The translations under genes and the position numbers were made by a program. From Fimbriosthenelais zetlandica (taxonomy: Eukaryota), in contig OZ365116.1 in NCBI GenBank assembly GCA_977030845.1, positions 17,174,001 to 17,238,000 of the forward strand: 64,000 nucleotides of DNA. Direction: 5' to 3'. Each line of letters opens with the position of its first letter. Positions within the stretch are counted from its first letter, which is position 1. Under the pieces are notes generated by a model. The model did no database searches and was not told where the DNA came from. It saw nothing but the letters and a program-made list of their open reading frames with translations. Positions 1-64,000 of this stretch are shown here, in pieces.

Positions 1-2099
1 GCTCGTTGGGTCCGGGTCGCTCCTGGACTTGACTGCGCTTACGGAGGGCCGGGTCTTACCCGTCTCCCGTATGAGCACCTGTGAAGCTCACCCTTTTTGT
101 ACTTACCACATCTTTTGTTATACGATCACATGTATGTTAAATGTACCAACGCTCTTGCTGCTACTTGCTCTCTGTTGAGAGCTTGCAATGGATTGACCCT
201 GATTTAATAAACAGTTACTATGAAACTTTAATGATATTGCCTTTCTAGTTCTCCTTTGGTCAGCCAGTTCATTACACTTTCCTATAGGAAGTAACCAAAT
301 TATTTTTAGAAACATTCCTGGCTTTGTATTCAGTTATAAGCACATCAAGGAAATGTTATCACATCAATGAAAAGACTAACTAAGGAGAAGGATATATGCC
401 ATCATTCATTTATCATACACCGTGCATAGTTTTCCCTTGACTTGCTCTGTCATGTAATAAAACTCGTCCCACACTCCTCCACATCTAATGACCCATTCAC
501 TCTGCCATGTGTGGAGGTCTTAATTATAATGATCGCTATTACATTTGCCTGGATCATTGCCCTGTATAAGTAGCTACAGTCGCACATATGAGCATTCAAA
601 ATGAGACCCATTTAAAACCACACTTTGAATTCCAAGTACAGTAATAAGATCTGGGTAAGGATGCAGATGAAGGTTTTGTTTCATGATATTATCATTGTCA
701 ATATTGACTTATTGCTTAAATAGTACAGTCAGTATTTAGAGCGAGCCTGATACAGACTGTGTCTGGTTAAAGTTGTATCTAACCACAAGTATTAAGTCAG
801 GTGGCATTTAGTACCAACTCTAACCACAGGGATGATCCCTCAGCATCCTTCACCTCCCATACACTGTCATCATCCTCACACATATGTTTAGTACGCTAGT
901 ACCATTCCTAGACTTAAAGACTATGGAGTACGTTTTTTCCTTCCAAATTTAAGCAAAATTGGATTATTACGTAGACAATATTTGGATTATCAGTGATTGA
1001 AATGGTTTTGGATATACGAGTTACAAGGACATCCAATGAATATTATACCTAATCTGGATACGACATCTTTATAGGGTGTGTGTATGTGTTTTGATAAGCT
1101 TGTCGTGTAGATTATATAGAGTGATTATGAAGATGTGTGAGCTACTCATGTCTATGTATACCTATAGGGACATCTAGTATTCCACGCACGAGGTGTCAGC
1201 CTTCCCACAACTAATTACCTGTCACATGGATTGTCACCTTCACTATATATATATTGACTCATATGTCATTTTGTATTCCAAGCTATATATATATGATACA
1301 CAAATTACACTCCTTCTGATATAATATATTTTGAGTTTTCTCGAAACTAGAGAAGAAAGCAGAGACCCACATTTTTATAACCCAGAAAAAGGTCACCATG
1401 AAGTTCTTAAATAATTAACAAACTAATTGAGATTAGGTGGCAGGCTAGGTCAATTAAAACTTGACTAATTAGTCGGCTGAACCTGTCATCGGCATCTGAC
1501 GCTGTTACTCATGTTACAGTGTAATAATTTGAACCATGTCAGGTTTTCATCCATATTTCTCTTGCCTGGTCCCAGCTTCCCTGAAAGTAATTCAAATCAC
1601 AAGTTTTTCAATTGTGTTTACAGCGCCAAAGTACCCTTGAATAATTGTCTTTTGGAGCCCTGGATCTCTGGTGGAAAGCTATCTTTAACACGAGCTTTGC
1701 CTTATAGGTCACAATAATGATATCAATTAGAGCACCACTAGCTGGACGCTGTCCCTATACTACCAACAATACGAACCATGACCTTTGACATTTGTCCTTA
1801 TAATTGGCCCCTTTGGCACTTAGAGCAAAACACTATGGATCTTAGCCGTGGACATCTTCTCCCCAGTATCTCACTGTCTGCTCTCACTTTTTGTATGATA
1901 TGATTAAATATTCGGTATTTGTACCTGAGAGCAATCAACATTTACTGACTGCAATCAAAGCAGCATTTCTCTAGGCAGTGTAGCCCCCAAAGCGATCCTT
2001 CAGGCAATTTAGTAGAATTTCATTCCCAAAGACCACCTCTTCATTGAAGCTTCTATCAGTCTTTTCATCTTCCCTTCCTAGCCCCAGGTCATAAATTTC

Positions 2100-2545
2100 T
2101 AGCTTCCATCTTTGTATGGAGAAAGATGGGAACATGATTTGCTTGCCAAAGCATGAAGGCCTCCCGTGGGGATTATGTGTGAATCCCTTATATTGGATAG
2201 AGAGGGATGATGTATCGGCTTACTATGCGCTTTGTATTTGGATATTCCTCCTGCCTTTTCTTTGGGCCTTATTTTGACTGTCATATGTAGTAACAACATG
2301 GAATCATATCATAATGGAAGTATAGCATACAATTGTAAAGTCAAACAGACATCATCACTCAGACATAATAGCACCACCATCTGCCCTTCTTTTGCTCCTC
2401 GGAAATAGTTCCACTACTTGCTCCAGAACTTATGTATTGATTCCCATGGGGGTCAGTTATTGACCTTGGAATGGTCAGTCTGGCTGACCACTGGTCGTGT
2501 CTGGACGATGTAGGACACAGGAATGACCTTTTCCAGTACATTTAA
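2100..2545 (-). mobile_element. Possible decayed LINE RT fragment
   Basis: Frameshifted minus-strand peptides WKRSFL (cf. WI.SFL), VLLCLSDDVCL (cf. LFADD) and KPIHH appear in the order expected for CR1/L2-type RT. By-eye match only. Confidence 0.35.
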
Positions 2546-3513
2546 TCCTGAGTTGGCCGATAGGGAGCAGTGCCACTGAAACAATGGTCAGTCAACGTCC
2601 ATCCAGTTAATAGTGTGATTATACAGTGTCCAGAGGAGTGGTCTACTGCCAGCCATGGAGGGTTAAACATAAGCATACCTCACTTGACCAATGTCAGTAT
2701 ATAATATATCTTATTTTTGCCTTTAGACACCGCTCTAGTCTACTGGTAAATTGCCTATTTAATGGTCTAAGTTATCTCAGCACATTACCAAGGCCATTGG
2801 GGAAATACACTGTCCAAAACACTGTTACCGTGGTAAAGCTGATTCCCACCTGCTGTTATCTACAAAGCACTCCACTTATTATACCTCTTCCTGAGGTGTC
2901 AAATGTCAAGAACTCTCAGCTCTACAGAAGTTCCCCTCATTTCCCAGCCACACTTTAGTACTACCCAGACTTGTAGAAGAGCCCTACCTCCCTCCATACC
3001 CCCACCCCGTACCTTAAATGATGAATCTACCAGGGAGGAGAAACCATTTAGAAACCAGTCAATGCGGGACTAGAATGGATGCCACGAAGGCCATACCATG
3101 GCCATCCTGTAATATACCCTAGAGACAGATTGTCCACGTCTCTTGGAGCAGCTCTTATTCTGCTCACCCCTGCTCACCCAGACACATATGCTTTCACAGT
3201 GAACACTTTGACCTGCTCTCCACCCATTTTACATTTACATCACATATACAAGAATAAATGGAATCTTAACCTGGCCCTCAGTGACTTGTGCCATGTGTAA
3301 CTCCGATTCTTCACCCATACCTCATTTTATATTTATTACTTTTCTATGTATCTCTGCTAGTATATATGAATAATGGGTTTAAAACAAGTTGGGTTTCTTT
3401 CTTGGATTTTCTGTTATATAATATACATTAATATACTTTATAGAGTATGACTCTGTATTATATTATTTAGAATATTTTGTACTTTGTGACATTGTTGTTT
3501 GATTGTATTACAG

Positions 3514-3635
3514 ATCTCAGACAGTGAGAGTGAGACTAGTAGTGAGGGCCACACCAGTGATAGTAGTATACACACCATGCCCTCCGAATCTCAAGCCTCA
3601 TTCGCGAGTAAGAGTGCAGCCATCAGAAAAGCAGG
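3514..3635 (+). CDS. TIAM1: TIAM/sif exon: Ser-rich linker into PH domain (ISDSESETSS...AAIRKAG)
   Basis: Acceptor ttgtattacag; donor GG|gtgagt (phase 2); IRKAG is the start of the TIAM PHn domain. The upstream exon lies outside the window or was not found. Confidence 0.88.
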
Positions 3636-3871
3636 GTGAGTAAAAATACTACCTTTCAATTTAATATGAATGAAAAATTGTCCAGACAGCATTAATTCAT
3701 CAAAGATTTTTTATTAAATCTGGCTTATCAATCTTTAATAAGTCTTAGCTCCCTCAAAACTCTTTCGATTCGATGTGGAAATACGCTCAAAAAGCCATTC
3801 CCGTGAAAAGAGCTTTGTCGTAATTGGCAATAAGGTTTAACAATGAATATTGGTTGGCCTTTTACCTTCAG

Positions 3872-4041
3872 GTGGCTTACTGTTAAGAACTGGCTGATGC
3901 ACAAGAAAAGGAAGTTGGAGCAGGCCCCCAAGCGGACGTGGAAGAAATACTGGGTGTGTCTGAAGGGCACAATGCTCCTGTTTTATAATTGTGATGAAGG
4001 GGAGAGCATCAGGGAGGACAGCATACCTAGACATATGTTAG
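3872..4041 (+). CDS. TIAM1: TIAM/sif exon: PH domain (WLTVKNW...WKKYWVCLKGTMLLFY...IPRHML)
   Basis: Acceptor tttaccttcag; donor G|gtcagt; phase 2 to 1. Confidence 0.95.
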
Positions 4042-4196
4042 GTCAGTATGATAACAACACACATTATCATCTATCTCCTAAATGACTCATACATATGTTC
4101 ACCTTCAAATGAGGCAGAGACTATATATAGGACTATACCTAGCAATATATGGAACTATCTCCTAGTAATTTATAATACCTTTCTTTATACTTGCAG

Positions 4197-4294
4197 TAAT
4201 TGAGGGTGGAATAGCCCAGTCGGTTCCGGAACACCCTAAACGAGAACATATCTTTGCCCTGAGCACAGCGTTCGGGGATGCTTATTTATTCCAG
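4197..4294 (+). CDS. TIAM1: TIAM/sif exon: PH domain ([33 protein letters not shown])
   Basis: Acceptor ctttatacttgcag; donor CAG|gtaaga; the VPEHPK..F.LS..FGD.YLFQ motif is typical of TIAM. Absent from the ORF track. Confidence 0.95.
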
Positions 4295-4626
4295 GTAAGA
4301 TCTGATTCTATATTAGAAGGCAACACTTTCAAGATGTTACCTTTGAAACCATTAAGAAGCACATTGAGATAAGACATATAGAGACGTTATTGTATTTGTG
4401 AGTGGCTCCCGTATCGTGATGTCTCTGTGCTGCTTTCTAATACTAAAAACGCCCAGCCTCCCGATGAGACATCTCATCTTTGTGATTAGCCATTTCCCCC
4501 CGTGATTGCCACGTTCTATCTCGGTGATTTGTTATTTTAACGCCCGATGTTTTGGCTGTCATGACATGCAGGCGTTTTACCTTTGTGATTAGAAGTTTTT
4601 TGCTTTAATTTCGTTTTTAATTCCAG

Positions 4627-4770
4627 GCGACTTCCCAGATCGAGCAGGAGAACTGGATTAGTGCTCTCCACTCGGCATGCGCCTCATCCTTCGCCCGCCA
4701 ACACGGCAAGGAAAACACAATCAAACTGCTGAGAAGTGAAATTCACAAATTAGAAAATAGTATTGACATT
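4627..4770 (+). CDS. TIAM1: TIAM/sif exon: end of PH and start of coiled coil (ATSQIEQENWISALHSACA...LENSIDI)
   Basis: Acceptor tttttaattccag; donor ATT|gtaagt; phase 0-0; 48 codons. Absent from the ORF track. Confidence 0.95.
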
Positions 4771-4820
4771 GTAAGTATAGCTTAATATTCCTTTTATTTT
4801 CAAATTTGTTTTGCCGATCT

Positions 4821-4876
4821 CATTTCATACGTTTCTGACCCCAAAAGGCATTTCATACGTTTCTGGCTCCAAAAGG
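4821..4876. repeat. 28-bp tandem duplication in intron
   Basis: catttcatacgtttctgaccccaaaagg followed by catttcatacgtttctggctccaaaagg (2 mismatches). Confidence 0.9.
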
Positions 4877-4944
4877 GCAATAATACCAATATATTGATGG
4901 ATATAAGTGGTTTGTTTACACGCTTGACCTTGCTTGACCTTCAG

Positions 4945-5127
4945 GATATAAAGATGAAGAAAATGGCGGACCTCCAGCTGACCGTCGTGTCTGACCCACG
5001 AAGCAAGGCGGCCATAGAGAAGCAGATAGCCCAGTGGGATGAGAATCTGGAGAAACTTTACATGGAGCAGTACAGGCTTCGGTGCTACATGGCTTCCCTC
5101 CAGGGATGTGAACTACCCAACCCTAAG
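4945..5127 (+). CDS. TIAM1: TIAM/sif exon: coiled coil ([12 protein letters not shown]...[19 protein letters not shown])
   Basis: Acceptor gaccttcag; donor AAG|gtcttt; phase 0-0; 61 codons. Confidence 0.95.
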
Positions 5128-5262
5128 GTCTTTATCCATTCTTCTCCCTCCCTAATTGATAGGCAAATTCCATGTAGTATACCCAGTTCACCTGACCCAG
5201 GCTTCAGGAATATTCTCATCCCCCATGTCTAATATGTGTGAATATAATATCTTTTCCTTCAG

Positions 5263-5486
5263 ACTCTGCTGACTTATGTTTCCAAGGGAACCAAGGCCGC
5301 CTTGAGCAGAATTGGTGTCTTTACTGTAACATCATTCCACGCTTTGGTATGTGCACGCACGCCACTGGTCACATCCAATATTTACAACAAAAACAAAAAG
5401 AAGGGAGGTCTACTTTCCACCTTTAAGGCCGACAGTGTGACCAGGATCCGACCCCGATCACCCAAACCCTTCAGCCCACAATCAGG
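5263..5486 (+). CDS. TIAM1: TIAM/sif exon: Ex region (TLLTYVSKGTKAALSRIGVFTVTSFHALVCAR...PQSG)
   Basis: Acceptor cttttccttcag; donor GG|gtgagt; phase 0 to 2. Confidence 0.93.
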
Positions 5487-5616
5487 GTGAGTCAATAGCC
5501 CTTAATACTCATCTCATAATAATAGATGTCCTTTAAAATTAACATGAGATCAAGAAATATTGTTTAGATGGATATTCTGCTTTGTATGAAATAGAATAAA
5601 TGGTTTATTTTTTCAG

Positions 5617-5761
5617 CAACCAAGTGTATAAGACTTCTGACACTGATCAACAGTTTGTGGTGGACTTAGTCAGTAAGGAGAGTGAGGAGACGCCTCAAGG
5701 CCCGCCTCGAGATCTCTCCTTCGGTGAAAATATGGTCAGAATCAACATGCCTACAGGCCAG
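5617..5761 (+). CDS. TIAM1: TIAM/sif exon: linker and start of RBD (NQVYKTSD...MVRINMPTGQ)
   Basis: Acceptor ttattttttcag; donor CAG|gtgaga; phase 2 to 0. Confidence 0.88.
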
Positions 5762-5862
5762 GTGAGAAATAAAGATTTTTACTTGCGTAATGATTTTATT
5801 TGTGTACATTGTTAATTCATGACAGTGGAGCTTTGATACTAAATCTACTCATTATTTTACAG

Positions 5863-6024
5863 ACTGTGGTGGTAGGCATCTCAGACAAGATGACAGTCCA
5901 GGAGGTGCTAGAATCAGCTTGTAACAAGCGACAACTAAACCCCAATGATCACTTCATACGCTTCAAGTTGCCTGGTGTGGAGAACTTTAAAATCCCCGAG
6001 AAAACCTCCTTCATGGAGAACGAG
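5863..6024 (+). CDS. TIAM1: TIAM/sif exon: Raf-like Ras-binding domain (TVVVGISDKMTVQEVLESACNKRQLNPNDHFIRFK...)
   Basis: Acceptor attattttacag; donor GAG|gtagga; phase 0-0; RBD-like pattern. Confidence 0.92.
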
Positions 6025-6135
6025 GTAGGACTGAAAAGCCATATAATATGACAACTGAAACCTTACAAACACTGCAATCAGCCTCTGACATTTGATGGTC
6101 CAGCTGCTGTTATCATTGTTTCTGCTTGCTTTCAG

Positions 6136-6319
6136 GCTGAATATGAATCGATCGAGGTGTGTCCCAAGATCATGTTCCAGATGGAGATGGTCAAGTCAGA
6201 GCGTGAGCCAGATTTCGGTATCTCTGTAGAGGCTGAACTGGCGGATGACACAGAGCAGGAGGACGAACTCTGCGTCTTTATATCTGAGGTCAACAAAGGT
6301 GGACTAGGCCATCGCCGGG
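6136..6319 (+). CDS. TIAM1: TIAM/sif exon: PDZ N-half (…PDFGISVEAE…LCVFISEVNKGGLGHRR)
   Basis: Acceptor cttgctttcag; donor G|gtgagt; the FGISV and V..GGL elements are PDZ hallmarks. Confidence 0.93.
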
Positions 6320-7313
6320 GTGAGTCCATGATGTCTCACTCAATTCATCTATTATAAAAGTTAATTAGAACTGATGTTGAATCATTCAATCCTTAGCTGG
6401 TCCTCTGATCTTGATTCTGGGGGTCCATCTAAGGAGAAATATCAGCACTGTCAGTCCAATTGGCAAATCAAGTATAAGTTCATTCTGAAAGGCACCCATG
6501 ACGGTTGAAGTTAGTTGTTGGTTAATACACCCATGGCGCTGTGTTATTGATGAGATGCTTCTCCAGCTATCCACGAGGCGGCGCCACAGATACTGCTCCT
6601 GGAGTAGAACAGTTGGGGGAATGGGCAATGTAGAACAGATGCAGTAGCACACTTGGTCATCATCATAGCAGATTCAGCCTCAATGTTTTTTTTAGAACAA
6701 TGGGTAAATGAATGAAGATGTGTTCATGTTTTTATACAAAATCTGCTCTGAACGATTAGATAATATATACATTTGGGACCCAATACCTCCAATCTTTTAC
6801 CTCATATAAATGAATGATAAAGAATGCTTGGCAGCGAACAAGGCGAGGCCTGGTCCAGGCGAACAAGGCTGCCTTATTTTTGCCATCATTCATACATATA
6901 TGATAAATAATAAATCTGTGCCTGACTTGGCTCATACAGCACGTTTCCTTCCTGGTTCCACGCCAGGTGTTCGCCCCATTACCTCACTTCCTGCCATATG
7001 CATTCAATACGAGAGCCAGGGGAATCACCGTGCCACCAGGAGAAAAAAAAGAAAAGAGTGTTAGGAGAGATTGGAGGAAATTGGCCGGGCTAGATGGGGA
7101 TATTTTGCATTAGGCCTGGTATGTTGGTCCCTGACAGGGCGAGTAAATGTGCCACCTTTGGTAACCCTGATTCACAGGCAGCTGTAGGCAGCCCACCCAC
7201 TTTACACTATACATTCTAATGTCATTTCTTATGTATTGCTCCTGCCATCTTCTCCCCTCATTACTTCTGCCGCATTAAATGACTATAATTAAATGAGATT
7301 TGTTACGTTTCAG

Positions 7314-7580
7314 GTCTGATTATGGGAGATGAGATCCTGGTGATCAATGGTAAAGTGGTCTCAGAGCTAGACATGGTCTACGTGGAGACGTTACTAGCAG
7401 AATCAGAGTTTGTATGTATGACTATCCGCTCATGTCGTGTGGAGAGACCACAGAACACTACGGCTCTCATGGAACACGCTGATGTCTACATTGAGAACAT
7501 GATGTGTCCACCCCCTCCCTCACAGTCACGTATCAGCGACAAGGCCATAGGAGATCTTATTGTTCCAGCTCCAAACTGGG
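7314..7580 (+). CDS. TIAM1: TIAM/sif exon: PDZ C-half and CPPPP motif (GLIMGDEILVINGKVV...CPPPPSQ...LIVPAPNW)
   Basis: Acceptor gttacgtttcag; donor G|gtgagt; GDEIL.ING PDZ motif; symmetric phase 1-1; 267 nt. Confidence 0.95.
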
Positions 7581-7716
7581 GTGAGTCCATGCTTCTCTTA
7601 CATTTCTTCATTTTAATAGTTTTTACGTATTTTTCTGTGCAATAATGAGTTTTTCAGGGCCCATGACTGTTTAAAGCTCAGAGTTGCAGAGTGGCTTATC
7701 CTGACATCTCCTACGC

Positions 7717-7770
7717 ACGTCATGGTATCGGGTCAGTTAGAATGATGACGTCAGAATGTGAGCGTCATTT
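7717..7770. promoter_or_regulatory. Full CRE palindrome with flanking half-sites
   Basis: TGACGTCA at 7746-7753; CGTCA at 7718 and 7763. Motif presence is direct; function is untested. Confidence 0.35.
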
Positions 7771-7971
7771 GAAGTTATCAGTGGCCACCATACCTGGCCT
7801 GTGCTCCCCTATCTCGTCACCCTGTCTGGGTGGTATGCTCGTCCTGATCACATGATAAACGTGTTCACTGAGATCTTCTCTCAGATTCTCGTCACTCTAG
7901 TTATCTGGTTACAAGCACTGAGTCAGATTGCAACCGGAAGACAAGATTACAGCACAATACACAGAATGGGT

Positions 7972-8021
7972 TGTACTTAGTTTCGTATTTAGTTCAAGTT
8001 CGTACTTAGTTTCGTACTTAG
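7972..8021. repeat. Short degenerate tandem repeat, ~12-bp unit (ttcgtacttagt)
   Basis: Four imperfect copies; the core tagtttcgta recurs in reverse orientation in a similar array at 37481-37522. Confidence 0.75.
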
Positions 8022-11000
8022 CCGTTCAAATCCTGTGTCTATCTTAAAATCCTGCATTTTCAAGGGGAGATGTATACAGGCTAGAAAGGCCGTAATTCAA
8101 TAAAGCTAAGCCACCAACGTGACATGCTAATCTGCCATGTGACCGTCACATGACCTCTGCCATAACTTCCGGTACATGTTTCCTCATGTCACCACTAAAG
8201 GGAGGGTGGGAAATACCCTCTAAATTCGAGAGATGGCCCCAGCTATCTCCGCATCTTCTAGATCAATGGAAATCCACTTAGGAAGGATAGCTATCGATTG
8301 GTCCCACCAAGATACCCAATCTTCTCAATGTGCTTTTAGAACATGACTTGAGAAAGCCCAGGTGCAGCGCTAAGCGTAGCTTTAATTCAATATATAATGG
8401 CAAATTGTGGCAGTTTTATGGGTGTTGTATCCCTGAATCACTTGCTAGAAAAACCTTTCCGAATCATTCCTATGCATGGATAAAACGTTATTTATTAATT
8501 TGGCGTTAGTTTGGACTGCAGTTATGGGGCATAAACCCAGCAATGTGTGAGGCATTGAATTATAGTGGGTGAGGGATCTAATGTTACATTGTTAATTGTA
8601 CGGTATACAAGTTGATGATACCAGCTGTTAGACTATCATCTCACTTAAACAAGATGAGGTTAAAATCCAGCACACATTGATGGTCATTGTCCATCAGACA
8701 AAGGGTCAAGTGGACAGCTGGTCAGTCCCTGGATCCCTACCCCCTCTCCCCCTCCTTACTCTCATGAGCTGAATAATAGAGGGTCAAAGGCATCCGCGTT
8801 CCCTTGGATGATTCACTTGAGATTTGAAACTTGTTTTTTCACTAGTCTAGATCTGGGAATGTAGATGTTTGGGATTACTGCGTGTACCTTGGGGCATTCC
8901 TCCTGAGTCTTCCCAATACTGCAGTCTTACAGTAGAGAGGCTTGCAGAGCAAAGCTTTCATTTGAGACTGACAGGGGGCGTGGGCTACCTCTCTGTACCT
9001 CGCCCAGCATTAGTGGTGAGAGGCGGGGATGAGAGTAGTCAGAGCTACTGCTGCTCCTCACCAGAGAGCTACAAGCTGCCAGTCCCCATGCTCTACAGCT
9101 TATTCCACAACTCATATACACGGCAATGTGAGATCGGCTTTACATGTACTGCTGCAGCTACAATAACACTGCCTCCAACATCCTAAACATCCGACCGTCA
9201 CTACTCAATACCAAACCCATAAATTTACACTATTGGAATGTGTTGGTGAATGGAGCATTTTAACAATTGGAGATTTTAGCTGGAGATAATAGTTGGAGAT
9301 TTTAGTTGTTTTTGGGTGGATTTTTTCCTGCAAGAGAGAGGAAAGTAGTAGGAAGGGGTGGGCAGGGTGTTGGTTGTGAGGTTTGTGGAGTACGGGTATG
9401 ATCACAACCCATGCCCTATACCATCCTCTTCATACATCCATATATTACTGACCCTTCATTTGTTTGTATGGAGAGCAATGAGGTCAATAGTCTCCAGTAC
9501 ATGACCATCGTATTGGTGCCTCTCTATCCATCTCTCTTTATAATACGGGATGTGTGGTGTACAAACACATAGACAATCTACCTCCATACCTACTCCTCTA
9601 CCCAAGAGATAAATCTAAATATATACTGAAAAACTGTTGGGAAACACATGTTGTAAACATTAAAATGACCTGTGATATATCATAGAGAGAGTTACACCTA
9701 TTGATTAAAAATGGAGCAGAAAATAGAGAATCTCGCTCTGTCTAACAAACAATCCAAGTTCTCATTGTCTAAAAGTTGGATTTCTTGTATTAAATCATTT
9801 CATGGAGATTCTATTGAATCCATACCTCAGCTTCACGTCGACATCTCCTGCGACTGTTGTAAGTGTTTCCTTGCTTTTTAAGCCTTATTTCATATATCCT
9901 GAGATGACCCTTGTAGTTACTTTCATAACATTGATTGAGAGAACCATCTTGTGACCATTAGACCTTCCCCATGTTTCTCATTCCACCAGGCGCAGGATTG
10001 AAATCAATTAGAAACTACATCATCGTTTTTTAAGCCACTTGAAATGATTTCTTCTGGGAAGAATATAATCCAAGAGAATTATTCCAGCAATTTCTTCGTA
10101 GCTTTTTTCTCTTCTATTAATCAATCTCCCTCGACGTTTGTCGGGCCCACCTCAGAATACCTATAGCTGGGCGTTTTAGCCAAAGCCATTTCCTTCCTAC
10201 TGTCCAGAAGATTTAGCCCTGCAAGTCATGCCCCTCCTCTCCTCCACCACCTCCTGAGGTAGCCCGCGTGCTCCACTGCTGACTTGATTAATGACATGGA
10301 AATCCGCCCCCCCCCCTGCCCCCCTCCCCCATATCTCCAACCAACCTTGCATCAAGCTACGAGTTGCTCTATGAATCAATGTTGTCTTCCCTGAAAGGCC
10401 TTTTTAACGGACGCTTGAAACCCGGGCAAATGGCACATGAAAAATAAAGCAAAATGGCCAACAGATACAGCGCTAGGTACAGGCATATGGCTGGAGTTTA
10501 ATTGTCATCGTTTAGCAGTTGCTCTGTACCTACTATTAGCAGGGTTGAGTCAGTTTTAGAGAGCTGCTCGTTGGAGTGTGATGTTGCTAATTCTCATCAA
10601 GAGCTGCTCCTGTTTTTGTTTTCTTCTCCTCTCCTTTACAAATTGGTCCACCGTTCCAGCCAGGGGTAATTAACGCGTCTTATTTTACTTTCCTTGTTAA
10701 TTATAATTACCTTCTTCTGCGTGGATTGGCGGCGGTGATTTTTGTTTTTCCAATTTGAATCAATGGGTGGGCGTAAAACTAATTCTTCCTCGGCAATGTA
10801 GGATGTGCCCACCATTGGTCATTTACTCATTTTAATCAGCTGTTACATTCATTGGTTTCTTAATGTTTTTCGAGTTACACACAAATTATCCCTGGAACAC
10901 CATCCAAATTCCTGGCACGCTGCAGACCTGATATTAAAATATTGAAGAGTCAGCTCATTTGGTTCTTAAAGAAGCTCTCCTCGTAGTGTGGTGCGTAAAC

Positions 11001-13169
11001 CCTTGTAATAGATATCCACAGGAAACCTCTCAACTACAAAAAAGAATACTTTTTTATCCATACCTCCACTTAGTTCTTCCACTTTAGAAACGTGCCTCAA
11101 GCAAGCAATTATTTGTGCTCTCAGAAGGCAGTGTGGAATAGAAAGTACTAGTGAGGAAACATTGACTTTGCTTTTCATCGAGACACTGCCTGATCAAAGA
11201 AACACGTGGATGGAATATGAACATTGATCATGATCATTTACTCACTGCTCCCCTCCTCTATATCACAGCTCGCCCCAAGCTTGGCAGTAGGATATACCAG
11301 GAAAATTCTTAAATAAAAGCAACTCCTCCTCTTGCTGTCTCTATATATACTCTTCTGTTACTTCAAAAAGCTTTGAAAGGATGGCTCCTGAGGAGATATT
11401 TCCACCAATCCCTTTGCAGTCCAAAAGACAGGTAGACATTTGTTAAATATATCCTGCCAAGGACATCTAATACGGTACATCTAAACTTAGCCATGTCCAG
11501 ATCTGATACCTGAGTTTCTGCTTGATTGACTGGCCAAGAAGATCAAAAAGTATAAAAACTTGAAGACAGCACTTTGTCTTTGATGTATGGGGTGTGTCTG
11601 ATTGTCAGAGGCCTACCGTCTCCTTCCTCCGATGTCATATCTTATAGCACTGCGGTTATTGATCGTCCCCATACAATGACTCCAGTCTCAGGTCAACAAT
11701 CAGCTACTCAGACCAGCTTCACTAACAAAAAACCCATCATGTATTGATTTCTGAGAGGCTGATGACACTATATCACATCGGCAATCAGGACATTGTTCTG
11801 GAGATGGGGTGAGGAAGGTTGGAGACTAATTAAATAACTAGTAAGGGAGGTACAGGATTTGTCAACTAGAGTATGTTGTAGGGTTTTTCCTGTACACTGT
11901 ACTGTTGTGTTTAGTTTGGTGCCAGCAAGGCTGGCTGGAATGACAGATGACTGGATAAGCTGAGGAAGAGATTGAGAGAGATTGAAGTTTCTGTCCCAAT
12001 GTCCTCTCATGACATTTTAGAACTGACCACGCGAATAAAGCCTCATTAATTGCCACAAATACTAAACCATGCTCAGTCCTGACCTCTGTGAACATTACGT
12101 CTTTAATCATGGACGTCTGATTTTCATCCTAGAGCCGCTTTAATGGTTTGGCAATGCAAATGTTATCAGCAACCAGGAAATGCTGGCAATCTATCGGTCC
12201 CACTTCAAATCGTCTTGGTGCTGTTTCTAACAAATTACTCAGGATTTGGTCCCATTGTTGGCGCCTTGCAGTGGAATCCCTTTAGGAAATTACAGTTTGA
12301 ATTGAATCGATTGGTTTGGATAGGTTAAGGGAATGACTTGTGGTTAAAGGGGACGAATACTTTACATGTATGAAGGCTATAGTAGATGGATGTGTAAATG
12401 GCTTGTTATGTAAATGGTGTTTACCTTTGGTATCCTGGATGATTTGTATGGTTCACACACCTGTACATAATAACCCTGAATCAATAATACAGCTCAGGTC
12501 ATGAACAGATGAAATGATGAGGCTTTTTGCCAACAGTAACTTAACTAATGACACACATTCATGGAGTGGGAGCCATAAAGTCAGTGAGCAGAGAATCACA
12601 TTTAAACTTGATCAGAGACCTCGATCTTTGTGTAAAGGTCATGTGATGTGAAGACGTGGCTTGGCAGGTGATATACAAGCCATGTAAACTGGTAAACATG
12701 TGATCTTATTACTAATAGAACCACTGCCAAGACATCTGACATTTGATCACTTCAATGATCTCGTGTATTTCAACCCTTAACATTTATTAAAGCATCTTCA
12801 GTGGAACATTTATAAGGACGATCACCCATCGTATAAAGATAAATGGTAAGGTAAGATTAGGTAGTGTAAGTGCCGAGCAAGAAGGACTCTTAAGCAGTGG
12901 AAAGTACCCTTCTATATATAGAAAAAAGCCATGCAGTTCAGACTATATATGGAGGCGAGAAATCCCGGGAGGTCGAGTCCCAGGAGTAAATCCTCCTCAT
13001 CTTCCTCCACTACAGCCCACCACTACAGCCCACTCTGCTATACTCCCTAATACAGTGATGAAAGCTAGGCTAGTCCCGGCCATAAACACCACCTTTATAG
13101 GGCTCGTTTACACTAAGGCAATGATAAATATGTTGGCAATTCTATGATTCATACTGAATATGTGAAGAA

Positions 13170-13450
13170 ACATTCTAAGGTTTGATGACATTTTATTGGA
13201 GCCATCCTTATTGGTGTATACAGCAGTAGAAATTCATCATCTTTACGTTCGTTGTAGACCGGCCAGTGGTAATATTGTTTTAGTGTATCTCAGCATTTGT
13301 CCCCATCCACCAGCCTTTATGTCAATGGATATCAACGAGCAATTCATAGTACCATCCATCACCCACAATCCATCCAAGGTCTGGTGGTCAAAAAATGAGC
13401 AGCTCGCAGCTCCATGTTGAAAAAAAGCCACCTCAATGATGGATCGCTGG
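13170..13450 (-). mobile_element. Decayed LINE RT fragment
   Basis: Minus strand reads FQHG (13422-13411), then MDGTMNCSLISIDIKA (cf. LD.G..V..I.LD.SKAFD), then GL..*IS (cf. GI.G..L.WI.S), in the correct order. Confidence 0.5.
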
Positions 13451-13731
13451 CCATTGACTCACAGAGGGTCCGCATCCATTCATTATCACCCTTTAAATGT
13501 CTTTTCTTCATTATTAAGAGCTTCAAGGCGTACACTGCTCCCACATAGTCCCATTGTGTCTACGTCAGCGTGAGCACAGATGCGTGGGTGTGATATACAA
13601 TATGCTGTACTGAATTATACGATATTCGATATGTATATTGAAATGAGATAGAGTTTGGTACTTTATTTTTCTCTAGGATTTCACATATTAAATCCCTTGA
13701 TAGTCTGAAAATGTTCTTGTTTATTTTTCAG

Positions 13732-13823
13732 TCCAACTTGAATCCCGAAGTGATGATGAAGAACAAAAGCCCCAGAAGGACGTGTCAGATCTATCGTCAG
13801 AACAGATCGATCATCTTCTCCAG
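13732..13823 (+). CDS. TIAM1: TIAM/sif exon: acidic linker (VQLESRSDDEEQKPQKDVSDLSSEQIDHLLQ)
   Basis: Acceptor ttgtttatttttcag; donor CAG|gtaagc; phase 1 to 0, bridging exon 7314-7580 and exon 53715 exactly. Confidence 0.82.
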
Positions 13824-13885
13824 GTAAGCTTTTATTTATTGGTATAATCTACAATCTCAAGTTTGCTTTCACCTTTGCCCCGCAG

Positions 13886-14002
13886 GTGACCACTATAGCC
13901 AGTGACTACGGACCACTGCCGGTGCAGGTAGAGGAAAATCAGCGTCTGACAACGTTTATTAGCCGTTGCGTGCACACTGGGTTCCTTACCGATTGCGTTT
14001 AA
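13886..14002 (+). CDS. Candidate alternative (composite) exon: 42-nt cassette 13886-13927 (VTTIASDYGPLPVQ) or read-through terminal exon ending ...FLTDCV*
   Basis: Acceptor ctttcacctttgccccgcag after a 62-nt intron; weak internal donor CAG|gtagag at 13928; frame stays open to TAA at 14000-14002. Confidence 0.5.
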   Translation: MTTIASDYGPLPVQVEENQRLTTFISRCVHTGFLTDCV

Positions 14003-14037
14003 TATTGCGTTGTTTAATTGAATGACGTTGCAGCTGT

Positions 14038-14068
14038 AATAAAATCATTATAGCACTGTATGGTATGT
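14038..14068 (+). terminator. Candidate intronic polyadenylation signal
   Basis: AATAAA at 14038-14043, CA at 14054-14055, GT-rich tgtatggtatgt at 14057-14068; begins 36 nt after the in-frame TAA. Confidence 0.4.
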
Positions 14069-14899
14069 AATCACAGACATTCATTGCAGTTTTAATACAT
14101 TGTCAACCCAGCAGTCATAACACTGTAACTAATGCATATGGAAACAATCACAAATATTCAATATAAAGCTCCGGAAATTAGTCCACAGAGAACCGTGTCT
14201 CAATTAAATATGAAAGCTCCGGGAAATCTAGTGAAACAAGTCAATTACCAGCGATAAAGCCACGTCCAACTGCCTGCACAAAAGGGAAAATCAAGCAGGA
14301 GAAAATCTACTGGGAGGACTGGGTCATTTTACCTTATAACAGTCTATCCCCATAATCCAAGGCAGTGGGCCACTTTCAAAGCCCTTACTACAGCCTTTGC
14401 ATATTGAAACCTCTACCAAGAGCTCAGCCCGCTCTCTCTGGTCGCCTTTATCTGCGCAATTTCCCCCATCAAGGCGGTATCTTATTGAATGGCAGTGGGA
14501 GTGAACATATTATAGAGGGCTGAACGTGTCCCCGGCTAGCTTCCACTGAGCCTACTTTACTGCTAGTCACGTATATTGACTCTGTGATAAATGATTAGAC
14601 TCACTTCCTTTTTCTCTTGGTGAAAAAAGAAAGGGGAGGATATAAATAGGCACATAAGTGGAGGTTGTGAAGTGAGGAGAAATTTCCCGGATCTGTAGGG
14701 GATTCCTGAAATAAACCTAGATCAATGATACTGGCGCTGACACAAGCCACATTTACATACCATTTACCTGAACTTAGTTTTTACCAAATCATTGACTTTT
14801 CTTCTTCATTATTTATTATATGAGAATCATTTATCATCGTTCCTCAGGCCTAGTCTTTGACCCTGCTTTCACCGCTGAGATTCTTTCCACCCTTATGTC

Positions 14900-15205
14900 A
14901 GAATCTATGCTCTTCTAAAATGCGATTTATGCCTTCTTATTGACCACAAATCCCGGGTACTTTCTGAGTCAAAGCCAATCTGAAGTAGAGAGAGATAATT
15001 CCTGGAGGGAATGCTTCTCATGTGGTCCTCCCTCCATCCCATACACCAGGGAACACATACTTGCCTAGATACTTGAGATACACTACGAGCGGGGAAGATG
15101 CTTGGATGGCTACTGGAGATCCTATTTTGTGGTATACAAGGGTCAGAATAGACTAGTTTAAGTCCCCAGCAAAGATTCCCTCCCTCCAGAAGCAGCTAAA
15201 GAGTC
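14900..15205 (-). mobile_element. Decayed LINE RT fragment (N-terminal RT region)
   Basis: LFSCFWREGIF..SILTLVYHKIGSP (cf. LFN.C..EG.FP..W..S.I.PI.K.G.P), then after a frameshift QIGFDSESTRDLWSIRR (cf. Q.GFR..RST.D.IF.LRQ). Confidence 0.55.
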
Positions 15206-18200
15206 ACTCCATCTTGGATGATCCTCCAGTAAGTAAAAGCATTAAAGACGAAGGCAAGTCTAGGGTGAGAGGATCAGAAGCTGGTAATTCAGCCTCAAGG
15301 ATGTCTTTGAAACCTCAGACCCTCATCAGAACCTTAGTGTTACAGATGCCAACATGAAAGAGGAATGATGATGCACTTCGTATGTACTTGAGATATGATC
15401 AAGGGTGTCAGGGGTAAAAAATGAAGGCTGGTCATGTTTCCAGGAACAGAAGTTTTATTGCCCCACTATGCTTGCTATTTGATGGATGTTTGTGACTTGA
15501 TCATAAATTATTTCTAAAAAATTCACCAAATAAGTGGGGATAAAACCAGCCACTTGGCACACAACCTTTAAATAAACCTAAAATACCGCGGTGATTTGGA
15601 GAGAATCCTGCCTTTTCAGATTGATGATTTACAATCGAGAATGTGTGCCTCAAGACTGGAAGAGCAATGAGATGGATACCGCCCTCCCCCTTGAGAAATA
15701 GTCTCCTGGTTTTGATAAGATTCTATCATCCCTCACCAGCCAGCGTCCCCAATGTCTGTCTGTGTGTCTCACTGATCCTGCGCCATATGATAGATTATGA
15801 CTGATAAGAATAGATGTGATTATATAAGAACCATGTCTGGATCTAGGCACCTGGACCCCAGCTCCTGAAGCGGGCCAGGAATAGCAAGACAATAAACAAC
15901 CCCTCCACTCACAAATATTCCAAGCTTATTTTTATATCGACCCAGAGAAATATTGTCTAGGTACCTGGCAATAGTCAAATGACTGCATGATTTACACGGA
16001 GACTTAATATTTATTCTAACATCAATCTATAGAAGGCTGTTGTTAATCAAGGGTTACCCATTTCCCCAAGCTTAGCCTCCTGTATAATATATATCTCCCT
16101 ACAGTCATCCATATTCCCTTATCCTTAGACACATAACCCGGTGAGCCGCTTCTGCCTATCCTCCGCTGGATACCAGTGTTGGAGATAAACTTGATTACAG
16201 GTTATTACAAACCCATCCATCTCCACATACTCTACTAGCTTACGTTCCACACACATACTCCTCCAGAGAATCGGCATGAGGCATTCCTTCAACCCTCCTT
16301 CTACCAATCCAGTCCTACATTAAGGCACCAGAAAGGTGCCCAGAGATTATATCAATTGGTATGCATTGCCAATCCCTAAAATTGATTTCAAAGGTTTTAT
16401 TTCCATGTGAATGGCAAGGGAATGGATTGCAAGTGGATGGTAGAATGTCAGTGGTGTATCCCCGCCTCGCCCACCACTAACCAACACACCACTTAACTGT
16501 AAACAAACGTGATAAGTGTTACTTCTACCACAAACATTGGTCAGTCGTTTGTATACATACTTGACGGTTACCCTTTCCCTCAAAGCTTAGCCTTGACCAT
16601 CTTCTGACCTTTCCAATGCCTGTCTAGATTGGTTTGGGAAGTCTCCGGGAGATAGTAAACGACCCTGTGGAATGTAAGTAGTATATGGGTTGTGAGTGCC
16701 CCTCAGAGATAATTAAAAGGTGAGGTCCCAAAACAATCTGTCATTAGATGAGAATTGTTAACATGCCATGGGATGTTCCTTGAACCCCCCCTCCGAGGAC
16801 AGAAGGACTGAATAAATAATACTTATGCTATCTCACCGTGTTTCATCCTTCAGGGAACAAGTTGATTTATTGTCATTATCCACATTGAAGCTTGGACTGC
16901 TCCTTTGATGTGGACGGGGTCGATCTAATATCTTCGCAGTGATTGCATTTCTGGGCATCATTAGTAAGAGTGAGATGTGCCCTACTACTCCCGAACCTTC
17001 ATCTGTAGTTATCCCAGCTCTTTGATCATTCTATTGGACTGGATTTCGATCACATTTTACTCTATTGAGTCTTATTTAAAATGGTTCTGTACACCAATAA
17101 GCACCTATATTATCATAATTCTCACAATACAGAGTTCTATAATGTAGCTGTGGGCATTTATATACAGCTTACCCGGCTACAAATGTAGCCTGTAAATCGT
17201 TCTATTTTCTCTGCTTTAGTACGAAAACTTGGAACATTGCCTCAGATCCGTGCAGCAACAATGTGGATAAAAACATTATGTAAATATCTGTGGAGTTGTC
17301 TAGTTCCGAGCATAACCTCACAAACTAACAGCCGGAAGGTCATTTATCACGGGGAGATGGGCAGAATGGGTGTACAGATTCACTGTCTGCTCGTTACCCC
17401 CTCACTCATAGACGAGCTCAAACAGGCGGGCGAGAACGACAAATATACACGCTCATACGGCATAGAATGGCCTCCACTATGACGATTTGTCCTCAAATGT
17501 GTGCTCATTTAGATCATGATGATTCCACGGGTATTGTTGAGAATTGACCTCAGCTGTAGTGCAATCTGCAATGACGGCTTCCCACTTGATATGCTCTCTT
17601 ATCTACCCACTCATCCCAAGAACCCATAGTCATATCGGCCCTGTGTGTTTGTGCATTAAGCTTTGATCCTTTGCCATTAGAAATGAATGGACTCGTCATG
17701 CAGCTATCATTGTGAAACATTCAGATGGACGGGAGCAATGTGAGAGTTTGTTATTGTATTGTTCACCATTCCAGGAACCTGAGGTTGTTAGGGTCGTGGT
17801 GACGTCTATACAAAGAATGCCTGGAGAAAAAAATGATCATTTTTCAACCGGAAAAAAGTCGCTTCAATTGTTCAGAATAACAAATGATCAAAGCAAGACC
17901 CCGTGACTGTGCTTTCAGCCAATCAATGTGGTGTAATAAATCTAATGGTTCGGTAGGGACAGCTTTAATTGAGGCAAAGTATCTTATTCCCTTTCCTTTC
18001 TCAAACTACATGCATCAATTCAGTGAAACATATACATATCCAATAAATGGCTGGCTTTAGGTTAGACAAATGGCTCCTCAAAAAGCCATTTATCAAACGT
18101 CTGGGACCACATGAGGATCAATAGTCTTGAATAATAAGTAGTTTCCTCATATCTCCCACCCTTCTCTCTTACGTACGAGGAATAAATAAGTAAACATTTA

Positions 18201-19769
18201 AAAGTACGAATCGATATCAAGTTTTATACATACTTTCTCCTAATCAATGCTGACTGAAGTAGAAGGTGAGATCAATCCACAAAAAAGGTCATTGACGAGT
18301 ACTCGTCTCGGTTCGTAGAAGGTTCAACCTTTCATCCCCGTACTTTTCTATGAACCAGGGATTTCAGTATTGAAACTCCAATCCCTCTAAGCGCTCCTAA
18401 AATCAATGAGCAAATTATATAGGCCCTGTATTGAGTTGAGGTGAAGACCTTCCTCCTTGAACTAAGGATTAGTGGTGAATTATAACTGCCTCTTATTGAT
18501 TTTGCAACCGTTGAGCATTGCTGATTTTGCAATTTTTTTTTTACTTTTGCTAAGTAAGTTGAGATGTGAAGTTCTTTAATGAAAAATATATTGAACCAGT
18601 GGGAAAACACTGAAAGCTGACCAGGGACATGTCGGATAATGATCGTTATCGTGTAGGTGATAACATGTTCTTCCATCACCCACCTCACCTTGCCCATCTC
18701 ACCTGGCCTACACATACCAGTAACACCTGACGCCCGGCACCTGCCTTTGTTCTCTCAGGCCTCTAATCACTGGTCTCATAAAACATTTACCTGTGTCATA
18801 AAACATTCACCGCCTCTGTATATACCTGGCCGGGGTTCTACCCACCAGGTGCTTCCGTCTGTAGTAGGAAGTGTAAGAAAAACCAGCTCCAGAACACACC
18901 CAGTGTGTGTCTCATTACTAGAATGATTTCTGAGCAATCTGCTGCAGCTTTCTCTGACATAGACAGTGAGTATCATACTCTCTACCCATCAGGGATCCAG
19001 GAAGGAGCCATTTTTTGCCCTCTATTATTTAGTCTGGAGATGGCCTAATAGCTTGGGCAATATGTCTACTTATCTACGACTGTCAAGATTATGAATGTAT
19101 AACTAGCATCGTACGGCAATTATCTCAATGATATTGGAGACATTTTGTAGATACCTGACATTTGCAGCTGTGCTTATTTATTTGCCACTACCTCCAAAAT
19201 GCTATATACCCTCAATAACATGGTCCGGACTGTGTGCGATGCATTTCAAGGCAAGAAAATATTGACATGCTTCTGCCCCAACATGCAGGGCCACTTTGTT
19301 TGATCAACATTTAGCATACACATAGACATGTCCCTTTAAAATCAGGTAGTAAACAGCCTTCTTAACAAAACCATGAAAAGAGGTAGGTTTATAAACCTTT
19401 AGCTTGGAAGGGGGGTGAGGGGCAACTAGGGTCAAATAAAACTCAATGATAACACGTATATATGCATGCCTGGATGGGTGGGAGGTATGCCCATACTGTG
19501 CTTTAGGAACCTAATCCCCTCTTTACTGATATGCTGGTGTGACCTTTATGTCAATTGGTACAGAAATGGGATAGCAATCCCCCTGAATTTATTTCATCTT
19601 TTTCGATTTAGTACATCTATCTATGTAATTTATCGAGGGTAATTTGCAATTCAATGATAGATTTGAGACGAACACACTCATTGCGATACATTTGTGTTTG
19701 TTGTAGACAGGTCGTAGTGTTTGTACGATCATCTTTCTGTACACATGACAGCCCACCTGTACATTAACT

Positions 19770-20170
19770 TCTAGGTCAGTCTAAGATTAAGACTAATACT
19801 TCACCTGCTTCCTTCTCGGATTGGATTAAATCTCGAGTAGTCAGCTGGAAAATCCCACATGGGTTACAATGCTGGAGACCTGCTGAATCTCCGCACCAAA
19901 GTGATGCTTACTCATCCCAGTAATGAAATGATGGCAAACAGGTCACTGCTTGAGCTAATGCCAGCCAATTTAGTCCTTCATGGACAAAGAAATGGAAGGA
20001 ATATTCTGGGCAATTTGTATGTAGATATGGGGAATACAAGGGCTGACATGCCATTGGTGAAGTAATAGCTAATTTGATGAGCCAATATTGACTGTTGGGA
20101 TGTAGAAATCCCCCGTTTTGATGGCCATTACATTGAGAGCTTTGAAGCTTTTGTTCTTGGAGAGCTAGTG
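19770..20170 (-). mobile_element. Decayed LINE RT fragment (CR1/L2-like)
   Basis: QWHVSPCIP..NIPSISL, SKHHFG, then QLTTRDLIQSEKEAGEVLVLILD* (cf. QL..T..DL...LD.G.QVD.I.LDFSKAFD). Multiple stops and frameshifts. Confidence 0.6.
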
Positions 20171-22319
20171 ATTGCCTGAGGTACTGTGTTCTTTGTGGAT
20201 TAACTTGACTTATGGCTTTGTGTGGCTTCAGGGTTTTTCCTCTCAACCCAACGCATACTGGCACAGTCCTCATGGCGTGTTGTCTGCAATGGCAATCCTT
20301 GCCAGAAAATGGCTAAGAAAGCTCTAGTTTGGCCAGTGACTGGGCTCCTCATGATAACATTGGCCTTTGAGTTTGACCCAAGAAGACAGAAGATCAGAAA
20401 AGAATGAAGGAAATGTACAACGAATCTCTAGGTTTTGGAGGAAGAATTAAGGATAGTGAGAGACAAGTATAGCATTGAGAAACCTTTTTGGTAAAAGCTC
20501 GTACAATAGGGGCATTCAGAAACAGAAGGAAAGACAGGAAAGAAAACATAGCAGGGCAAGATGGATGGGTGAGGCAATGTTATAGTTGTTTCCATTGGAC
20601 CTCTTCTCGCCGGAAGTTCCCCCCTTTTGCCCCCTAACCTTTAGGGTGACTGGCGTGCTTTGACCCCTTTGACATTGATCCACTTAACATTATTCAAATC
20701 AGCTCAAACTTGCCCAAGCCAATCGTTGACCACCGTTCTATCACGTGTCTCATGTCATGACAACGTGTAATCATTGGTTGCTAGGGTTCATCAGTGACAG
20801 GCGCTCTCCAGCGTGGAGGGAGGAATGTTGTACCCGCTGACCTTTATTTCCGATCCCTAGGGGTCAGACATAAAGGACCTCTAGAAGCTAGCTAGCAATA
20901 TTAGCAAAGTTATTGAATAAGCTGCGATGGCTTCGGCTTTTTCATAAGCGCTTGTGAGAAGTATTAGATTATTGTAGCGAAGCCCTATTTGATTAGGAAG
21001 GCACGCCTTCCACAACCGTAGTATTTATCTGCCAAATTGAATTGCACAAATGTCAGATCTTACCTGACATCCTCGTCTAGCGTGTATTAAGAGAATTGAT
21101 GGTATGTTTTGGTTCTGGGAGAAGAGGAAGCCAATCCACTTAGACCTTTACTGACATCAAGCGAAACCTCATTTATTTGTAATTTCATCCCTGGAACTCC
21201 CTACATCTTTCAAAAGGCAAATCTTCTTAAGGCTTAGATGTTAGTTTTTAAACATAAAGAAATAATGATGCTTGATCCGCCCTCTTCCTTGGTTTCCAAG
21301 ATCACAGTGCTAGTTACATATGGACCCAAACCAGGCAAAAGCACCACCCATACTGAAACATGAATCATTTGAGATAGCCTCCTGCATCCTGTTTAGTAGA
21401 AGCTTATCTTCCTCTCCCTAGTAGACAAGATAAGAAGGCGATAATCTCTTGCACTGACCTAAGTGGGTCTCAGTGTTAATCCTGCATACTCTTAAAGGAG
21501 ATAATCCAGTGAGAACTATAAAGTCAGGGCAGTGTGACAGTAATGGCTCATCAAACTTAATTAGCTTGTGATCAACCCTCACTAAGGATCCACATCTAAA
21601 AGACAAAGCTGGGTCAGCGTTTCCCTGGAGGACATGGCTTTATAGCCTATTCTAATCCACACAAACTCTGCCGTGTATTACTCTGTGTATGCTTTCCAGA
21701 ATACCTCCAAAGCTATTGATCAAACGCAATAAGCATGGCTCTAATCATTGCTTAGTGCGTGAGATTAATTTGAGCAATTCAAATAGAAAAAAGGGTCAAT
21801 ATCTAATCATCCATCCAATAACCTCCCTTTCTATTGCATACAACAATTTCCTGTCTGAATGATGTACAAGATAAGCTATAGTTTCTACACGGTTCATGTC
21901 TTGAATTAACACCCATATAAATTGATAGCCATGTCCATGTCATGTACGTTTCTCAACCATTGCCCATATCCTCCAGTTTCTCCAGGAAACTAATTGCCTC
22001 CGTGTGAAGAGATCCTTTGATTCTTCCCCCTCGGGATGTTTCTTATCGCCTGCTCGGATCAATCGGATCAGTGAACTGAATAAGTACCATCTGCCAGCAC
22101 GTGATAATGAATCATTTACAAACCAGACCATACTCTGCCTCAACATTCAACTATAACTATTCAACTATAACTTTAAACAAGCATTATGTCCATTTTCTTC
22201 TATTATTTTCCTTGACATTAAGGTCTATATGTTTCTCTCCAACTCATCAATTGACTCGCCCTCGGAATGTTAAATCAGGGTTATGCTAACATCTGATCGA
22301 TACCGTGCATTTTTATGCA

Positions 22320-22830
22320 CCGCATGTCCACAGTGATGGATGGCGAGTATCTCAGCACAAGTCCATTTAGAGTTTGTATTGGAATGTATCACATTGGGGT
22401 TCTGTCATGGGTCACCTATTGACAAATCTCTACACATGACCCCCTGGAGTGGGTCCTCCATGTATTTACATTATACCACTGACACCCTCCAGGGCATGCC
22501 TCCAACGTCCCTAATCACAACATGCTGGTGTCAATGACAACATATCAAATGACAGAGATGCTTCATTATGTATACGTCAGTTCATCATCAGATGCTAGCA
22601 CATGTATATGGCTTATCGCTATTACAACTCCCCAAATACATCTCTGCTGGGGACGGTATTGAGTCATACCCAATAGATTGTAATCAATATGACTGAATAG
22701 GTCAACAACAATGCTTTTTGCTGATGTGGAGGATTGCATTTCATGCTTGCCAAATGTTGAATAGGTTTCATCTGAAATATTGATGAGTAATCCAGGCAAA
22801 TATGAATTGGTCTGCAGCCAGTACCCATCC
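22320..22830 (-). mobile_element. Decayed LINE RT core fragment
   Basis: KSIVVD..GMTQ (cf. Q.VVVDG..GVPQG), VLASDD (cf. LFADD), TLEA..QWYNV (cf. L..LE.W...WQM.FN), HV*R, in the correct order. Confidence 0.55.
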
Positions 22831-24899
22831 AAAGTATTTTATTGAAATCTAAAAAAAAAGAACGAATGGATGGCTGATTCAGTTGGGTCGGTGGGTCATT
22901 TATTGTTCATAATCAAATATTGATTTAATGCCTATGCTGATATGGGCGAGTCTTTTTGAAAGCCTACATTGGAGTGTTGTTTTCTAGGAATGGTCAGTTG
23001 GTGAATGGATCTGACTGAACAGTTGGCATGTCCACTGACCCAAACTGACCATGTCTAAAACACTTAGATCTTGTATCCATATCAATATCAGGCCTTCCTC
23101 GTATACCGGTGACATCATCTCGTGAATCCCCCAGGTCTCGCTCAGTCTGGTTTCACTACTGGGAAGCTCCCACCGCTACTTGTTTTGATTAGCCAGACCT
23201 GCCACTCCTACAGACCATTTTCTTGTGGAAATATGGCCGAATCACACTTCTTGTGAATCGACAACCGCTTTATTTGTTTCAAGGGAGATGAAGATACTTT
23301 TTAGATCCACTATTGAGGCTCCAAACCAAAATGTATTGCCTCTTAAACTTTTTTCACTGAGGGAAATTTCCACCTCATCGAGCACCTATTTCTTAGTAAA
23401 AGATTTTACACTTTTCTTGGTCCTCTCTTGGGTGTATTGTACAAGTGCAATTCATTTTATAAACGCATCCAGTTGTGACCATCATCTTCATACTCAATTG
23501 CTCATCTCTCTTTTACTCATGCAAGTCCAAGCAGGTCCTTCCATTGAGAAGCTCCCTCACCCTCCCTACCCATCCATCCAACACACTAATATCTCTCCAC
23601 CTCCCTACTCCAAGCCCAACCATGGATGTTTTGTGAGGTGGAAAGGATGAGGGATGGAATGTGGGTCAGAGAGACGGCGTATTGATCTCCCTGGCAGAGA
23701 GCTGCTCCGAGCAAGAAGAGAAAACTGCTCTTTTTTACCCTCATTCATACTAACAGTTCGCTGTGTGGCCAGGTGATGAGAGGCTCAGGCTTCTTTCTGA
23801 AACAAGAGCTGCTCATATGATACAAAGAGCTGCTCACAGTACCCTATCTACAGTATGGGAGTTAAAACCGATATATAACCTCCATGTTCTGTGAGAATGG
23901 TCCCATTGAAGCCTGTGTATCTTAAGATGATGCACTCATCACGTATTAAATAAAGTCAGACCGCAATGAAAATAAAGCTAGACCAGAATCAAATTAATCC
24001 AACAAGAGTAACTCGTCTTGGTACAAGTACTTGGTGGCCTTTAAGACGATATCACCTTTTTTCTCAGGACCAGGAGACTGTTACAGGAACCCACTTTCTT
24101 CGTGCCCAGATGACGGGGACTTTTAATAAATTAGTTCTCATCCCATCTGCCATTAGAGACGTGGGTCTGGAGAAAAATAACTTTTTTTTTCGACTTTCTA
24201 TAAAGAGCTACCAGAGGCCTGGTAATTAAATGCATTGGCGTCATCAACCTCTCAATGAGCCAAGTTCGCCCTTAATTCCCACTAAATAGGTGATTTACCA
24301 TGTTTCTCGGTCTCCCTGGTTAAATATTGAACGAGTACTCTAAAGAAATGTTCTTGCGCGTGTGCTAGTTGCAAAAGTTCACACTCTGAATGTGAATACT
24401 GGTTTATACGTTCAGTACCAGTTATTTTTTTTAATGGAAATTGGTTGTGTAACTCCGAGGGAATAAGATATCATTGTCCAAGTCTAAGCTTATTTGGTTC
24501 CTTCTTTGATGAGAGAAGCAAAGGTGAGATGAAGAACCGAGTCCGCCTTTATGTAGTTGCAGGGATATGAATAGAGGAAATTGATGAAAAGAGTTTAAGA
24601 TTACCTACATGTTTTTAATGACATCAGGGCTTGGTAGTCAAAGCAAGTGAAATGGAATAGGTTCTTTAATTTTACTTGAATATTTGAGACACTGCCTAAA
24701 GCTTTGTTAAAGAAAAAGCTTATCATGGTCATAATACACATGCCATCTTTTAATTGCGACCAGCAGCATGAAGCTAATGGAAATATGTAATTAATGTTTC
24801 ACCTGTCATGTAATATAGTTATGTTAGCCTCGTGGCATGTATCATACACTCTACCTGCCAGTGACAGGATGCTTTGTTCCTCATTCTGAAGGCTTGATG

Positions 24900-25140
24900 A
24901 ATCTCACATATGAACAGCTGTCAATTATCAACAACATCTATGTGACCATTGTCCGCCATGTTGGAATGGATGAGGAGAATCTATTGACTGACTGGCGTGC
25001 CAAATGGAGGAGGGCAAACTTATTGACTTGCTTATTACACTGACGTCCATTTACTTCGTAATCTGGGCTGAAACACACCAAACCTCTTGCCTTCATACCT
25101 ATCAGTTTTTCTGCATTAACATAAATCATATTTTTCAACG
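24900..25140 (-). mobile_element. Possible decayed LINE RT C-terminal fragment
   Basis: VNAEK..YEVNG..KQVNKF..PTWRTMV resembles LN..K..Y.LNG..L.QV..FKYLG..L.W..HV. Confidence 0.33.
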
Positions 25141-26869
25141 GTGGCTACATAGAAATTAGGCCTACTTACTGACAAAACCTGATTTTTTCACATCATAAAC
25201 TGGGGTCAACGATTTCTAATTATTTCCAACTGATGGAAAATACCCCTCATGTGTCGCAGTCATCTGTTAGCACAGCAGGCAGTGATGAGTTTGATGAAGT
25301 GAGTGGATGAACTTTCACCCTCGTTACTCATCTTACCTGCCGTGCTTCTCTATATCCTATTACCCCTAGACATTCTATTATAATCTACACAGCCACATCA
25401 GGGCTAACTAGATGCTGGCACAGGTAATTGGCCGTTCACAACATTGCTATAGCCCTATATTGTTGATGCTTGTAACCCAATTTTTAGATTCTGCATATTG
25501 CAGATAAATATGCTTCAAGTTGAGTTACTGCAATGATTCAGTGATTCTGGGGACTAAAAGGGTCAGTCTCTTCCTTGATCATCTCAGGGGACTGGCCAGA
25601 CGGTGTGAGATTGTATCCTTTTAGCTTTTTAATTGGATTCAGTCAGAGAAATTATGTAGTCACTCTAGGGAAGACAGACCTGATGAAAGATCGTGATAGT
25701 TCCCAGTTAGTTACATCTCTGCTTGGCACTAGGTTCTCTATTGGCTTGGACTAGACCCAGGTGGCTATTTACCCCATCCCAGGTTCCTAATTAGGGGGTG
25801 TGTGTTTGCCCTCAACCTCCTCTATGCACGGCCATTGTTTCAAGGGATAAGCTTTGTCTTCCCTGAAGGATCACGTCCCTAAACCCCATCTTCCAACATC
25901 CCCAGTTCATTCCAGCTATGTAAGCCCCTACCCTGGGAATGTCCAAAGGTGGCAACTATTTATCTTTCACGGTCTGAACCCATCTCTGTGAGAACATGCC
26001 CATTAAGGCTGAACCCCATTGTGGGACGTGTATAAAGGGTTTATAGTGTTGGATCCCCTGTCTTTGAATGGATCTGGCTGCACTTTAAGTGAGGGGTAAG
26101 GAAGAGGTTGGATGGAAGGTGTGAAGAGTGCATTTACTGCCCGTTTCAATATAATGAATACCTCTCGGATTCATCCAGCATGGTATTAAGGTGATATAAG
26201 GATTCAATTGATCGTGACTGGATTAAGGCAATGAGGCCACCGTACTGGTGGCCCGGAAGGATTAAGTCTATAGGTTTTATAGGATACAGATAGGGAAAGG
26301 TCTTTTTTCGTCGTCTCATCTTTTTCTGTCCATTTTTCCTCATCAATAAAAGTTTTTTCTCGATAATTAACTGTTGACAGATGTGCTACACTACCTCGGG
26401 GCAGGGGGGTCTTGTCGGGATATTGAATTACAAAATGCCTTCAGAGCGCCAGCCTCCTTTTAGGATAGATGCCAACTGATGATTCAGAACGAGGCTGACC
26501 ACGCCCACTTGGCTGATATCGAGGCTGCTACATCCAAATGTTTATGTCTATCACTTCTTTCCTGGGGCTCTTTCTTCTGGCAACTACTCATACCATGCAA
26601 ATATTCTTTGAATCCATGCGCTATATAGATGTTCATTTTCTGTAGAAATGTTATCTTTGAAATCAGTGGAGGTCATTTACTAGGACCATTCATGTATTGG
26701 TCTATATAATCTGTATTGTTGACATTATGTTTCCTTGTACAAGTTGGCACTTTACCCACATCTCCTTCTTGGAAGGTCAAACCTACCCCATGTCTCTCAT
26801 CGTCCTTTCTTCAGCCTCACAGACCCAAGAGTTCACCCCACTTTCTCAACCCGAATCAATGTCCTTTCT

Positions 26870-26912
26870 CCCTATTCCCTCCCTCCCCTTCCCCTGCCCC
26901 CTTCCCCTCCCC
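26870..26912 (-). other. Polypyrimidine/C-run tract; G-quadruplex potential on the minus strand
   Basis: Eight runs of >=3 C separated by short (1-4 nt) spacers. Confidence 0.6.
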
Positions 26913-29900
26913 GATTCCTACTTCCATCCCCTTCACCTTTCGGTTCTAATCTAGGATCACAATTAAGGCTGAGTGATCCAGTGTCCTTCTCGTGAACCCT
27001 AAACTGTTACAATCTCCCCTGGTCCCCTACCCTTGGTCCCTCCCTATCTTGCTTTCTCCAGATGAACCCCAATCGCTAGAAACCATACCAGCAATATGAA
27101 GACATAATCAGAGTTTCTCTTGGCTTAAGCAAAATATCAAATAGAGAGTAAAAACTGCCTGCTCCTTCATCATATCAATCCACGGGTCGTCAATAGACGG
27201 ATTGAATCCCGGGCGGTGACAGTCTAACCTCCAGCTGCTGACTGATGGATGCTAAACTTCTCCTAATGTCTCCACTTTTCCGACTGCAAAATACCCGCCT
27301 AAGATGGATGGCTTTAGAATGGGGTTATGCATAGGGAAGGGGTGGCTTTTTACTCAAATTACCTTTCAACGATCTTAATACGAGGACTATCAGACTGTCA
27401 GGTTTTGATGGAGCTCAGATTTTTCTTGAGAATAATAAGCTTCACAATCACTACCTTTCTGATATCAAATTAAATCATCAAACTGATTGATAACTCATTG
27501 ATATAGCGACCATACATTCTTATAACAGATATGCCATCACCGATATTTTTCTGTCCTCATGATTCCCCATATTTCCCCCGCACTTGTTGACTGAATGAAT
27601 ATTGCAGCAGGCGGATTTTAATAATGGTTATTAGGGTTTGGGGTTGGGGCCGTGGTCTGGACACGTGCAGACCCGTGTGACCCTAGATAATGAAGTCGTG
27701 AGTATAATTCCCACCCGGAGACCGATTCCCACGCATTGATCCCTACCCTCAACTATACCACATAAATACTCGGCATGGGAGGTTCAGCCTAAAATCACAC
27801 GTAATTTGATGATAAATTTGCCTTAACTACAACGTTAGCATCCATCTTGGCATCGCTTGGCTGTAGGGTTGGACCACATAATGATCATGGCTTTGCCCTT
27901 ATACAACCTTTGGTCCTATAATAGAATCCTTCTACTAGAGTTACACACGCATGAGCATGCATAGTCTATAGACAATACACCCTCATGCTGGTTTTAAAAA
28001 AACAACTCATAAATATAAACAATTGGTCCTGCTAGCTATCATAAAGCAAAGATCTACCTGGGAAAAGGTCACTTAATATGCCAAAAGAAGTACAGTTTCC
28101 ACAGCTGATTTTGCTCTTAATCCGTGTCGGCGCCTCTTGATCTCTCTTGTCATTTTAGACATGATAACCTCCCCTTGCCTTACTATTATTATCTCAAGGA
28201 GAGAAGTGCACAAGGCTTGTATGAAAGGGAAGGATGAGGTGGGATTTGTGTGGGATATCTTTTTGGCTTCTCTCTGAGATTCGCCTGGATTAAACGGACG
28301 TCCCCTGAAAACTGGCTGGCTTTTATGTCTCCATCTCAAGCCCTGTATGTGAGGCGAGAGAAGGCCCGCCCACTCTAGACCGCCCCTTTGATGAATATAA
28401 GATGTCTTTTAACGGGCGAGCAACAAGATGTCTTATAAAACATACATCCACTGTGGGACCTTTTGTGTTGTGACCTTTTAAGACTTTTGTGCCTTTTGTG
28501 AACCTTTGGAGCCAGGAATTATTTAAAGAGAGCTTGAAAAGTAGGAGCGGTACCCTGACACTTTATATGAGCCGTGTGAGTTAGTCACGTATATAGGAAT
28601 TAAGATGAATATGTAGATGGCCATAACGTTTAGACTTCAATCCTAACTAAGACAGTTTTATGATATTAGTAAAGGATGAGGGCTCAGCTGGTGTGGGATG
28701 GCCAATCCATAGGTACCCGTACAAAGCTTCATACTCATTGTCATGCTTTATGATTGTACATCAATAACACAAGGAAACATTTCCCTAATTGGTCGCATCC
28801 TGAATCATATAATTGACCATAATTGTGACCTTTACCTCCAATACAAAGAATAGAATTATTGTTTCTTGCATCTATATGAATATTCGTCATGCTATGGTGA
28901 ACACTGTGTTCGGTGCGGGGCAAATTAGCAGGAATTGTCCAACGTGCGTGCCTATTCAGGGGGGAACCACCCCCCTGGGGCCCACTTAAGTGTTAATACT
29001 AGACTGGGGATAGGCTTGGCTTTTGTTGTGTATTCCACCTCCCTGTCTGTAAAAAGCGTGGCGGTCAGTCTTGTCTGTTGCCTGATGGTTACCAGAGACC
29101 CTCTTGTGGTCACTTTGCTCTGATTGACCACTTCTGGAGGACACCACTTGTGACAGATCTGACCAGCCTGGTGGGAGGAGAAATGTGTCAACATCAGAGG
29201 GCATTTTCTGTCAATATTTCCCTACTTTAAGGGTGCGCGTGTTGTTTGCCTCTAGCCTCCAATCTCAACAAACTAGGATGGCAGGGAAGCAGCCAGGGGC
29301 TCGGACTTTGGCCTAGTGGGATGGTGGGTGGGTTCATAGGTGGAGGGTTAGTCTTTCCCACTCACTTATTCACCACTCTCCCATACCCCCAACCAACGAC
29401 AGTATACCGACCCACCACTCCAACATGTAACCACGGGGATATGCACAGCATGCAACCAGGAGGTTTTTTAATTTAAAAACATCTGCCCGCAACAATCACG
29501 ATATTACCATCCTCCTATATCACTGTAAAGGTAGCACGAAATGTGAGTTCACTGAATATGCATTAGCCGTATAGGATACCATGCTATAGTACCGAGGAGG
29601 ATTACAAGTTAAAGTACCACGACTACTCAAGCCACTGGGCTATTCTTGTTGTGATGAGGTCTAACCTTGTACACATGCTACAGTGACATGTACATGCATG
29701 ATCAGGCCCTTTACATGCCTCATCTGCGGGTGGTAGCTATCATGATTTACAGGTGCATTTTACATGTAGTGCTAACTGTGGAAAGCCCGCTGCTTACTCA
29801 CCAGCCTCCCCTCTTGGATCTGTCGTAAACACTGGGAAACAAATTGACATTTCATTCAAGCAATATTCACAACACATGGCCACGGACTTTAACATGGGCC

Positions 29901-32900
29901 ATGGCTGGTTTGAGTTAAACCTAAACTCATACAACATCACATCACATCGCTCTTCATTCTGACGTTATTTGGACGCTGTTCAAAACTTGCTACGCCTGAA
30001 TCAAGTTGATAAACTGGAAGTAGGCCTTCACTGTGCCAAGCCCTCGGTGCGTGGTCCACATTAATGTAATGGAGCATGTAGAGTGATGGAATATTATTAC
30101 ATTGTCATCTAATTTATCTGTGGATTAATCACTCTACCTGTGTCTGTATCCGGAATTAACTCAGTAAGGGATATATTACGATATATGGATCCATTGTGTT
30201 ACATTTCAACCATTTATCATCACGTTATGAATGGATAGCATACAATATTATAATCATTCAGTGCTGAGTTAAGATGGATCAACACAAATGTAAATTCCTG
30301 TGAGAATATCATGGATGCATCTGTTCATATTTAATCCTATTATTGCCCAGTCTCCGCCACTAGTGTGAGAACAAGCCTGGATGTAGCAATGAATTGCCTC
30401 TTTGTATTTATTATGACAGACTCATAGCTCTTGCATCACGCTAGTCTAAGTGACAGGTATGCTGAGTACACCATTTTTGTTGTAAACCCAGTTTCTGCAG
30501 AAGGAATATCTGTTATCACTTACGACTCAATGAGTGAGCTCAGTTGCTGACATGCAGTTGTTGCACGCTACTTATTATTCATACCAGAAATGTAACATTA
30601 AAGGTTACCCTTGTTAGACTGTGGTAACTATGAACTACACCTGTAGGTCTATAATCTTAGGAAGCCCCTATACACATCTTTTATATCCCCTGGCTATGAC
30701 CTGTGGCCCGTGACAAGCCGATTGCCTCCTAGACGACATCACACAAGGCTACAAAAAGCCTACAATTACATCCATGAACCAGGACTATAGAGAAGATGGA
30801 CACTTAATAAACCCCAACTGACCCTTAGCGACACTCACACAGCTCTAGACAATGACCAGTGGACGGATATATAAATAGATCCATATAATAATGTGGTCAC
30901 CTGCATCTCGGCTTTATTCTTTTCCCCTTTTGTGAACTAAAGAAAGGAGAGCCTATGATGGATGTGTCAAGCCGTAGTGACTGAGCTAGGGTTTAGGGTA
31001 TTGATAATAGGGTTTACATTTACCCCCCTCTGGACCTGGAAGTGATATCTTATCCTTACACAATCGTCATGACGACTCGACTAAAGAAAATCTGTAAAAG
31101 CGTTCGTCACTCCATCAAAGAGAACTTTAATAAATGCGCTGATCGCCTCGGCCCTCGCTCCATGGAAGAGGGAAGTAGAAAGGTAAATTTAGATGAATCT
31201 TATTGCACGAAGAATGTGCTCTTAAAATTGGGGATATTACTCTGAAATGTTTAAATGGGCAATTGCGAACATTTTTTTTCATTGAAACTGAACAGGAAAT
31301 TCCGGGAACAGGTGCGTCTGAGTTAGATTAATTCTACCTTTGCATTGTTGAGTAAAGGAGCAAAGGTTGCTTTGTCATATCGCTATTCAAACATCCCCTC
31401 CATTCACTGCTACTAATTACATGAATTTAGAAAGCTAGCCATAGAGCTGGAGTCAATCAACAAAGTGCCCCGAGATATCATACATCATTGATAATTACGT
31501 CCCCTTGCCTGGTGATATTAGTTGATGAAGCGATTGAAATTGTTGCCTGAAGGCATTTTATGGTAATGAGGTGACAGAGACAAGAACGATTCACATTGAT
31601 TTCTCCACACGTAGGCAGGATTTCGTGAGATATGAACTGTCATTGTGGTGTGACACCTCCATTTGACTTTCTGTCTTTAAATATTTGTGCAGTTGATCTA
31701 ATGGCTTAGATTAAATTGGTCAATTAGTGACGATATGCCTGGATGTGCCACGAGATGGTGCAGCAAGTACGTTGGTATTAAGTAATTAGAAAATATCCCC
31801 TGGGATCCCCTCAAAGAATATAAAGGCTCAGCTTTAAATTATTGTATGATTAAATTCAGAGTTTAAAAGCTAGATGTGCTGCCACATCTAGCACATAAGA
31901 GTATTTTTACTCCCTTCCCTTTGTCTTCGCCAGTGAAAGCATTGATTCCCGTCCTATTAATAAACCTAAATGAATCTAATTTTCTGAAAGCCTGTCACTT
32001 AAATGCACGAGTAAAAGAATGCATCGCGGATCCATATTGAATAGATCCCATTCTAAATCCCATCTTGACTTGGTCCATGCAATAGCGCTTGCGTGGCACA
32101 CACTTGCCCCATACTAATGAATCGCAGCCGTAGAAGTGTTAACACAAAAGACTTCCATTCATTTCCATTAAGCTTGAAATCTATGGGGCGAAGGAACAGG
32201 TCTTGGGGTTGAAAGTAAATGATTAGCACTGTCCAATTAGATAAATCACCCCTCTTTGTGTGCATGTAAATTGTGTGCATATAATTAGTCAGGGGCTATA
32301 TTCATTAGCATTGCTTTATCATGGCTCACCAGGATAGGCCTTTAATTACACCTTTTTGACCCCTGCCTGGACCGATCAATTTTTCATCCTGTCAGCAAAA
32401 AACAATAGGTGCTGGTATTAGCATGAAATGTAACCACTGGTCCTATAGATACATGGTTAGGATGGGGTATACATCATCTGATGGGTTTATTCTGGGGTCA
32501 TGCATGTTTCTATAGATGTATATGTGACATCTCCAGCCATACTTGCCTGGTAAGTCCTGCTACAATACTGCATGAAGCCCCGTGGATCATGCCCTGATAG
32601 AGGTCCTATAATCCACAATACTGCCTTCTCACGGCCTTATTTTAGCCTGAATCCTGGTCAATAGAAGGTGATTATATTTATGGTGGAGAATGGCTGGCAA
32701 TGAGGGCCGTTCGTGCAGCCATCTCACTTTATTACATTCTCACCCAGCCTACCAATGCCTTGATGAGCCCTCAACAAGATGACTCTCCACGCCTTTCTTG
32801 CCTCGCCAATCGATATTCTGTATTTACCCTCATTCCATGGGAACAAGTTGTTTCTTGACATGTTTGTTCAGGACATGCTTGGTGACATGAACAGGCATGC

Positions 32901-35470
32901 TCTTATGCCAGATTATATGCAATCAAACGGCAATGTTACCCCTCTCCAACATAGAACTATCATGCCATCAGCAATCATGTTTTCACCTTTCAACTTCCTC
33001 AAGTATCGGGTTGGCTCTTGGTTTCCAAGGTATTTGGAATCACATTTATATTCTCCTCAATGAAGTAGTGATTGAAATGAAGGTATGGGTGATTGTGGAG
33101 TGTGATGTAGTAGAGAACCCCCTGTTACTGTGCTAGTCATCTTATTAAGGTAGTAATGACCTCCTAGCTCTAATGCTTTCAGTGTTGTCTGGCAGAGATG
33201 TAGGTGAGGTGAGGGGAGGATGAGGGTATTAGTCACATACAGGAGGATTCCTCCTGGGTATTAGTGCACAACAAGGCCTGGAGGAAATCTCTGACGGCCC
33301 CCCCCCTCCCCACTACCAGAGTAAACCTGCTTTATTGTGGCAGCCCCGTGTGTAGAATGCCAGCAAATACCCTTCACATCCACTTGATGCTGGATCACAC
33401 AAGGTCGACCTGTCAAACATTTCATTACATTATGGATGGATTGTATCTTTGCATCAATATACCAGTAGAATATTTTCAGTAGAATGCAATCATGCTTTAT
33501 GAAATCAATAATTTTAGTATTTGGAATGCTTCCTGATAACAGATCTTCTGTACCCGTTATCAGTGCTACACACATTGTCTCATAGCTTATCATTGTCGTT
33601 CTGACATGCCTGCCATGCAGATGCCCCACACAAAACATGACATTTTCGTCATAGGAAGTCGCTCACTTCAGGTTAGAGCCCTACTTAAGTGGACTGAAGG
33701 ATAAGAGGTTTCTTCTAATACCTTGAACAGACCAGTGCGTTTCTCTAGTCGCGCTCTTGGAACAGGCGATCTTTTATACTTAACTTATAGACGCACCGCC
33801 CTCAGTGCATCGGTAGCTGAGAGAGCGCACTCATAAACAAGCAAACATATAGAACCTCTGGGGATCGATTAGAAAATCTAATCGGCGCACTTGATTGCAT
33901 TCATGAGTAGAAAACGCAGGAGGCGTTCACAGTCTGTTCCAGATTTTATAGAGGACAATGATGTTGACGGTTGATTATCTCTGGCATGATAATGTTTTAT
34001 TTTTGGAGGAAATGTGGCATTTGAAGGCTAAATCCTGCTCATTATTTCCATCCTCCTCCCCCATGCACACACTGCACTTCATGAGTAGGCCTAAGTGACC
34101 TATTCTGGGCATTTGATTAGGTGACATTCTTCCTTTAATATTCTTAACTAAAAATGCTCGTTTATGTATTTAATGTCTAAAAGGATTGAAACCCACATAA
34201 CTAATGATACCATTCCTTATTCGTAAAAATATCCTTCACAATTCTTAAATTGCCCCTCTTATACATTCATGACTTTTCCCCGGGAAAACGAAAGTATTAC
34301 GCGGGACTAAAAGACAAAAAATAAGTGGATGTGACTGTAATAAATATGGTCGTATTGTAGAAGGAAGGCTGCTCTCCGGTACGGGGTTTGGCAGTGCATG
34401 ACGCCGTATGCTTATCCCCATTGCCCTATACTACTAACGCTGCCTGTCGCACTGTGTGGGGACCTTGTATACATGGGCTAATTTATATCTCACCCTCTGT
34501 GCCATAAAATGGCCCTTTATAGGCCACATTGGCTTCATGCTGTGCTACAGTTCTATATAGCAAGCGTGGCATCACAGACTCATGGTTCTCTTCGCCTTTA
34601 ACAGTTCTTATTGCCTCCTTGATTACTCTTTTGAAGGGTGAATTAACATTAAGTCATATTAGAGATTAATCTTTTATTCTTGGATCACGAAGCCAATGTA
34701 CTTTAACAGTAGAAGGCTATATATGGGTATAGGTATGAGTTGTAGGCTTTATCCGCGCTGGATCTCTGAGGAAACGCCCGCCTTTGGCAGCTCTTTTCTG
34801 CCATTATCCTCCATCATGCCCTCCAACGATTTACATGCTGACATGTCATACTGTGATAAAATACTGCATCCCAGGAGCGACGCCATGCTACAGCCCGGGC
34901 TTACCTTAACACTGGGCTACACTCAGCCCACTTTTACATCGTTTGCCAGTTGCTTGAAGCCAATAGAAAATATATTTGCTTCCATCTGGTCTTGTCATTT
35001 GGCAGCGTTTTTTGTCCTATTGTGCTAAAGGTGGCAACATATTTTTGTGCCATCCTTCAGGAGCAGGAATACAAAGCTAATGGGAATATAGGCTGGGTGC
35101 TTTTGAGGCTTTGTAACAGTATAATGGTGGGTCACATGAGAGCCATTTCCCATGATAAAAGCCCTGTGAGCTACGGGCTATGACCCATGAATTGTGGGCT
35201 ATATGGGCTGTGAACTATGTGCTCTCCAGGAGCGGAGATGCTCGCTTTTCCCTTCCACCAAATGCTCTGCCATCTTCCGGTAAACGGCGACATTATCAAG
35301 CCTGAAAAGAGAGCCAAAAATGTGAATGGTTAAAGGTTGTCATGGTAACGGATAATAACCTATAGGATCTCTCTGTGATCAGGGCCCGGGCAGGCAGAGA
35401 GAGGCTGGCATGAAAAAGGCAAGGACGAGCTAGCCTACTCTTTTTACTTTTTGGCCTTAAATGGGAATCG

Positions 35471-35730
35471 TATTTCATGCATGGAAGGATGAGTAGTGGA
35501 CTAATTGAGGTGGGGAGAAGTTGTTATGTGGCATGAGATGTGATGAATCTGACCTCTTCACCTCTACCTACATTATTACCAGAGGGCATTTAGAACGAAA
35601 GTGGCTACCTTTGCTTGATCCGACCCCTCAAAATGAGGCTCTTCTGAGGGATTTTTCGCTTATAAGCCTTAATTCACATATTTCATGAGTGGACTAATTG
35701 AGGAGGGAATGTGTTGTCATGTACAATGGC
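35471..35730. repeat. Diverged direct repeat, period ~190-200 bp
   Basis: agtggactaattgagg is identical at 35495-35510 and 35688-35703; tatttcatg lies upstream of both copies (directly adjacent in the second) and similar gttgt.atgt..ggcatg follows both. Confidence 0.7.
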
Positions 35731-38619
35731 ATGTACCTTCTCTGTGGCTTATGATCAATTCCTCACATCATGCCATAAAATATCCTATATTATCTTCCCC
35801 ATAGCCCGGGTCTTAATCTGTCATACATTCACTCCATGTATGATTGTCATATCTTTTGGCACCTCGGAGCCTTTCCGCAGCGTTAAGGCTCCCACTAATA
35901 ATACATAGAGGCATTATAAGAGTGGGGCAGATTTTGGGAGGCCCCCTGGGAGGCCCTTGAGCTTCAATCAGTCCATGAGGTGGTTTTATCATTGTGACAT
36001 GCACTGATGTTCGCTAATGGATCGCCTCATATACTCTTATCATTTGGCTGCACCAAGCCGATCTCCCTCCGTTTGGCCATCATTCGACACATGTCTAAGT
36101 AGAATCACTTGTTCTTGGTGAAATAACAAATTTTATGCATTGGAAAACAATAAACATTGTACACTATTTCATGAAATATTTAGACAAGTAAATGGGGAGT
36201 TGCTGACAGAAAATCTGCTTAGTATGACCAGGTCTACTGAATAATCAGGCGTGCATAGTGCTGCCTATTAGTGACATGCATAAAATGTGACATGACTTCA
36301 CGCCTTTAACTCTTTGATGGTATATTTCTTCCAGCGGAAATTGACTTCCACTCTTGACATCATTGCATTGTGGAATCTAGCCCATTCTTTATACTATAAG
36401 TATAGTCAATAAGATGGGTTGCCTTGTCACATGTGATTTGTACTGATGTCACATACAATTGATGTCATAAAAGCACATCCCTTCATCGTGGGTGGGTTTT
36501 GCTGGTGTATGGTAGGTTTATTGCTAAATCGGCACTGTTTCTAACCCACATGTGATGCCATTGTTTGTCCTTGGACATTAACATAGCCTGAGGAATTAAA
36601 GGCCATCAAATATTTGCATTATGGATAAGCATTAGCCGCAGGACATAAGTGATTGAGTGAAGATTTAATGATAGATGGTGGATTTCAATCTGACATCTAT
36701 AAATAGCTGATATAAATGATTGCCATTTCAGAACACGATATCTTCCCCGCTGATCAATTAAAGTTCATGGTTTTGCGTTACTTCAGGAATAGCCTATCAA
36801 TCTAAAATGAGCAGTTGTACCTACACAACCCTGCTGAACTAGCAGGATATTTTTACTTTACCCATATGGAGTGAAAGTAGTCTAAGTTACCTTCCTAAGG
36901 GCAAAAACCTTAGCTGTTTTATTGTGATGGACTGGGAAGAGAGTCGGTAATGGTTTGGCCCACAATGTGGTGAGATGCTATAGGGACATCAATATTTTCT
37001 TTCACTGGCCACCTGTAGTCGTCTAGGTCGTCCTATAGACGTCTACCATGTGTTTACCGTGGAACATTTGGACCAGGCCAGCACGGCCACCAACCAAAAC
37101 CAATATTTATACTTACGATAGCTCCCTGTCCCAAATCACATTATTACTTGCCAGGGAAGAGTGACCTCTTCTGGGGACACTCTCCAGCCCTCTGTAAGCT
37201 CTACTGCACCCTTTATCCTATTATCTGTATATCTGTATTTGATTTAATTGCTCTGAATTCAAGAACACGTTAAGAAACGTGAGCTTACCCAATGCTAAAC
37301 AGTTGCCTCGAGCTTAGTCCACTCTATAGAGAAAGAACCAGGTGGCCAATCCTTCTGAATCGTCAGTCTGAGAAGCTTACTTCAGCCGTTTGCCACGGGG
37401 CGTCGCCACTGTATATACATGCACTTAAATCACACAGGTCCCGCCAGACGGCCACGGCCACCAATGATTAGCCAAATCATATAATACGAAACTACATACG
37501 AAATAATACGAAACTATATACGACATTTGCATAGGCATTTCTAAACCTGGATCAGTGGCAGATTGGTTTGTTTACTGGTGTACGAAGTATATGCTACATT
37601 TGGTTTGACAGAACATATATTTAGGCTGGATGAAAGTAGTGTTAGTGTTAGATGTGGTAAGCTTTGAGGTAAAGTGGTCCAAATTTATCTTTCATCATCT
37701 CTGGAAAAGAGGTGTAAATGTCCATGATGTCTGAAGAGATGTCAGAGGAGGGCTGAGTGGGGAAACCAATACCACCTCCCCTCACACAACCTGATAGCTC
37801 CTGTTTTTTAAAGGGAAAAATAAACCAGGGGCAGGAAAAAAACTCTCTCATCGGATGTCTTCATCTTCTGGAGGTTCCGGAGAATAGTGATGACATGTTT
37901 GAGAGACTTTGTAAGAGATACATGAGGCATCTCGTTGCATTCCCAGAGTGAAGGCAGGTCTATGGTATGGAATGGCTGGGTGTATGTAAGACAAGCTCTA
38001 TATTCACCCTGCTCTCTAAGTACATGGCAGACCCCTGTTTACCTCCTGGTCCAGCCACCCAGGTAAACATGAAAGCTTGTATTCCACAGCTCAGTGATGA
38101 ATGTTAGGTGCTCTATGGTCGTCATTTAGGTGGGTCACTCCTCTAACTGACTCATTATACCTCGTTCTGTCTGTATTGGGCTGTTAGAGAGGCTGCTAAC
38201 AGACGAGGAGGTGACGAGGTGCAGGGTTAAAGAGCCCAGATAATGAGCTAGACTACTGAAAGTGGTGCAAATACACAAAGTGCTTTCCATTGTGAAAGCA
38301 CCTAGCAATTTGTACCTGTAAAAGATGCTTATCTCCACCAAACTCTCCCAGTCAAGGTTGAAATGAGTGAGCATTTTTTTCGGGATCTGTTAATTTGCTA
38401 TAAGAGAGAGTTCTCGTGTAACTGATAAGAAGGTACGGTATGGTTATAGAGTAACTAGATTATGGTTCTCTTCTGATAAGGGTGTATTCTCCAGGGTGAC
38501 CCTATCACTCATATCACCATTCACCTGTGCCAATCTGCCTTGTCAGCATCTTTTCCACATATATACTGCATGCCTCTAGGTACTCTACCAATGGCTCTGT
38601 AGTCCACGATGGGGCTAAC

Positions 38620-38740
38620 ATATTGAACACTACTGGACCAGACTTTCACCAATATTCCCTCTGCAGACTTTCCATCTCAGACTGTTGCCCCAGCCTTTTA
38701 CCTATATTGGTAAATTCCTGGTTGGAAGTTCAATCACATT
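38620..38740 (+). mobile_element. Possible short LINE RT fragment, sense orientation
   Basis: LNTTGPD..DCCPSLLPILVNSWLE resembles K(A)TGPD.I..R.LKECA.SLAPIL..LFN.SL. Confidence 0.35.
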
Positions 38741-41700
38741 CAGGCCCTGCTGCTCATGCGCACTGAATATCAAAATGATCAATACCGGAAGTAGGCTAGC
38801 TCAAGAGGATTACTAGGAATCCCATAGTATTGGTGAATTTGGACCGAACGTCTTCGGTGGTCAATGTGAGAAATTGAATATTCTTTCTAGGAAAAAACAC
38901 AGATGCTAGTCTAGATGCTTTCAATCGACGCATTCTCCATCTTGTCAGAATGTAATTTATTACTTACAGATTCACATTTCCCTGACAGATTCCTCGATGG
39001 TACATTCCCAATTCAAAGTTCCTAATAAAAATACCCACATATTGTTCCTTTAGGGTCCCATCTTAAAGTTTACAGAAAATATACCTCCGAAATATCACTT
39101 GCAGGATCTGGGAGCAGGATTGAAGCTGTTATCTGTGAGAGGGTTGGGTTGAGCGTCTATCAGCTGAGACCACTTAGTGAGAGGTATGGTGGAGGGAGAC
39201 TGTGGCCACAGCTGAGACCAGCCTGCCACCATCCTTCCTACAAGCCCCAGGCCTTAATTAAGCTTCTGTTTGTATTCCCATTCTATGAGCAACATTAGAG
39301 GCAGTGTGTAGACCACCCCTAATCATGGCCTCTACTAGCTTTATATGGCCTCCCAGTACTAAAACTTCACTCACTACATTAGACATAAAGTGCTCTTTTA
39401 TTGTGTGATTCACTATTGTGTGTTTTAATGTACTGTGGTGGTCGTATTACTTTCTCTTCAGTACTTGTATAATTACATTGTTACTTATTTAAATGGGTAT
39501 TTTATTGGAAATCCTGTTCAGTACAACATGAGACAAGTCAGAAAGTAAATGTACCGTATAATACCAGTGGCTAGCGTTGCCTTCTCCCCTGTCAGATGTA
39601 TTTAATATGCGGTCTCTGAGAAAAGGAGAATCCCATTCATTTTCATTCTGTGCAGCCAGGATTTGTTTAAATGCTTTTTAAGAGGATTTTGGTGGATGTC
39701 TCGTTTTTCGAGGGGATTTTAAAAGGCTGTGGGGAGTGGCAAAGACAAAGTCCACCTGGGCCTGCGACCTGTTCCCAATGTTTCCAAGGTCAGAATGTGA
39801 ATGAGAGACTATAGCAGCTAGCTCACTGCCTCTACACCACCTCCAACACCAACACCACTCCCTCAATCTCTCACTGGTACATCACATGGCTTACATTCAC
39901 CCATCCATCCAAAACTCATCTCTTCAAACCTGGTTTTCTCAGCCAGTTTTTTTCAACAACCAGACACCATGGAGTATTTAGTGTTCATTGAACATGATGA
40001 CTTACTTTGGGGTCTGGATTTAGCCTGCAAATCCAGCTTAGTAAAAAGATAAAGGGATAGAGTTCACCCATTCACCAGCCCCTGTACTCCCTGAGCTTGT
40101 TTCCACTGGATTACCATTGGATTACCATTGGAATGTATCCATGGAGCACAAGGGTAAGGAGTTACTTTACAAATGGTGAGGGATAACACTCCTCGTGATT
40201 AGAACCTTTCCCCCGAGGCTCCTAACTCCCAACAACCTCCTGTCAAACCGAGTGTGAAATAATGACCAGGCTATACATCTAGATCTATTACATGTCTTTT
40301 TCTTCATTCCATATGTCAGTTTTTTCACGGCTAACAAGAGTGCTTTTAGATAGATCACTAAAGGTAAAATAGTATAACAAAAGTACAGTTTTTCTTTCGA
40401 TATTATTGCTATAGGAATTCAAATCTTACGCCTTGGGATAAAAGTATATGATCACTTTTTTCCAGGACCGTACTTTGTTCCAATACAAGACCAATGCATA
40501 ATATTATTCCTATCCCTCTCCTGTCTCCTACCAATTATGTCTAGTGTTGAGGACATGCCATCCTCCCTGATGTTGAGATCATTTTCTGGTCCTCTGCTCC
40601 TGCCACCAGCACAGTTACCTGGACTGAGCCATGACCATGCATGGTGTATAATATGTGAGTGTGGGCGGATCTACATGGATCTATATAGATGAGCTGGTCA
40701 CTCGGTGGCCTGGGTCTTATGTTCCACCCAGTCTGTTTGTCTATAATAGATCTAGTCCTCTCTTGTATGGAGGGATCATAACTCTGTCTGCCTCCTAATC
40801 CACTTCTCAAGGCTCTCTTTCACTATCCAATAGCTGGAGGGTCTGGATTGGGAGCCTGAGGCATCTGGCATAGAGGGAAATATGACTGTTACACATTAAC
40901 TTGGCTATAACATATGACATCTATTGAAACGAATCTGAGTTAGTGGAACACCCCCAAGAATGAGTTAAATGTTCCAGTGTATACGTGCATGTATTATGTT
41001 GATGATTTTCTCATCCTCGACGAATGATTGAACGATTGTTCTAGATCTAGAAGCTGTCTGTCTGTCACTCTGATGTTCAATAGTCATGTTTGACGGGTTT
41101 ACTGGGAGCTGTGCAGCACCATACCCAGCTTACCTGCCAGGTGTAATCAAGCTACCTTTCTCAGGTGCTCTACCAGTTGCCCCTCCTCCTCCAGCTCTAA
41201 CTCACCAGGTATCATCACCCAACCTGCCAGTGTTAACCCTACCTCCTCCTGGCCTGGAGAATAATAATACACCAGGCTCAGATGATGTATATTACAAGGC
41301 CTACTGCTTCTGGGAATGAACTTGATATATAGCTTAGTCTTGAGGGGTATACCTGGTGAAAAAAGTGGGCCAGGTGATTGGGATTCTATGGTTCATTTGT
41401 CTTCTGAGGTTACCTATATTTTACTCTTTCATGCAGCATTATATGTGATTCTTTTACTACATTTTACAAATAAAATTTCATTATATTGTGGTTGAGTAAA
41501 GATATATATTAATGGCTCAGTCATAAATATGTCAGGGGAGTTCTATATGTATTGTAACGGCGCCATTTTTGCCTGATGAAACACGCGCATTAAGAGGAGC
41601 GGAAAGTGTTTTACTCTCGCCATACATGTCAGTGTTTGACAGGCCAGCCTGCCCTCTAGTAGTATATACATGGCTGGTAGTAGACATGAAGCATAGGTTG

Positions 41701-43139
41701 CCAGTTGGCCTGCCTGGAGGCTGGAGGCAGGAGCAGAGTGATAGAAAGATGATGTGAGAGAGCTGGTCTGAGTTTCTGATCTCCTCACTCTGGCAGCATA
41801 TCAACTGCTGGCTTTTCCTCCTGCACGAGCAGCTCAGACTCCATACTATAGATTGGGAACTGCTCTCCACCATCTCCTTCCTCCTGCCTCCCTCTCTCCA
41901 CACTCCATGTCCCCCTCTCTTGCAGTAGTGTTTCGCTTGCCCGCATTCGGCTTCAACTGGTGCTGTTGCGCGAACCGATAGCTGCCGATAGTACAATTGC
42001 TGGCTGGCTGCTCAGCCTGCTCATCTACACTGCTCGCTGGAGCTGCTTGTTGGCAGCTTGTATGGGGGAGCAGGAGCAGGAGAATAACTCCCACTACAAC
42101 AACCCTCCATCCTCCTATCACAACAACCTCTACTTCTCATCCTCATTCATTACCAATGTGCTCAGCTTGGAGATCTGCTAGACTTGGCTGCGGATCATTG
42201 GCCTCAGGATCCATTATTGTTAAGGCCTGTAGACGAGGTATAGTTGGGGTGGGTCTGGTGCACCCCTGTCTTTCTGCTTGGATGTTGCTGCCATGATGGG
42301 AGGAAACCCGGGTCTTGGTGCTTGCGAGGACACAACGAGGACAAACGGGTGACCATGCTGTCTAAGAGAAGGTGGAAGACAAACCTCTTATATCATCGTA
42401 TAACTCTATCACAGGTCTGCTATAGTATCTCTACCACACCAGTGGGAGCCATTCATATTCAGGGGACCTAAATACCATAGAAGGTCCAGGACAGGGAAGA
42501 TAGGATCACGAGAGCCTTTTACTATTGGTGGCTATGGATATAAAGCTGGATTGGAGCCACAGCTGGTTGGATCTATCGAATGTGGGTCTAGATATACACT
42601 GTGTCCCATATGCCTATCGTGGCTTGGTTTAGTTGGATGAGGAAATCTTATAGTGTCTTTCTCAAGATTGATCTGTTGCTCCAATTTGAGGTGCTGCATG
42701 ACTGTCACTTATAACATGAGATATATACCAGCTCAGTGTGAAGGTAATCTAATTCCTGATCCATCAAATCCATCATAAAGCAACACCCAATGGATCACCA
42801 ATCATTGCTCACATCAAAGGATGGAGATAATCTAATCGGTCAACTTAATGCATGAAAATACCACCCAGTGGATCAGCGGTGCTGCCAGACTCCCCCTCTC
42901 ACTTCCCTTGCCCACAGTTGTCTATGATACATTTCGGTATATCCCATTACCCGCCTGTTAAACCTCTACCTACTCACTCCGTGGGAAAAATGGCATCAAT
43001 GTCCTGGGAACGTCTCTCTTAGATCCCCCATCACTATCCCATATCTCTCTGATGTTCACATATTGCCATCATCCTATTCATTTTCTGGTCTTTTATCAGA
43101 CTTGACAATGCCATATAGGTCTGTCTATTAAAAGCCCTG

Positions 43140-43380
43140 GTCCCTGGAATATACTTTCTTGTAATTTCCAAAGGGAAGGATGCGGTATTTTTTGACAGAT
43201 TTACCTGTCATCGCCTTAAAGGATGCCCAAGGATGGGAAGGGAAAAGCCCTGGCAGTGTGATTGCTTGGCAAATATTGCATTTCAGGTGGATCTTAGGGA
43301 GGCCAATTTCCTTTGAAGATGGCGTTCCAATATTTGAAGCACCCACCGCTGGCTTGTTAATGGGCAAGGAAACCCCCATC
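43140..43380 (-). mobile_element. Decayed LINE RT N-terminal fragment
   Basis: LPINKPAVGASNI..KEIG..CNIC..GLFPSHPW..GNYK resembles LP.NKA.GPDNI..KEI..IFN.S..G.FP..WK..NYRPIS. Confidence 0.45.
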
Positions 43381-44439
43381 CTCCAAGGATGAGGCCAGCG
43401 TATTTATATCACATCACAGCTTTCTTTGAACCCTATATAACTGTTCGATATAAAAAGAGACTGGACCTTTATGAATTTTGTGGTGTTTGAAATACTGTTT
43501 GCTCAGTTTATCATTGCATTGATAAATCTATGTCTCACACAGGATATTTCTTCTTAGATCTTGTGATCTGAGTTACTATGATGTTTAAGGCAATCCCTCC
43601 ACCTCCGCTAGTAGCCAGCCATCAGTTCCTGCATCTTGATATTTATCATTTGCTCCCACCTTGGATTATTGACGCACAAACATACAGGCAAGAGGTGGAG
43701 TAAGAAACGTCAAGATTTAACATGACATCATGGTGCTGGCCCACTAACAGGCCTTGTGTTATACGTGTACCACGTGACAAATCCTATCTCACTGAGATGT
43801 TAATGGTGCAGGCCTGACAGAGGCAGGCCTTGCGTGTGGGAAAGGTACACACACATACAGATCTCTGTGACTTAATGCATTATTAAATAAAACGAATCAC
43901 TAATATGATCATAAAAGCATGGGATCTCTTATCAAGCTTGGCATCCTATACGTTTGTGATAAAATTACTTACACAGTCATGTAACAAACGTTGGTTTGTG
44001 TCTAGATACATGAGATAAAATGGCTTTATGCCATGGTTTATATGATATTTCACACAGATGTGATATTGTTTGGTCAATAGTTCTGTGTTTTCCTGCAAAA
44101 TGATCGTGATGTGAGGATGAATTACAGATGGTTTGGCTTCATTTTCACAGGAAATTCTAAATATGGAACACCATTCCACGGCCTTGGTGATACTGAATAC
44201 CGGTGATGGTTCATACAACCTTCACTATGCTGGAGAGGTAAAAACACAGCCCTAACCCCGCCTCTCTGTGTAAACCAATCATTAGGCGGGCGAAGGAGAA
44301 GAAAGGATGCTGGCAGCTAGATATAGTGAAATGAAAATGGCATTCTTGAATACAAACCTCTTATAGTGCTATGTGCACGGGTGCAGGCAGTTTTTGTGTA
44401 GGCAGATTTGCACACAGTGTTGCTGGACGATCTGGGAAG

Positions 44440-44900
44440 CCTAGGCCATGTTGAATCACTATATTGATGATACTGCTCCACTTACTTCTGGAGGAGAATT
44501 GAAGATTGTGGAGAAGAGACAGTTGTTACCATGGAGAACAATCTGAAATCCAAAACCACTGGTGCTCTTATAGGCACCTGTTGCGGATGGGTACAGGTAA
44601 GACGGTCACATAGATCTATCATTGACGTTTTATACCTATAAAAGCAGCATACATTTGTATCCCTTCTCTTCAAAAGATCCTTCCTATCTTACTTTTAAAT
44701 CTATTGCTGATTATTGGATTGACTCTCAAAATTGAGAACATTTTTGAAGATAAAAATGTTTTATGTTCTGTTTTGAGGTTTTCACTTTCCACAATTCCAA
44801 CAATTTCATTAGCTATATCTTATCACACCGTCCTTCAATGCGACTACTTCCTACTCTATGAAAGCCCGGGCAGTCACACTGGCCTTGCTTCAAATGACAG
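44440..44900 (-). mobile_element. Decayed LINE RT fragment
   Basis: TSMIDLCDRLT..VVLDFRLFSMV..SILLQK*VEQY closely follows STSMA..DLVDKI..VFLDF.KAFDTV.HSILL.KLE.YG. Confidence 0.6.
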
Positions 44901-47900
44901 CTTATGTTGGCTGTGATGAAAAATGCTCATTTCACGGACATCTCTCTGTCAGTTGGGAGGAGCCTCTTATGTACTCCTATCACCCCAGCAGAGACCACCT
45001 GGGACCCTGCCTGCTTGCCTCTCACTGGGGATTCAGATTGCCTTGTCTAACCGATTGCCTCGTGACAACTACACATTTTCCCTCTCCTTTTCCCTACTGG
45101 AGTAATACTGACAGAAAATGAAGGGTGAAGCATATAGCCAATAACATAGCCAAGTATACATGTCACATTGATAGAAACACAATAACGGCCCGGCTCAATC
45201 ATATATGACTTGTAAAGGTGCATTCCCCATCATTTTGTATCGTACTTGATGATTCATATCGCTCATTCTTCAGACTTGTAATATGAAGTTCATTTCGGAA
45301 GCACCAGCAGAAAACATTCTAAATGGAAAAAGGGGAAGAACTCCTTCGGTTCTCTGAAAGGGGTGTCCATTTCACAAAACCATGGTTGAGTTTTGTGTGA
45401 GGTTTGGAGAAGTCTTGCTTCATGTAAGAGTATAGTGAATCAGTGATGGCTTGAAGGTAGAGGAAGCCAGCGAGTCACTCATCTCCCTGATGGACGAGCT
45501 TGAGGACGCCACCTGTCGACTGGGGTCAATCCAATATGAGGGTCAGGTCATGAATATCTGTAAATCCCGGGGAGAGGGTATAATCAGGGGAGATGGGGAT
45601 GGACGTGGATACTGTCAAGGTGCATAGATTACTGCGGATTAACCCAGGTAGTCTGTGTTAGCTTTCAAATATTACCCCAGGATCTCCTAAATCACTAATG
45701 TAAAGTATTTCCATGATATGGAGGTCTGGTTACAATATTTAGTAAGTGTAAGTAGGGTTGTAGAGGTGGTTAATCTGGGAAGCCTTACTGGAGGCATTAT
45801 ACATCCTGGAGGAGCAGCCACGCAGCTTTCCTCCAGGCCATCCTGGCTATCCTCGTCATGCTAGACCTCGTACTCAGGCTGATAGCACGTAATCCGGGTC
45901 AATACTGTGGCCTCCAGCAGCAGGAATTAGATCTTGGAGCATGATGTGACTCCCTTCACAGACTAGCTTCATTTTACCCTGGCCGGAGCCGCTCAGCCCC
46001 GGCCAGAGTGGCTCAGAGTGGATTGGTGACAAGCTCTCTATACGGTCTGTCTTTGATGCATAGTTGAGTTCAGGGAGTGGGCTTTAGACTGGAAGAATTT
46101 GATTTCAAAGTGTGTTAGTTGATTTCAACTAAAACCTGACTTTCAATCTCAACGAGGTGGATATATATCGTTAATAAATTATGGTTTCAATTGGAGCTGA
46201 ATTCACTATTGGTGAAGACATTGCAGGGAATCGATGTTTGTGTGGGGCTAAATGGTAGATAGAGCCTGTGTGTTGGTTATCAATCATGAATGGCCTTTCA
46301 TTGTGGTAAGAGGAACTATTATGTCTCTTTGATGTCCATTGAATTAGAATGAAATATTCCATTCTCCGCTTGGCAGTGCACCGCAATCTCCCCATGTACA
46401 AACATGATTAATGTGCACATGCAGAGCAATGTTTGTTTTTTAAATTGATTTCTCTCCCTACCCTTGAGAGCGCCATGTTTTTCTTTTCCAACCATTAGTG
46501 AATCAGTGTGCACCCCATGTTCTCAATTAAACACGCGTTTGGATTAGGCACATGGGTGTGTTGACTGCCTTAAATGCTTTGTTCCTATCTCACAGAAAGG
46601 ACGGATGATGTATAAGGGGGGAAGTGCACTCAAAACCCTGTGAACACTCCTCTCTCTGCTCAAGCCATTTTTCTCTGTTCAGCTTCCGAGTGAGTAGTGA
46701 TGAGAGGTGAAGAATGAAAACCCGACCGCTCTGCCTTGCCAAGTAGGTCTATAAACTGAGGAAAAATGTTTCTCGGGAGCCCTAAGGCATGTAACTTAAT
46801 GTACATGATGAAAGAGGGGTGGTTAAAAACAGGATAAGAGAATGAGGACACTTGCATATCTCCTACTATAGGTGCCCTTTATATGTGTATAATCTAGCAG
46901 GTTTGGGTGCTATATGAGATTATTTCGCTTGTTGCGTGATTAACTTTAAATGAAGTACATGCCTGAGAAGAAAAGCTGCACGAGTGTGGCGTGAGGATTA
47001 ATCTACAGGATGTCTGAGAGTCACTCGGGTGGAGTTGATCTGAGAAAAAATACTAAAATATAGTACTATACATTCACAATAGACCCTACATATGAGCCCA
47101 AAGGATTGATCTTTACAAAAAGGGCTATATCAATCAATTACTTTCATAATTACCATCTAATATGCCAATCCGGGTTTGAGTATGTATTAACATTTTTCAC
47201 TTAATTCAGTTGTCAGGTGGTAATCATCTGAACATATGGATATATAGGACCCCAAGAACCTGTACCAGGAAGACTCCCATCAAAAGAGCATTACTCGCAG
47301 AGTTTATCCTAAAAACTATTTCTCTCACGCAAAAAATGCTGTCAAGAGGAAGTGTTTTTGACTAAGCATATCCAGGTGTGTTTGAGTTGGTGTCTGCTCA
47401 TGACATCTGACCTTCACATCCTTCTTTCTCCAGCCGTCCATCATTCCTGGTGTGTCCTACCGTGCACGGCAATGGTGGCACCATCTACACAAGGAGTCAA
47501 TGTGAAATATTACAGGAGCCTGAGGAACCTGGCTAGCATTCTGGCTGCTTGCCTTGGCAGCTCACATGTTAAGGAATTTTGAGGGTATGTCTCTATTGAA
47601 AGACCCCAGCTTTGAGAGACCCGACAGTTGGGAGACTGATTCGAGAGAAGAAAGTGAGCAAAAATGCCAATGCTTAGAGTAACTCAGTAGGGTGCTCGGC
47701 GAGCAGATGGGACTTGTGTGTTGTAAGTGCAACTAACTCGCCTAAATGGTATTTACATACTAAGTGCGGACTACATGTAGTTTTTTGCCACTCCAGACAG
47801 GCATGTTAAGCATTTTTTCACCTGACATACACAATGCACGTTTGCTTTTTGTGCTAATTTGTTAATACCTGGCCTGCTGTGTTAGTATTGGCTTAGGGAA

Positions 47901-50139
47901 TGGTACAAGTCTGCCACTGAGGAAAAACTACAGGTGTCCTAGAGAGCTGAGCAGCTCCCTCCCTGGAGATACTTGCTCATAAATAAATTGATCATGGTTT
48001 GGGATGCTGTTCAGCTCAAGTAAGACAAATTCTTTGGGACATTCCGGTTGGGGGCTTGGTACGCTCAAATATATAGGCTAATATATTGACAGGCATACTT
48101 CTTCAGATTAGGGTGTATCTGAGGAAGAATGTGACATCTTTACATTACCATGTGTAATATTAGTATACATAGGCCAGTGCCAGGGAAATATACACCCCTC
48201 TATAGCCTGTGTACAAGACCTGAGGAAGGGGCAAACAAAAAGCCAGCCTGCTCAATAGGAAGCAAGCAATAACAGACCACATAGCAGAGATCGCATTTCA
48301 CTAAATATTGTATAATGGTGAAAAGGGGAGCAAGCAAGAGGTGGTGAACTCTCGAGTGGTTTCTCTTACATGCAGGTCTGCCAACTGTTCCTTTAAGATT
48401 TCCTCGGGCTCTGATTATCTCTGTCTATTGTACCACAATATAAAAGGTAACATTGGACTGAGTCATGCATAACTACCATTAGTACTAATTTCACACTTGC
48501 TCCATAGAACTCTGCAATGAAGACTAATGGTCCCTCGACGGTCCCTTCTCACGTTAGAAGGGGCTTCACTTCATATATCAAAGTAAATATCTTTGATTTT
48601 TCAATTATTACATTGAATTTTTGGAAATGAAACATAAAACAACGAAATCCAATTTGATTTGATTCCATAAATGATAGCACAAAACAAATCCAGGCTTTTC
48701 AGAAATTCACAAACTAATTGTAACACAGCAAGCAGGCCTGCATTAAACAATGGGTGCGCTTTCATTACATTATCTCCTGTCCACTGTTCACTCACTCACT
48801 CACTTATTCACTTGTAGCCTGCATCTCCTTCTCATTATCTGGCTAGGGAATCTTACTAATGGGAAATCCCTGCCATTCTGATTCACCAGTTCCAACGTGA
48901 GACCCTGAAATTCCCTGCAGACAAAGCATCACAGACAAGCCTCGCTCGGTGTCCAATTGTCTATTTGTCCCAACACTTTGCCTATTTTCCAAGACCAGTT
49001 ATAACCCAGTGAACGGGCTCTGAAACAATAAATCTTGTGGTATATCGGTATCTATAGGCAGTGGAAGTAATGGAGTATGGAAGCCAGCATTGCTTGTACC
49101 ATCAACTTACGCCTTCCTACCATTATTATGCTCTTGTGGTACTAATATCCGTTCCCTCCGCCCAACCCAAACAATACTGCCAGTCAGTCCAATCAGATCA
49201 GAGATCTAGACTTGTGCTGCATTGTTTTCTCAAGTTGCAGAACCTGGTCCAAGATGTAGGCATAAACCATGCTATCTCTATCATAATAATCACTGCAGGC
49301 AGTCTCCTTCTGATGTTTGTATGCTAGAGAAATGTATAGATTCCCCCCGTTTTTGTCCGGTGTATGCCTTCATTTTTTCTGCCCCAGGGGATTTAATGTT
49401 CTTATGCTTTTTGAGATTGATACATTTAAGGTCTACTCACGCATGGAAAATGGCTTCGAGGTATTGTCCGTCTAGTTTTATGAAGGGTATGCAAATGCCT
49501 TAGTATGGCCTCGAATATGATGCATCTGTTACAAACTAGTACCCTACAACCCCGTTTTCCTTGGTCTATACTCATTCACCAATTTCCGTAAGATTGTTGA
49601 CCTGAAAATGGTTTTCTGGGCTTGGTACATTCTATGATTTCTTTGCCAAAGCTTCATGTACTGAAGTGAATAAAGTACGTTGACATGCAGGCTTCATGCT
49701 CTATAGGATTTCGGGTTTCTCGGCCTTCGGCCTCGGCGCGTAAAGTCCCATAGAGCACGAGTCCCCATCTCAACCCTCTTCTATTACCTAATTAAATGTA
49801 ATATGCATCACCTTCCTTGATGCCTAATACATGACGTGCCTACTATACTTCATACCTCACTATAAATCCTGACCCCTGTTTGACGCCATGGTTTGCCGTC
49901 TATGAACACTCTATGTCAGGTGTGGGATACTCTGGTTGGCTGGGTAAATGGGTGGGTATAGAGGAGGATGAGGAGGTGGGAGGCCTTTCATCTACTGGGT
50001 TTACACAGTGCACCACCAGCCATCTCATCGTCTTAAGTGTTCACTGAGGTGCTGAGGTTTTAGGCTAAGTTTGGGTGATACCGGTCGGAGTCATATTGAT
50101 GCCAACAAGTCTTCCTACAAGTCACATCCTGTATCATGC

Positions 50140-50860
50140 CCTTTAAAATATCTCCTTATATTTCTTGGTCATATATTCCTCTATATTAACAGTCCTGCCA
50201 GCCCCTTTCTGAATCCCCCACTGCCTTCCATCTTGCCCCCTTTTTAATAATGGCAGACCTGACCATTCTGCTATGTAACTCACTTGCACCGGGGAGAATT
50301 CCGTAACACACTGGAGGCATGGTAAACCTCCTCGTCTCAAATAGCCATTGTCAGCTCCTGGCCTTATCACTACCCACCCGGCCACTGCTCGGCCAACAAA
50401 CCATCACATACTGGTGCTCACCACCAAAAACAACTTCCACCCAGCTTTTTTTCACATCTTTCTTTTTGTTTTTATACCTCAGTCTGCCCCATATAGGTGT
50501 GCTAAATTTTCCGGGTGAATATGATTTACACAGAGATGGTGGAAGGATCAATTGCCTATTCATTTGCAGCATTGTTAGGCAGGGGTTATTCACTGGTCCA
50601 GCCCATTGAGATGAGGGAGGAGGAGAGCACTGGGTGAGATCAATAGGCTTGTAATGTTGGGATAGTGTGATCCTGGGAGACACAATACCCGCTTATCGTC
50701 TTGCTTGTACCGCCAGCATCTGATGAGTGTTTCAGCCTCCTGAGTCCCCTCCATTGACCAGCTCCATGTTTCATCAAGGTCATTCCACATCCCAACTCCC
50801 CAACCTTGATAAAAACAAAACATGACAAATTTCCCTCTTGTTGGCTGTTCTTATTCAAAA
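50140..50860 (-). mobile_element. Decayed LINE RT core fragment
   Basis: QEGNLSCFVFIK, KRVLCLPGS..PNITS..LLLPHLNGL, KNKKKDVKKSWVEVVFG (cf. NKLSLNVKKTK.MVFG) and LLKR appear in RT order across frameshifts. Confidence 0.5.
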
Positions 50861-51529
50861 ATCAGTGCCAAAGCCTTTCAATGTCGTGTTCTCATAACAT
50901 TGTTATGAGTATTCATATATACTGTGGGCATTATATAGGCCTACGATAGTAGACTTAGATCTATTGGGACCTAATTGAGGGCTTAATATGTTATCACCCT
51001 AGCATCATCCTAGTTTAATTAGGCTAGGATACGATCAATATTCCTCTTGTGAAGTGTTCCTGGTCGAGACAGTGTGTTTAATGTTCCACAAGAAGCCCAC
51101 CTTGTTGAGGGATCTAGAGTAGAAACTGAGGAGGGCTAGGTAACATAATTAAGGAAGGATAGCTTTCATCTTCTATGTTAGTATGTTAATTTTGGAAGAT
51201 GACAGAATGTTCGGTGTGCCTTAAAAATGAATGATGATGGCTGAAATATGTCCCCTGTCTGTCTGTCTGTCGCTGTCCCTGTCCATAATTAACTCTGTCA
51301 GCTATTCCTGATAAAGGAACAGCACAGTGAAGCAAGACATGAGCCATGAATATATGAGACTAGGTCTAGTCTAGAGGCTAGAGCCTCCTGGTACTCTCAC
51401 CTTTAAATGCCACCCAGCTACCCAGCCTGACAAATATCCAGAGGTACTGAGGCAAACTTTTATGTCCACTGCTATTCCCAGGGCACCCAGCCTTAAAATC
51501 CTCAGCTTTTAAAAACCACCACCACCGCT

Positions 51530-52330
51530 AGTCCCGTCCCCCGGGGCAGGAAATATTTATATGTGTTCTTAGTTTTGATGAGTGGTCAAAGTTGGCATCT
51601 GGAACATTGGCTGGACCGAGACTTGTGAAATGTTTCCAACCACTTTCAATGCAGGATGAGAGAGGGCCCTCTGAGACTGTAATTACCAAAAGGCTCCTGG
51701 TTTAATGGGCCAAGTTGGTCAAGTAATGGCGATGTCTTCCTACTGGGAACAAGCTGAAAATCAGTTTGATTTCTTCTCAGTTGGAACTGATTGGAAGGAG
51801 GGATGCTGAGAGGCATAAAGCCAATATAAAAGCCGTCAGAGGTGCCGATTCCATTTACGTGTATTGGTGCCTCCTGATAGGAACCCTTTTTAAAGTTTCG
51901 AAATGTTAGATGTTTCTCTCTGAACTTTCAAAAGAATGACATAGTTATCTGTGGAAATCTGTGCTATTTGAATCTGATTCTGAGGAGCGAGGGCAGCTGG
52001 CGAGGAGGAAAGAATAGTTTGTGTTTGTATTGACTATTTTATGTGCTACATCTGCTAAGCATTTAATCCCAGCCAGCCCTTCTGCCCTTCGTCCATTTGG
52101 CATTGAGTATATAGGCTGGTGGCCATGTGTGTGCCATAGAGTCCTCCACCGACTAGGGAATGAACTCAATATGTCATCTGGCTTCCCTGGTGGCTTCTAT
52201 ATGTGGCTTCCCTAGATAAGAGCCAATGGAAGCCATTGCCTTGCTAGGTATTTGTCACAATTTGTGATGATGGTATTCAGATAGCGTCCGATATTGTCCG
52301 GCTTGCAATGATTGGTTATTGGTCACGCTG
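51530..52330 (-). mobile_element. Decayed LINE RT fragment
   Basis: PDNI..SFPSRWRT..PIY, then SSCIESG-x6-LGP-x8-D, with the same spacing as SS.I.SGVPQGS.LGP.LF..YIND. Confidence 0.5.
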
Positions 52331-53714
52331 GGTTGAAGTAACCACAGGACCAGCTCACTGGAGAAAATACCAAACCGTTTGGTGAATTTCCCTTTCACCC
52401 CAGTATCAATCAGGCAATAGGACAAGCTGGCAGCCTCGAGTGCCGGCTACATCACTCATTCATAATCCTGATGCATAATAGTTAGGGTTGGTGGTGTGAT
52501 GGATGGAGGCACACATGGGTTCTCCTATTTTAAATACCACCACCACGCCCATGTACGAGAACGTGGCTGAATCACTCACCTATATGTTCTCACCTTCACT
52601 GACTGGACTCTAATACATTACACACCTTCTAAAAGATGTAAACTGGTTCCCCTTAACTCACAGCGCCAATAAATGTCAATAAAATCACACAATTGTGTAC
52701 ATATTTCCCTTGGCAATAATAATATGGTAGGCGTATTGGTGCATATAATTCAAAGTTACCATTCCCGACACAATTTTATTACGAAAGTCAGTACATGTGT
52801 GTTGTCTTATATATTCTGTGCCTGTATATCTAAATCAAGGAAGATGACAGATTTCCATCTATAGACAAGTTACTTAAGCCTAATGTAAATGCCTGTGGGT
52901 TTAGCAGTATCTTGGGCATGCCTGGAGGTTTGATTTAGAATGCTTTTAGGACTGAGGTCAGAGTGAGAAGAGGCAGGGGCAGGGATGAACAGGTCTAACC
53001 ATACAATCATTAAAGCACATGGCGGAAGGTCTCCACCATCAAAGTGGGCCTCATACAAAACAGTGTTGACCCAAAGCATCATGCTGCAAACACTGAAATC
53101 ATATATTTTCGCCCGCTAGATATTTTGATGATTTGCTACATATCTGGGCAAATATTATGCTTCGCCATGACAAGATTATTTATTCCCAATGCAATTGAAT
53201 GTACTCCCCAGAAATGTCTATGTATTTCCGCAAAGAGGTAGGCATGTACTCTACAGATGATAGATTAAAAATTACCTTCACACAAATGTATATCTCATAC
53301 TACCAAAAGTTATTGATTCTAGCCTGTGTTAAGTGCATATTCTGCCCTCGCTGAAAGGAAAGGGGATAAAGATGCGACACTAAAGACATACTACTCGTAT
53401 AGAAAGAAGGAAACAACAGTTGTCCTTGTACAGCGATGAAAAGATTGCTTTGATTATTATTTTCTCCTTTGAAAAGCTCTGTCTTAGTACGGGCTTAATG
53501 ATAAAACGTCATGTAATAGCTTTCAATTCTTACATTACTCTTTTTCTTAAAAGATTTCGGGCTTTGTTAAAATGCATCATTTGTCTCGTCCATTTCAGCT
53601 TTAATTGATCGAGGCAATGTGGACTGCCACAATGCAATTCTGAAGCCATTTTAACCTGCTTTATGTTACTAATGATAACTGGTTGTAATCATTTATAAAT
53701 CTGTTTACTTTCAG

Positions 53715-53873
53715 GGAGCTGAGCAGGTGACACATTTTTGCCGCCTGTTACATCAGCCCACGCCGGATAACCCGGCCACGGAGGAGCTGGTCCATGTCAA
53801 ACCGCTGAGCGACTCTCAGAAACTCCGCAAAGTTATCATGGAACTGGTGGACACTGAGAGAGCCTACGTCAAG
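53715..53873 (+). CDS. TIAM1: TIAM/sif exon: start of DH (GAEQVTHFCR...LSDSQKLRKVIMELVDTERAYVK)
   Basis: Acceptor gtttactttcag; donor AAG|gtctgt; phase 0-0; canonical DH helix 1. Absent from the ORF track. Confidence 0.95.
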
Positions 53874-56800
53874 GTCTGTATCATTTATATGGCCGCCATA
53901 TTTTAACACGTTACTCTTCTCATGTCAGTCTACTCTTCTCATTTCAATCTACAAGCAAGGCCCTGTTTGGTATTTGGTTTGACTTCATATCCTTGACCAT
54001 AGCCTATATAGATTCTGTTCTCTTGGACAGACCCTTGTACCTGAAGTAACCACCAATTTAGCAGCCTATGGGCTACTAAAATATGAGTTAAATGTGTTTG
54101 TACACTAAAGGTGAAGTGGTAATGTATTCTCGTCACAGACATTCCTCAATACTTGATGAGAGTTTAAGCCTGCCAGCAGACGGATTAACATCAGTTAGAC
54201 GAGTTGGATGTTACTGATGGCCCATCTGTGTATAATTAATTGCCATTGGAGCCAAATATTGGCTTTCTGGCCTCGCCTGATACGAAAGGAATTGCTACTT
54301 ATTTAGCTGACAAGCCCTTGCAAACATTAATTGAAGAGGCTTTGAGGATTTGTTGTTTACAATGGCTACAGTATTGCATCCATTAAAACACCTGCTTTGT
54401 ATGGAGCTTAATTCAAGATGTGATGTATTATCCTTTCAAATGAATCATCCTTTCCATATACTACTTATATGTGTGTATGGCTATAATATCCCTACATCTA
54501 TCCTACTAGTCTTACCACATATGCCACTGGATTTCAGTGTGAGTAACGATTGAAGTGCATTCATATTTCACCGTACATTTCATATCGATGTGGATCACAC
54601 ACCTGATCATTTTAAGTGGACAAGATCGGGAGGAACATTATTGGTTGTTGACGAGCAGAAGGACTGGCATTAGGATTATAAGAAACAAGGAATAGAGAAA
54701 CAATGGCATGCAGCATAGATGTAATATGAGCAGGCGCCAGAAGAGCTGGAACAAGGTCAGGAAGAGCGGGAGAAGAGGGGGCAACTGATGGAGTGGGTAG
54801 AGGGAGAGATATAGGGGGGAGTGGTATCACTCTGCCAGCTTTTATTCATGCCTTCGTCACCCTATATAGCAGCATTAACCCTAGCTGGGCTCCACTCTGT
54901 GAGCCTGGCTAGCTTTTACTATGACCTCTGTCATTATAAGCTGATGGGGGGCTATCCCCAGTGTGGTACATATTTAGCCCTGCTTCTATTGAGATAATAT
55001 ACTGAGTCTCCTTCCTGTCCATTACTAGGCCTAACTCAATCATTGGCCTCTCCCCTCAAGAATATTCTAGCAGGAAGAATCAACCTTTGGTATACATATA
55101 TTTTCATTACTCAGTGTTTAAATGCTGAACTGGGTTCCCAACTCAATTGCCTACATTTATCATGTTTATGATTATAGTATCTTATATAAAGCAAATGGAA
55201 GTCCCTTTTAGAAGGAATTCTACATTTCGTCGGGGATGTGAACCAATGCTCGAGGGAAAACCTTCTCCTATATATATTTCAGCACCCTAGTTTAATAAAA
55301 GTGGGAATATGACACATTCCTTGACCAAGCGTATTGTGACATGGCCTTACAAGGGCATACAGCAAGAAATATCTTTGCCGGACCATAAAATACAGAATAA
55401 TCTTTGTATATGCGGATTCCCAGCGATAAACATGTCAAGAGAGCCATGTAAGTCATGTGGAAGACGAGGTGGAAGCATTAGATTGTTCCCTCCTTCCCAC
55501 ACTCCACGATGACGTGCGGACAAAATGGACATCCATCTCTATACTCAGTCCACATAAGTGATCACTTGGGATTTTTCTCGCCCGTTCTCACTGTTGAACG
55601 AGATGGTAGCATAAGAGAGGATGATTATGTGCCTGTATGTATGGCCCATATCAGCAGTCCCCTGGTAAAGTAGGCCCGGCCCATCCTGATTAAGGGAACA
55701 AATAGTTGTCGAGGGCTGGGAGAGCTATGAGGAGAGACCAATATAGGAGATGTCTGCTATCTGCTATTTTATGAATTCTAATATTTGTCAGTATCTAAGT
55801 ATATCTCTTTCTTGGAATTTAATCTTCTATTTCGAGCAGTGTCTGGCTGAAGAAGCCACACTGTCTCTTTCTAAATTGGTAACATAAATCCCTGGCAATT
55901 ACTTATACTTTTCCCAAAAAGGATGGGGAGTTCTTTAGGCTATATATAGGGATGTGTAATTAATCTAAATCAAGCATGTTTTACATTCTGTGATGGCTCT
56001 GCTAGACTCTGTCATTAAGCCTTTATCTGTGGGGGGGTTTTCCCATCAGTAATAAGCGTCTGGTAAATCAGGTGTGTGATTTGTGTGATTTCCTGCCACG
56101 CCATGTCGGCTGTAGCTTTATATGGGTGCTGGCCAGTCTGGCAGGCTTGAAGCTCTGTGAATCTAGAGCAAGATGGTATCAAGCATAGACTTGCCACTCC
56201 TCTCAAGACAGATAATGTCTGCCTTTCTTTAAAAAAAATACTGCACTCAAATTATTAGATTATATCATGCAGATCCAAATTCCTCGGACGCGGAATTATC
56301 TATAATTCTTGGGAGGAAATCATTGCCTGTAGGTTTAAATTTCTGGGTGACGCCGTCCAATTTCCACCATTCTAGAGTATCCTTCCTCATCACACACCCA
56401 CACACACACCCACCTCATCCGCTCCTCCCATTAGTACATCTGATTGCCGACTCTGATTGTATCAGGACAGGCCGGAAACCGAGGCTGTCGTATCTTCACA
56501 TGGAATTAGTCCCCAGCCCCAACCACAATTTTCATCCCTTTGCCATGTTCTTCATCCTCGATTTCATTTGGAAACTATTTCATATTCAAACTAGGATTTT
56601 CCATAATTTAGGCAATTTCAGATATTAGCCCATAACTTAGTTAGATTTTCAGTGAGAATCAATTGATCATGTGGAAAATGCAGTAAATTACCCACTAGGA
56701 TGATGTGGATGACGGTTTTGGTAGGAGCACTTGTAGATTGCCTTGTCAGTATTTTGTGGGTGGTTGTCCTCTTGTCTGACAGTAATGATGCTTGTTCCGG

Positions 56801-57143
56801 GGGTTGGGAGCTCTAACTGAACCCTGACATATACGACTAGAGGCCAGTATCAGCTCATTTGCTGAATATCTCCACAAAGGATTCACCTTGCCAGCATGCT
56901 GCTATCATTGACATTATCATGACGTATCCTCTCAATATGTCACCCTCATTATCTCACTCTGATATATGCTCGGCTATACATGTCCTGAGGATAAACTCTG
57001 TAAACTCTATGTGTTCATCATATAATATATTACCACATACTGATGATCTTTCCTAATGGTACCTGCATGAGATGTAACAGTAATGTATTTTTTGATTCAA
57101 GCTAAACTTCTGATGTTTCCGTTTCTCTTTTTGTCGTCCACAG

Positions 57144-57338
57144 GATTTGACATGTCTCATCGAGCGCTATCTGGAACCACTGAAAGAGGAGACGTTCTTG
57201 TCTGGAGAAGACATCGAGCAATTGTTTGGCAACATTCAAGAGATTGTGGCCTTCCAGAAAATGTTCCTACAGAGTCTGGAAGAAGCCATAGAGCTGGAGC
57301 CAAACTTCAGTACTATCACAGATACCAAGCAATTCAGG
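57144..57338 (+). CDS. TIAM1: TIAM/sif exon: DH (DLTCLIERYLEPLKEETFLS...LFGNIQEIVAFQKMFL...KQFR)
   Basis: Acceptor tttttgtcgtccacag; donor AGG|gtaagg; phase 0-0; 65 codons. Confidence 0.96.
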
Positions 57339-60300
57339 GTAAGGCTGCGGCACATCTTGATATCCTTTCCTTTTCACACTCTCCTTGCAATACACATCAT
57401 TTTTACATCTCAATTTTTACGTATCATCTTTCTAAAGATTAATTTAGCGTAAAAGCCTACAAATAGAATGCTTTGAAGAGTAGTATCTGACAAATGTGAA
57501 TTACACAAATTTGCTGTCATTTTCTGCAATGGGACAACCATTTGAAATATATTGAATCAGATTGAAAATTTACCCCGACAAGAACAAATTGATTCCTCAA
57601 AATATTTGAGCACTGATTGGGGAATTTGAGCAGTGACTCTAATATACTTTTGGCATCGGGCAATAAAAATTGATTTGCCCCTCAAGGCATTCACACACTT
57701 CCATTATAGTATAGAAAGCTTCCTGTTATACATTGAGAACACTTTCAAACACTCTCACTCTAGATATCAACTACGTTTTGCACATGAGAACATTTCATAC
57801 ATTCAAGAACCCGTGACCACTTTACCATTTATACCTGGCTTCATACTTCTTGGCTTAGGAAATCTGCCATGTTTGAACCTACGTAGCCTCCCTGATCGCA
57901 GCTATTAGTACCTCTTTCAGATAATTTCAACTTTGCTTACTTTGGCCCTGATATATTTGCCTCCCCGTGCCTGATGTAATTCATGTTTTGTTGTGGCCTT
58001 TCCTTACAGGACGAAGACTTGCGGGTATGTAGATTGCCAACCTAGTCAGTGAAGTCATTTCTGATTTCTTATTATGACATAATGTCATGATTCTCATTTT
58101 CTTTCTCTCCTTTCCCCTTCCCTCCAGTCCAAAAATTATCCCCGACCCCCAATATTCAGCACATTCAAAAACACCCACACAACATCCACTGGACAAACAA
58201 GGCGTATTTTTATCCTAAAGGCCTCCTTTCAAAACATTGGTTCCTAATTTCTGTTTTTTTTTCATTTTGCTTGCTTTTAATTTGCCATCGCTTTCTCCAA
58301 ATTTTCTCCAAAAGGAAGTCAATGAAAGAGGCCTTTAAAAGAAAATATCTCTTGCGTCCAAAATGCATGTTCATCATGATTGTGGATGGGTACACCTAGC
58401 TAAGATGAAAATCACCTGTGTCAACTATATTTCACGTCACACATTATGTCTGTTATCACACATCTCCCTGTCCCCAAACACTATTCTGTAAAATATATTG
58501 AAGTTAAGTCTTAGTTGTTAATTGTCTTCTATGGCCAAAATGTCTCAATGATGGCTAAGAAATTACATCACGAGAGGTGATCAACAATGGGTTTAAGGCG
58601 ATTAGATTTAAGGATTTAAGACATTGGCTTCATTTCTCTGTTTATGGTGGTCTAGGGCTAAACTTGATAACATCATGTCTTCTATACTCTCGAAGGAAAG
58701 ATGGATATATCTGTAAATAATAGTCCCTTTTTGTCTGCCCCAAAGACTAATGCCCAGAGTGCAAAACTCTTGTACAGACTGTCTTCCATATTTCAACTGC
58801 TTTGCAACCAGCAAAAGGCAGTTACTAACTGATCGTCTTGACTATATAGTAGGCACAGCAGTGCTTCTAGGCGGGAATATCTCTGCACTCTTTCTCTACT
58901 ATTATCTGGAATTGTCGCAGTATGTTATGAATGAGGACATCCTATCACTGTTCATAACAGCTTGCCTGTGCCTCAATATTAACAGCCAATTGTATGTTCT
59001 GCTGAAGTGTAACACATTGCTTGGCCATCATATATCCTTCACTAAACATGTCTCCAATAATCCCCTCATTATTAGACATGTTAAAGAAGATATATATGTT
59101 AACAAAGACATTCTATATTGTTGATGTGGGTGGTGTCTCTCTATACTTAATTGGTCTCTCTTGAAATTTGGAATATTTATGTTTTCATATATTTCATTCA
59201 GCTTTGCCTCATAATGTAACGTTGTGATATATTAATGGATATTGTTTTTGAAATGTGTCTGGCATTTCCTTGAAACAATATATATCATGTTGAGGTGCAC
59301 TTAACTGGTTATTTACACTGTCCTTTGGGTATATATTGAGCCTTCCTTGAGGAAAATGTGATTGAAATGCCTCGTCACGCCATTCCAAGTAGACAAATTA
59401 GGGAAGCCACTTTGGAAGCCAGATTTTGAAAGTGCTCTAATATAATGTACTTGGGGTTGGCTTCCAGTCCTTCCTTCCCAATCCCGTGCCTCTTGTATCT
59501 TGTGGCTGACCAGCAAGTCCCTATTTCCAAGGTCTATTTCTTACCACCGCTTTGCTTCCCTTATCTCCCAAAGATAGACGCACAGATATGAACCTTCACT
59601 CTCTAGATGTCTGCTTTTCAGTTCAACTCGTCCATACCATTGCCTCCCATGCAACATTATAGACGGCCCTATTTCACATTTTACTATTCTATTAAGGCAC
59701 AAGCAACGCCACTAAACATAACAGCATTGGTTAGTGAATATTGACAAAGATAATGTGCTTTCGATTGCTCATGTGCCATCAATTCCTTTGATATTTATCA
59801 GATCATGCAATATGTATGCAATAAATATTGATTTTGTAATCGGTCATTGATAAAGTCTGAGAAATAAGGTTTCTTATCAGAGACACATCTAAAATGAGTG
59901 CCTGTAGGAGGTACAATATGGACCATCTTATGTCCGCTGTATCTAAGCCCTCTTTATGCCCTCAATAAAGTCCTGCTTCATTTACTATGTATTGAGTCAG
60001 GCCACTCTGCTATATATGCAAAGTATAATTGAGCCTTGGTCAGTAGAACATCTTTAGCAGTAAATCCGCACTATATGGAACCAATATTAATGGATTAATT
60101 CCTGGAATTCAGTAGCTAGACCAGAAAGTGATCTAGGACTTGATGCTGTCCATATCCCATATCAAAAGATGGAGAGGGAAAAGAGTAGCAACCCTAGCTT
60201 TTATCAGGTGTCTGGGGAGTGGGTTCTGTTGGAGTGATATCTGAATGTGAAATTCAGCCTGGTGGACCTTATGCCAATGCTTCTTTATCGTCTCATAATA

Positions 60301-62415
60301 TACGACACCCTGAGGACTGAGACATTACTTCCTCATCTCTCCTCCCTGCTCCATGGACCTTAACTGCTTTCTTGCATTAACTGGTTTATATGTAACTCAT
60401 TAGGAATTGTATAATTCATATATTACATTAAACATACCATTTTTTATAGTTTATGGCAGTTGGAGCGAGTCCTGTGTATACTGGCAGCATACATGTATGG
60501 TATTGCCTTTGTCCTGAGGGGACCTCGCTACTCGCTTACAATAATCTCCATGTCTGTCCAGATTGGCCTGCTCTAGCCCCATCCCTCGTCATCGTTAAGC
60601 TATGAGATATGGAGTAAAATAGCCCTACAATCCCACTGAGAGTTAATTAATATAGCCAACTTCCTGCTCCAATGCAAGCGTGGATTTTTTAACTTGGGTT
60701 ATGGTTAGGCTCAGAATAATTTCCTTGCGGAGTTTATCATCTGATATTGTCCATTGCTGGAGAATGGTGTTCTAGGTTGGAGGAAGCAATGACATAAGTT
60801 ACAACTTATATTTTCATTTCTGTAATCAACATTTCGTCAATTATTTGCTATAAGAATGGATCCATCCTTTCTGGCCTTCAGAATGGTTTGGTACAATGCA
60901 TATTTTGTTGAACAATCCTATTTGGTTATATTCCATGAACCATGATGAAGACATTGTGCCTGTCCCCTTTCCAAAACTGAGCCTGACCTTTCTCTCATGG
61001 AAAAAATCCTTTAAGCCAATTTGGAAGCGGCCCCTAACCTGGGTATAGCAGTCTGAAATGGCCAACACTCACTTAGCAGGCATGGCGCCTGGGTGCCGGC
61101 TCAAGTAGCGGAAGATCCCCCTTACCAGAGGAGTGAGAGGAAAGGCCATGGAGATGGACTGTCGTTACATTTACGTCGTGTCACGCCCGTCTCATCCTTC
61201 CCCCATCTCTCATATTGATCCCATCTGCTGCAGAAAGAAACAGTAGTAAGCTGAAATGGAAAAGAAAGGGATTGGGCATTTGGAAAAATACTGCAATGGG
61301 TTCGAAAGGTAACTTTGGGACTAGAATGTCATTTGTGTATCATTATGAGAACAAATATAAGGCTTAGTGGAGTGGGGAGTAGTAATGAACTCAATGTATC
61401 TGTATGTATGGACTTCCTCTGCTTCAGTCTGCTTTATGATGTTTTGAATTGGTTCTATTATGCAGTAATAACCTAAATAATATCCTGATACCATTTACAT
61501 CTGGGGCATGATGGAAAATATGAATAAGACACTGCTGATGCCTGACATGCCAGGGTATTAGAGCAAGCTCCACTACATCCATAAGGACGATACCTGGACT
61601 GGAAATGACTATACCTAGACCTTCAGCTGTGACATTTTAACATTAGCTGCTTGTGTAGCATACAGAGTATTGACCACCTCAGAATAGAGAGAGAAAGTCT
61701 GGAAGCAAAGCGATGTTCAGCATTGATGAGCTCGCTAGAGGGAAATATTCAGTTGTCTTACAGAAGGATTGCTTAGTCAATACCTTTGTTTTGTCACTGT
61801 CCAACACAAACCAGATGTTTTAACATTGCTGCTAGGGCTGCCAGGCATTTATAAGCAGAAGAAAAATGAAACTCCATCATATCTACTGTAGTGGAACTAC
61901 CACAGCAATATGTGACTCTCGTATAGCGAACACTGAATGATATAATGGCTAAAGGGACGATATAACTATATGGATCGCCACCATGGATTATATTCAAAAT
62001 CATTGAATGTCGTTTGAAGAGTTTTTTCATGAATGGAAATTAGGCATGTAGTGTAAGGAATTATCGTCAAGTTGATATTGTGTGCATTGCTCTTAGGAAG
62101 TTATACATGTTAGTGTTTTAAAGGAAAAGCTGCCAATGATAGTCGCTTTAGAAGATATACTTTCATTCTTAGATCTATGTGATCTCATAATATCCATTAT
62201 TCCTTATTTAAAGACTGTATATTGAAACGGGAATATAGCGTTGTATCCTGCCATACGTCCTAATTCCTGTAGTACATCTATTCCAAGGCTTGCTTTGAAG
62301 GCTCTCTTAGAAAATCATGCTCGTACTCCATGCTAAGATGCTAGAAAAGAAAATTAAGGAAGATAATCCCCTTTTTGAGATACGTATTTGATGATCTTTT
62401 ATTCTTCTGCTGCAG

Positions 62416-62533
62416 AGAATCCTCTTCAGTCTTGGTGGATCTTTCCTTTACTACGCCAACCACTTCAAACTGTACAGCTCGTTCTGCGCCAGTCACTCCA
62501 AGGCTCAAAAGGTTCTCAACCCCGGCTCGGATG
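62416..62533 (+). CDS. TIAM1: TIAM/sif exon: DH ([39 protein letters not shown])
   Basis: Acceptor attcttctgctgcag; donor G|gtgagt (phase 1); the FKLYS.FCASH.KAQKVL motif is typical of TIAM. The gene continues beyond the window. Confidence 0.96.
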
Positions 62534-64000
62534 GTGAGTATCTGAGATAGACCCTCCACTTGACACCACAACAACCAATATATGCTAATATCAAAACTAA
62601 TAATCATTATTTTGACTTGACAATGAATATATATTTAGAGTTATCTTTTATATTGGAAGTTTGGTTGGTTTTGTTTAATATTTCTTATCTATGATTTAGT
62701 CGTTGATGTCTATTGGATGCTGCATATAATTATATATGTTGTATTTGACACCCTGTGTAATTCCCTTTTTTTCTGATCACATCTTTTTGAATTTATTGTT
62801 GAATTAACTCACCATTTAACTGAAGCTCAGCCTAACTACCCCTCCTGGGACTGATCTGTATGTAATGTTGTAGTGTAAGTAGGGGATTGCCTAGAGTTCA
62901 CCAAAGCGATTGTCCCATTGGTTAGCATTCAGTTGACTCAGAATCGCTGTCGTGAAACCTAACCCTTAGGACATCTATCAAGCCTGTCAGTTCCTTTCTC
63001 TCTATCTTTCGCCTTCACTGCCTTCCTGCAGCACAAAAAGCCTTCCCCTCCCAGCTTGTTAAGATGGCTTACTGTGTGAGTGAATTAGACAGATTATCAC
63101 TGCCCCCACCCACCGCTCCATCCTCCCCATTATCTTCTCTCCTACAGCTGACACTGTCTTCATTACCACCAGCATGCCCCCACAATAATTCCCCATGTTC
63201 ACGTTTAATCATGTTAAAATATAAATATAACGTGCACGGATACAGGTGCACTAGCGGTATATAAGTCCCATGACATTGAGCCTTAAATCCAGTTAGCTTT
63301 ATGGATAGGTTAAAAACCATGTCCTTTAAAGATGTACTTACGACCGACTCGCTGATGCGTTCCAATCTTAGAAACCTAATTTCCGGAATGAAAGTACTTT
63401 TTCTACGTACTTGCTATGAATATAAAAACCTTCTGTATATTGTCAGGAATGAATTACCTTTATTATTCTCTTTCCACCAATATGAATTCCTAAATTGCAT
63501 CCCATAAACAACCTGAAGCTAATTACCAAAATGGTAGTAATAAATCCAAGGTGTTTCTTTTCATTCAGCACTCGCTGCCAACATTTTATTTTATCCTGGA
63601 ATTAAGGAATTTGGCAATTTTGACACTGTTCTTATCATTCTCGCCCATGGCTTATCCATTAATTCCATTTTCTCGTTGTCATGGTAATTACGACTTGCCC
63701 ATCATACTTATCTTATTAGGGTCACCCGGCTTCCAAATGGCTGCTTATTGTGTTGCTGTAGACTAGTCCTAGTCCCCCGGATATGATATCTTGAGATGCT
63801 TCTGGCAAGACTAAAGTGTCCTAGCTGCAATTCACGCAATACATTTACGCCGTTAGTTGCCTAGGTTTCGTTTTTATATTGATGTCTGTATGAGTTTTTA
63901 TGTTGTATGATATTGAAGTGCATTACTCAACCACCCATTCACTCACTCATCCTCTACACTCATTTGTCTGGCTCCACTGGAGAATGAACACACCCTATAC

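What the first reader, a model, noticed from the sequence alone, without database searches (positions are those of the whole stretch)
13886..14068. Composite exon with stop and polyA signal just before the 40-kb intron: predicted GEF-less TIAM isoform
Seen: a strong acceptor lies 62 nt after exon 13732-13823. After 14 in-frame codons comes a weak donor (gtagag). If it is ignored, the frame runs 24 more codons to TAA (14000-14002), followed by AATAAA (14038), CA and a GT-rich element. Inference: three outcomes are possible - skip, a 14-aa insertion, or intronic polyadenylation giving PH-CC-Ex-RBD-PDZ ending ...FLTDCV with no DH. That product would be a scaffold-only or dominant-negative form, made without transcribing 40 kb more. 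A weak donor before a very long intron is the known configuration favouring intronic polyadenylation. The D-x-V end could itself be a class III PDZ ligand (speculative).
Basis: partly seen in the sequence, partly recalled or inferred. Interest (0 to 1): 0.7.

Follow-up and report, generated by a model that had tools for sequence, protein, structure and literature searches.

The report
Unproven early-ending exon in TIAM gene
Just after one exon of an invertebrate TIAM/still-life Rac-activator gene lies a short stretch that reads like an extra final exon, which would make a protein without its catalytic part. All the signals are in the DNA, but nothing I could test shows the cell uses them, and RNA data could not be reached.

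Summary
The linker exon is 13732-13823. A 62-nt gap follows, then ccgcag|13886, 14 open codons and CAG|gtagag at 13928. Read-through runs 24 more codons to TAA 14000-14002, followed by AATAAA 14038, CA and a GT-rich run.

The gene is a TIAM/still-life Rac-GEF of a spiralian, probably an annelid. The normal junction 13823>53715 is supported by a relative's intronless copy and by about 60 homologues, none with an insertion there.

Against use:
- By a matrix built from this gene's own 12 splice sites, the acceptor is middling and the donor no better than a random GT. About 95 equally good pseudo-exons exist in the window.
- Three relatives that keep the linker exon have no counterpart.
- No DH-less homologue turned up.

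For use:
- The stretch from acceptor to polyA signal is one of only two dense CpG clusters in 64 kb.
- Its polyA signal has the best context of the 43 AATAAA hexamers.

I judge it most likely a cryptic, unused or rarely used site (0.55). A real, young isoform lacking the GEF domain has about 0.25.

The parts
3538..7580 (+). Upstream coding exons of the TIAM/still-life gene (PH, CC-Ex, RBD, PDZ), ten exons
   Evidence: Pfam finds PH, Tiam_CC_Ex and RBD on exon translations. Exon borders come from alignment to P0172. Thirteen exons concatenate to 688 codons without a stop.
13732..13823 (+). Constitutive linker exon (...SSEQIDHLLQ), with donor CAG|gtaagc
   Evidence: It aligns to P0172 and to the linker of about 60 homologues. 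Orthologous exons were found in L004, L006 and L014.
13824..13885 (+). 62-nt would-be mini-intron ending in the candidate acceptor ccgcag
   Evidence: Sequence. It is shorter than every confirmed intron of this gene; the smallest is 101 nt. The acceptor scores 2.3 bits, the top 9% of AG sites.
13886..13927 (+). Candidate 14-codon cassette (VTTIASDYGPLPVQ), followed by donor-like gtagag
   Evidence: The donor scores 0.5 bits, rank 1200 of 3413 GT sites. No homologue has residues at this junction.
13928..14002 (+). Read-through extension of 24 codons ending FLTDCV, plus TAA
   Evidence: The codon-usage score of the extension alone is -1.85, which is non-coding-like. A tandem near-duplicate ATTGCGTT(G)TTTAAT at 13992-14018 contains the stop.
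14038..14069 (+). PolyA-signal-like set: AATAAA, CA 14055-14056, GT-rich 14058-14069, with TGTA just upstream
   Evidence: Of 43 AATAAA on this strand, only this one and 41469 have an equally GT-rich downstream element. Only this one also has CA and TGTA in place.
13881..14026 (.). CpG cluster: 11 CpG in 146 nt, observed/expected about 1.2, in a window with 0.42
   Evidence: It is one of two such loci in 64 kb. It is absent at the same place in L004, L006 and L014.
53715..53873 (+). First DH-region exon (GAEQVTHFCRLLH...), the normal partner of donor 13823
   Evidence: Many relatives carry this exon with the same start.

Best explanation
The stretch 13886-14069 is most likely a cryptic terminal-exon-like site inside the 39.8-kb intron of a TIAM/still-life Rac-GEF gene. 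The normal mRNA joins 13823 directly to 53715, and this site is unused or used only at a low level.

Shown: all the signals are in the DNA, the skip junction is the one supported by homologues, and the stretch is peculiar to this lineage.

Inferred: the spliceosome normally ignores the acceptor at 13886. That acceptor would need a 62-nt intron, shorter than any confirmed intron here, and its paired donor is no better than a random GT. The polyA signal would therefore stay silent like the other 27 AATAAA of this intron. The CpG richness is then best read as a sign of young or locally unmethylated DNA, not of a coding exon.
For: - Homologues: a relative's intronless copy (P0172/L001) reads ...SSEQIDHLLQGAEQVTHFCRLLH, matching 13823>53715. 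About 60 bilaterian homologues have no residue between QIDxLL(K/Q) and xAEQVT.
- Splice sites, scored with a matrix from the gene's own sites: acceptor 2.3 bits against 6-11 for most real ones, and donor 0.5 bits at rank 1200 of 3413. About 95 equally good open pseudo-exons exist in the window.
- Chance: terminal-exon-like sets are about as common on the control strand.
- Intron size: the smallest confirmed intron is 101 nt, against 62 nt needed here.
- Relatives: L004, L006 and L014 keep the linker exon but have no similar peptide, acceptor or CpG patch after it.
- Isoforms: every homologue hit in two searches carries the RhoGEF domain, so no DH-less form was seen.
- Coding signal: the extension scores as non-coding (-1.85).
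Against: Three features coincide on this stretch.
- The densest CpG cluster, one of 2 loci in 64 kb, runs exactly from the acceptor to just before the polyA signal. At a lower cut-off (at least 9 CpG per 147 nt), 2 of the other 8 clusters are real exons.
- The polyA signal has the best context of the 43 hexamers.
- The 38 codons score above 94% of stop-free intronic windows for codon usage (p = 0.058).

Other points also limit the case.
- Real donors of this gene can be weak too (AAG|gtcttt, GAG|gtagga).
- The relatives sampled are distant: the linker exon is 39-57% identical, so a young exon would not be seen in them.
- No RNA was examined.
Confidence: 0.55

Rival explanations
1. It is a real, lineage-specific alternative last exon. 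Donor 13823 splices to 13886, the weak gtagag is ignored, and cleavage follows AATAAA 14038. The acceptor is transcribed about 40 kb before the competing acceptor at 53715, so it has a kinetic head start. The product is a TIAM protein with PH-CC-Ex, RBD and PDZ but no DH-PH, ending FLTDCV. It would act as a scaffold or as a competitor of the full-length GEF.
For: - All signals are present and in frame.
- The CpG cluster is co-extensive with the exon.
- The polyA context is the best of 43 hexamers.
- The 14-codon part looks coding (+4.87) and the whole 38 codons score p = 0.058 against intronic open frames.
- The site sits at the PDZ/DH domain boundary, before the gene's longest intron in the window.
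- GEF-independent roles of TIAM-1 acting through its PDZ domain are documented in C. elegans (PMC6370339, found).
Against: - No RNA evidence could be obtained.
- The splice sites are unremarkable, and the 62-nt intron is below this gene's observed range.
- Three relatives have no counterpart.
- No DH-less homologue is in the databases.
- The extension codons look non-coding.
- The CpGs show no codon-position pattern and continue past the stop.
Confidence: 0.25
2. It is an in-frame 14-residue cassette. The exon 13886-13927 is spliced in using gtagag and joined to 53715, inserting VTTIASDYGPLPVQ between the linker and the DH region.
For: Phase 0 on both sides keeps the frame. The 14 codons have a coding-like usage score of 4.87. 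This gene does use some weak donors.
Against: The donor scores like a random GT. None of about 60 homologues has any insertion at this highly conserved junction. A 42-nt exon with a weak donor facing a 40-kb intron is hard to define.
Confidence: 0.05
3. The CpG-rich block is not an exon. It is either a small regulatory element kept unmethylated in the germ line, or a recently arisen piece of DNA that has not yet lost its CpGs. On this reading the splice-like and polyA-like motifs are incidental.
For: - CpG observed/expected is about 1.2, higher than in any real exon of the gene (0.24-0.84).
- The CpGs run on past the stop codon.
- A repeated TTGCGT motif and a tandem near-duplicate lie at 13992-14018.
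- The patch is absent at the same place in three relatives.
Against: No repeat copy was found elsewhere in the window. There was no RNA-family, tRNA or structure signal, and no target-site duplication or poly(A) tail is visible. Methylation state cannot be tested here.
Confidence: 0.15

Closest known systems
Intronic polyadenylation with a 'skipped terminal exon', giving C-terminally truncated proteins (general mechanism; from my own knowledge of the literature, e.g. Tian et al. 2007)
   Same: It has a 3' splice site, an in-frame stop and AATAAA with a GT-rich element inside a very long intron, and the predicted loss of downstream domains.
   Different: Use is not shown here. The acceptor is only middling and the upstream mini-intron would be 62 nt.
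Kalirin-7 (Rho-GEF isoform whose alternative 3' exon adds a PDZ-binding C-terminus; from my own knowledge)
   Same: In both, a Rho-family GEF gene has an alternative last exon that would create a new C-terminus ending in a PDZ-ligand-like motif.
   Different: Kalirin-7 keeps a GEF domain and is experimentally established. The form predicted here would lose the only DH domain and is unverified.
TIAM-1 of C. elegans acting independently of GEF activity (PMC6370339)
   Same: It shows that the non-catalytic part of a TIAM protein, including the PDZ domain, can have a function of its own.
   Different: That work concerns the full-length protein and GEF-dead mutants, not a natural truncated isoform.
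TIAM2 long and short isoforms (PMC6394906)
   Same: It is a TIAM-family gene that makes isoforms with different domain content and opposite effects.
   Different: From my own knowledge, the short TIAM2 form keeps the catalytic C-terminal half, the opposite of what is predicted here.

Membership tests
TIAM / still-life (Sif) Rac-GEF | N-terminal PH domain followed by the TIAM coiled-coil/Ex region | tested here: met
   Pfam PH (E 1.2e-4, on a single-exon fragment) and Tiam_CC_Ex (E 2e-16) on exon translations.
TIAM / still-life (Sif) Rac-GEF | Raf-like Ras-binding domain and PDZ domain | tested here: met
   RBD has E 1.5e-7. The PDZ exons give no Pfam hit as fragments, but they align at 61-76% identity to the PDZ region of P0172. 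Pfam PDZ hits are on record for the whole P0172 protein (marked weak) and for P0011.
TIAM / still-life (Sif) Rac-GEF | DH (RhoGEF) domain after the PDZ-DH linker | tested here: met
   RhoGEF has E 2.8e-9 on exon 57147-57332. Exons 53715, 57144 and 62410 align to the DH region of homologues.
Intronic-polyadenylation terminal exon | Usable 3' splice site upstream of the polyA site | tested here: inconclusive
   The tract is pyrimidine-rich and ends in CAG, but scores 2.3 bits by the gene's own matrix, below 10 of 12 real sites. The intron would be 62 nt, against a minimum of 101 nt seen here.
Intronic-polyadenylation terminal exon | In-frame stop followed by AAUAAA, a cleavage site and a GU-rich downstream element | tested here: met
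   This is met at sequence level only.
Intronic-polyadenylation terminal exon | Polyadenylated transcripts ending at the site | not testable with these tools
Intronic-polyadenylation terminal exon | Conservation of the exon in related species (usual for functional alternative exons, but not required) | tested here: not met
   L004, L006 and L014 keep the linker exon but have nothing similar after it. All three relatives are distant.
Class III PDZ ligand | C-terminus of the form [D/E]-x-hydrophobic | tested here: met
   The conceptual C-terminus is ...T-D-C-V. This is a motif match only. Binding cannot be tested here, and the protein itself is hypothetical.

The most novel reading that the evidence does not exclude
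A young, species-specific last exon lets this animal make a TIAM/still-life protein with all targeting domains but no catalytic DH-PH. The choice would be made by a race between an acceptor 62 nt downstream and one 40 kb away. The new tail (…TDCV) might bind a PDZ domain, perhaps the protein's own.
Probability: 0.25. Interest if true: 0.5.

Novelty: new member of a known kind. Interest (0 to 1): 0.3.

Why it matters
TIAM proteins activate Rac at sites chosen by their PH-CC-Ex, RBD and PDZ domains. At least one TIAM protein also acts without its GEF activity (PMC6370339). A natural isoform that keeps the targeting domains and drops the catalytic ones would be a built-in scaffold or competitor, made without transcribing 40 kb more. 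No such TIAM isoform turned up in my protein or paper searches. As it stands, this is an unverified isoform prediction in one unidentified invertebrate, so its value is as a cheap, well-defined target for RNA data.

Tried and rejected
- Own-species proteins: exact look-up of two window ORFs found nothing in the protein collection.
- Cassette in other proteins: about 60 homologues were inspected and none has an insertion. blastp-short of the 38-residue peptide against all 213 fetched proteins gave only chance matches. The protein atlas gave nothing recognisable.
- Short fragments spanning the junction: a search with a piece of P0172 returned only genomic read-through fragments of the DH-start exon.
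A degenerate pattern scan of metagenome contigs returned six unrelated matches.
- Repeat or transposon origin: no other copy was found in the window.
- Non-coding RNA: there was no Rfam hit, no tRNA and no fold signal on either strand.
- Copy of an exon edge, a phenomenon other notes report in this genome: rejected, because only 9 nt (GCAGGTGAC) are shared with the 53715 exon.
- Truncated homologues among the short hits of the representative search: all are genomic read-through fragments.
- Assembly accession numbers of a relative: they gave no paper.

Full report
**What is there.**
- The exon 13732-13823 is 92 nt, translates to ...SSEQIDHLLQ and ends on a codon boundary at CAG|gtaagc.
- Sixty-two bases later, a pyrimidine-rich tract ends in ccgcag before 13886.
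- Fourteen open codons (VTTIASDYGPLPVQ) run to CAG|gtagag at 13927/13928.
- If that donor is ignored, 24 more codons end in ...FLTDCV and TAA (14000-14002).
- AATAAA follows at 14038, CA at 14055 and TGTATGGTATGT at 14058-14069.
- The next exon starts at 53715 (ttcag|GGAGCTGAGCAGGTG...) in phase 0. Skipping and 14-codon inclusion therefore both keep the frame, and the intron is 39.8 kb.

**The gene.**
- Exon translations hit PH, Tiam_CC_Ex, RBD and RhoGEF in Pfam.
- A search of protein representatives with the PDZ-end exon led to full-length 'protein still life' / TIAM proteins of molluscs, annelids, nemerteans, echinoderms and insects.
- By summed tblastn score, the nearest is an unnamed 998-residue protein (P0172) from an intronless 7-kb ENA contig (L001). 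The nearest named one is from the annelid Owenia fusiformis. Other agents' notes on this genome also say 'probably annelid'. I take that only as agreement.
- Using P0172 as a guide, I placed 13 exons. They concatenate to 688 codons without a stop.

**Which junction is supported.**
- P0172 reads ...LIVPAPNWMQVD...SSEQIDHLLQGAEQVTHFCRLLH. This matches 7580>13732 and 13823>53715 with nothing in between.
- In about 60 homologues from across bilaterians, the motif QI(D/E)xLL(K/Q) is followed directly by xA(E/D)QVT. None has an insertion there.
- All 43 hits of one search and all 21 hits of the other carry the RhoGEF domain. The length limits of those searches would have admitted a form truncated after the PDZ, so no DH-less homologue was seen.

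**Are the signals more than chance?** I built matrices from the gene's own 12 donors and 12 acceptors.
- The candidate acceptor scores 2.3 bits. That is the top 9% of all AG sites but below 10 of the 12 real ones.
- The candidate donor scores 0.5 bits, rank 1200 of 3413 GT sites, so it is no better than random.
- About 95 open, phase-0 pseudo-exons in the window have both sites at least this good.
- Acceptor plus AATAAA plus a GT-rich element occurs at 9 loci on the + strand and as 14 pairs on the - strand, which serves as a control.
- A simpler count gave the same picture. There are 102 pyrimidine-rich acceptor-like sites in 64 kb, and 24% of them have 38 open codons.
- The would-be 62-nt intron is shorter than any confirmed intron of this gene. 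The smallest are 101, 111, 135, 155 and 174 nt.
- On the other hand, real donors here include weak ones such as AAG|gtcttt, AAG|gtctgt and GAG|gtagga. A poor donor alone is therefore not an argument against use.

**Features that do stand out.**
- The window is strongly CpG-depleted (observed/expected 0.42). Yet 13881-14026 holds 11 CpGs (about 1.2), running from the acceptor to just before the polyA signal.
- Only one other locus in 64 kb is as dense. That locus, 37387-37521, lies partly in a short tandem repeat.
- At a lower cut-off (at least 9 CpG per 147 nt), two of the eight other clusters are true exons, so such clusters are enriched in exons.
- This one, however, is richer than any real exon (0.24-0.84). 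It continues past the stop, and its CpGs show no codon-position pattern (positions, read against the frame of 13886).
- Of the 43 AATAAA on this strand, only 14038 and 41469 have an equally GT-rich downstream element. Only 14038 also has CA and TGTA in place.
- Codon usage of the 38 codons is intermediate. It lies above 94% of stop-free intronic windows and below 92% of exon windows. The 14-codon part looks coding-like and the 24-codon extension does not.
- I chose the CpG and downstream-element measures after seeing the sequence, so their nominal rarity overstates the evidence.

**Relatives.** I recovered the orthologous linker exon in three relatives.
- The loci are L004 (2022-2105), L006 (5480-5563) and L014 (minus strand, 18403-18311). 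Their introns to the DH exon are about 8, 4.7 and 16.5 kb.
- None has a similar peptide, an acceptor at a similar distance, or a CpG patch after the exon.
- They are distant: the linker exon is only 39-57% identical. This rules out an old conserved exon but not a young one.
- L004 and L006 share an 11-nt island, CTGGAATAAAG, about 90 nt after the donor in otherwise unalignable intron. It may be chance.

**Other origins tested.** I found no repeat copy in the window, no Rfam family, no tRNA and no significant fold on either strand. The peptide has no recognisable relative.

**What could not be done.**
Junction and poly(A) reads, the decisive data, were therefore out of reach.
- The species itself is not in the protein collection.
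- No close relative's DNA could be fetched.

**Verdict.**
- Cryptic site, used rarely if at all: 0.55.
- Real, young alternative last exon giving a TIAM protein without its DH domain: 0.25.
- Regulatory or recently arisen CpG-rich block with incidental motifs: 0.15.
- In-frame 14-residue cassette: 0.05.

If real, it would be a new member of a known kind (intronic polyadenylation truncating a signalling protein). It would be of moderate interest because TIAM proteins have GEF-independent roles (PMC6370339).

Noticed in passing
L001:1-7088: A relative's 7-kb ENA contig carries the whole TIAM/still-life coding region without introns. The region is split into overlapping reading frames (998 + 497 residues) inside the DH domain. 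It is either a processed retrocopy or a low-coverage (2x) cDNA-like contig. It records the canonical exon junctions.
   Followed up: partly
L004:2190-2200 and the aligned place in L006 (about 90 nt after the linker-exon donor): An 11-nt island CTGGAATAAAG, containing AATAAA, is shared by two relatives in otherwise unalignable intron just after the linker exon. It could be chance, or a hint that polyadenylation near this exon occurs in that lineage.
   Followed up: partly
window:13992-14018: A tandem near-duplicate, ATTGCGTTTAAT / ATTGCGTTGTTTAAT, contains the TAA stop. The motif TTGCGT occurs three times in 13967-14010.
   Followed up: no
window:14160-14232: A direct repeat of about 22 nt (ATATAAAGCTCCGGAAATTAGT / ATATGAAAGCTCCGGGAAATCTAGT), with copies about 48 nt apart, lies just downstream of the candidate polyA site.
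   Followed up: no
window:37361-37540: This is the only other CpG cluster of equal density. Part of it is a short tandem repeat of ATACGAAA(CT)-like units.
   Followed up: no
L014:18130-18150 (minus strand): In a relative, about 170 nt after the linker exon, the intron contains ttcag|GGAGCTG. These are the same letters as the acceptor and first 7 nt of this window's DH-start exon (53710-53721). It is reminiscent of the 'copied exon edges' that other notes report for this genome.
   Followed up: no
window:53873-53879 and 5127-5133: Two homology-supported donors are far from consensus (AAG|gtctgt, AAG|gtcttt), so this gene tolerates weak 5' splice sites.
   Followed up: partly
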